Position numbers and translations under genes: made by a program. This document shows, piece after piece, positions 1 to 20,000 of a stretch of DNA of 20,000 nt. How positions within the stretch are numbered: the stretch's first letter is position 1; each line of letters begins with the position of its first letter. The DNA comes from an uncultured virus (IMG/VR IMGVR_UViG_3300028364_000031) (Duplodnaviria > Heunggongvirae > Uroviricota > Caudoviricetes), in IMG/VR virus record IMGVR_UViG_3300028364_000031. The stretch is one strand, 5' to 3'. The notes beneath the pieces are model-generated. The model was not told the DNA's origin, ran no database searches, and saw only the letters and a program-made list of their open reading frames with translations.

Positions 1-2
1 CT

Positions 3-347
3 AAACAAGATGTTCGTGATGCAATGGTATTAGGTACGAGTTTACCACCTTCTGCTAATTCTATAGATCAAAAGCTCGACGATAGTATAACCGCACACCA
101 AACTAACGCGTTGGTCACAAATGATATACAGTCTAGAATAACTAGTTTACAATTCAGTTTAGGTCAAACTACCGAACTCATTGAAATACTATTAAAGTAT
201 TCTAGAAATAGAACGAGGGTTGATACTGATGACAACACTCTAACCGTGTATGAAGATGATGGAACAACCGCAATTAGAGTCTTTGATCTGTTAGATCGTA
301 ACGGCGCACCTAGTAGTGATGATGTTGTGGAAAGGTTGCCAAGGTAA
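3..347 (+). CDS. C-terminal part of a probable phage virion protein (5'-partial)
   Basis: The frame is open from the window edge (KQDVRDA-MVLG...). The C-terminal NRTRVD..TLTVYEDDGTT..VFDL..ERLP motif resembles ends of large-myophage virion proteins (from memory). Confidence 0.7.
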   Translation, partial: KQDVRDAMVLGTSLPPSANSIDQKLDDSITAHQTNALVTNDIQSRITSLQFSLGQTTELIEILLKYSRNRTRVDTDDNTLTVYEDDGTTAIRVFDLLDRNGAPSSDDVVERLPR

Positions 348-352
348 ACTCA

Positions 353-742
353 GTGTTACCAGCAAGAACATCAATAATAACTGGGGGTCTTGGTGTAGGC
401 TCAACACCCGGAATCCTAATTTTAGGTCTTTCTAGACTAGCTCTAGGATTTGTTGGTACGACTCCCACCCCCACAATCACCCCTACGCCTACAATCACTC
501 CTACCCCAACACCGACACCACAATCTGTGGGTGGAGGCGGTGGAGCAAGTGTAAGAGCGGAAGAGGAGGAAGAGAAAAAATTAGCCACGGTGAAATTCAA
601 AGTGGTAATTAAAGGAACTACCTCCCGCAATACAATAAATATGGATGTTGATAGACACAAAAACTATGTAGATATCATGAAGAAGCTGAAAAACTTCTCA
701 TGGACTCCTAAAATAACCAAGAGCTTATCAAAATGGAAATAG
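353..742 (+). CDS. Hypothetical protein with hydrophobic N-terminus and Pro/Thr-repeat linker
   Basis: 129-aa ORF tightly packed between co-oriented ORFs; contains TTPTPTITPTPTITPTPTPTP followed by GGGGG. Confidence 0.7.
   Translation: MLPARTSIITGGLGVGSTPGILILGLSRLALGFVGTTPTPTITPTPTITPTPTPTPQSVGGGGGASVRAEEEEEKKLATVKFKVVIKGTTSRNTINMDVDRHKNYVDIMKKLKNFSWTPKITKSLSKWK
461..520 (+). repeat. Coding Pro-Thr low-complexity repeat
   Basis: Degenerate ACN-CCN codon repeats encoding (TP)n and TPTI. Confidence 0.85.
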
Positions 743-1350
743 CAGTAACAGTACCATACGAAATTAAAATCGACGCGGAAGGTATTAATCTAGATACCTT
801 TGAGTGTTTCTTTGTCATTTTTAGTGATACGGTTTCGTATGGGGTAGAACTAGTCAAGAAAGAAGAGTTTTATATTTTAAAAGTCCCAAAAGAATTATCA
901 TTCTTGAACGGAAAACCCCTAAAGTATGAAGTACAAGTTAAAAAAGAGAACGCTATATTTCCCGCATCAACGGGTGAACTAACAATATTAGGAATAGTCC
1001 CTGACCAATTTAAGGTAGAAATAAAAGCACATAATGTCGATGCCAAGGTGAAGCAAGATGTTGAGGTAAAAGGTGAAGGGGATAAGGCGGTTAAGAAGAA
1101 GGTTGAAGCCACGGAAGAGCCTGTAGCAAAAGAGAATAGTTCAGAGAAAAAGAAAGTAAAGGAAGATGTGGACCCGTTGAAGGATCACACACCAGAAAAA
1201 CTTTCTCGAACTAATAAGAGCCGTGTTGTTGATTCGATAGACGAACCTACAAAATACACATTCTTTAAAAATATTTTAGAGAGTAGACAACAAGAGCCAG
1301 ACAATCTTAACACAAAAGTTAAAAACATCTTAAAAGATTTTAAAACTTAA
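733..1350 (+). CDS. Hypothetical protein (beta-rich N-domain, charged C-terminal region)
   Basis: 205-aa ORF with ATG start overlapping the end of the previous ORF; last gene of the + strand block. Confidence 0.8.
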   Translation: MEIAVTVPYEIKIDAEGINLDTFECFFVIFSDTVSYGVELVKKEEFYILKVPKELSFLNGKPLKYEVQVKKENAIFPASTGELTILGIVPDQFKVEIKAHNVDAKVKQDVEVKGEGDKAVKKKVEATEEPVAKENSSEKKKVKEDVDPLKDHTPEKLSRTNKSRVVDSIDEPTKYTFFKNILESRQQEPDNLNTKVKNILKDFKT

Positions 1351-1468
1351 TAAATCCCACCTTTTCCTTCTGTTAAAGTGTCCATAATTTTCGTGTTTAT
1401 ATCTAGTCCATGAATAGTTACTAAAAATCTATTTAAATCTTTAATTTTGTGAACAAGAGGAACTATAA

Positions 1469-1681
1469 TTTCCGCAGCGGATGTCTGTGCATACTCGATT
1501 GCAGTCGAGCATATACACAAGTCTCCTTGCTTAGATGACTGGATTTGAACCAGCGACTTCCACCCTCTAGGCGGCACTCTGACCTGACTGAGCTACATCT
1601 AACTTTGTGAGCACTGCAAAATTGCAATACTTCTGAATACTTCGGATTTCACCAGCACATCTTGCAAGATGTGCTGGTTAC
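1469..1681 (-). ncRNA. Structured RNA module A with embedded tRNA-like core
   Basis: Minus strand order: 28-nt perfect palindrome (1651-1678), ATTCAGAAGTA, hairpin, TGCTC, AAAG, tRNA-like core, CAAGGAG, hairpin, ATCCG-CTG-CGGAAA. Module B has the same order. Confidence 0.7.
1531..1602 (-). pseudogene. tRNA-like element with 5-nt anticodon loop and no encoded CCA
   Basis: TTAGATG-TA-GCTC AGTCAGGTCA GAGT-G-CCGCC TAGAG GGTGG-AAGTC-GCTGG TTCAAAT CCAGT-CATCTAA-GCA. Confidence 0.8.
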
Positions 1682-1899
1682 TTTCCGTTGCGGATATGCC
1701 TAAACATGTTCATAGGCTCCTGAGTATGATGGTTGGGCTTGAACCAACGACGCCCGCTTGTTAGCGGTGCTCTACCAACTGAGCTACATCAAACTTTTTT
1801 CGAGCATTATAATACAGTATTATAATACTTCTGAATTTAAAGGCCGTGGTGGAAAGGTTATTTACGGTGTAAAAAGTTTAACCACCACGGTGCTACTTT
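1682..1899 (-). ncRNA. Structured RNA module B with embedded tRNA-like core
   Basis: Minus strand order: AAAGTA, CCGTGGTGG/CCACCACGG hairpin, ATTCAGAAGTA, hairpin, TGCTC, AAAG, tRNA-like core, CAGGAG, hairpin, ATCCG-CAA-CGGAAA. Confidence 0.7.
1725..1793 (-). pseudogene. tRNA-like element with 4-nt anticodon loop and no encoded CCA
   Basis: TTTGATG-TA-GCTC AGTTGGTA GAGC-A-CCGCT AACA AGCGG-GCGTC-GTTGG TTCAAGC CCAAC-CATCATA-CTCA. Confidence 0.8.
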
Positions 1900-1929
1900 A
1901 CAAGCGCAATCTACATTTCGTATATCTAG

Positions 1930-2130
1930 TAGCATTTAGAATATACAGACTACGCCAGTTTACTACATTGTGTCTGATCTTTACGTAGGCACAATTTTTT
2001 TACTGCTTCAAGCTCATTTATTATGCAGTACCTTTAAATGCTATCAGCTAGTACCTGATCACATCCAAAAATACAAATGAGCCTGTTTATTACATTGTGG
2101 CAGAGCGGCTGATTGCTTTTTTTACCACAA
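1930..2130. ncRNA. Candidate structured intergenic RNA with possible pseudoknot
   Basis: Nested complementary segments 1930-1938/2035-2043, 1967-1975/1987-1995, 2001-2006/2025-2030 and 2095-2100/2125-2130. Loop segment 2012-2019 is complementary to 2075-2082. Confidence 0.4.
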
Positions 2131-2160
2131 CAGCTATATTACATCAACTGCTATTATTTG

Positions 2161-2964
2161 TCAACGCTTTTTTGTGGGAAGTTTCTTAAAAGAGTAATTA
2201 TCAAACCCTTTGGAAGCCGCTAGGCTTTTGTCATCCACTTCAGCCATCATAGGCTCACTCATAAAAGTTGCAACAAATGAATGCAACTCTTGATATGCCG
2301 TATAAGGATCAATCATTTTTTGAATACCATATTCTTTAAGTGTGACATTTGTAGATAGACAATATTTACTACCGTAGTAGTACCTGCCCAAGTTTGTTAT
2401 GTAACTGCCGCAGAATATAAAAATTGGTGCGGCTAGGGATTTGAATAGCTCTGTAGCATCTACATCAATTTCTCCAACAATGTAATTACTATCCTCAAAA
2501 TGCTTTAAAAGAGTTTTTTCTGCCAATACCTGCCAGTGATTATCTAGCACTCCCACATTTGTTTTCCTGAAATGGAATAGGGAATAAACTTTACCAGCAA
2601 GTCCTAATATGGAATGCATAAATTCATATCCGGGGTAGCTTTTTAACAGAGTTTGCGCAATACGTGAGGCACCTAATATACCTTTTTGTTTTGGCTTTCC
2701 TAAAAATGTTCTATTTGCATCACCATTAAAAATGTCAATCACTTTACTAGAGTTAAACAAGTTCGCAACTTGTTCCTTTGCTTCAGATGATATCCCATTT
2801 CCTTCTAATTTATATGCATCAACAACATTATCATCTGTTGACCATCTATATGTGGGAACTTTTATAATGTCTTCGGCTGGTACTCTATGATAGGTAACCC
2901 TAGAATCATGCCCCATCTTCATAATGGAATCGTAATAGTCATGAGTTTTTGAAATTATTAACAT
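2161..2964 (-). CDS. Hypothetical phage protein
   Basis: 267-aa ORF with upstream AGGA RBS; N-terminal HDYYDS and C-terminal DPYTAYQE...KGFD..SF motifs are typical of a phage hypothetical family. Confidence 0.85.
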   Translation of the reverse strand: MLIISKTHDYYDSIMKMGHDSRVTYHRVPAEDIIKVPTYRWSTDDNVVDAYKLEGNGISSEAKEQVANLFNSSKVIDIFNGDANRTFLGKPKQKGILGASRIAQTLLKSYPGYEFMHSILGLAGKVYSLFHFRKTNVGVLDNHWQVLAEKTLLKHFEDSNYIVGEIDVDATELFKSLAAPIFIFCGSYITNLGRYYYGSKYCLSTNVTLKEYGIQKMIDPYTAYQELHSFVATFMSEPMMAEVDDKSLAASKGFDNYSFKKLPTKKR

Positions 2965-2991
2965 ATTATTATCCTATTATGTTTAAAAAAT

Positions 2992-3019
2992 TGGCGCACC
3001 CGGCATGAGCTACGGGCGC
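2992..3019 (-). pseudogene. Acceptor-stem-only tRNA remnant (Arg-like microhelix with GCCA end)
   Basis: GCGCCCG-TAGCTCATGC-CGGGTGC-G-CCA: 7-bp stem, start of the D arm, then the 3' end. Confidence 0.7.
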
Positions 3020-3055
3020 AATATTTTCACATTATAATCCACTTTTCCTAAACAG

Positions 3056-3286
3056 TCAAATATCCTCGGCATCGGTATATAAATCTTCTTCAAGAGAATC
3101 AATTTCATCTTCAAGAGAATCAATTTCATCTTCAAGAGAATGTATGAGCGCTATAATCTCTACCTGCCCCAGTTTTGATAGTTGGAGCGCTGTAGCATCA
3201 AAGCGCTTCTGCACAGCTTCATGCATGGCTTTTATGGATTCTTCTAATGCTTCTTCAGCATTAAGAGGTTTGAATTTCTTATTCAT
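3056..3286 (-). CDS. Small acidic coiled-coil hypothetical protein
   Basis: 76 aa, AAGGA RBS, internal 21-bp tandem repeat (SLEDEID x2 plus SLEED). Confidence 0.75.
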   Translation of the reverse strand: MNKKFKPLNAEEALEESIKAMHEAVQKRFDATALQLSKLGQVEIIALIHSLEDEIDSLEDEIDSLEEDLYTDAEDI

Positions 3287-3328
3287 ACTCTGATTCCTTT
3301 ATAATCTAACGTTTTAACAATTAAAAAG

Positions 3329-3401
3329 TGGCGAAACTGCGAGACTCGAACTCGCATTTATCCGTGCCCCGGACATCTTACCATTAGAAGAAGTTTCGCC
3401 A
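3329..3401 (-). pseudogene. tRNA-like element with shortened anticodon arm, CCA-ended
   Basis: TGGCGAAACT/AGTTTCGCCA terminal stem, D-arm TCT-AATGGTA-AGA, TCCG-GGGCA-CGGA arm, T-arm GCGAG-TTCGAGT-CTCGC. Confidence 0.75.
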
Positions 3402-3410
3402 TTGGTTTCT

Positions 3411-3439
3411 ATTGTACTATAAAATCTACAATTTGTAAA
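3411..3439 (-). promoter_or_regulatory. Sigma70-type promoter
   Basis: TTTACA-17nt-TACAAT directly upstream of the tRNA-like element. Confidence 0.65.
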
Positions 3440-3455
3440 GATTTTATTTAAAAAT

Positions 3456-3532
3456 TGGTCTGAATGCCAAGATTTGAACTTGGGACAACCCACTTCCAAG
3501 GCGGGGACTCTACCAGACTGAGCTACATTCAG
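3456..3532 (-). tRNA. tRNA-Pro(TGG)
   Basis: Full cloverleaf, CCCGC-CTTGGAA-GTGGG anticodon arm, ACCA end. Confidence 0.93.
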
Positions 3533-3576
3533 ATTGATTACAACATGCTTATTATAAAAGCACAACTACTATAATT

Positions 3577-3650
3577 TGGTGGAGGATAACGGAATCGAAC
3601 CGTTCGGTCGAGAATGCAAAACTCATCCTGTGCTCCCAACAACATCCCCC
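3577..3650 (-). tRNA. tRNA-Ala(TGC), atypical D arm
   Basis: GGGGGAT/ATCCTCC acceptor with G3:U70, loop TTTGCAT, T-arm AACGG-TTCGATT-CCGTT, ACCA end. Confidence 0.8.
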
Positions 3651-3657
3651 AAAAAAT

Positions 3658-3735
3658 TGGTACACCCGACGAGACTCGAACTCGCATCGTCCAGCTTGAA
3701 AGGCTAGCGCTCTATTCCATTTAAGCTACAGGTGT
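3658..3735 (-). tRNA. tRNA-Glu(TTC)
   Basis: ACACCTG/CGGGTGT acceptor, CTAGC-CTTTCAA-GCTGG anticodon arm, ACCA end. Confidence 0.9.
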
Positions 3736-3789
3736 GTTAAAAATATTTTAAGTATGCGCACAGTTTATCCACTATGCACATAGTTAAAA

Positions 3790-3873
3790 TGGTGGTACAG
3801 GTAGGACTCGAACCTACTAAGTCATAGACGCCAGATTCAGAGTCTGGTACTCTACCAGTTAAGCTACTTCCCT
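3790..3873 (-). pseudogene. tRNA with CTG (Gln) anticodon whose 5' acceptor strand is replaced by the end of the upstream CDS
   Basis: D arm, CCAGA-CTCTGAA-TCTGG arm, T arm and CTGTACC-ACCA end are intact. The 5' strand AGGGAAG pairs poorly and encodes the last codons of 3864..4490. Confidence 0.75.
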
Positions 3874-4490
3874 ATTGGTTTTAAGCGGTGGCCTACACCA
3901 ATGCCCGGTCTACCGGGGTATCCCTTTATGCCAATTACACCCCCATTATATGGGTATATTTTCTTGGTTTTTGTGTTGTGATTTCGCCACAAGTTGACAT
4001 CAATAACCTTGGGTGTTCTTTCTAAAACCCGATGGAGGGTATCAATAGCGTTACCACGAAGCCCTGTGGCACATAAGCTGGCATAATCTTTATTATTCAT
4101 CATCTTCTCAGCACCGTTTAAATGTTTGTACATGCTTGGTGCCTCTCCTACTAGGTCATGACTATTCAGCCATAAGTTACATGTTCGGAGCCACCACGGT
4201 GCATAATAGTCGTCATCTTCAATGATAAGAATATGATCAGACGCTTCAACATATTTTAAGCCTTCTGAAATGTTTCTAGCCTGAGTATTTTTTCCGCGTT
4301 CCCATAACGGCTCTGGTCGTATGTGCAAGATTTCCCATTTTGGAATGTCTGCTGGAATGTCCAATGGTTGTCTTCCATCATCGACAATAATCCAAGTTAC
4401 TGGACCCGAATAATCTTGTGTTTTCATATACTCAACACATTTCTCAAAAGCTTCCGGCCTTTCTCCGGTAGGGGTTATAAGTTTTAACAT
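3864..4490 (-). CDS. GT-A fold (family 2-like) glycosyltransferase
   Basis: LITPT..R, WIIVDDG and LIIEDDDYY (DxD) motifs. Confidence 0.85.
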   Translation of the reverse strand: MLKLITPTGERPEAFEKCVEYMKTQDYSGPVTWIIVDDGRQPLDIPADIPKWEILHIRPEPLWERGKNTQARNISEGLKYVEASDHILIIEDDDYYAPWWLRTCNLWLNSHDLVGEAPSMYKHLNGAEKMMNNKDYASLCATGLRGNAIDTLHRVLERTPKVIDVNLWRNHNTKTKKIYPYNGGVIGIKGYPGRPGIGVGHRLKPIGK

Positions 4491-5974
4491 TAGCGTCTTG
4501 GTCTGATTCTCAAAAACTCTTTTATTGGAGTTTGATTTTTGTGTGTAGTAGGAGTGGGGGGATTATATACTATTCCAACTTTTAGGTGATCGTTATTTTG
4601 GCTATCTCCACCACGGTACCAGTGGTAAAGGTACATTTCTTTTATGAGTGTCAACGGTATTCTTTTGTTATTCAAATCTTTATGGAGCTGATTATCCACT
4701 CCCAGAATATTTAAGTTTTTGTCTCGTGGTGAATGGTTAGAGAGTGTCGATTTTTTGAATCCCCCTATTTCTTTCCAAGCTTTCTTACTAAGCAATATAA
4801 CCATTCCACTAAGAGCTTCGCTCTTTTCTGGTCTGAACGACAATTGCTCATACGTGTTATAGTTGTGTTTTTTTAACTTATCTGATATAGTTCGATGTAT
4901 GGCAATATCATCTCCCGAATATTCATTGTGTAACTGCTTTTTGTTTCCAATTCTGTTTGTTAAGCATGTAAAGCATCCGGTATCGGGGTTATTTCGTATA
5001 GCTCTTTCAAACACTTCACCATAAAAAGAGTCCAAAAACAAAGTATCAGAATCTCGAAAAAGTGCCCAGCCTTCATCGGACAAAAGTTCCATAAAGCTGT
5101 TGTATGCTATTATTAGATTTTTATCTATTCGGAACGGAGTGTTTTCGAATATAATAAAATCCTTAACGGTTTTTGTAACCTGTTTATCCTTAACGGTTTT
5201 TATAACCTGTTTATCCTTAACATGTGGAATTACTTCCAAATACTTATTAAAAGCCCTTATATCTTTTCCCGACATTCCCCTTGGGGCTGAGTGTGATTTT
5301 ATGGTTATTCCACTATCACTCTTCCAAATACTGTAGTTTAAACTAAGCTGATCCCGTTTACTCGGCAGGGACATATAGTATTTATGCCACTGTTGGAAAA
5401 GCTCTTTGGTTTTTTCACTATTCCGATTGATAACTATCATTCCCGTTTCATACAATCCGTTATTTCTTGGATATCCCTGATCAACCAAAATCTTGGAATG
5501 TTGTAATACCAGTTTTCTATCATCTTTTTTAAGGTTTATGACCGCCGTCGCTTCCTCGTAAATACAGTTTCTAATTGGGTGATTAGAAATCATCATATCG
5601 TCATGTGTAGGATCATAGTTAAAGCATTCTAGGAACTGGTCTAGAGTTTCTTTTATCTCGATGTTACCATCAATGTATATACAGATGTCATATTCGTCAG
5701 AAATATATTCAGCATAATTCATTAATACTGCGTTTGCCCTGCGTTTGGGACATCGCACTTCTAACTCTCTGGGGTGTATTGGACGAACGTCCCAAGTATC
5801 TGATAGGATGCTCTCGTTGTCTGTTAAACAAATGAAGTCCCATCCACCAGTGGTCTCTTTTATACTAGGCTCTATTATAGTGTCGTACTGGCCTGTTATT
5901 ATGGTAAATATACATTTCTTATATTGGTTATATTTATTCATTTTAGCTGGTCTTTGGTGTTTTTCGTTCCACAC
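4490..5974 (-). CDS. Two-domain glycosyltransferase (DUF616-like N-domain plus GT2-like C-domain); start may be ATG at 5941
   Basis: N-domain FTIITGQYD, FICLTD, YIDGN, HPIRNCIYEEA and RDQLS motifs. C-domain FRDSD, IGGF, GVDN and YLYHWYR motifs. Confidence 0.85.
   Translation of the reverse strand: MWNEKHQRPAKMNKYNQYKKCIFTIITGQYDTIIEPSIKETTGGWDFICLTDNESILSDTWDVRPIHPRELEVRCPKRRANAVLMNYAEYISDEYDICIYIDGNIEIKETLDQFLECFNYDPTHDDMMISNHPIRNCIYEEATAVINLKKDDRKLVLQHSKILVDQGYPRNNGLYETGMIVINRNSEKTKELFQQWHKYYMSLPSKRDQLSLNYSIWKSDSGITIKSHSAPRGMSGKDIRAFNKYLEVIPHVKDKQVIKTVKDKQVTKTVKDFIIFENTPFRIDKNLIIAYNSFMELLSDEGWALFRDSDTLFLDSFYGEVFERAIRNNPDTGCFTCLTNRIGNKKQLHNEYSGDDIAIHRTISDKLKKHNYNTYEQLSFRPEKSEALSGMVILLSKKAWKEIGGFKKSTLSNHSPRDKNLNILGVDNQLHKDLNNKRIPLTLIKEMYLYHWYRGGDSQNNDHLKVGIVYNPPTPTTHKNQTPIKEFLRIRPRR
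5160..5221. repeat. 27-bp tandem duplication in the inter-domain linker
   Basis: CCTTAACGGTTTTT(G/A)TAACCTGTTTAT x2 plus partial copy, encoding VKDKQVIKT VKDKQVTKT VKD. Confidence 0.9.
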
Positions 5975-6019
5975 TAATATATATATACTTAGGTATACGC
6001 AAATGTGTTGCTTTATATC

Positions 6020-6775
6020 ATGAATGATCCAAGTATTCTATTCCTCTCGTGCGCAAATGCCGCGTATTACAAATTCGTTACACCTTTCTTGTACAGTGTT
6101 TTGACAACACAAGAAAATTCTAAAGCGGAAATATTTCTGGAATCAAAAGAAGATTTCTACAACACTCACGGTAAAGAAATAGAGGTGTTGAATGAGATAT
6201 TAGGAGATCGTTTCGTTCTTAACGAGAAAAGTTTCAAAGGTGTAATACCGCATGCTGTTAGATTTCTATACGAGCCTGAAACCAAATGTGACTATGTATA
6301 CATTTCAGATGTCGATATTTTTTTCACAGAGTACAACGTTTTGGGGTCACACCGGAAGGCTATGGAAGAAAGTGGTCAGAGTTTTTCTAACATAGTTCGG
6401 AAAAACACATGTAGGTTGACTGGGCTACATGTTACCAAGTGGGATTCGTTTTACCCTATCCCGAGCCACGAAGAAATAATTTCTGAGTGGAAAAACGATG
6501 AACAAATTTTATATCACCTAGTCAAAAAAAAGTTGGGGGAGGAACCGAGAAAGGACTTAGTCTTTAGGCCCGTACATGGAATCCACACGAGTCCTAATAG
6601 GAAAATTGCGAATGGTATTAATGGTCAGTCGTGGGAAATAGATAAACCCAAGGCAATCAATTGGGTAGCACTTACTCGAAACCCGGAATGGCGAGCAATT
6701 TCGCAACATTTGGGTAAGGTATATTTATCAATAATGTCGGAAATTGATTTGTATATAAAACGGTACGGTTTGTGA
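6020..6775 (+). CDS. Putative GT-A glycosyltransferase (ATG at 6020 preferred)
   Basis: RFLYEP..DYVYISDVDI (DxD) and DEQILY motifs; only + strand gene inside the cassette. Confidence 0.75.
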   Translation: MNDPSILFLSCANAAYYKFVTPFLYSVLTTQENSKAEIFLESKEDFYNTHGKEIEVLNEILGDRFVLNEKSFKGVIPHAVRFLYEPETKCDYVYISDVDIFFTEYNVLGSHRKAMEESGQSFSNIVRKNTCRLTGLHVTKWDSFYPIPSHEEIISEWKNDEQILYHLVKKKLGEEPRKDLVFRPVHGIHTSPNRKIANGINGQSWEIDKPKAINWVALTRNPEWRAISQHLGKVYLSIMSEIDLYIKRYGL

Positions 6776-6784
6776 GAAATGTAT

Positions 6785-7438
6785 TTAGTTCCGCAGTCGC
6801 AGGGTTTGCACTGCTTGTTTCAGATGTTCCTCAATATCCGAAACTTTCCAAAGCATCATATATCTGTCTCCACCACCATCTATAACGCTCTCTACGCAAG
6901 ATGTCGCTGGTAAGTTAAAGGGAGATTTAGTGAGATCAAAATACCTCCACTGTCCCGTCTTTATGTCTTTGTTCTTAAAGTTGGTTTGTGTTATATGGCT
7001 TGTAATCATCACGTACTTACTATTTGAAAGTAGCACATTTTCAAACACTTTGGCTATATCGCCATAAGAAAGATGGAACAAGCAATCTCTACAGAACAGT
7101 AAATCTCCTGTAGGGAGAGGGTCATTAACCAAGTCGATCTGAATAAAAGATATATTTTCAGTAGAAAATTGTTTTTTGTTCGCTTCTACCGCTCCTACCA
7201 CTATGTCTCCACCAACATACTCTATGTTCCATGGAACGCTTTTCATCCAGTAAAAGTCTCCACACGGAATGTCTAAGAATTTTTTAATGTCATATTTTTT
7301 CACAATGGTGGGGATAGCTGATCGTAGTGTTTTCGTTCTTTCCATTCCAGAACTTGGCCCACTACGAGATTCTTCACCCTTCCAAGAGTTTTTTTCGTAG
7401 ATGTTGGTAAAAATTGTTTCGCTATTCATATGACTCAT
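6785..7438 (-). CDS. Class I SAM-dependent methyltransferase
   Basis: FTNIY..NSW..SRSGPSS, FLDIPCGDF, YVGGDIV and DLLFCRDCLFHL motifs. Confidence 0.9.
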   Translation of the reverse strand: MSHMNSETIFTNIYEKNSWKGEESRSGPSSGMERTKTLRSAIPTIVKKYDIKKFLDIPCGDFYWMKSVPWNIEYVGGDIVVGAVEANKKQFSTENISFIQIDLVNDPLPTGDLLFCRDCLFHLSYGDIAKVFENVLLSNSKYVMITSHITQTNFKNKDIKTGQWRYFDLTKSPFNLPATSCVESVIDGGGDRYMMLWKVSDIEEHLKQAVQTLRLRN

Positions 7439-8280
7439 TGCGTCTCATCGCGTACAGAATGGTTTATCATCTCAAGCCCGGAAAAGAACATTGTGCTTTC
7501 AGTTATATTAATTCTTTTTGTGTAGTCTACTAATGCCTTTACATCTTTCGGTAAGCATGCCCCACCGTAGCCCCTCTTTCCATCAGGGCCGGGAACTTGT
7601 AGGTTATGTCCCCACCTCTTGTAATTAAGTTCCAGAAAATCGCCAAAGATGTCAATGAACTCAGAATAGTCCATTCCTGATTCATCGATGTCCTGAAACA
7701 TCTGATAAATGCAGTTGGCGAAGATTACTCTGGTTGCGTTGTATGTGTTGGACGCATACTTGAGTAAGGACAGCTTCTCGACGTTCGAGAACCTTACAAT
7801 CTCCTTATTGCAGTCGGACGTATTGATGTATTGCTCAAACGCCTTGTAGTCCACCTCAGACGTTGCATAGACATAATGTTTTTCCATATCCAGCAAATCC
7901 TGAACGGCACATCTTTGTCGTAGGAATTCTGGATTATAAATTGTTAAGTCTGGATAGCACTTGAATAACTCTGCAACAATGTCTGGCGGTGTTGTACTTT
8001 TTAGAACAAGTGGCCTCACAGTGGTTCCAATTTCTTCTATTTCATCTAATACACTTGTGATGTAACTCGAATCGAATTTTCCGTCAACCGTTGGAGAAGG
8101 CACACATAGGAAAATAATATCTATGTCAGATTGTAGAAAGTTTTTCAGGGTGCTGAATGAGACAACACCATTTTCTTCTGCATCTATTTCTCTCACATCG
8201 TAAACGTGAACTTCGCCCGAGGTAAAAGTGTCTCCCGTGGCCTTTCCGATAACACCGTATCCTATTATTCCTATGTTCAT
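7435..8280 (-). CDS. ugd: UDP-glucose/GDP-mannose dehydrogenase family protein (no C-terminal domain)
   Basis: GIIGYGVIG Rossmann motif, CVPSP, KST, NPEFLRQ, KYASN and catalytic GYGGACLPKD. Confidence 0.9.
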   Translation of the reverse strand: MNIGIIGYGVIGKATGDTFTSGEVHVYDVREIDAEENGVVSFSTLKNFLQSDIDIIFLCVPSPTVDGKFDSSYITSVLDEIEEIGTTVRPLVLKSTTPPDIVAELFKCYPDLTIYNPEFLRQRCAVQDLLDMEKHYVYATSEVDYKAFEQYINTSDCNKEIVRFSNVEKLSLLKYASNTYNATRVIFANCIYQMFQDIDESGMDYSEFIDIFGDFLELNYKRWGHNLQVPGPDGKRGYGGACLPKDVKALVDYTKRINITESTMFFSGLEMINHSVRDETQ

Positions 8281-8340
8281 TTGTTTCCCTAGATTGTTTC
8301 AAATATTTAGTTTAAAACCATTATACCGTCTGTTCAATTT

Positions 8341-8430
8341 TGGCGGAAGGAGTGGGTGTCGAACCCACACCTCGGCTCACGCAGAGGGACACCTTTCCAA
8401 GATGCTTGATACGCCAATTTCCGTCCTTCC
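8341..8430 (-). tRNA. tRNA-Ser(GGA)
   Basis: GGAAGGA/TCCTTCC acceptor, G73-CCA, GCATC-TTGGAAA-GGTGT anticodon arm, long variable arm. Confidence 0.85.
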
Positions 8431-8439
8431 TAATATTAA

Positions 8440-8709
8440 AAAGCGCACAACTCTCCAACCTTCTGGAATATTGTGTGCCACCTGTTTGGAAAAGTTTTGT
8501 ACCCACGAACGGGTAAAGTTGGTGGGTGAGTCAAAACTCCTTGCATGAATGTAGTCACGATACATTGTAGTACATTCCCCATCAAGTTTTTCAGTTATGT
8601 ATACACTCTTTCCCTCAAAGTGCTCCACGCTGTTCAGTTTATGATTATCACTCGTGGCATTGCTCCACGGGAGGTGAGGTGTTCTTGGGTATTTAAATAA
8701 GCTAGTCAT
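8440..8709 (-). pseudogene. 3'-truncated RNA ligase family protein
   Basis: KYPRTPHLPWS and motif I TEKLDG are present. Similarity stops at IPEGWRV, just before the expected GE motif III, and the ORF then reads through tRNA-Ser to 8377. Confidence 0.8.
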
Positions 8710-8711
8710 AT

Positions 8712-9320
8712 CTATCCATTTTTTATATCAAATATTTCTCGGGTAGGAGCTTCCATTCGTTGAACCCCTATACCATCTTCAAGGGGATTTGAAAAATCGG
8801 GATCACATTTTTTAATATAATCCACTGACCCCAACCCCATGGGTCCATCAGGTTCCAAGTCCGAATAATTCAACCACTGAAGAGCAAATCCCAATAGTTC
8901 GAACCGTTCACCCTCGAACACCCCAATTATTTCCATTTTATCACCATTATCTGCTGCATCGATTAGATCGATTTTATATTCGTCCTTCACATACAGTTTG
9001 ACAGCGTTTGTTGATATTTTCTCTAATGCCCCATTTGCGAGTTTCCAGTCATCTATAAATATATACTGTGTCGGAGGACAAAGAATCATTGGGAAATTGT
9101 AGCGCCAGAGGGGGTCAGTGCACCATTCTTCTTTTAAAAAAGAGTATAGGGCTTGAGCACTAACTTTATTTTCGGGTAGATTTCCCGCCAAACTCAAATC
9201 GATTGTGCGATTTCTAATATCAATTATTACTTCGACATCTCGGTTTAGTTTGCGTGGATTGTCTATAACTAGCCTACTTTCACAGGGTCTATCTTTTAAT
9301 TGTATTTCTAATTTATCCAT
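8712..9320 (-). CDS. Hypothetical protein, paralog of 9492..9893 with an inserted virion-protein-like segment
   Basis: Shares MDKLEIQL N-terminus and a M(E/D).IGV..G..(F/Y).L.GF.L C-domain with 9492..9893. Confidence 0.8.
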   Translation of the reverse strand: MDKLEIQLKDRPCESRLVIDNPRKLNRDVEVIIDIRNRTIDLSLAGNLPENKVSAQALYSFLKEEWCTDPLWRYNFPMILCPPTQYIFIDDWKLANGALEKISTNAVKLYVKDEYKIDLIDAADNGDKMEIIGVFEGERFELLGFALQWLNYSDLEPDGPMGLGSVDYIKKCDPDFSNPLEDGIGVQRMEAPTREIFDIKNG

Positions 9321-9495
9321 GTTTTACATCTTTTTTTTCGGATCGTCCACAAGTGTTACACTTCCAAACATCGATCAACTCTAATGTATCTTGGTTTATC
9401 GGTGGGCGCGGCACTAAGTAGCGAGTATTTATATCGTATTTGGGATCAATGGCTGTCCCTATTTCCATTTTTGTTTTGCACTGTTTACAAATCAT
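9313..9495 (-). CDS. Small Zn-ribbon protein
   Basis: CKQC...CNTC; overlaps both neighbouring genes at its ends. Confidence 0.8.
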   Translation of the reverse strand: MICKQCKTKMEIGTAIDPKYDINTRYLVPRPPINQDTLELIDVWKCNTCGRSEKKDVKHG

Positions 9496-9893
9496 GCTAA
9501 TATTTCCTTAAAGGAATCCACCCTTCCGCATCCGTTCCAACGTTCATCATCGTAACCCCAAGACACAAGGCGAAACCCGAACAAATCGTATTTTTTGTCC
9601 CCATACACTCCGATTACGTCCATGCCATTCCAGTTTTCTGCTACACTTATTAATTCCTGTGTATATTCTTCCTTCATGTGTATTCTGATATCACCCATTA
9701 TCGCCATTCCCTTAACACGCATTGTGCTTTGGGGCAACTCTTCTTGTTTTCCTAGTATCTGTTCCCCAAAGGGTAAAACATGGAATAAGGTCGACAGTGC
9801 CGACAGTGCCAAACTGGGGTCACCTACTGGAATTTTTATAACATCATAAGTAACTGGGGGTTTATCTATCAGTTGTATCTCTAATTTGTCCAT
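9492..9893 (-). CDS. Hypothetical protein (paralog of 8712..9320)
   Basis: 133-aa ORF with GGAAGAG RBS-like sequence upstream. Confidence 0.8.
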   Translation of the reverse strand: MDKLEIQLIDKPPVTYDVIKIPVGDPSLALSALSTLFHVLPFGEQILGKQEELPQSTMRVKGMAIMGDIRIHMKEEYTQELISVAENWNGMDVIGVYGDKKYDLFGFRLVSWGYDDERWNGCGRVDSFKEILA

Positions 9894-9895
9894 AT

Positions 9896-10354
9896 CTATC
9901 GCTCTTCCATAAGTCGTTCATAATTTTTTATATCTGCCATTATCTCGTTCCATGTACCGCGATTAAAGCCTCCATCGGTGAGGTCATTCCCTCCAATTTC
10001 ATATATACAGCTTGCAATGCAACCCAAATAGTTGTTCGGTTCTTCCCAACTACTAGTAATGCTGTAGGATACTGTCGGTGAAGTAAGTGAAAAACTTACA
10101 TCGACTCGACCATCCAACTCCAGTTCAATTTCAATTTTTTCCACTTCGTCAATACTAAGAGTTTCAAAGACTGACTCTTCATCCGTTAACCACTCCATTA
10201 ATAGTTTAATATGTTCACCCGCCACACCAGTTTTTGTTCTAAGCTGTTCAATAATATTGGCAGTCTCCTCTGTGGGTAATTTTCCACTGTCAATATAAAA
10301 TTTCAGTCTCTTTGGTGTAGTAGTGCCTACTTCAATATACGTTTCATGTTCCAT
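9896..10354 (-). CDS. Hypothetical protein with N-terminal portal(gp20)-like motif
   Basis: 152 aa; LKFYIDSGKLPTEETANIIEQL resembles the T4-type portal motif FYIDxGNxP..A..Y. Confidence 0.75.
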   Translation of the reverse strand: MEHETYIEVGTTTPKRLKFYIDSGKLPTEETANIIEQLRTKTGVAGEHIKLLMEWLTDEESVFETLSIDEVEKIEIELELDGRVDVSFSLTSPTVSYSITSSWEEPNNYLGCIASCIYEIGGNDLTDGGFNRGTWNEIMADIKNYERLMEER

Positions 10355-10790
10355 TATTTTGTTCCGTAAATTCTAAAAGTTCCAATATTTCCAAAAGGTC
10401 TTCACCTTTATCGGTCAGCCAGCCGGGGACTGATCCACCATGTTCCGTAAATTCTTCTTTATCCAACCAATAAAACATAAAATATCTAATTGCTTGAGTG
10501 TGGAACAATTGGTCGCCCTCAGTATTCCAATCTTCATAGGTATAGGTGGAATCTTTATTCCATTCAAGCAGTTTACACTTTTTGATATACCGCATTGCGT
10601 CTCGAACAAGTATGATAGGTTCTTCTGGACACCCACATCCACAAAAACCGAAAAAGTTTATATGAATTATGTCGATCAACTCGTCATTACTTGGTGCAGT
10701 ATATCGGAATTTGTCCTGCACGTACATAGCATCATGATCGCTACAATATGTTTTAGCGTAAGCCACTATTTTTTCTTTTATATCTTTCAT
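10344..10790 (-). CDS. Conserved hypothetical phage protein
   Basis: FCGCGCPE and TEHGGSVPGWLTDKG motifs. Confidence 0.85.
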   Translation of the reverse strand: MKDIKEKIVAYAKTYCSDHDAMYVQDKFRYTAPSNDELIDIIHINFFGFCGCGCPEEPIILVRDAMRYIKKCKLLEWNKDSTYTYEDWNTEGDQLFHTQAIRYFMFYWLDKEEFTEHGGSVPGWLTDKGEDLLEILELLEFTEQNNGT

Positions 10791-10800
10791 CCTGTTATAC

Positions 10801-11121
10801 CTATTCTATGTGTTCTATCGCTTTACCGGGTTCAGCCTTTTTCCAGTCTGGCCAACTTCTATTTTCATTTTTAGATAGTTTAGCTGCCAATGTATCTACA
10901 ATTTCTCTTGGAGAAACTGCTCCACCTTGACTACGCCATGCCCCATCGAACGCTAGGAGTATTACATCAATCCATTCCTCCAAATCCGTTGGGTCTTCTT
11001 CAATTTCTAGAAGTTCTTTTCGGATATGATTAATTGCACCCCTCCAATTGTTGTTAGTGGGTGGGCCGAAGGTTTTTGCACTAAACTTTTGTTGTCGTTC
11101 AAGATGTTCTTCTAAGTTCAT
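10801..11121 (-). CDS. DUF550 dATP/dGTP pyrophosphohydrolase-domain protein
   Basis: FS.KTFGP, HIRKELLEI..DPTDLEEWIDVILLAFDGAWR and K..KN..R.WPDW motifs. Confidence 0.9.
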   Translation of the reverse strand: MNLEEHLERQQKFSAKTFGPPTNNNWRGAINHIRKELLEIEEDPTDLEEWIDVILLAFDGAWRSQGGAVSPREIVDTLAAKLSKNENRSWPDWKKAEPGKAIEHIE

Positions 11122-11125
11122 TTTT

Positions 11126-11449
11126 TTAATCCCTTATGGTAAGCGGTAAGCCCCCAAGCACTTCGCTAGTGGACATAAAGTGAAAATCGGTAATCGAGTG
11201 GTCTGGGTGCGTAAAATTTAATAGGGTATTGACTTCGCTATGTGTCAACCACTCAGAATCTACTACTTCCACATGGGTGTTTTTGGGTATGGGAAATATC
11301 GTGCTAGTTTCTAAGGATAAGAGTGCTATACAGGATGTTACATTTGTGTACCCAATTATCTGGTAAAAATCAAAGGGACCCCGTTGAACAATTGTTCCAA
11401 CTCTAATTCTATCGGAATTATCTTCGTCTTGCGGTCTAAATTTCATCAT
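11126..11449 (-). CDS. Hypothetical protein
   Basis: 107 aa with AAGGAG RBS and its own promoter. Confidence 0.75.
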   Translation of the reverse strand: MMKFRPQDEDNSDRIRVGTIVQRGPFDFYQIIGYTNVTSCIALLSLETSTIFPIPKNTHVEVVDSEWLTHSEVNTLLNFTHPDHSITDFHFMSTSEVLGGLPLTIRD

Positions 11450-11473
11450 TACTATGCTCCTTAATAAGGGTTA

Positions 11474-11502
11474 ATTGTAGCAATAACGAGGATTAAAGTC
11501 AA
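11474..11502 (-). promoter_or_regulatory. Sigma70-type promoter
   Basis: TTGACT-17nt-TACAAT. Confidence 0.75.
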
Positions 11503-11518
11503 GAAGAAGTAAATAATA

Positions 11519-11553
11519 TGGTGCAATACGACTGAATTGAACAGTCGTATTGC
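11519..11553 (-). ncRNA. 35-nt tRNA minihelix (acceptor stem plus T arm plus ACCA)
   Basis: GCAATAC-GACTG-TTCAATT-CAGTC-GTATTGC-A-CCA, all 12 bp Watson-Crick. Confidence 0.75.
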
Positions 11554-11560
11554 ACAAATT

Positions 11561-11636
11561 TGGCAAGTGTGGAGGGAGTCGAACCCCCAACCGGCGGCTT
11601 TGGAGGCCGCTGCTCTACCAATTAAGCTACACACTT
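11561..11636 (-). tRNA. tRNA-Trp(CCA)
   Basis: AAGTGTG/CACACTT acceptor, GCGGC-CTCCAAA-GCCGC anticodon arm, GCCA end. Confidence 0.95.
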
Positions 11637-11644
11637 ATTAATTG

Positions 11645-11933
11645 TTAATTTATCTCAGGGGGTCCAATAATTATACTAAAGCTCCTAACATCTGTGCCTA
11701 CAAATGTAGCTTTTAGTTTATTACTATCAATTAAAATCCGGTGGATTATTTTCTTCATCACACTTAACCTCAAATGGTGTATTGTGTTTTTGTAGAATCA
11801 CTTCCAACTCTTCACGTATAAAAGCTCTACGTGTCTCATCGTTCGTTGTACCAAGTATGTCGGGGTGTAATAACCTATTCATAAGCTCTTCTTTTAGTTC
11901 GTTCGATACTTCTTCTCTAATTGATTCTTTCAT
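11645..11933 (-). CDS. Small protein resembling the tail-sheath C-terminal domain, with a +1 frameshift near 11733
   Basis: NDETRRAFIR...FEVKCDEENNPPD in the annotated frame. After removing one T from GATTTTAATT it continues LIDSNKLKATFVGTDVRSFSIIIGPPEIN*. Confidence 0.65.
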
Positions 11934-11964
11934 CTTTAACCCTTTTCAGTTTTTGGTTTTTCTA

Positions 11965-12297
11965 CTACAGCGTATTATCTTTACACTTTCTCAGATTATC
12001 TTTGTGACGATTTACTAGTTCTATAATGGCATCCAAATCCTCATCTCGAACCATGCAAGTATCCCAATGCGCTTGCCTACTGGATAGACCGAATACATAT
12101 TTGAATGCTAACCACACTCGTTTCCACCAAGGCATATAGACGGAGAGTTGTGAATGAATATGAAGTTCACTATATGGGGGGGACATTTCGTCCACGCTCA
12201 AATCCTCATATAATGCAACAACAGTCATGTGACCGAGGTTAGTGCATTGACAGGATAGATGAATTTCTTTAAAATGTTCTTCGTTTGTATTAGCCAT
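11965..12297 (-). CDS. Hypothetical phage protein
   Basis: CQC..H and PWWKRVWLAFKYVFG motifs; AAGGA RBS. Confidence 0.8.
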   Translation of the reverse strand: MANTNEEHFKEIHLSCQCTNLGHMTVVALYEDLSVDEMSPPYSELHIHSQLSVYMPWWKRVWLAFKYVFGLSSRQAHWDTCMVRDEDLDAIIELVNRHKDNLRKCKDNTL

Positions 12298-12733
12298 GTT
12301 TTTTCCTTTTCGTTTTTGATTCTGCTTTCTTTGTTTTATGTTCTTTCATTTTCTGCTCATACTCTAACTTTTCAACCAGTTGCTCTAGGGCTAGTTCCTT
12401 TGTACCCAGCCTTATTAAATCCGATCTAAGAATTTCTATATTATAGGCTTCTACGCTTTGCCAGTCACTCTCCCAGTTTTCTGGAAAAAGTTCAATTCCA
12501 TCATAATGTTTTTCAAACTTATTGATCCAATCCAATATATGTTTTTGGTGGCCCTTCTCTAACTCTGTATTTATGCCACTCTTTACTTTGGAAGATTCTA
12601 TAGCATCAGCGTAGGTGGATGGTATAGCCCGAATAACAGATTCGTGACAAAGAGACCATCCACAGTTTATAAAACCAGTAGCTACAACTTTACCATAGGC
12701 ATCTTTGAACCGTGCCATACTGGGAAGGCTCAT
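12290..12733 (-). CDS. Hypothetical protein
   Basis: 147 aa, ATGA overlap with the upstream gene. Confidence 0.75.
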   Translation of the reverse strand: MSLPSMARFKDAYGKVVATGFINCGWSLCHESVIRAIPSTYADAIESSKVKSGINTELEKGHQKHILDWINKFEKHYDGIELFPENWESDWQSVEAYNIEILRSDLIRLGTKELALEQLVEKLEYEQKMKEHKTKKAESKTKRKKHG

Positions 12734-12957
12734 TCCGAGAAGTCCAATAATACTTCAACCCAAAAGTCGGTCTCGCCATCGTAATAAAAATATGGATTAA
12801 CCGATTCAGGCATAACCATCTCGAAGCAGCCGCTACTTTGCCTAACATTTAACCCATTAGTTTTCAGTTCTTGAATAAAATGACTTAAATCAGTTCGGTC
12901 CATTTTTCCAACCTCAACCGCATCACTTTCTTCTATATTTCTTATGTATATCTTCAT
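12730..12957 (-). CDS. Hypothetical protein
   Basis: 75 aa with AAGGA RBS. Confidence 0.75.
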   Translation of the reverse strand: MKIYIRNIEESDAVEVGKMDRTDLSHFIQELKTNGLNVRQSSGCFEMVMPESVNPYFYYDGETDFWVEVLLDFSE

Positions 12958-12969
12958 ATTGATTCCTTT

Positions 12970-13680
12970 TTATTCAACAAGTTTAATAATATAGTTAGCC
13001 GCTTTAGAAAACACAGTTTGGTCATCGTCTAACTCTAACTGTTCACTCAGTTCATCTATCGTTTTTATATCGTATTCCAAACCCTGCTCGGTTTCCCGAT
13101 AACGGATTGACAGTGGGCCGTACAGGTACTTGTTTATATACATTATAATACCTTCACAATTTGGAAACGTTTCCCTAAAGCGTTCTATTTTATGAACTTT
13201 TATGTTATTAGCCACTAATAAATACTCACCATTCGGGACATCACCCTCAATGATTTTAGTGGCTGGACCAACTCGTAATTTTTTGTACAGTTCATTCGAT
13301 GCTAAGAGTATGTTGCCTCTACCGGTTCTAGTATTTCGTGCAATTTGATTAGCTGCCATTCCTACCATCATGGCGGGTCTATCTTCAACCATTGAACCTT
13401 CGAGGCCCATATGATGCTCTGCCGAGTTATGAGAAATTTCTGCAATCTTCTGTAGCATGGCCTCAAAAATTTCATCTGTTGAAGATGCTTGTGCTTCCAT
13501 TTTGGGGGAAACATTATGGCTTTGTGTAATAACAAACGTGTTTTCTATATCTAAATTGCATACTATTACAGCGGTATGATTCGGAAAAATGTGTTTCATA
13601 TCATCTATGTTTAGTATGATTGAAGAGGGGTGTACCCAATGCTCTTCGGGTAGTGTGTGGATGTTAATCATGTCGTTCAT
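12970..13680 (-). CDS. Hypothetical protein with major-capsid(gp23)-like segment
   Basis: 236 aa, AAGGAG RBS; AANQIARNTRTGRGNILLAS resembles the T4-type gp23 motif ANxIARxTxRGxGNFIIxS. Confidence 0.8.
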   Translation of the reverse strand: MNDMINIHTLPEEHWVHPSSIILNIDDMKHIFPNHTAVIVCNLDIENTFVITQSHNVSPKMEAQASSTDEIFEAMLQKIAEISHNSAEHHMGLEGSMVEDRPAMMVGMAANQIARNTRTGRGNILLASNELYKKLRVGPATKIIEGDVPNGEYLLVANNIKVHKIERFRETFPNCEGIIMYINKYLYGPLSIRYRETEQGLEYDIKTIDELSEQLELDDDQTVFSKAANYIIKLVE

Positions 13681-13698
13681 ATTTCTCCTTAGTTTTTA

Positions 13699-13727
13699 AC
13701 TATAACAGCTTGGAGAAAATTTTACAA
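13699..13727 (-). promoter_or_regulatory. Sigma70-type promoter
   Basis: TTGTAA-17nt-TATAGT upstream of the RBS. Confidence 0.55.
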
Positions 13728-13732
13728 GAAAA

Positions 13733-13880
13733 AATGTAGGAAAGTGAATAGCGCCTTTTTAAAAGTCTGTTGCTCTAACCATCTGAGCTACCTCTCAACT
13801 TGTTGAGAGGGCAGGACTCGAACCTGCGACCTACAGATTACCATAATTTGTAGAAGGATGCACTAAAAATGGCCTACATT
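13733..13880 (-). ncRNA. YrlA/Y-RNA-like RNA with circularly permuted tRNA-Lys(TTT) domain (unit 1)
   Basis: AATGTAGG/CCTACATT outer stem enclosing TCTGT, T arm GCAGG-TTCGAGT-CCTGC, closed acceptor CCTCTCAAC/GTTGAGAGG, D arm GCTC..GAGC, then ACAGA-CTTTTAA. Confidence 0.8.
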
Positions 13881-13892
13881 GTTTAAATAATA

Positions 13893-13978
13893 CGTCGAAG
13901 GGAAAGTACCCACACTTAATAGTGTTACGGGGTTTTGACCCGCTAGATAGAAGGATGTATGGACATGGCTCTTCAACG
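13893..13978 (-). ncRNA. Y-RNA-like repeat unit 2 (no tRNA domain)
   Basis: CGTTGAAG/CTTCGACG stem, GCCATGT, inner stem TCCATAC/GTGTGGG, CATCCTTCTA and TACTTTCC. Confidence 0.7.
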
Positions 13979-13990
13979 TTTTCAAAATTA

Positions 13991-14060
13991 GTAAAGGAAA
14001 GTATCATCGCTAGTTTTTTATCAAAGAAAAGGTAGAAGGATGCGAATGAAATGGCCTTAT
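13991..14060 (-). ncRNA. Y-RNA-like repeat unit 3 (no tRNA domain)
   Basis: AAGG/CCTT stem, GCCATTT, inner stem TCATTCGC/GCGATGA, CATCCTTCTA and TACTTTCC. Confidence 0.7.
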
Positions 14061-14073
14061 ATTATAGTTTAAT

Positions 14074-14115
14074 ATTTATTTTTAAAACCACTCGTAAATG
14101 ATTTTAAAAATAAAT
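14074..14115. terminator. AT-rich 14-bp inverted repeat (terminator or processing hairpin) after the large RNA
   Basis: ATTTATTTTTAAAA ... TTTTAAAAATAAAT. Confidence 0.45.
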
Positions 14116-14116
14116 T

Positions 14117-15000
14117 CTGAAGACTGAGATTACATCTTTCAGATGGATGCCTTTGGACCGTACCCAGACCTTTGCGTTCAGCCGGTTAATCCGTTATCCA
14201 CTAAGACGCGTTAGCTATCCTAGTATCATCCAACGATGCCTTTTTTAAGGTGTAGCTGTTCACCTGTCATACACTACTACTCGACCTTCGATCTTCCGCT
14301 GACCTTCAGGGCCATTCAAAGTCGCTAAACTTTTACGTCTTCTCTCCGATCAAACAACGCCACCTTGCGAGTTTTGTTGCACCAGATTCCGTTAGGTCTG
14401 ATATTAATCGTCTTTAATAGTTGTACCGAGGCAGACTTTCGCTTTGAAAACAATAATGGGGCTTGAACCCACAATATTCTGATATTGAGTCAGATGCCTG
14501 TACCAATTCGGCTATATCGTTACCTACCAAGAAGTGCTGCCTCAGTTGCTTCATACCTTGTTAGATACAAAATACAACACTCCTCACTGTCTTTTGCCTT
14601 GCGAGCTACTTGACATCTTTTCACGACTGAAGCGATTAAACTTCTTCCGATCAAGATGGTATAGAGCATCTTTTGCGCGAACAATCGAACTCTACACCTA
14701 CACCTTAGTATTACGTGCTCATCGAGTTGGCTGGCAAAGATGGTAGCGCCAACTACCTTATCGCTCACCGAATGGCTCTGCGACTATCCTTTCGGACCTT
14801 CACCCTCAATTTCACACCTACCGCACTTATTATCATACGGGAAAGCCTTAGAGTCTACACTCGTACTTTCTAACTGGTGCTTGCATGACTTGACCCTTAC
14901 GGGACGGGAAAAATGTAGGACATTTTCCCTTTACTACGGTTACCCGTAGCAAGCATTCATGCTTTAAACTGCTGATCTGAATCTTTCGATCTAGATCATG
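14117..15000 (-). ncRNA. Large structured ncRNA, GOLLD-like (~880 nt)
   Basis: No credible ORF and GC-richer than the flanks. Many GNRA-capped hairpins (GATC-GAAA-GATT, CTACGG-GTAA-CCGTAG, CCC-GTAA-GGG, TCC-GAAA-GGA, CTC-GCAA-GG). Dedicated promoter, 3' GTAATCTCAG end, embedded tRNA and phage tRNA-cluster context. Confidence 0.8.
14449..14521 (-). tRNA. tRNA-Leu(CAA)-like element embedded in the large ncRNA (short variable loop, U37, no CCA)
   Basis: AACGATA/TATTGTT acceptor, GCC..GGC D arm, TCTGA-CTCAATA-TCAGA arm, GTGGG-TTCAAGC-CCCAT T arm. Confidence 0.75.
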
Positions 15001-15006
15001 TGATAC

Positions 15007-15035
15007 ATATTACTATCTTATTTCCAATCTGTCAA
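15007..15035 (-). promoter_or_regulatory. Sigma70-type promoter of the large ncRNA
   Basis: TTGACA-17nt-TAATAT; predicted start near 15000. Confidence 0.8.
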
Positions 15036-15063
15036 CTCTTTTTTGAACTTTTTTCACTTTATT

Positions 15064-15345
15064 TTATTGGGAATAGTTTTTTATGATTTCTTCACCGATA
15101 GAAAGTTGGGTTTCGAACGTATCACCACCCATTTCCATTTTAACTCGAAGAACCCCATACCTTCCTTTAGATATATGTGCTTCCTTTACTCTGAGGGTGA
15201 CCTGTTCAAGTGCTTCGGCCATAAACCTTTCAAGTATATGACCCGGACAGTTGTCCGGGTCGGGTAGATAACACTTAGTCATAAAGTCGGCCAAGCTGGC
15301 TTTAACAAAACCATCTAAGTCCTCCACATAGCGCTCCAGTTTCAT
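15064..15345 (-). CDS. Hypothetical protein
   Basis: 93 aa, TAATG coupling to the vWA gene. Confidence 0.75.
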   Translation of the reverse strand: MKLERYVEDLDGFVKASLADFMTKCYLPDPDNCPGHILERFMAEALEQVTLRVKEAHISKGRYGVLRVKMEMGGDTFETQLSIGEEIIKNYSQ

Positions 15346-15938
15346 TACTGGTTGGAAGCCCTATAACTAGCTACAGTTTGACTCATGTCTACATATGCAG
15401 CACTTACACCGTCGGCTGTTGCCCTAAAGTTAATATTGTTGGAGATGCCTCTACTGGCACCTTCCTCAAATGCATCTTGATTTGCCGCTAGATATACAAT
15501 CTGCCAACCTTTTTCGCCTTCAGCTTTCTGTATCATCTCTTTAATCTGATAATTGTTATATTCCTTACTGGCATTTTCCATACCATCGGTTATAATACAG
15601 ATAATAGCTTTTTCAGGATTCTTTTGCATCAATGTGCTTATGGCTTTACCAATTGCATCATTCATAGCAGTCATCCCTCTAGGACCAATAGTTTTTAATG
15701 GTTGTACTTCGGCTAATGGTACAGAATTGAGTTTTACCTCATATTGATCATCAAATAACACTAGAGTTAGATTTGCATCACCCTCTACCGCTTTCTGTTC
15801 GGTGAGGAAAGTGTTGAATCCTCCAACCGCATCAGATTCGATACTGGACATTGATCCTGATCTATCCGCAATAATTAAAATTTCTACGGCATCATTTTCT
15901 GTAAATTTAAACGGGACGTACTCTGCGTACTCTGACAT
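15345..15938 (-). CDS. von Willebrand factor A (vWA) domain protein
   Basis: MIDAS motifs DRSGSM, GMTAMNDA and IITDGMEN; AAGGAG RBS. Confidence 0.92.
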   Translation of the reverse strand: MSEYAEYVPFKFTENDAVEILIIADRSGSMSSIESDAVGGFNTFLTEQKAVEGDANLTLVLFDDQYEVKLNSVPLAEVQPLKTIGPRGMTAMNDAIGKAISTLMQKNPEKAIICIITDGMENASKEYNNYQIKEMIQKAEGEKGWQIVYLAANQDAFEEGASRGISNNINFRATADGVSAAYVDMSQTVASYRASNQ

Positions 15939-16023
15939 AGTTTTTCTCCTTAAGTAATATATTCAAAGTTCAAATGTTCAGAGGATTCGAGCCTCTAGGT
16001 TCTAAGACCACATTTGAACATAT

Positions 16024-16052
16024 AGTGTATATTCTTTGAAGAAGTTTGTAAA
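16024..16052 (-). promoter_or_regulatory. Sigma70-type promoter
   Basis: TTTACA-17nt-TACACT. Confidence 0.6.
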
Positions 16053-16054
16053 GA

Positions 16055-16196
16055 TGAGGAAGTGTAAAGGATTCGAACCTTTAAGCAGAGATTTAGTATA
16101 AAATTATACTCTATTGTAAGAGGACTGGTCCCAAAGTCTAGGCTTGGAACCATATAACATTATTACTGGGCCTTATACCGACCTTATAACACTTCC
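16055..16196 (-). ncRNA. Expanded tRNA-like RNA (142 nt)
   Basis: GGAAGTGT/ACACTTCC terminal stem and T arm AAAGG-TTCGAAT-CCTTT. The ~105-nt interior has hairpins TGGTTCCAA/TTGGGACCA and AGTATAA/TTATACT. Confidence 0.65.
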
Positions 16197-16204
16197 ATGG
16201 TATT

Positions 16205-16280
16205 TGGTGGAGCCAGTCGGGATCGAACCGACGACCTCTTGATTGCAAATCAAGTGCTCTCCCAACTGAGCTATGACCCC
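16205..16280 (-). tRNA. tRNA-Ala(TGC), canonical
   Basis: GGGGTCA/TGGCTCC acceptor with G3:U70, CTTGA-TTTGCAA-TCAAG anticodon arm, ACCA end. Confidence 0.95.
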
Positions 16281-16282
16281 TA

Positions 16283-17269
16283 TTATTGTTCTAAATGTCT
16301 AACAATGCGTTCTATCCGTGGTCTCAAAAATTTAACACCACCAGAATCTCTAACTTCTAGTTCACATGATAATAATCCGGTGAACATTTCAAATTTACCT
16401 TCTATGTTTTTAATTGTATAGTCCACTTTGCTAATTGATGTTGGGTAATTGTGGGTATACCTTGGTGATGGGCTTTTATGATAAATGTCCTTGAACCATC
16501 CAGTAACTTCAACCTGACCACCAGAGCCACAGCGTTCAACCGCAAAAATGTTGTTCCATAGATCAGTGCGCTCTACTGGAGTCAGTGAGGATGATTCCAG
16601 CCCTCTAATAATTTGTAATACCGTGGATCGGGCTTTATTTAAATACTGACCAACCTCCGTGCCCCCAAAAACTTCGTTTGAAGAGAGCTTGATTATTGTG
16701 TCATGTATATTCTTCCAATCACTAGATGTTCCTACCACCCGTATTTTAGGAAACCCGCACATGTACATTGAATATGTATAATATGGACTAACTATATCCC
16801 CAAATGAACTCATAGCCGCAAAATCATATAGCGTGTCAAATGTATTCATTTCTGGAAAAAATAGTGAATGATCAACATTTATTTTATTTTTCAGTTTGTT
16901 AGTAATCCTATCAATGGCTAATACGATACTGCCACCAGATTCTACCAATATTTCTTCTTTATCATCACTATCGGTAAAGAATTTTCTATAGTCTTCGGGA
17001 TTTTCTGAAACAATAGTAGCAATTTCACCCAACACAGTCAACCACACGTTTTCATGGGTTAGATATATTCCTTTGTGTGCATTGTATGCCATTTCAAAAT
17101 ATTGCATATGTCCTAATACTGGGATACTCCCCTGATTAGATTCATGAACAATTTTGCCCTTTCCATAGATCAAATCATTCATTTTGTTTGAGTTTTTTGT
17201 AGAGTTTACTCCATCTATGTACGATAAGCTTGTGTTTAAATCGAATTCTGTTATAAAATTATTATTCAT
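16283..17269 (-). CDS. DUF4419 domain protein
   Basis: AYNAH..L....VWLT, CGFPKIRVVGTSSDW and GSGG..VTGW motifs. Confidence 0.8.
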   Translation of the reverse strand: MNNNFITEFDLNTSLSYIDGVNSTKNSNKMNDLIYGKGKIVHESNQGSIPVLGHMQYFEMAYNAHKGIYLTHENVWLTVLGEIATIVSENPEDYRKFFTDSDDKEEILVESGGSIVLAIDRITNKLKNKINVDHSLFFPEMNTFDTLYDFAAMSSFGDIVSPYYTYSMYMCGFPKIRVVGTSSDWKNIHDTIIKLSSNEVFGGTEVGQYLNKARSTVLQIIRGLESSSLTPVERTDLWNNIFAVERCGSGGQVEVTGWFKDIYHKSPSPRYTHNYPTSISKVDYTIKNIEGKFEMFTGLLSCELEVRDSGGVKFLRPRIERIVRHLEQ

Positions 17270-17301
17270 GTTTAATTTCCTTCTCCATAGTCAATACATT
17301 C

Positions 17302-17331
17302 ATTATAGCATGAAACATGTATTTTGTGCAA
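17302..17331 (-). promoter_or_regulatory. Sigma70-type promoter with extended -10
   Basis: TTGCAC-18nt-TATAAT with TGc immediately before the -10. Confidence 0.7.
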
Positions 17332-17380
17332 GTAACTAACATACACTATTAATTAGTATTGAGTGGATTGGAAATTGAAT

Positions 17381-17457
17381 TGGTAGCGGGGGCAGGATTC
17401 GAACCTGCGACCTTCGGATTATGAACCCGACGAGATGCCAGACTTCTCCACCCCGCA
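17381..17457 (-). tRNA. Initiator tRNA-fMet(CAT)
   Basis: 1:72 mismatch, GCGGGG acceptor strand, TCGGG-TTCATAA-TCCGA anticodon arm, ACCA end. Confidence 0.92.
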
Positions 17458-17480
17458 ATTCTTTTTAGTAAAAGGTAAAG

Positions 17481-17666
17481 TTAGAAACGACTAACGTACC
17501 ATTCTGCAACTTTCCCGTAAAGGTATTGATATGCGCCTACTGGCCATCTTGACGCTGGGGCGATAGCTTCTGATATGCTTTCACCGTGACGTAGTACTCG
17601 ATAACCAGTGTTTGCAATAGCACCCACGATGTAAATAATGACGATCCAAAATAAAGAGTTTAACAT
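17481..17666 (-). CDS. Small membrane protein
   Basis: 61 aa with N-terminal hydrophobic helix and AAGGA RBS. Confidence 0.75.
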   Translation of the reverse strand: MLNSLFWIVIIYIVGAIANTGYRVLRHGESISEAIAPASRWPVGAYQYLYGKVAEWYVSRF

Positions 17667-17700
17667 AATAAAGTTTCCTTTTGTGATTTATATTCGTATT

Positions 17701-17708
17701 TATTTATA
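17701..17708 (-). promoter_or_regulatory. T4-type late promoter
   Basis: Exact TATAAATA about 35 nt upstream of the 17666 start. Confidence 0.55.
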
Positions 17709-17813
17709 CAGAGCTAGAGACTCTGCTAATTAATTCATCTTTCGTTTATTACCGTATACTTTTGTAATTTTTTCTTTGGTTGTACTTTTTTGAGTAGTCG
17801 TAACCATAATGAC

Positions 17814-18161
17814 TTAATCATGCTCTACTCCTTTTTCATTAATAAGATTTTTCATATCTTCAAGCATCACAACAGTGGCTTGGGGAATGCTATTCTCACA
17901 CATGTGAGCGAGTACTCCAACGTTGTAGACAGATATTCTACCTTCACCATTCTTATAACATTTATACACACTTCCAGAGAAACCATGAATCAAATAATAT
18001 TCTTCATGTTCTTCTATCTTTTTTATTCCACTATTCCGTCTCCAAGAGTCTCCATCAAGGTATCCCCCTGAGAAGCTACCGAAGACATAGTAGTCTGTCT
18101 TGCTATCAAGAACTTGCTCAATGATATTCCAACCATTGGGTGTATGTATGTCATCTAACAT
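17814..18161 (-). CDS. Conserved hypothetical phage protein
   Basis: FSGGYLDGDSWRRNSGI and GFSGSVYKC motifs; AGGAG RBS. Confidence 0.85.
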   Translation of the reverse strand: MLDDIHTPNGWNIIEQVLDSKTDYYVFGSFSGGYLDGDSWRRNSGIKKIEEHEEYYLIHGFSGSVYKCYKNGEGRISVYNVGVLAHMCENSIPQATVVMLEDMKNLINEKGVEHD

Positions 18162-18222
18162 AACTATCTCCTATATTATTGGGGTAGTATATCAGCCTTG
18201 GTTATTGTTGTCAAGGATAATT

Positions 18223-18298
18223 TGGTGGAACCAGCAGGATTCGAACCTGCGACTCTTCGATTATCAGTCGAAAACTCTGACCACTGAGTTATGGTTCC
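18223..18298 (-). tRNA. tRNA-Ile(GAT)
   Basis: GGAACCA/TGGTTCC acceptor, TTCGA-CTGATAA-TCGAA anticodon arm, ACCA end. Confidence 0.95.
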
Positions 18299-18305
18299 TT
18301 AAAAT

Positions 18306-18382
18306 TGGTGGAAACGGTCGGAATCGAACCGACAACAGAGTACTTGCAAAGAACTCTCGCTACCCTTAGAACATGCGTCCCC
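18306..18382 (-). tRNA. tRNA-Ala(TGC), atypical D arm
   Basis: GGGGACG/CGTTTCC acceptor with G3:U70, loop TTTGCAA, GTCGG-TTCGATT-CCGAC T arm, ACCA end. Confidence 0.8.
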
Positions 18383-18395
18383 AATGTTTAATGTT

Positions 18396-18471
18396 TGGTA
18401 CAAGGTACTGGGATCGAACCAGTTTCTTTGGTTTTTCAAACCAACGCTATGACCACACTAGCTCACCTTGC
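18396..18471 (-). tRNA. tRNA-Phe(GAA)
   Basis: GCAAGGT/ACCTTGT acceptor, TTGGT-TTGAAAA-ACCAA anticodon arm, ACCA end. Confidence 0.92.
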
Positions 18472-18535
18472 ATTGTGATAATATTTTGCACATTATTATA
18501 CAAAATTGACAATTTGCACTATAGTATGCAAATTG

Positions 18536-18871
18536 CTACTTACTTTCAATTGTCGCGAACTCTACAATTTCATAACCGCGTTCCCGCAAATGTGCTTCAA
18601 GCATGGCTTCTGTTGTTGCTCCATGTCGATTTTTTGTTAATGGTTCAACAGAGTTGTTTACAATGAAATCTGCCATGTGGGCAATGGTGAAGGATGGGGT
18701 AACTCCACAAGGTTTAAGAAAATTGTGTTCTCTAATTCTAGCAGAAAGTTCTGGAGTCAGGTTCATGTCATGGACATAATAGATATAAATCCCTAAATCA
18801 TCCTTTAACTTTATGTACATTGATTGTCTTGGTGTAGCTCTATTCATTGCTGACTTGCTCCTTTTCTCCAA
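18536..18871 (-). CDS. Hypothetical protein (start uncertain)
   Basis: Up to 111 aa, overlaps the upstream gene and is followed by the hairpin CAATTTGCA/TGCAAATTG. Confidence 0.65.
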   Translation of the reverse strand: MEKRSKSAMNRATPRQSMYIKLKDDLGIYIYYVHDMNLTPELSARIREHNFLKPCGVTPSFTIAHMADFIVNNSVEPLTKNRHGATTEAMLEAHLRERGYEIVEFATIESK

Positions 18872-19061
18872 GCTTTTCGTTCCATTTACGCATCCAGCGC
18901 ATCAGATACATTCCATTTTCTGTTCTTTTGAATGTTGCCGAACCGAGGTCACTTTCTGGAACTGGGAACAGGTCACCATTACAGGTTTCATACCACATGG
19001 CCCCATCTCGGAAATATCTGAATTCTACGTCACTTTTTACAACTTCTACTAATTTAATCAT
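18840..19061 (-). CDS. Conserved small phage protein
   Basis: F.YFRDG.MWY.T..G..FPVP..D.G.ATF...LMRW.RK motif; AAGGA RBS. Confidence 0.85.
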   Translation of the reverse strand: MIKLVEVVKSDVEFRYFRDGAMWYETCNGDLFPVPESDLGSATFKRTENGMYLMRWMRKWNEKLGEKEQVSNE

Positions 19062-19083
19062 TTTGTAATTCCTTATTATGTAC

Positions 19084-19443
19084 TCATGTTAGCAGTTTTA
19101 AATGCTTCAAACCTTCTGCCAACTCCATTGGGATTGGTCCTATTCCTACGCAAGTTTGTGTGGGTCCCCCAAAAACCGTAAACCCGGAATCTACCACTTT
19201 GGTTATTCCACAAACATCCATATACTTGGAATACAATTCTTCTAGCTCTATTTGTGTATCCACCGCGCAAGTGATCTTAAAAGCGTGATCGGAGTTTTTA
19301 TACGCTTCAGCATATTCTGGAAACCTCTTTTCGGAATCCCAATAAGCATGTAAAAAAGCGTGACCAGCTTGTGAAGTCATTTTACCTCGAATACCATTCA
19401 TTTCTTTAAGAGCTTCTTTAGAAAATATGCAATACATCTTCAT
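19084..19443 (-). CDS. pth2: Peptidyl-tRNA hydrolase, Pth2 family
   Basis: GKMTSQAGHA, KI and VVDSGFT....T.TCVGIGP motifs. Confidence 0.92.
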   Translation of the reverse strand: MKMYCIFSKEALKEMNGIRGKMTSQAGHAFLHAYWDSEKRFPEYAEAYKNSDHAFKITCAVDTQIELEELYSKYMDVCGITKVVDSGFTVFGGPTQTCVGIGPIPMELAEGLKHLKLLT

Positions 19444-19646
19444 TATTCTTCATCCTTCTTTGAACGGTTTAATGCGTCAACTAATACCTCTGCTTGTCCA
19501 TAATTGGACACCGGGTAAAACGCTGTACATCTTCTACCCTCTATATCCCTAAAAACGTGGCAAACCATAATTTCAGGGTCGCAATTTGGGGCGACTTCAG
19601 CCTCATATAATTTCGCACTTTCCGTATAATCAAATTTTAATGTCAT
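19443..19646 (-). CDS. Hypothetical protein
   Basis: 67 aa, AGGA RBS, TAATG coupling to pth2. Confidence 0.75.
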   Translation of the reverse strand: MTLKFDYTESAKLYEAEVAPNCDPEIMVCHVFRDIEGRRCTAFYPVSNYGQAEVLVDALNRSKKDEE

Positions 19647-19655
19647 AAATAATTC

Positions 19656-19712
19656 CTATTTTATTTCCTCGTATGTGGACCATATCGCATTACACAACCA
19701 ACAGGAGTATGC
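19656..19712 (-). pseudogene. Probable 3' remnant of a Zn-ribbon gene interrupted by the IS
   Basis: Reads AYSCWLCNAIWSTYEEIK* directly after the IS right end. Confidence 0.45.
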
Positions 19713-19731
19713 TTTGACACCCACCCCATGT

Positions 19732-19923
19732 CTAAAGACAGGGGATTCCTCCAACGAGACGCCCATGTCCGAGCGCAAGGATATTGATAGCTGCGTTTAT
19801 ATCGCGATAGTGTTGGACACCACATCCAGCACACTGTCAATCCCTCTCATTCAAACCTGATAATCCTTTCGGGCCGGATTTTATTCCACATCCTGAACAG
19901 GTTTGGGTGGTATATGACTCATT
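19732..19923 (-). pseudogene. tnpB: tnpB 3' fragment (Zn ribbon plus RuvC-III) with in-frame stop
   Basis: NESYTTQTCSGCGIKSGPKGLSGLNERD*QCAGCGVQHYRDINAAINILALGHGRLVGGIPCL*; TGA at 19837-19839 where Trp is usual. Confidence 0.88.
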
Positions 19924-19950
19924 ATACAGTTATTAGTTATCTAATGTCAA
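19921..19950 (-). promoter_or_regulatory. Consensus sigma70 promoter inside the IS
   Basis: TTGACA-18nt-TATAAT. Confidence 0.8.
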
Positions 19951-20000
19951 GCATTATTGCACCTTATATCCCCATAGCTGAAGCAAGGGGATTTACGGCG

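Follow-up and report, generated by a model that had tools for sequence, protein, structure and literature searches.

A tandem pair of tRNA-like modules in a lake-water phage, probably part of a processed structured RNA

Two tandem modules beside a phage tRNA island

A non-coding stretch beside the tRNA genes of a lake-water phage was found to carry two tandem modules, each built around a tRNA-like core that retains the cloverleaf but very probably does not decode, and the stretch is probably a processed structured RNA, known from one phage. All positions given below are those of the window, that is, the whole 20,000-nucleotide stretch of DNA that was analysed.

Both modules lie on the minus strand. 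Unit 1 (213 nt; 1687..1899) runs from 1899 to 1687 and unit 2 (218 nt; 1469..1686) from 1686 to 1469, with a period of 213 nt between the AAAGTA starts at 1899 and 1686. A motif-anchored script divided both units into 13 segments, in an order common to the two, and the coordinates and layout that a first-pass annotation had given them from the sequence alone were right. The order common to both units is AAAGTA, hairpin, ATTCAGAAGTA, hairpin, TGCTC, AAAG, tRNA-like core, AGGAG, hairpin and ATCCG-NNN-CGGAAA, and each unit, folded whole, gave a z-score of -4.23 (unit 1) or -4.51 (unit 2). The two units are paralogous modules that make up the 3' two-thirds of the proposed transcript.

The cores keep a cloverleaf but have shortened anticodon arms

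The core of unit 1 (1724-1793, minus strand) scored 42.9 bits against the Rfam tRNA model (RF00005), and that of unit 2 (1530-1602, minus strand) 48.2 bits, both above the gathering score of 29 bits. The acceptor stem of unit 1 contains a U2-U71 mismatch and is followed by a discriminator C, while that of unit 2 is a perfect 7-bp stem with a discriminator G. The cores are identical to each other at 52/70 positions, which none of 300 shuffles reached, and the cloverleaf is the minimum free energy (MFE) fold of each core taken alone. Across both cores, standard pairs occupy 41/42 pair cells. Two double compensatory changes were found (3-70, U-A/A-U; 50-64, U-A/C-G), together with four wobble-preserving one-sided changes, and the changes are spread over all four stems, including the anticodon stem; this covariation comes from two paralogues only, and in the shuffle control it was not significant (128/500 shuffles reach the observed values). 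Direct reading of the sequence placed U8, A14, G15-C48, G18G19, G46 and the TTCAA T-loop in both cores. The four features by which we recognised a cloverleaf (7-bp acceptor, D arm, T arm and T-loop) were present in both, in keeping with the earlier claim that the acceptor, D and T arms are retained.

The anticodon arm, in contrast to the usual 17 nt, measures 14 nt in unit 1 and 15 nt in unit 2, and the distance from D stem to T stem is 20 and 21 nt respectively, against the usual 22-23. Read as 5-bp anticodon stems, the arms close loops of 4 nt (AACA, unit 1) and 5 nt (UAGAG, unit 2), and cmscan aligned four residues where the tRNA model has 6-7. An alternative parse by ARAGORN gave 4-bp stems with loops of 6 nt (unit 1) and 7 nt (unit 2). 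Neither core has the 17-nt arm with a 7-nt loop, U33 and purine 37 by which a decoder was defined. CCA follows neither core, whereas it is encoded by all ten stand-alone tRNA calls in the window. The collapsed anticodon loops and missing CCA of the first-pass annotation were thus confirmed.

ARAGORN itself called the cores as tRNAs, unit 1 as 'tRNA-??? (ac)' with a 2-nt anticodon and unit 2 as 'Ser(aga)', and these calls could be taken to mean that both are working, if odd, tRNAs, the 6-nt loop of the first making it a doublet or frameshift reader, and the second bearing an AGA anticodon on a 4-bp stem. The missing CCA would be no obstacle to such a reading, as phage tRNAs that lack it (those of T4, for example) can mature via RNase BN/Z and the CCA-adding enzyme. 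However, the arms are short of 17 nt, unit 2 has no long variable arm, which seryl identity needs, the unit 1 loop is without a U33-like layout, and all other tRNAs in the window encode CCA, and we regard working tRNAs as very improbable. With short anticodon arms, no CCA and no coherent identity, the cores very probably do not decode, as the first-pass annotation had also held. Like phage tRNA genes (RF00005), they have acceptor, D and T arms and the bases for tertiary contacts, sit in a tRNA island and score above the threshold, but they differ from such genes in their 4- and 5-nt loops, in lacking CCA and a coherent identity, and in being set in a repeated frame of linkers and hairpins.

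Constant linkers alternate with unrelated hairpins

Linker positions are identical between the units at 43/45 sites, as the earlier claim of near-identical linker motifs had it, and both differences fall inside the NNN of ATCCG-NNN-CGGAAA. The linker ATTCAGAAGTA is the same at 11/11 positions in unit 1 (1826..1836, minus strand) and unit 2 (1628..1638, minus strand), where the segment parse also showed a shorter look-alike, ATCCGAAGT, preceding it at 1639-1647. At the unit ends, ATCCGCAACGGAAA (1682..1695, minus strand) forms a UCCG/CGGA mini-hairpin with a 3-nt loop and runs into the AAAGTA of unit 2, and ATCCGCTGCGGAAA (1469..1482, minus strand) forms the terminal mini-hairpin, the pattern being confined to these two ends. 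The motif ATCCGNNNCGGAAA was found solely at both unit ends, against an expected count of 0.24, and 4/200 shuffles reached two. TTCAGAAGTA is also confined to the two units, yet its count alone is within chance.

AGGAG is conserved at 5/5 positions and lies 2 nt past the discriminator base (1717-1721 in unit 1; 1523-1527 in unit 2). With an ATG 3-10 nt downstream, it might be read as a ribosome-binding site for tiny ORFs of 11 codons (unit 1) and ~23 codons (unit 2), both of which cross ATCCGNNNCGGAAA in the same phase, reading ATC CGC xxx GGA AAx. In unit 1, however, the Shine-Dalgarno-to-ATG spacing is merely 3 nt, and the two peptides are alike solely at residues forced by conserved nucleotides. 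The NNN acts like the loop of a hairpin whose conserved arms are UCCG and CGGA, and in each unit the base of hairpin 3 is formed by GGA pairing with UCC. That these frames are the reason for AGGAG is hardly credible.

The three variable segments, by contrast with the linkers, are identical between units only at shuffle level, their identity being equalled or exceeded in 292, 232 and 288 of 300 shuffles. Of the six hairpins, five were nevertheless much stabler than dinucleotide shuffles, with z-scores from -3.2 to -6.4 and 0-3/200 shuffles folding as well. All lie on the minus strand. Hairpin 1 of unit 1 (1837..1893) has a 9-bp base, CCGUGGUGG/CCACCACGG, and an inner stem (z -5.28, 0/200 shuffles), while that of unit 2 (1651..1678) is a perfect 28-nt palindrome, an inverted repeat with 100% complementarity (z -6.37). 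Hairpin 2 has a conserved AGUA/UGCU base in both units and a different top in each (unit 1, 1803..1829, z -4.25, 0/200 shuffles; unit 2, 1610..1631, z -4.22, 1/200 shuffles). Hairpin 3 is closed by GGA...UCC pairs in both, and is stable in unit 2 (1479..1526, z -3.24, 3/200 shuffles) and weak in unit 1 (1692..1720, z -1.19, 24/200 shuffles as good). The earlier statement that the flanking hairpins differ in sequence yet stay paired thus stood for five of them, with hairpin 3 of unit 1 as the weak case. Hairpins per se are not special at this site, since strong hairpins also flank the ordinary tRNAs of this phage, for instance after tRNA-Trp.

As far as sequence can tell, linkers that stay constant, hairpins that are unrelated yet paired, and compensatory cloverleaf changes together point to selection on RNA shape, and so lend support to the selection on RNA structure that had been suggested for the units.

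A promoter-like site and a structured leader precede the modules

A promoter-like site, TTGACA-17-TAATAT (2136..2164, minus strand; 10/12 in a consensus scan), lies just past the stop of the ORF at 2161-2964 and 30 nt upstream of the structured region. The same hexamers with the same spacing occur once more in the 20-kb window, at 15007-15035, upstream of a GOLLD RNA. Between the site and unit 1 lies a structured non-coding leader (1900..2128, minus strand; MFE -65.2 kcal/mol, z -3.73, 0/200 shuffles as good), which holds a 24-nt repeat with 83% identity in copies 127 nt apart (1954-1977 and 2081-2104) and gave neither an Rfam match nor a tRNA. The whole 691 nt folded with a z-score of -5.88 and the plus strand about equally well (-6.25), which is expected where the hairpins are local. 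A scan for terminator-like sites between 2300 and 1300 gave none.

Several other candidates were tried at the locus and set aside. TTCAGA-18-TATAAT, within unit 1, was dropped as a possible internal promoter because unit 2 lacks a counterpart. Protein coding on either strand was rejected, since the three overlapping ORFs gave no match in a Pfam search. A DNA-level role, as an origin or terminus, fails to account for the compensatory cloverleaf changes. The likeness of TGCTC to rrn boxA spans 5 nt, and the TGCU is paired within hairpin 2. No persuasive repeat-like hairpin was seen for CRISPR-repeat mimicry, hairpin 1 shares 12 nt with 4191-4202, no more than chance would give in 5 kb, and GAARGTA showed no useful enrichment in the window, 1 of its 13 matches falling within the locus.

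Searches for relatives return one lineage

The first-pass annotation had spoken of a class of ncRNA and had proposed that it be compared with Rfam and sought with a covariance model in phage and metagenome databases. In the Rfam cmscan of the locus (1300-2250), no family besides tRNA matched at E values up to 10. Among GenBank phages, blastn of 1400-2200 at E 1e-5 gave no match, and blastn of the units at E 1 gave tRNA-to-tRNA similarity alone, for example to tRNA-Asn and tRNA-Pro of Pseudomonas Bruynoghevirus.

The IMG/VR and metagenome collections were scanned by exact pattern. In IMG/VR the pattern ATTCAGAAGTATTNNAAT hit at least 120 loci, and among the matches listed none had other module features. 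The tRNA 3' half followed by AGGAG gave 0 matches there, as did a relaxed pattern, while TTCAGAAGTA..TGCTC..AAAGTT gave 33, every one within coding genes of unrelated abundant phages. The metagenome scan returned two matches, an identical 1030-nt piece and a chance match, and the species-representative genomes three, all chance.

Approaches through the neighbourhood and through profiles had a similar outcome. Close relatives of the proteins neighbouring the locus were absent from IMG/VR, and the 267-aa neighbour protein had 4 matches among 5.8 billion proteins. Seven distant IMG/VR loci found through an alignment of this protein held tRNAs and one GOLLD, and the modules were absent from them. 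An nhmmer profile of the units, run over the collected loci, gave self matches and ordinary tRNAs, and covariance model R1, run over the window and five whole viral records, gave self (105 bits) and ordinary tRNAs (up to about 53 bits). The stretch was present in eight sequencing runs, all of lake-water metagenome DNA, with no RNA run among them. In contigs from four of these, covering 1300-2300, the sequence was identical wherever it belonged to this phage, so that no population variants were available for covariation. Every search thus gave identical copies, chance matches or ordinary tRNAs, with no independent homologue, and on these sequence comparisons the label 'class' is unsupported.

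This confinement bears on whether the cores are decaying duplicates of tRNA genes, functionless pseudo-tRNAs amid ordinary intergenic hairpins. Defective tRNA copies are frequent in tRNA-rich phages. The nearest sequence to the cores is the phage's own tRNA-Pro(TGG) (53.1 bits with covariance model R1; E 4e-5 with the nhmmer profile), the locus was seen in no other lineage searched, and the acceptor of unit 1 carries a mismatch, all of which would suit such an origin. Neutral decay, however, yields neither linkers identical at 43/45 positions beside shuffle-level hairpins that still pair, nor 41/42 paired cells with compensatory changes in four stems, and a dedicated near-consensus promoter is not expected from it. 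We consider decay an unlikely explanation.

Other structured RNAs in the window

The GOLLD RNA of the window scored 151.4 bits (14121-14585), and a YrlA-like RNA lies at 13745-13866. An acceptor minihelix is a further odd tRNA-like piece in the window.

The ~0.7-kb transcript might itself be one of the large 'ornate' RNAs, comparable to GOLLD or ROOL, and in it the tRNA-like domains would stay attached as structural or displayed parts. Its promoter hexamers and their spacing match those of the GOLLD RNA 13 kb away, the window's GOLLD itself contains a tRNA-like element that lacks CCA and has the TTCAA T-loop of the cores, and the fold of the whole 691 nt (z -5.88) is compatible with this reading. 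The linker regions of GOLLD RNAs also bear tRNAs in some cases (10.1101/2024.12.08.627333). Against it, the locus has no likeness to GOLLD, ROOL or other Rfam families at E up to 10, the window's own GOLLD is similar to it in the tRNA parts alone, and the plus strand folds comparably. Long-range pairings and pseudoknots are without support, and relatives for covariation were not found. A single ornate RNA is, in our view, rather improbable. The modules share with GOLLD (RF02032) a place by a tRNA island, as phage ncRNA, the promoter type found in the window and an embedded CCA-less tRNA-like element; they differ in giving no GOLLD model match (1300-2250, E up to 10) and in their tandem build, as against the conserved 3' domain of GOLLD.

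YrlA, a Y RNA-like RNA (RF02553), is another non-decoding tRNA mimic. Its acceptor stem is closed by a loop and it opens through the anticodon stem into the Ro-binding helix, a topology that was also visible in the alignment of the window's YrlA-like RNA. The modules, in contrast, keep the normal tRNA topology, and 1300-2250 gave no YrlA match. No tmRNA was found by ARAGORN in the window, nor any Rfam tmRNA match at the locus.

The cores as putative processing handles

We propose a ~0.7-kb non-coding transcript in which RNase P and RNase Z would use the non-decoding tRNA-like elements as handles, so that hairpin RNAs would be released from it; this is a tentative model, to which we give clearly less than an even chance. 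One promoter-driven, highly structured transcript would run on the minus strand from ~2128 to at least 1469, at the edge of the tRNA island. The cores would keep the L-shape and the features for tRNA-end-processing enzymes, having given up the decoding loop and the encoded CCA, and would act as 'punctuation', with RNase P cleaving at the 5' end of each and RNase Z, or a 3' endonuclease that is equivalent to it and inhibited by CCA, cleaving past the discriminator base. Such cuts would free the flanking stem-loop RNAs with defined ends, for example the 121-nt piece between the cores (1723 to 1603). As handles, the constant linkers may serve processing, the binding of proteins or tertiary contacts, and the unrelated hairpins may be variable cargo or stabilisers.

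The part of the core that has been shortened is the anticodon loop, which is dispensable for RNase P and RNase Z and differs between the copies (AACA against UAGAG), and CCA, lacking here, is an anti-determinant for RNase Z. Judged by sequence, near-identical linkers together with hairpins that are unrelated at shuffle level yet stable are a pattern of constant handles and variable cassettes. Against processing speak the U2-U71 mismatch of unit 1 and a G at -1, which is not the preferred context of RNase P, as well as the weak hairpin 3 of unit 1, the covariation that is confined to two paralogues and not significant, and the strong hairpins beside ordinary tRNAs of this phage.

The leading idea of the first-pass annotation was a different one, a decoy or sponge. 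In this reading the cores would be non-cleavable decoys of the tRNA body, titrating host defence nucleases or sensors that target tRNA, with a closed short loop that could not be cut. The intact L-shape elements and shrunken anticodon loops would suit this, as would a third short-loop tRNA-like element in the same island (~3328-3400). The YrlA-like tRNA mimic and a peptidyl-tRNA hydrolase (PTH2) gene suggest heavy investment of the phage in tRNA biology. Both tRNA-targeting defences and phage tRNAs able to escape them are on record (PMC10264068), and this too counts for a decoy. However, what known anticodon nucleases recognise is the anticodon loop, and the loops here are too short, unlike each other and mimic no target. 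A decoy also leaves the 43/45 identical linkers and the variable hairpins unexplained, and no defence or anti-defence genes were recognised beside the locus. Decoys thus seem rather improbable, and a processing scaffold, which had been offered as an alternative, fits the anatomy better. Further literature exists on tRNA-targeting defences and on phage tRNAs that evade them.

Processing of this kind has parallels elsewhere. In MALAT1-mascRNA and in the sRNAs of bacterial tRNA-operon spacers, the ends of a neighbouring RNA are set by a tRNA-shaped element whose anticodon arm is reduced and which recruits both RNase P and RNase Z. These come from other kingdoms and have other sequences, and the modules described here would differ from them in being duplicated and in having constant linkers.

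An architectural parallel lies in the tRNA-miRNA-encoded RNAs (TMERs) of murine gammaherpesvirus 68, tandem RNAs of 200-250 nt that combine one tRNA-like element with two hairpins and are processed by tRNase Z (PMC4838037). As there, the modules form tandem units of ~200-250 nt (213 and 218 nt) with a non-decoding tRNA-like element and stem-loops (PMC4838037). TMERs, however, belong to an animal virus and have Pol III promoters and Dicer-made miRNAs, whereas the modules belong to a bacteriophage, with one sigma-70-like promoter for the array, hairpins flanking the core on either side and unrelated sequence. The likeness is to be taken as a works-like comparison of architecture, in which cleavage of the modules by RNase P and RNase Z is predicted. 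It is possible, though well short of probable, that the locus is a bacteriophage counterpart of the TMERs, a promoter-driven array in which tRNA-like elements without anticodon or CCA, placed as RNase P/RNase Z punctuation between the constant handles, would release interchangeable hairpin 'cassettes' during infection.

Meaning for phage tRNA islands

In the usual view, the tRNA islands of phages are codon supplements or spares against tRNA-cleaving defences. Here the tRNA shape has been retained, decoding dropped, and the shape built into a repeated frame of linkers and hairpins under its own promoter-like site. The reach of the finding is one lineage, with covariation from two paralogues. 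If the cores are processing handles, they would represent a tRNA-punctuated small-RNA route in phages, akin to the one in a herpesvirus; if they are decoys, they would represent a new anti-defence principle. Should the parallel with the TMERs be true, this would be a hitherto unrecognised phage route to small structured RNAs, and it would form part of a wider tRNA-mimic toolkit in GOLLD-bearing phages, alongside the GOLLD-embedded element, the YrlA-like RNA, the third short-loop element and the minihelix. With GOLLD, a YrlA-like RNA and odd tRNA-like pieces together, this phage is suited to asking why ornate RNAs cluster with tRNAs.

Module layout and mosaic conservation

Two consecutive units on the minus strand, unit 1 (1899->1687) and unit 2 (1686->1469), share the same order of parts. 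The first-pass annotation had proposed tandem units with one layout, an observation that is confirmed: a script anchored on its motifs recovered 13 matching segments in both. Each unit runs through AAAGTA, hairpin 1, ATTCAGAAGTA, hairpin 2, TGCTC, 2-4 nt and AAAG into the tRNA-like core (1724-1793 in unit 1 and 1530-1602 in unit 2), which is followed by the discriminator, 2 nt, AGGAG, hairpin 3 and ATCCG-NNN-CGGAAA. The linkers, described earlier as nearly identical, matched at 43/45 positions, and the cores at 52/70, a level reached by 0/300 shuffles. The likeness of the three variable segments between the units was not above that of shuffled sequence, their observed identities being reached by 292/300, 232/300 and 288/300 shuffles. 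Five of the six variable segments form hairpins with a stability far above that of dinucleotide shuffles (z -3.2 to -6.4), while hairpin 3 of unit 1, which lies 3' of the core, is weak (z -1.19). Hairpin 2 has a base conserved in sequence in both units (AGUA/UGCU) and unrelated tops, hairpin 3 has GGA/UCC closing pairs in both, and the motif at the 3' end forms a UCCG/CGGA mini-hairpin in which variation is confined to the 3-nt loop. Whole units folded with z-scores of -4.2 and -4.5.

The tRNA-like cores

Both cores scored above threshold with the Rfam tRNA model (42.9 and 48.2 bits), each folded alone into a cloverleaf, and their two-sequence alignment placed standard pairs in 41/42 pair cells, with pairing falling to 29-50% when partners were slid by 1-3 columns. 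The acceptor, D and T arms are kept, as first suggested. Between the cores there are two double compensatory changes (acceptor 3-70 and T-stem 50-64) and four single changes that preserve pairing through wobble, two of them in the anticodon stem and one each in the D and T stems; on two rows this covariation is not statistically significant, with 128/500 shuffles equalling the observed value. Elbow and core bases read from both sequences comprise U8, A14, G15-C48, G18G19, G46 and a TTCAA T-loop. Both the profile and the covariance model placed the cores nearest to tRNA-Pro(TGG) of the same phage.

The stretch from D stem to T stem is 20 nt in unit 1 and 21 nt in unit 2, which shortens the anticodon arms from the usual 17 nt to 14 nt (CCGCU-AACA-AGCGG) and 15 nt (CCGCC-UAGAG-GGUGG), respectively. 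ARAGORN could parse the cores only with 4-bp anticodon stems, labelling them a '2-nt anticodon' tRNA (unit 1) and a 'Ser(aga)' without a long variable arm (unit 2). CCA follows neither core and is present in 10/10 stand-alone tRNA calls of the window. The differing 4-nt and 5-nt loops and the missing CCA, as first described, were both borne out. That the cores are odd but working tRNAs is highly improbable. A role as decoys or inhibitors of tRNA-targeting defences, to which parts of the literature lend plausibility (PMC10264068), is also rather improbable, since neither anticodon loop resembles a target and this role would not account for the linkers and hairpins.

Other tRNA-like elements were seen on the minus strand. 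A third with a shortened anticodon arm, here with a 5-nt loop (GGGCA), lies at about 3328-3400; it scored 39.1 bits with the Rfam tRNA model and drew no ARAGORN call. Its 3' terminus is ambiguous (GCCAC, then a T-run), and the modules' linker motifs are absent from it. The hairpin at 2991-3020 resembles a bare tRNA acceptor minihelix, with a 7-bp stem (third pair G-U), a TAGCTCA-containing loop and then GCCA (-15 kcal/mol, z -2.0). In a 74-nt element at 3576-3650, called by neither ARAGORN nor the Rfam tRNA model, the acceptor stem (7 bp) and T arm are present and CCA is encoded, but the D/anticodon region is aberrant.

Promoter-like sites, leader and GOLLD

An exact promoter-like TTGACA-17-TAATAT lies at 2164->2136, just past the stop of the upstream gene. 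The only other in the 20 kb, at 15035->15007, has the same hexamers and spacing and stands ahead of a GOLLD RNA (14121-14585, minus strand; 151.4 bits, gathering score 150), which is probably transcribed from it. The further 230 nt from the first site to unit 1 also form strong hairpins (z -3.73) and include a 24-nt repeat with copies 127 nt apart, and the whole 691 nt folded with a z-score of -5.88. The opposite strand folds about as well, as local hairpins would, so it is the tRNA-like cores and the promoter that assign the strand. No terminator-like site was found between 2300 and 1300.

Nested in GOLLD at 14448-14521 is a 74-nt 'Leu(CAA)' tRNA-like element, the sole other CCA-less one in the window, which also lacks the leucine-type long variable arm. 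This element and the common promoter favour a GOLLD-like scaffold displaying covalently attached tRNA-like domains at the module locus; we nevertheless consider this quite unlikely, as the GOLLD model gave no match there and no long-range structure is supported.

A YrlA-like (bacterial Y RNA-like) tRNA mimic at 13745-13866 (minus strand) aligned over its full length to RF02553 (47.9 bits, E 9.4e-10, under the gathering score of 69). It reads T arm and 3' acceptor strand, loop, then 5' acceptor strand and D arm, a permuted topology as in Y RNA-like RNAs. The genes recognised in the window include no Ro/Rsr (TROVE) gene.

Phage and gene setting

The window is part of a large phage and its DNA is present in 8 metagenome runs from lake water. 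Its genes are mostly small and on the minus strand, and several match PHROG or Pfam families characteristic of large phages. The tRNA island is scattered, with 12 tRNAs called by ARAGORN and likewise 12 by Rfam, including one at 3793-3873 uncalled by ARAGORN. The genes on either side converge on the module locus, which is non-coding; three ORFs overlapping it gave no Pfam match, and there is only a very slight chance that tiny ORFs are read downstream of AGGAG.

Elsewhere on the minus strand the phage encodes a PTH2-type peptidyl-tRNA hydrolase (19084-19443, Pfam E 1.1e-13) adjoining a tRNA cluster (18223-18471), a dATP/dGTP pyrophosphohydrolase family protein (10801-11121, E 6e-23) and a von Willebrand A-domain protein (15345-15938; phrog_7371, E 2e-69) with relatives of 45-50% identity in Xanthomonas and Pseudomonas phages. 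In-frame tandem repeats of three copies occur in ORF 3056-3286 (3084-3146, 21 nt each) and ORF 353-742 (461-514, 18 nt each, Thr/Pro-rich).

Search for relatives

An Rfam match had been proposed as a check on novelty; at the module locus Rfam returned tRNA and no other family, even at E up to 10. Blastn against GenBank phages gave nothing at E 1e-5 and, at E 1, only tRNA-to-tRNA matches. Exact-pattern scans yielded chance matches among the matches listed for IMG/VR, a chance match and one identical 1030-nt contig among JGI metagenome contigs, and chance matches in species-representative genomes. Contigs of four other runs were identical at the locus and thus offered no variants within the population for comparison.

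The 267-aa protein encoded next to the locus (phrog_4243, ORF 2161-2964) had only 4 matches among 5.8 billion proteins. Its alignment led to seven distant IMG/VR loci, with homologues of 20-41% identity, and the modules were absent from all seven. There is a tendency for the gene to occur within tRNA islands: it does so at 4/7 loci (L159, L160, L164 and L165), and in 3/7 the match ends no more than about 40 nt before a tRNA. At L160 the next tRNA is about 450 nt downstream and a GOLLD RNA (174.3 bits), the sole one among the seven loci, 1.8 kb downstream. A small structured RNA, bounded by a promoter and a terminator, is a further feature of L160 (about 7010-7160), and L165 is a phage contig with a tmRNA at 10562-10945 (ARAGORN permuted tmRNA; Rfam tmRNA_permuted, 108.9 bits) inside an array of 18 tRNA genes.

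Thus no relative of the modules was found in the collections searched, and with one locus of two paralogous units the proposed non-coding RNA 'class' is unsupported, so that the first interpretation is upheld only in part. That the locus is a singleton, and that unit 1 has an acceptor mismatch, would agree with pseudo-tRNAs in decay, an unlikely explanation that fits neither the mosaic conservation nor the compensatory changes.

tRNA punctuation as a possible explanation

The features that need explanation are a tRNA body that is kept while its anticodon loop is given up and not conserved, cores without CCA though the phage otherwise always encodes it, constant linkers with sequence-unrelated hairpins at fixed places, and a tandem build behind one promoter of the GOLLD type. 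Most of these are covered by tRNA punctuation, which we put forward tentatively and in which the transcription, the cleavage and a role for the released RNAs are all presumed. RNase P and RNase Z require only the acceptor/T-arm stack and elbow, and RNase Z is inhibited by a 3' CCA. Cuts by both enzymes at the core borders would free the stem-loop RNAs on either side and define their ends. Murine gammaherpesvirus 68, a very different virus, offers an architectural precedent: it has eight TMERs in tandem, 200-250 nt each, every one a tRNA-like element with two hairpins, and tRNase Z acts in their processing (PMC4838037). The phage locus is a variant of the non-decoding tRNA-like elements that serve inside larger non-coding RNAs, and its interest lies chiefly in its modular frame and in the company of other RNAs in the phage.

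What the first reader, a model, noticed from the sequence alone, without database searches (positions are those of the whole stretch)
11519..11553. Genome-encoded canonical 35-nt tRNA minihelix
Seen: exactly 7 bp acceptor plus 5 bp T stem, a 7-nt TTCAATT T loop, A73 and CCA, all Watson-Crick, 7 nt downstream of tRNA-Trp. Known: such minihelices are substrates for RNase P, CCA-adding enzyme, several synthetases and EF-Tu in vitro. Inference: a natural minihelix RNA acting as decoy, amino-acid donor or processing signal rather than a plain terminator, since the following U tract is weak.
Basis: partly seen in the sequence, partly recalled or inferred. Interest (0 to 1): 0.7.

Follow-up and report, generated by a model that had tools for sequence, protein, structure and literature searches.

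The report
tRNA-top-half hairpin trailing phage tRNA-Trp
Right after a tRNA-Trp gene of an uncultured lake phage sits a strong RNA hairpin that copies the top half of a tRNA; it most likely ends or marks the tRNA transcript and guides the tRNA-trimming enzyme RNase P, but no related phage or RNA data were available to test this.

Summary
On the minus strand, 7 nt after the encoded CCA of tRNA-Trp, lies GCAATAC-GACTG-TTCAATT-CAGTC-GTATTGC-A-CCA (11553..11519).

The helix is not "exactly 12 bp", however. U-1 and G-2 pair with A73 and C74, giving a perfect 14-bp stem (11555..11521, -22.9 kcal/mol). This is the longest perfect hairpin in the window. After it come a T-rich tail, a sigma-70-like promoter, an SD and a 107-aa ORF.

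The joint chance of a T-loop consensus, G53:C61 and NCCA on such a hairpin is about 4e-6. The resemblance to a tRNA is therefore probably real, by descent or by mimicry.

No comparative test was possible. The only related DNA found is the same phage at 99.8% identity. No parent tRNA, no second copy and no RNA run were found.

Best reading (about 0.4): a tRNA-derived trailer hairpin of the tRNA-Trp unit that works as a terminator or 3' protector and as an RNase P handle. The predicted cut falls between U and G, 7 nt after CCA, the geometry reported for the E. coli leuX terminator.

A free, trans-acting 35-nt minihelix remains possible (about 0.17).

Earlier unchecked notes of this scan report similar CCA-ended minihelices in other phage tRNA arrays.

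The parts
11561..11636 (-). tRNA-Trp (anticodon CCA), with G73 and CCA encoded
   Evidence: ARAGORN; Rfam RF00005 68.7 bits; sequence
11554..11560 (-). 7-nt spacer AAUUUGU between the CCA of tRNA-Trp and position +1 of the minihelix. Its last two bases (G-2, U-1) pair with C74 and A73.
   Evidence: Sequence. The same 7-nt spacing occurs for Ala2->Ile and Glu->tRNA-like(3650).
11519..11553 (-).
   Evidence: Fold -19.5 kcal/mol, z -8.6.
11521..11555 (-). The hairpin as it folds in the transcript: a perfect 14-bp stem with a 7-nt loop
   Evidence: -22.9 kcal/mol, z -9.5. Longest of the 8 perfect hairpins of >=8 bp in the window.
11503..11520 (-). T-rich tail CAUAUUAUUUACUUCUUC: a weak U tract, possibly also the A/T-rich region upstream of the next promoter
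   Evidence: Sequence; the terminator-like call uses the first 10 bases
11474..11502 (-). Sigma-70-like promoter match: TTGACT, 17 nt, TACAAT, with TG before the second hexamer (10 of 12)
   Evidence: This is a consensus match only; the window as a whole has no excess of such matches (64 found against 62.9 expected).
11126..11449 (-). Next gene: a 107-aa ORF with AAGGAG 7 nt before the ATG and no family match
   Evidence: The only relative found is the same phage.
3753..3782 (-). Comparison element in the same array. A 12-bp stem (2 G.U pairs, loop GGAUAA) starts 7 nt after the CCA of a decayed tRNA. It is extended by 7 A-U pairs across a C/C mismatch, followed by AUUUUU, and has no T loop and no CCA.
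   Evidence: -21.1 kcal/mol for 3792..3736

Best explanation
The element is the 3' trailer hairpin of the tRNA-Trp transcription unit. It is built from, or shaped like, the top half of a tRNA.

Proposed working:
1. It is transcribed with tRNA-Trp (inferred from strand and the 7-nt distance).
2. The 14-bp hairpin stops or pauses RNA polymerase and/or shields the 3' end. The next gene is driven by its own promoter 18 nt further on (inferred from consensus matches).
3. The hairpin keeps the 12-bp acceptor/T-stem length, a consensus T loop, G+1, U-1 and RCCA. Host RNase P should therefore recognise it as a tRNA top half and cut between U-1 and G+1, 7 nt after the CCA of tRNA-Trp. That would leave a short trailer for 3' exonucleases (inferred by analogy with E. 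coli leuX and valU).
4. A hairpin RNA of about 35 nt ending near CCA would be released as a by-product.

Its origin is most likely a tRNA gene that lost positions 8-48, or whose 3' half was copied into a perfect palindrome. This array also holds other decayed tRNA genes.
For: Shown by sequence:
- The anatomy and the 7-nt spacing.
- A perfect 14-bp stem, -22.9 kcal/mol, the strongest hairpin in the window.
- A terminator-like call and an adjacent promoter-like site with a TG motif.
- The U|G junction lies exactly 7 nt after CCA.
- The joint chance of the tRNA marks is 3.7e-6.

Context:
- Seven nt is the recurring slot spacing in this array: Ala2->Ile, Glu->tRNA-like and a decayed tRNA->hairpin.
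- Another tRNA(-like) gene is followed directly by a long hairpin plus U5, so this phage does place terminator-type hairpins against CCA.
- The array holds decayed or odd tRNA genes.

Literature (passages read):
- RNase P removes the leuX terminator by a cut between U and G, 7 nt downstream of CCA, and the valU terminator 3 nt downstream (PMC4176162 discussion; PMC2811032 abstract and discussion).
- E. coli tRNA genes carry terminators with stems of 7-13 nt next to CCA (PMC2811032 Table 1).
Against: - No RNA evidence of any kind (one search lists no RNA holder).
- No diverged homologue, so selection on the stem, T loop or CCA is untested. The only related DNA is 99.8% identical.
- The U tract is weak: 1 U in the first 4 tail bases.
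- Pairing of N-1/N-2 with the discriminator and C74 is reported to change RNase P rates and site choice (PMC12710915 passages). The 14-bp form is therefore not an ideal RNase P substrate.
- The host and its RNase P type are unknown.
- 10 of the 11 other CCA-ending tRNA(-like) genes have A after CCA, whereas this element has T.
- If it were only a terminator, nothing would hold the T loop and CCA in place.
Confidence: 0.4

Rival explanations
1. Stand-alone minihelix RNA gene. RNase P and 3' trimming release a stable 35-nt CCA-ended RNA that acts in trans. It could be a decoy or sponge for proteins that read the acceptor stem and CCA end, such as tRNA-targeting defence toxins, or a substrate of a synthetase, the CCA-adding enzyme or EF-Tu.
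For: - Canonical 7+5 bp, T loop, G53:C61, G1:C72, A73 and CCA.
- It sits at the array's 7-nt slot spacing, like a tRNA gene.
- The phage invests in tRNA-related RNAs and proteins: GOLLD, a YrlA-like RNA and PTH2.
- A synthetic tRNA-Gly minihelix is efficiently modified by the antiphage toxSAS FaRel2, which reads acceptor pairs 1, 2, 4, 5 and the CCA (PMC11559606 passages).
- Unchecked earlier notes of this scan report conserved minihelices in other phage tRNA arrays.
Against: - A73 and C74 are paired with the leader in the precursor.
- No second copy in the window, and none in 117 T-loop/ACCAT matches from viral contigs or in two GenBank phage tRNA arrays.
- No bacterial or viral tRNA shares the acceptor stem that a decoy would copy. 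Hosts whose tRNA genes lack an encoded CCA were not covered.
- No RNA data.
Confidence: 0.17
2. Inert relic. A tRNA gene of the array lost its D and anticodon arms, by internal deletion or by template switching that turned the 3' half into a perfect palindrome. The product has no selected role beyond whatever a hairpin does incidentally.
For: - Several neighbours are decaying. One tRNA has 3 non-standard acceptor pairs. A tRNA-like gene goes uncalled by ARAGORN and Rfam. One tRNA has a 2-nt anticodon call.
- Template switching would explain why all 14 pairs, including those to A73 and C74, are perfect Watson-Crick.
Against: - An old relic should have accumulated mismatches, yet the stem has none in 14 pairs and all five conserved T-loop positions are intact. 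It would have to be very recent.
- No parent tRNA was found in the window (best 3'-half identity 19/28) or in the collections.
Confidence: 0.2
3. Plain Rho-independent terminator of tRNA-Trp. The T-loop-like loop and the CCA are coincidence.
For: - Terminator-like call.
- A promoter-like site follows.
- Ordinary architecture for tRNA genes (PMC2811032 Table 1).
- The scan covers very many windows, so rare coincidences will turn up.
Against: - Joint probability 3.7e-6 per hairpin, before counting its place 7 nt after a tRNA on the same strand.
- A 14-bp stem and a 7-nt loop are long for a terminator, and the U tract is weak.
Confidence: 0.1
4. DNA-level palindrome: a binding site for a dimeric regulator, or a cruciform, upstream of the promoter of the 107-aa gene. 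Its centre lies about 70 bp upstream of the presumed start.
For: A perfect inverted repeat lies 18 bp upstream of a -35-like hexamer.
Against: Arms of 14 bp with a 7-bp spacer are unlike usual operators. This reading explains none of the tRNA marks. No regulator gene was identified nearby.
Confidence: 0.04

Closest known systems
RNase P-mediated removal of Rho-independent terminators from E. coli tRNA transcripts (leuX; valU and lysT operons; Mohanty & Kushner, PMC2811032 and PMC4176162; passages read)
   Same: A hairpin lies a few nt after the encoded CCA of the last tRNA of a unit. For leuX the reported RNase P cut falls between U and G, 7 nt after CCA. The same dinucleotide at the same distance marks the base of the 12-bp helix here.
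   Different: The E. coli terminators are not described as tRNA mimics, and leuX cleavage is inefficient (about 10% of transcripts). Here the hairpin carries a full T loop, a 12-bp ruler length and RCCA, which would make it a far better RNase P substrate. Cleavage is untested here.
Synthetic 35-nt acceptor/T-arm minihelices and model hairpin substrates of RNase P, synthetases and toxSAS (PMC12710915, PMC11559606; passages read)
   Same: The same design: 12 bp, a 7-nt T loop and NCCA.
   Different: Those are laboratory constructs cut out of real tRNAs. This one is genome-encoded, matches no tRNA found, and in its precursor has N-1 and N-2 paired to 73 and 74.
tRNA-like processing signals inside longer transcripts: plant mitochondrial t-elements (PMC1920247; search listing and start of abstract only)
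   Same: A tRNA-like fold without decoding function that would define transcript ends through tRNA-processing enzymes.
   Different: A different kingdom and no sequence relation. Here the element is only the top half and sits directly behind a real tRNA.
Phage and bacterial non-tRNA substrates of RNase P, such as the precursor of the C4 antisense RNA of phages P1 and P7 and 4.5S RNA (named in PMC12710915 introduction and in the listings; the details are recalled, not read)
   Same: Hairpin-type RNAs of phages matured at the 5' end by RNase P.
   Different: Those RNAs have known trans functions and lack a canonical T loop.
Earlier notes of this scan on CCA-ended minihelices in phage tRNA arrays (e1-6062726, e1-5733862, e1-5854192, e1-5966079; unchecked AI notes)
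   Same: Hairpins of 34-35 nt ending in NCCA in tRNA slots of uncultured phages.
   Different: They are on other DNA with no sequence likeness (no look-alike). Some are reported as conserved with compensatory changes, which could not be tested for this one.

Membership tests
Acceptor/T-arm tRNA minihelix | Coaxial 7-bp acceptor stem plus 5-bp T stem (12 bp) | tested here: met
   12 Watson-Crick pairs at 11553..11519. The helix continues for 2 further pairs.
Acceptor/T-arm tRNA minihelix | 7-nt T loop T54-T55-C56-R57-A58-N-N closed by G53:C61 | tested here: met
   The loop is TTCAATT between G and C. The window's real tRNAs have TTCRANN closed by G:C as well.
Acceptor/T-arm tRNA minihelix | Single-stranded discriminator plus CCA at the 3' end | tested here: inconclusive
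   ACCA is present. It is free in the isolated 35-mer, but A73 and C74 pair with U-1 and G-2 in the precursor fold.
Acceptor/T-arm tRNA minihelix | Exists as a discrete RNA of about 35 nt and is used by RNase P, the CCA enzyme, a synthetase or EF-Tu | not testable with these tools
   No RNA run listed. The laid DNA contigs did not cover the hairpin.
tRNA gene (Rfam RF00005 / ARAGORN) | Cloverleaf with D arm and anticodon arm | tested here: not met
   Not called by ARAGORN. No RF00005 match on the hairpin at gathering or at E<=10. The only match is an antisense-tRNA-like plastid model on the + strand (21.8 bits, E 0.021) with its 42 middle positions deleted.
Rho-independent terminator | Stable G+C-containing stem-loop at the end of a transcription unit | tested here: met
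   14 pairs, 7 of them G-C, -22.9 kcal/mol. It lies directly behind tRNA-Trp and before a promoter-like site.
Rho-independent terminator | U tract directly after the stem | tested here: inconclusive
   The tail is CAUAUUAUUU. It passes the lenient scan (>=5 T in 8) but has only 1 U in the first 4 bases. Terminator-like sites in the window are not above shuffles (10 against 13.1).
RNase P-removed tRNA terminator (leuX type) | Hairpin within a few nt of CCA, with a U|G junction at the cut site | tested here: met
   U(11554)|G(11553) lies 7 nt after CCA. The leuX cut is between U and G, 7 nt after CCA (PMC4176162 passage).
RNase P-removed tRNA terminator (leuX type) | Actual cleavage by RNase P | not testable with these tools
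   Needs an enzyme assay or RNA end mapping.
Conserved structured RNA family | Homologues with compensatory base-pair changes | tested here: inconclusive
   No diverged homologue in phages, viral contigs, metagenome contigs (only the same phage, 99.8% identical) or this scan's index.

The most novel reading that the evidence does not exclude
The phage makes a free, CCA-ended 35-nt minihelix, cut out by RNase P like a tRNA. This RNA works in trans as a decoy for host proteins that read only the acceptor stem and CCA end. Examples are tRNA-targeting defence toxins of the toxSAS type, one of which modifies a synthetic minihelix efficiently in vitro (PMC11559606). It would belong to a wider, undescribed class of anticodon-less 'tRNA tops' in phage tRNA arrays.
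Probability: 0.12. Interest if true: 0.8.

Novelty: new variant of a known kind. Interest (0 to 1): 0.45.

Why it matters
Minihelices have been laboratory tools for decades. Two full-text searches (listings and abstract starts only) listed no paper describing a natural, genome-encoded one.

If RNase P cuts here, the element shows how a phage can keep the "processing handle" of a tRNA after discarding its decoding half. It would also give a clean natural case of a terminator that is built to be removed by RNase P.

If the released RNA acts in trans, it would be a new kind of phage counter-measure against defences that attack the tRNA acceptor end.

If it is only a relic or an ordinary terminator, it is a curiosity of tRNA-array decay.

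Tried and rejected
**Homologues**
- megablast and blastn of the region against GenBank phages: only tRNA-Trp matches. One apparent extension into the hairpin (H1) was a bacterial tufA-tRNA-Trp-secE contig.
- blastn of the 46-nt hairpin: 7 chance hits with E >= 0.8.
- Exact hairpin and the tRNA-Trp 3' part in viral contigs: 0.
- Neighbouring proteins in viral contigs: no close relative. L002-L004 are short or distant matches and were not used further.
- Metagenome contigs: one locus, the same phage.
- This scan's index by place and by sequence: nothing.

**Parent tRNA**
- Full-length tRNA with the same acceptor stem in genome contigs: 3 hits, none of them a tRNA.
- The same in viral contigs: 0.
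- Identical T arm: 8 loci, of which one is a tRNA-Cys and one an uncalled tRNA-like. None has this acceptor stem.
- The window's own 13 tRNAs: best match 4/7 and 19/28.

**Class survey**
- All held loci at that point (62 kb): none.
- Two GenBank phage tRNA arrays (L125, L126; 62 kb): none.

**RNA**
- No RNA holder listed.
- Contigs of four lake-water DNA runs laid on 10900..12100 gave identical fragments and no cover of 11474..11555, so nothing on variation.

**Other**
- No whole genome is held.
- tmRNA or a permuted tmRNA: not called.
- attP-type copy of a tRNA 3' half: rejected, because the 5' acceptor strand is present too.
- ORF 11461..11634 (57 aa, GTG start) overlaps the tRNA and the hairpin and is taken as spurious.

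Full report
**What is there**

The window is part of an uncultured lake-water phage, 38.7% G+C. Coded DNA runs labelled lake-water metagenome hold it. Its PHROG and Pfam matches are phage-like.

On the minus strand it carries an array of tRNA genes interspersed with small ORFs. ARAGORN tRNAs. Rfam adds one more, and one further tRNA-like gene is uncalled.

tRNA-Trp(cca) lies at 11636..11561 and ends in G73-CCA.
- there are 12 Watson-Crick pairs;
- the loop fits the T-loop consensus UUCRANN;
- the closing pair is G53:C61;
- the first pair is G1:C72;
- the discriminator is A and CCA follows.

The helix does not stop at 12 pairs. U-1 pairs with A73 and G-2 pairs with C74. The DNA therefore encodes a perfect 14-bp inverted repeat, 11555..11521. 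The precursor folds with A73 and C74 inside the stem at -22.9 kcal/mol (z -9.5). The isolated 35-mer folds at -19.5 kcal/mol.

It is the longest of the eight perfect hairpins of 8 bp or more in the window.

The tail is CAUAUUAUUUACUUCUUC. Eighteen bases after the stem comes a promoter-like site: TTGACT, 17 nt, TACAAT, with a TG motif (10 of 12). After that come AAGGAG, an ATG and a 107-aa ORF without known relatives.

The simple scan classes the hairpin as terminator-like. The U tract is poor, however, and neither promoter-like nor terminator-like sites exceed shuffles over the whole window.

**Is the tRNA likeness chance?**

I used the minus-strand base composition. For a hairpin of 12 bp with a 7-nt loop, the joint probability of UUCRANN, G53:C61 and NCCA is 3.7e-6.

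The scan has read very many windows, so such a coincidence somewhere is not impossible. This one, though, also sits in a tRNA array, on the tRNA strand, at the array's own slot spacing. Seven nt also separates Ala2 from Ile and Glu from the uncalled tRNA-like gene. I therefore take the likeness as real, by descent from a tRNA gene or by selection for tRNA mimicry, with roughly 85-90% confidence.

**No comparative evidence**

This is the main weakness of the case.
- GenBank phages match only the tRNA-Trp itself.
- Viral contigs hold neither the hairpin, nor the tRNA-Trp 3' part, nor close relatives of three flanking proteins.
- The one metagenome locus (L005) is the same phage: 99.8% identity over 3,718 columns, with an identical hairpin.
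- Contigs of four further lake-water runs gave identical fragments and did not cover the hairpin.
- No RNA run was listed.

Searches for a parent tRNA found none. These looked for the same acceptor stem or the same T arm.

A small survey for other minihelices also found none.

Whether the stem, T loop or CCA are under selection therefore cannot be said.

**Context that bears on function**

First, the array contains decaying tRNA genes:
- one with three non-standard acceptor pairs;
- one tRNA-like gene with a G3:U70 acceptor stem, A73 and CCA but an odd D arm and anticodon loop, which ARAGORN does not call and Rfam does not match at E<=0.1;
- one with a 2-nt anticodon call.

A tRNA reduced to its top half fits this picture.

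Second, another tRNA(-like) gene is followed by a hairpin in the same way. Seven nt after its CCA a 12-bp stem begins (3782..3753). The stem is extended by seven A-U pairs across a C/C mismatch and followed by AUUUUU. That one looks like an ordinary intrinsic terminator and has neither a T loop nor a CCA. So this phage does put terminator-type hairpins hard against tRNA 3' ends.

Third, the phage invests heavily in tRNA-related RNA and protein:
- a GOLLD RNA with an embedded tRNA-Leu;
- a YrlA-like Y RNA with a tRNA-like module (below gathering, E 2e-9);
- a PTH2 peptidyl-tRNA hydrolase.

**Most likely mechanism**

E. coli tRNA genes commonly end in a terminator hairpin a few nt after CCA (PMC2811032 Table 1). 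RNase P is reported to remove some of these:
- for leuX, by a cut between U and G, 7 nt downstream of CCA;
- for valU, by a cut 3 nt downstream (PMC4176162 discussion and PMC2811032 abstract and discussion).

The element here offers exactly that junction: U|G, 7 nt after CCA. It also offers everything RNase P measures on a tRNA: the 12-bp stack, the T loop, G+1, U-1 and RCCA.

My best reading (0.4) is therefore a tRNA-derived trailer hairpin. It would end or protect the tRNA-Trp transcript and be clipped off by RNase P, leaving a short trailer for exonucleases.

Shown: the anatomy and the position. Inferred: transcription, termination, cleavage and origin.

Against this reading: pairing of N-1 and N-2 with the discriminator and C74 is reported to alter RNase P rate and site choice (PMC12710915 passages). 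The U tract is also weak, and the host is unknown.

**Rivals**
- A trans-acting free minihelix (0.17). This is plausible because acceptor-end-reading proteins accept minihelices. The antiphage toxSAS FaRel2 efficiently modifies a synthetic tRNA-Gly minihelix (PMC11559606 passages).
- An inert relic (0.2).
- A plain terminator with a chance resemblance (0.1).
- A DNA-level palindrome (0.04).

**Known or new**

Two full-text searches listed no paper that describes a natural phage-encoded acceptor/T-arm minihelix. I saw only listings and abstract starts, apart from the papers quoted above.

Earlier notes of this scan describe similar CCA-ended minihelices in tRNA arrays of other uncultured phages, some said to be conserved. 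They are unchecked AI notes on other DNA and I did not test them. They raise my prior that such elements form a class, but they are not evidence for this one.

I file the element as a new variant of known kinds: a tRNA-gene terminator removable by RNase P, and a tRNA-like processing signal. It fails membership as a tRNA gene. It meets the sequence-level criteria of a minihelix except for a free 3' end in the precursor.

**Verdict**

The function is unproven. Interest is moderate (0.45): the anatomy is striking and easy to test, but the case is a single, unconserved example with an ordinary explanation at hand.

Noticed in passing
window 14121..14585 (-): GOLLD RNA (Rfam RF02032, 151.4 bits against a gathering score of 150, full model 1-416) with tRNA-Leu(caa) 14448..14521 embedded. 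This tRNA does not encode CCA.
   Followed up: partly
window 13745..13866 (-): Y RNA-like match (Rfam YrlA RF02553, 47.9 bits, below the gathering score of 69, E 2.2e-9). It has a permuted tRNA-like module: a T arm GCAGG-TTCGAGT-CCTGC, a closed acceptor-like hairpin CCTCTCAA-CAAG-TTGAGAGG and a D arm TAGCTCAGATGGTTAGAGCA. It lies next to the GOLLD RNA. No Ro/Rsr gene was seen among the ORFs scanned.
   Followed up: partly
window 3577..3650 (-): tRNA-like gene in the slot between tRNA-Glu and tRNA-Pro, 7 nt after the CCA of Glu. Its acceptor GGGGGAT/ATCCTCC has G3:T70, A73 and CCA (the marks of tRNA-Ala). The T arm is AACGG-TTCGATT-CCGTT, but the D arm is odd and the anticodon loop reads AGTTTTG. 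ARAGORN does not call it and Rfam does not match it at E<=0.1. It could be a decayed tRNA or an unusual one.
   Followed up: partly
window 3790..3873 (-): tRNA found only by Rfam (43.1 bits), with 3 non-standard acceptor pairs and an 11-nt insertion. It is followed by a long hairpin (3792..3736, -21.1 kcal/mol) and AUUUUU, just 9 nt before tRNA-Glu.
   Followed up: partly
window 1651..1678 (-): Perfect 12-bp hairpin ACCAGCACATCT-TGCA-AGATGTGCTGGT (-20.3 kcal/mol), midway between tRNA-??? (2-nt anticodon call, 1722..1794) and tRNA-Ser(aga). It has no CCA and no U tract.
   Followed up: no
window 19084..19443 (-): PTH2-type peptidyl-tRNA hydrolase (Pfam PF01981, 1.1e-13) beside the tRNA array. 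The GenBank phage DSS3_MAL1 array also holds a peptidyl-tRNA hydrolase, a nucleotidyltransferase and a tmRNA.
   Followed up: no
window, all CCA-ending tRNA(-like) genes: 11 of 14 tRNA(-like) genes encode CCA. In 10 of these 11 the next base is A, mostly as CCAAWUU. This common A/U-rich trailer may be a shared 3' processing signal. The minihelix has CCAU instead.
   Followed up: no
window 10801..11121 (-), 15345..15938 (-), 16283..17269 (-): A DUF550 dATP/dGTP pyrophosphohydrolase (PF04447, 6e-23), a VWA-domain protein and a DUF4419 protein lie among the tRNA genes.
   Followed up: no

What the first reader, a model, noticed from the sequence alone, without database searches (positions are those of the whole stretch)
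14117..15035. GOLLD-like giant RNA with a tRNA-Leu(CAA) cargo held in a dedicated stem
Seen: about 880 nt without a credible ORF, with a near-consensus promoter, many GNRA hairpins and a 3' inverted repeat. A tRNA-Leu(CAA)-like cloverleaf with U37 and no CCA is enclosed by GAGGCAG/CTGCCTC. Known: GOLLD RNAs occur in phage tRNA clusters, can include tRNAs in a variable region and have no established function. The family call is from recalled motifs. Inference: possible co-transcription or interaction with the adjacent Y-like array.
Basis: partly seen in the sequence, partly recalled or inferred. Interest (0 to 1): 0.7.

Follow-up and report, generated by a model that had tools for sequence, protein, structure and literature searches.

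The report
Phage GOLLD RNA with tRNA-shaped insert
This gene-free stretch of a lake phage encodes a member of the known GOLLD family of giant cage-forming RNAs, with a tRNA-shaped piece in its central linker; the layout is already described, so the find is real but ordinary.

Summary
On the minus strand, 14121-14585 matches Rfam GOLLD (RF02032) over the full model at 151.4 bits (gathering 150, E 6e-41). About 415 nt upstream form a structured 5' domain shared with relatives. A TTGACA-17-TAATAT promoter lies at 15035-15007.

A 74-nt cloverleaf with anticodon CAA sits at 14448-14521, in the linker between the two domains. It has U37, U73, a short variable loop and no CCA. It is therefore tRNA-shaped but is probably not a leucine tRNA.

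The GAGGCAG/CUGCCUC stem is real but not dedicated to the tRNA. It is a GOLLD-wide helix, probably P15, kept by compensatory changes and present in relatives without a tRNA.

In the closest phage clade, 28 of 30 loci carry a tRNA-model match in the same slot. Anticodons differ, the D, anticodon and T arms are intact, and the acceptor ends are weak.

tRNAs or pseudo-tRNAs in GOLLD linkers are published (PMC12286853, PMC6582537). This scan has found the same layout on other DNA at least 15 times.

Verdict: a new member of a known kind, of low interest. Expression, cage formation and any link to the adjacent Y-RNA-like array are untested.

The parts
15007..15035 (-). Sigma-70-type promoter: -35 TTGACA (15035-15030), 17-nt spacer, -10 TAATAT (15012-15007). 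The transcription start is inferred near 15000.
   Evidence: 10 of 12 matches; coordinates. A promoter-like site scoring at least 10 of 12 lies at the equivalent distance in 8 of 29 distinct relatives, the window included. The count is 0 of 29 in an internal control region.
14974..14997 (-). Leader hairpin with a GAAA loop at the inferred 5' end of the RNA.
   Evidence: (I4: 11-nt arms, 82% complementary). It is not conserved in relatives (alignment).
14586..15000 (-). GOLLD 5' domain, about 415 nt. By analogy with env-38 residues 1-420 it would form the cap of the cage.
   Evidence: It aligns with the 5' parts of 8 related phage GOLLDs. RNAalifold predicts 182 pairs over the whole RNA, 128 of them with a compensatory change. 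Rfam's model does not cover this half.
14121..14585 (-). GOLLD 3' domain (Rfam RF02032 match, model positions 1-416). It includes P13 (14585-14579 with 14535-14529) and the P14 hairpin (14578-14545).
   Evidence: 151.4 bits, gathering 150, E 6e-41; coordinates.
14537..14543 (-). 5' strand (GAGGCAG) of the helix that closes the linker. It is probably P15 of the published numbering and lies in the bulge between P14 and P13.
   Evidence: I2.
14435..14528 (-). Variable linker (J13/15), 94 nt, which holds the tRNA-shaped module.
   Evidence: alignment (insert between model positions about 62 and 140). The equivalent linker is disordered and faces the cage interior in env-38 (PMC12286853, passages read).
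14448..14521 (-). tRNA-shaped module: anticodon CAA, U37, U73, 5-nt variable loop, no CCA.
14428..14434 (-). 3' strand (CUGCCUC) of the linker-closing helix.
   Evidence: I2.
14116..14143 (-). Terminal hairpin (P27) bearing the conserved GUAAUCUCAG loop. In this copy a 6-bp inverted repeat extends it past the Rfam end.
   Evidence: alignment and (I15).

Best explanation
The stretch is a full-length GOLLD RNA gene of about 880 nt, on the minus strand of a lake phage's tRNA island, with its own sigma-70-type promoter.

Shown here:
- Family membership by covariance model.
- A structured 5' domain shared with relatives.
- A pseudoknot-like junction, in the order P13 5' strand, P14 hairpin, P15 5' strand, P13 3' strand, linker, P15 3' strand. 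It pins both ends of a 94-nt linker.
- A well-formed tRNA-shaped module inside that linker.

Inferred from published cryo-EM of other GOLLDs: the RNA assembles into a closed 12- to 14-mer cage. The 5' domains form the caps, the 3' domains form the ring, and the linker points into the lumen. Each cage would then hold 12-14 tethered tRNA-shaped modules.

Inferred from my comparison of relatives: selection keeps the tRNA fold (D, anticodon and T arms) but not decoding or charging. Anticodons drift, acceptor ends are weak and most copies lack CCA. The module therefore most likely works as a covalently tethered tRNA mimic, a bait or decoy for some tRNA-binding factor, and not as a leucine tRNA waiting to be cut out. 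What it binds is unknown.
For: Family membership. RF02032 scores 151.4 bits against a gathering score of 150, E 6e-41, over model positions 1-416. Of the related phage loci scanned, 27 of 30 pass gathering: 9 of 10 and 18 of 20.

5' domain. It aligns with 8 relatives. RNAalifold predicts 182 pairs, 128 of them with compensatory change.

P15 helix. 98.4% of cells are paired, 4 of 7 pairs change on both sides, and 0 of 500 shuffles reach the covariation score. Slid controls give 29-44% paired.

Context. All 12 ARAGORN tRNAs lie on the same strand and neighbouring genes match PHROG families.

The insert is near-universal in the clade. The Rfam tRNA model matches inside the linker in 28 of 30 loci.

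The fold is kept. In 22 distinct ARAGORN-called inserts, D pairs are 66/66, anticodon-stem pairs 108/110 and T pairs 110/110. There are 14 distinct anticodon-stem and 15 distinct T-stem sequences.

The acceptor end is not kept. A full 7-pair acceptor occurs in 2 of 22 inserts, against 99 of 116 free tRNAs from the same loci. By a frame-based count, acceptor pairing is 0.68 against 0.83, and 0.53 against 0.80 for the top three pairs.

There are 14 different anticodons among the 22 inserts, two of them 4-nt.

In the window, the insert has U37 and no CCA. All 11 free tRNAs have a purine at 37 and 8 of 11 encode CCA.

Published work. The linker faces the cage interior and tRNAs are 'sometimes present' in it (PMC12286853, passages). 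A pseudo-tRNA inside a Mycobacterium GOLLD gave no detectable separate expression (PMC6582537, passages).
Against: - The Rfam score clears gathering by only 1.4 bits. The tRNA insert and a longer insert near the 3' end cost score.
- No RNA data exist for this locus, so transcript ends, abundance and processing are unknown.
- Cage formation is taken from two other GOLLDs and was not tested here.
- The window's own insert is one of the two best-formed of 22. It has 7 of 7 acceptor pairs, U8, G18G19, a normal T loop and 56.5 bits, within the 43-74 bit range of the window's free tRNAs. Excision and use cannot be excluded for this copy.
- Three of 22 related inserts do carry CCA after the discriminator. 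In the larger sample the anticodon loop is mostly canonical: U33 in 20 of 22 and a purine at 37 in 19 of 22. Some inserts may therefore be working tRNAs.
- My two acceptor-stem counts differ in strength (2/22 against 99/116, and 0.68 against 0.83).
- The name P15 is inferred from the published terms 'J13/15' and 'L15'. I could not see the published secondary-structure figure.
Confidence: 0.7

Rival explanations
1. The insert is a working tRNA gene. GOLLD is also its precursor. RNase P and a 3' nuclease cut the tRNA out, the CCA-adding enzyme completes it, and it decodes UUG. The two GOLLD halves stay together through P13 and P15.
For: The window's cloverleaf is complete, with 7 of 7 acceptor pairs and 56.5 bits. 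In relatives GOLLD lies directly upstream of free tRNAs, about 10 nt away in L015 and L037. Processing enzymes would therefore act on the same transcripts. Three of 22 related inserts encode CCA. P13 and P15 interleave, so they could hold a nicked RNA together (inference).
Against: The module has U37, U73 and no CCA. All 11 free tRNAs of the window have a purine at 37 and 8 of 11 encode CCA. It has a short variable loop, whereas bacterial leucine tRNAs have a long arm and A73 (my own knowledge, not a call). In 20 of 22 related inserts the acceptor stem is not a full 7 pairs. Northern blots found no separate pseudo-tRNA from a Mycobacterium GOLLD (PMC6582537).
Confidence: 0.17
2. The insert is a decaying relic of a tRNA captured by recombination in a tRNA island. 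It has no function of its own, because the linker tolerates any filler.
For: The linker is the variable, disordered part of GOLLD (PMC12286853). Many GOLLDs have short linkers without a tRNA. L042/L136 keeps only a truncated remnant and L145 has no tRNA-model match. Anticodons differ among relatives.
Against: 28 of 30 clade members still match the tRNA model in the linker. Their D, anticodon and T stems are 98-100% paired although the stem sequences differ. That is not expected of neutral decay. Embedded inserts resemble each other (best identity 0.59-0.76 among 8 candidates) at least as much as any of 116 free tRNAs (0.62-0.68). This argues for one maintained lineage.
Confidence: 0.1
3. The stretch is not a member of GOLLD proper. 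It is a different large RNA that shares only some 3' motifs, and the borderline Rfam score is misleading.
For: The score is only 1.4 bits above gathering. The L14 loop differs from the consensus (alignment).
Against: The match is full length (positions 1-416) with E 6e-41. There is continuous homology to relatives scoring 159-213 bits. The invariant 3' terminal motif and the P15 covariation are shared with the wider family.
Confidence: 0.03

Closest known systems
GOLLD RNA (Rfam RF02032). Solved examples are env-38 (833 nt, 14-mer cage, PDB 9MEE) and Streptococcus agalactiae GOLLD (700 nt, 12-mer, PDB 9L0R), as listed in PMC12990946 and PMC12286853.
   Same: The 3' domain matches over the full model. 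There is a 5' domain of about 415 nt (env-38: residues 1-420) and a variable linker between P13 and P15. The invariant 3' terminal loop motif is present. The gene sits in a phage tRNA island.
   Different: The linker is 94 nt with a folded tRNA-shaped module, whereas env-38 has a disordered 42-nt linker. An extra insert lies in the last multi-stem region, and the L14 loop sequence differs from the consensus. Cage formation was not tested here.
GOLLD with an embedded tRNA or pseudo-tRNA: Mycolicibacterium tRNA-Phe in J13/15 (Morgado 2020, cited in PMC12990946, paper not held) and the pseudo-tRNA in the Mycobacterium aubagnense GOLLD (PMC6582537).
   Same: The tRNA-shaped insert occupies the same slot. 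There is doubt that it is a working tRNA.
   Different: The host range differs (lake phage, not an actinobacterial tRNA array). The anticodon is different. This copy has an unusually complete acceptor stem.
ROOL RNA (Rfam family; the other cage-forming phage RNA).
   Same: It is a large ornate phage RNA found near tRNA islands, with an interior-facing variable linker (PMC12286853).
   Different: The sequence and fold are unrelated. No ROOL match at E<=1 was found in 13000-16000.
YrlA, the tRNA-like bacterial and phage Y RNA (Rfam RF02553; PMC4201824).
   Same: It is also a tRNA mimic embedded in a larger RNA. A YrlA-like element lies about 250 nt downstream of this GOLLD.
   Different: YrlA mimics the D and T arms only and binds Ro60. 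The GOLLD insert is a complete cloverleaf, and no Ro60 gene was seen among the window ORFs that I scanned.

Membership tests
GOLLD RNA (RF02032) | Covariance-model score at or above Rfam's gathering score, over the full model | tested here: met
   151.4 bits against 150, E 6e-41, model positions 1-416. The margin is small.
GOLLD RNA (RF02032) | Conserved P13-P14 hairpin, and a linker closed by a helix between the P14/P13 bulge and the segment after the linker | tested here: met
   For the helix, 98.4% of cells are paired, 4 of 7 pairs show compensatory change and 0 of 500 shuffles reach the score. Wider family: 36 of 56 loci form 7 of 7 pairs, against 260 of 2412 controls.
GOLLD RNA (RF02032) | Structured, less conserved 5' domain of roughly 400 nt | tested here: met
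   About 415 nt align with 8 relatives. There is compensatory change throughout.
GOLLD RNA (RF02032) | Phage or prophage setting near tRNA genes | tested here: met
   12 tRNAs lie in the window on the same strand. Neighbouring genes match PHROG families.
GOLLD RNA (RF02032) | Homo-oligomeric closed cage | not testable with these tools
   Known only from cryo-EM of env-38 and S. agalactiae GOLLD (PMC12286853, PMC12990946).
GOLLD RNA (RF02032) | Expressed as one long RNA | not testable with these tools
   No RNA run is listed for this DNA.
Bacterial tRNA-Leu | Cloverleaf that matches the tRNA model | tested here: met
   Rfam tRNA model 56.5 bits. ARAGORN calls a cloverleaf with 7 of 7 acceptor pairs.
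Bacterial tRNA-Leu | Long variable arm (class II) and A73 discriminator (features recalled from my own knowledge) | tested here: not met
   The variable loop is 5 nt and position 73 is U.
Bacterial tRNA-Leu | Purine at position 37, and encoded CCA like the phage's other tRNAs | tested here: not met
   Position 37 is U and no CCA follows. All 11 free tRNAs in the window have a purine at 37 and 8 of 11 encode CCA.
ROOL RNA | Match to the Rfam model | tested here: not met
   No match at E<=1 in 13000-16000.
YrlA (RF02553), for the adjacent element only | Covariance-model score at or above gathering | tested here: inconclusive
   47.9 bits against gathering 69, E 6e-9, full model, at 13745-13866. 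The stretch 13730-13878 folds with z -3.7.

The most novel reading that the evidence does not exclude
In this lake-phage clade the tRNA-shaped module is not occasional filler. It is a near-universal selected domain of the cage RNA (28 of 30 loci). Each cage would present a dozen or more tethered tRNA mimics that trap or recruit a host tRNA-binding factor, such as an anticodon nuclease or an RNA-repair or quality-control protein. In this phage it would act together with the YrlA-like tRNA mimic encoded directly downstream, making the locus a battery of tRNA decoys.
Probability: 0.12. Interest if true: 0.7.

Novelty: new member of a known kind. Interest (0 to 1): 0.22.

Why it matters
GOLLD has solved cage structures but no known function, and the tRNA-shaped insert is one of the few clues to what the cage holds. 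This copy adds little by itself.

The clade around it is more useful. In 28 of 30 loci the slot is filled, the fold is kept and the acceptor end is lax. That gives a natural series for testing whether the insert is cut out, charged or bound by a protein.

The window's copy has an unusually complete acceptor stem but also U37, U73 and no CCA. It is a good test substrate for RNase P, CCA-adding and charging assays.

Tried and rejected
- Whole-genome search: no genome is held for this window.
- Cultured-phage search (blastn, distant mode): only weak partial hits to three Ruegeria/Roseobacter phages, 8-28% of the query. These were not used further.
- Synteny through the upstream VWA-domain gene: 10 loci found, and 0 of 10 have GOLLD at gathering.
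- Expression: no RNA holder listed. Eight lake-water metagenome DNA runs hold the stretch or part of it. Read laying was not run, because contigs of DNA runs cannot show transcripts.
- Host: the clade pattern hits 12 contigs of metagenome-assembled genomes from many phyla. I draw no host from this.
- GNRA enrichment: 4 loops, and 83 of 500 shuffles reach that number. This is not evidence of anything.
- Kissing-loop partner of the linker flank (published L20 with J13/15): I looked by eye for a complementary loop and found no consistent pairing across relatives. The point was dropped.
- Ro60 near the Y-like array: the upstream 197-aa protein has a VWA_2 domain (29.2 bits against a cut-off of 27). 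It has no sequence match to any solved structure at E<=1. No TROVE-domain match appeared among the ORFs scanned. Not all ORFs of the window were scanned against Pfam.
- Y-like array near other GOLLDs: the 10-mer shared by the three modules occurs in 0 of the 129 loci then held. There is no YrlA match at E<=0.001 in 20 related loci.
- Papers not held: Morgado 2020 and Weinberg 2009. What I say of them comes from citing papers or from memory.
- Print search for GOLLD together with Y RNA: 2 papers hold both terms (listing only). Neither title concerns an association.

Full report
**What is there**

Rfam's covariance models place a full-length match to GOLLD (RF02032) on the minus strand at 14121-14585. 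It scores 151.4 bits against a gathering score of 150, E 6e-41, over model positions 1-416 (repeated on 13000-16000). The Rfam model covers only the conserved 3' half of GOLLD.

Inside the match, at 14448-14521, both the Rfam tRNA model (56.5 bits) and ARAGORN (tRNA-Leu, anticodon CAA) find a cloverleaf. No ROOL match appears at E<=1.

ORFs over the region are at most 82 aa. The three that I scanned (82, 70 and 69 aa) have no Pfam match at E<=0.01.

A TTGACA-17-TAATAT promoter lies at 15035-15007, 10 of 12. The only terminator-like site in 13500-15400 is the T arm of the embedded cloverleaf.

**Setting**

The window carries 12 ARAGORN tRNAs, all on the minus strand. Its genes match phage protein families: a virion structural protein, glycosyltransferases, a methyltransferase and a PTH2-type peptidyl-tRNA hydrolase. 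No genome is held for the window. The DNA is found in lake-water metagenome runs, and no RNA run is listed.

**Relatives**

A narrower pattern for the window's own clade returned 41 loci. With the window these make 42 sequences, 32 of them distinct over the last 480 nt.

I ran Rfam on 30 of these loci:
- Ten, chosen as the closest by eye and by blastn.
- Twenty, one per distinct sequence.
- Left out were nine further copies identical to a locus kept, plus L157 and L170, where my script could not place the linker.

GOLLD passes gathering in 27 of the 30. The misses are L033 (no match at gathering), L154 (148.0 bits) and L140 (126.5 bits). The window has the lowest score of those that pass. The tRNA insert and a longer insert near the 3' end are read as costly insertions.

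**The 5' half**

An alignment of the window with eight relatives shows conserved blocks through the roughly 415 nt upstream of the Rfam match. RNAalifold predicts 182 pairs over the whole RNA, 128 of them with at least one compensatory change.

The length agrees with the 5' region of the solved env-38 GOLLD, residues 1-420 (PMC12286853, passages read). A GAAA hairpin with a nearly invariant sequence in the alignment may correspond to the published conserved GAAA loop L11a. That assignment is my inference.

A promoter-like site of at least 10 of 12 lies 863-913 nt upstream of the 3' end in 8 of 29 distinct clade members, the window included. None of 29 has one in an internal control region. The others may be read through from upstream tRNA genes.

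**The 'dedicated stem'**

GAGGCAG (14543-14537) and CUGCCUC (14434-14428) do pair.

In the Rfam alignment the first strand falls in the 9-nt bulge between P14 and P13. The second falls just after the linker. The two Rfam consensus segments are themselves complementary (alignment; my reading).

In the nine-sequence alignment the helix is paired in 98.4% of cells. Four of seven pairs have changes on both sides, and 0 of 500 shuffles reach the covariation score. Sliding the partner by 1-3 columns gives 29-44% paired. RNAalifold predicts the same helix unprompted.

I also ran a crude test over the wider family. It pairs the seven bases after the conserved AAAG anchor with the best complement 30-135 nt upstream. 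Of 56 distinct loci, 36 reach 7 of 7 pairs with 24 different helix sequences. Only 260 of 2412 mismatched-locus controls do so. Several misses are anchor misplacements by my regular expression.

The helix is kept in clade members whose linker has no ARAGORN tRNA call (L136, L144, L145) and in the many GOLLDs with short linkers. It is therefore a core GOLLD helix that pins the ends of the linker, whatever the linker holds.

Published texts call the linker 'J13/15' (PMC12286853) and speak of 'L15' (PMC12990946). This fits the helix being P15, but I could not see the figures.

The order of strands is P13-5', P14 hairpin, P15-5', P13-3', linker, P15-3'. That order makes a pseudoknot.

**The tRNA-shaped module**

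The window's copy has:
- 7 of 7 acceptor pairs (one G-U, the rest mostly A-U), U8, G18G19 and a normal T arm.
- C32, U33, anticodon CAA, U37, A38.
- A 5-nt variable loop, U73 and no CCA.

The window's 11 free tRNAs all have a purine at 37, and 8 encode CCA (9 if one shifted frame is allowed). Bacterial leucine tRNAs have a long variable arm and A73. That is my own knowledge, not a call. The label 'Leu' therefore says only what the anticodon would read.

**The slot across the clade**

- The Rfam tRNA model matches inside the linker in 28 of 30 loci. The misses are L042, which keeps a truncated remnant, and L145.
- ARAGORN calls a tRNA there in 22 of 32 distinct sequences.
- The 22 carry 14 different anticodons, two of them four bases long. 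The commonest are UAG (five) and UCU (four). An amber-type CUA is in this set. An opal-type UCA was called in the first ARAGORN run only.
- U33 is present in 20 of 22, a purine at 37 in 19, a 7-nt loop in 20, and CCA in 3. A full seven-pair acceptor stem occurs in only 2, the window and L168.
- Among 116 distinct free tRNAs from the loci held at that point, the figures are 114, 112, 111, 45 and 99.

A second count uses fixed frames and leaves out class II tRNAs:

| Arm | Embedded inserts | Free tRNAs |
|---|---|---|
| D | 1.00 | 0.94 |
| Anticodon stem | 0.98 | 0.96 |
| T | 1.00 | 0.98 |
| Acceptor | 0.68 | 0.83 |
| Acceptor, outer three pairs | 0.53 | 0.80 |

The embedded set has 14 distinct anticodon-stem and 15 distinct T-stem sequences among the 22. 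The two acceptor measures agree in direction but differ in strength, and neither corrects for shared ancestry.

Each embedded insert is as close to another insert (best identity 0.59-0.76 among 8 candidates) as to any of 116 free tRNAs (0.62-0.68). None is closest to a free tRNA of its own nominal type. L038 and L067 are 76% identical, yet one reads CUU and the other CUA.

Taken together, the fold is under selection, while the anticodon and the acceptor end are much less so.

**How it most likely works**

Shown here: a GOLLD gene with a promoter, two structured domains, a pseudoknotted junction and a folded tRNA-shaped module in the linker.

Taken from cryo-EM of env-38 and S. agalactiae GOLLD (PMC12286853, PMC12990946; passages read):
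- The RNA forms a closed 12- to 14-mer cage.
- The 5' domains form the caps and the 3' domains form the ring.
- The linker is disordered and faces the lumen.

It follows, by inference, that each cage of this RNA would hold a dozen or so tethered tRNA-shaped modules. The authors of those papers suggest exposure of covalently linked tRNAs when the cage opens, or 'inhibited storage' of the tRNA.

My comparison favours a tethered mimic over a stored tRNA for the clade as a whole. For this copy I put the mimic reading first, at about 0.5 to 0.6 of the total. Excision to a working tRNA stands at about 0.17 and a neutral relic at about 0.1. Three related inserts with CCA, and the window's intact acceptor stem, are the main facts against a uniform 'pseudo-tRNA' reading.

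**The neighbouring Y-like array**

Downstream on the same strand, between 14060 and 13730, three modules share a 5' motif. The 10-mer CAUCCUUCUA occurs three times. They also share a pyrimidine-rich 3' motif.

The last module matches Rfam YrlA below gathering: 47.9 bits against 69, E 6e-9, full model. It folds far better than shuffles, z -3.7, 0 of 200. The first two modules fold no better than chance.

No terminator-like site separates the array from GOLLD. A perfect TATAAT without a good -35 lies between them. Co-transcription is therefore possible but not shown.

The adjacency is not conserved. No YrlA match at E<=0.001 appears in 20 related loci, where GOLLD is followed by ordinary tRNAs. 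The 10-mer is absent from the 129 loci held at that point.

**Comparison with what is known, and novelty**

tRNAs in the GOLLD linker are stated in PMC12286853 ('sometimes present') and in PMC12990946 (tRNA-Phe in J13/15 of a Mycolicibacterium GOLLD, citing Morgado 2020, which I could not read). PMC6582537 reports a pseudo-tRNA inside a Mycobacterium GOLLD with no detectable separate expression (passages). That paper also says the founding paper (Weinberg 2009, not held) noted a predicted tRNA gene in GOLLD.

Earlier notes of this scan report the same layout on other DNA at least 15 times. They reach the same reading: shape kept, acceptor end not. I saw those notes after my own counts. They are not independent evidence.

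The finding is therefore a new member of a known kind. The one thing that goes a little beyond the papers I could read is the near-universal occupancy of the slot in this clade, 28 of 30.

Noticed in passing
window 13730-14060, minus strand: Three tandem modules share the 10-mer CAUCCUUCUA near their 5' ends and a pyrimidine-rich motif near their 3' ends. The last (13745-13866) matches Rfam YrlA below gathering (47.9 bits against 69, E 6e-9) and folds with z -3.7. The first two fold no better than shuffles. No Ro60 (TROVE) gene was seen among the ORFs scanned.
   Followed up: partly
window 15345-15938, minus strand: The 197-aa protein just upstream of the GOLLD promoter has a VWA_2 domain (29.2 bits against a cut-off of 27) and matches PHROG 7371 (function unknown). 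Relatives occur in 10 viral contigs, and none of those 10 loci has GOLLD at gathering. Ro60 proteins also end in a VWA domain, but no sequence link to Ro60 was found.
   Followed up: partly
window 1529-1602 and 1722-1794, minus strand: There are two more odd tRNA-like genes. One is a class I cloverleaf with the serine anticodon AGA. The other has a 6-nt anticodon loop (two-base 'anticodon') and no U33. Neither encodes CCA.
   Followed up: no
window 19084-19443, minus strand: A PTH2-type peptidyl-tRNA hydrolase gene (PF01981, 51.9 bits) lies in the tRNA island.
   Followed up: no
L140 1742-2047: In one related phage contig the GOLLD is followed, about 650 nt downstream, by a permuted tmRNA (RF04321, 124.6 bits).
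   Followed up: no
L036 982-1053 and L067 979-1051: Two related GOLLDs carry linker modules whose anticodons would read stop codons (UCA and CUA).
   Followed up: no
window 16283-17269, minus strand: A 328-aa protein with a DUF4419 domain (95.2 bits) sits between two tRNA genes in the island.
   Followed up: no
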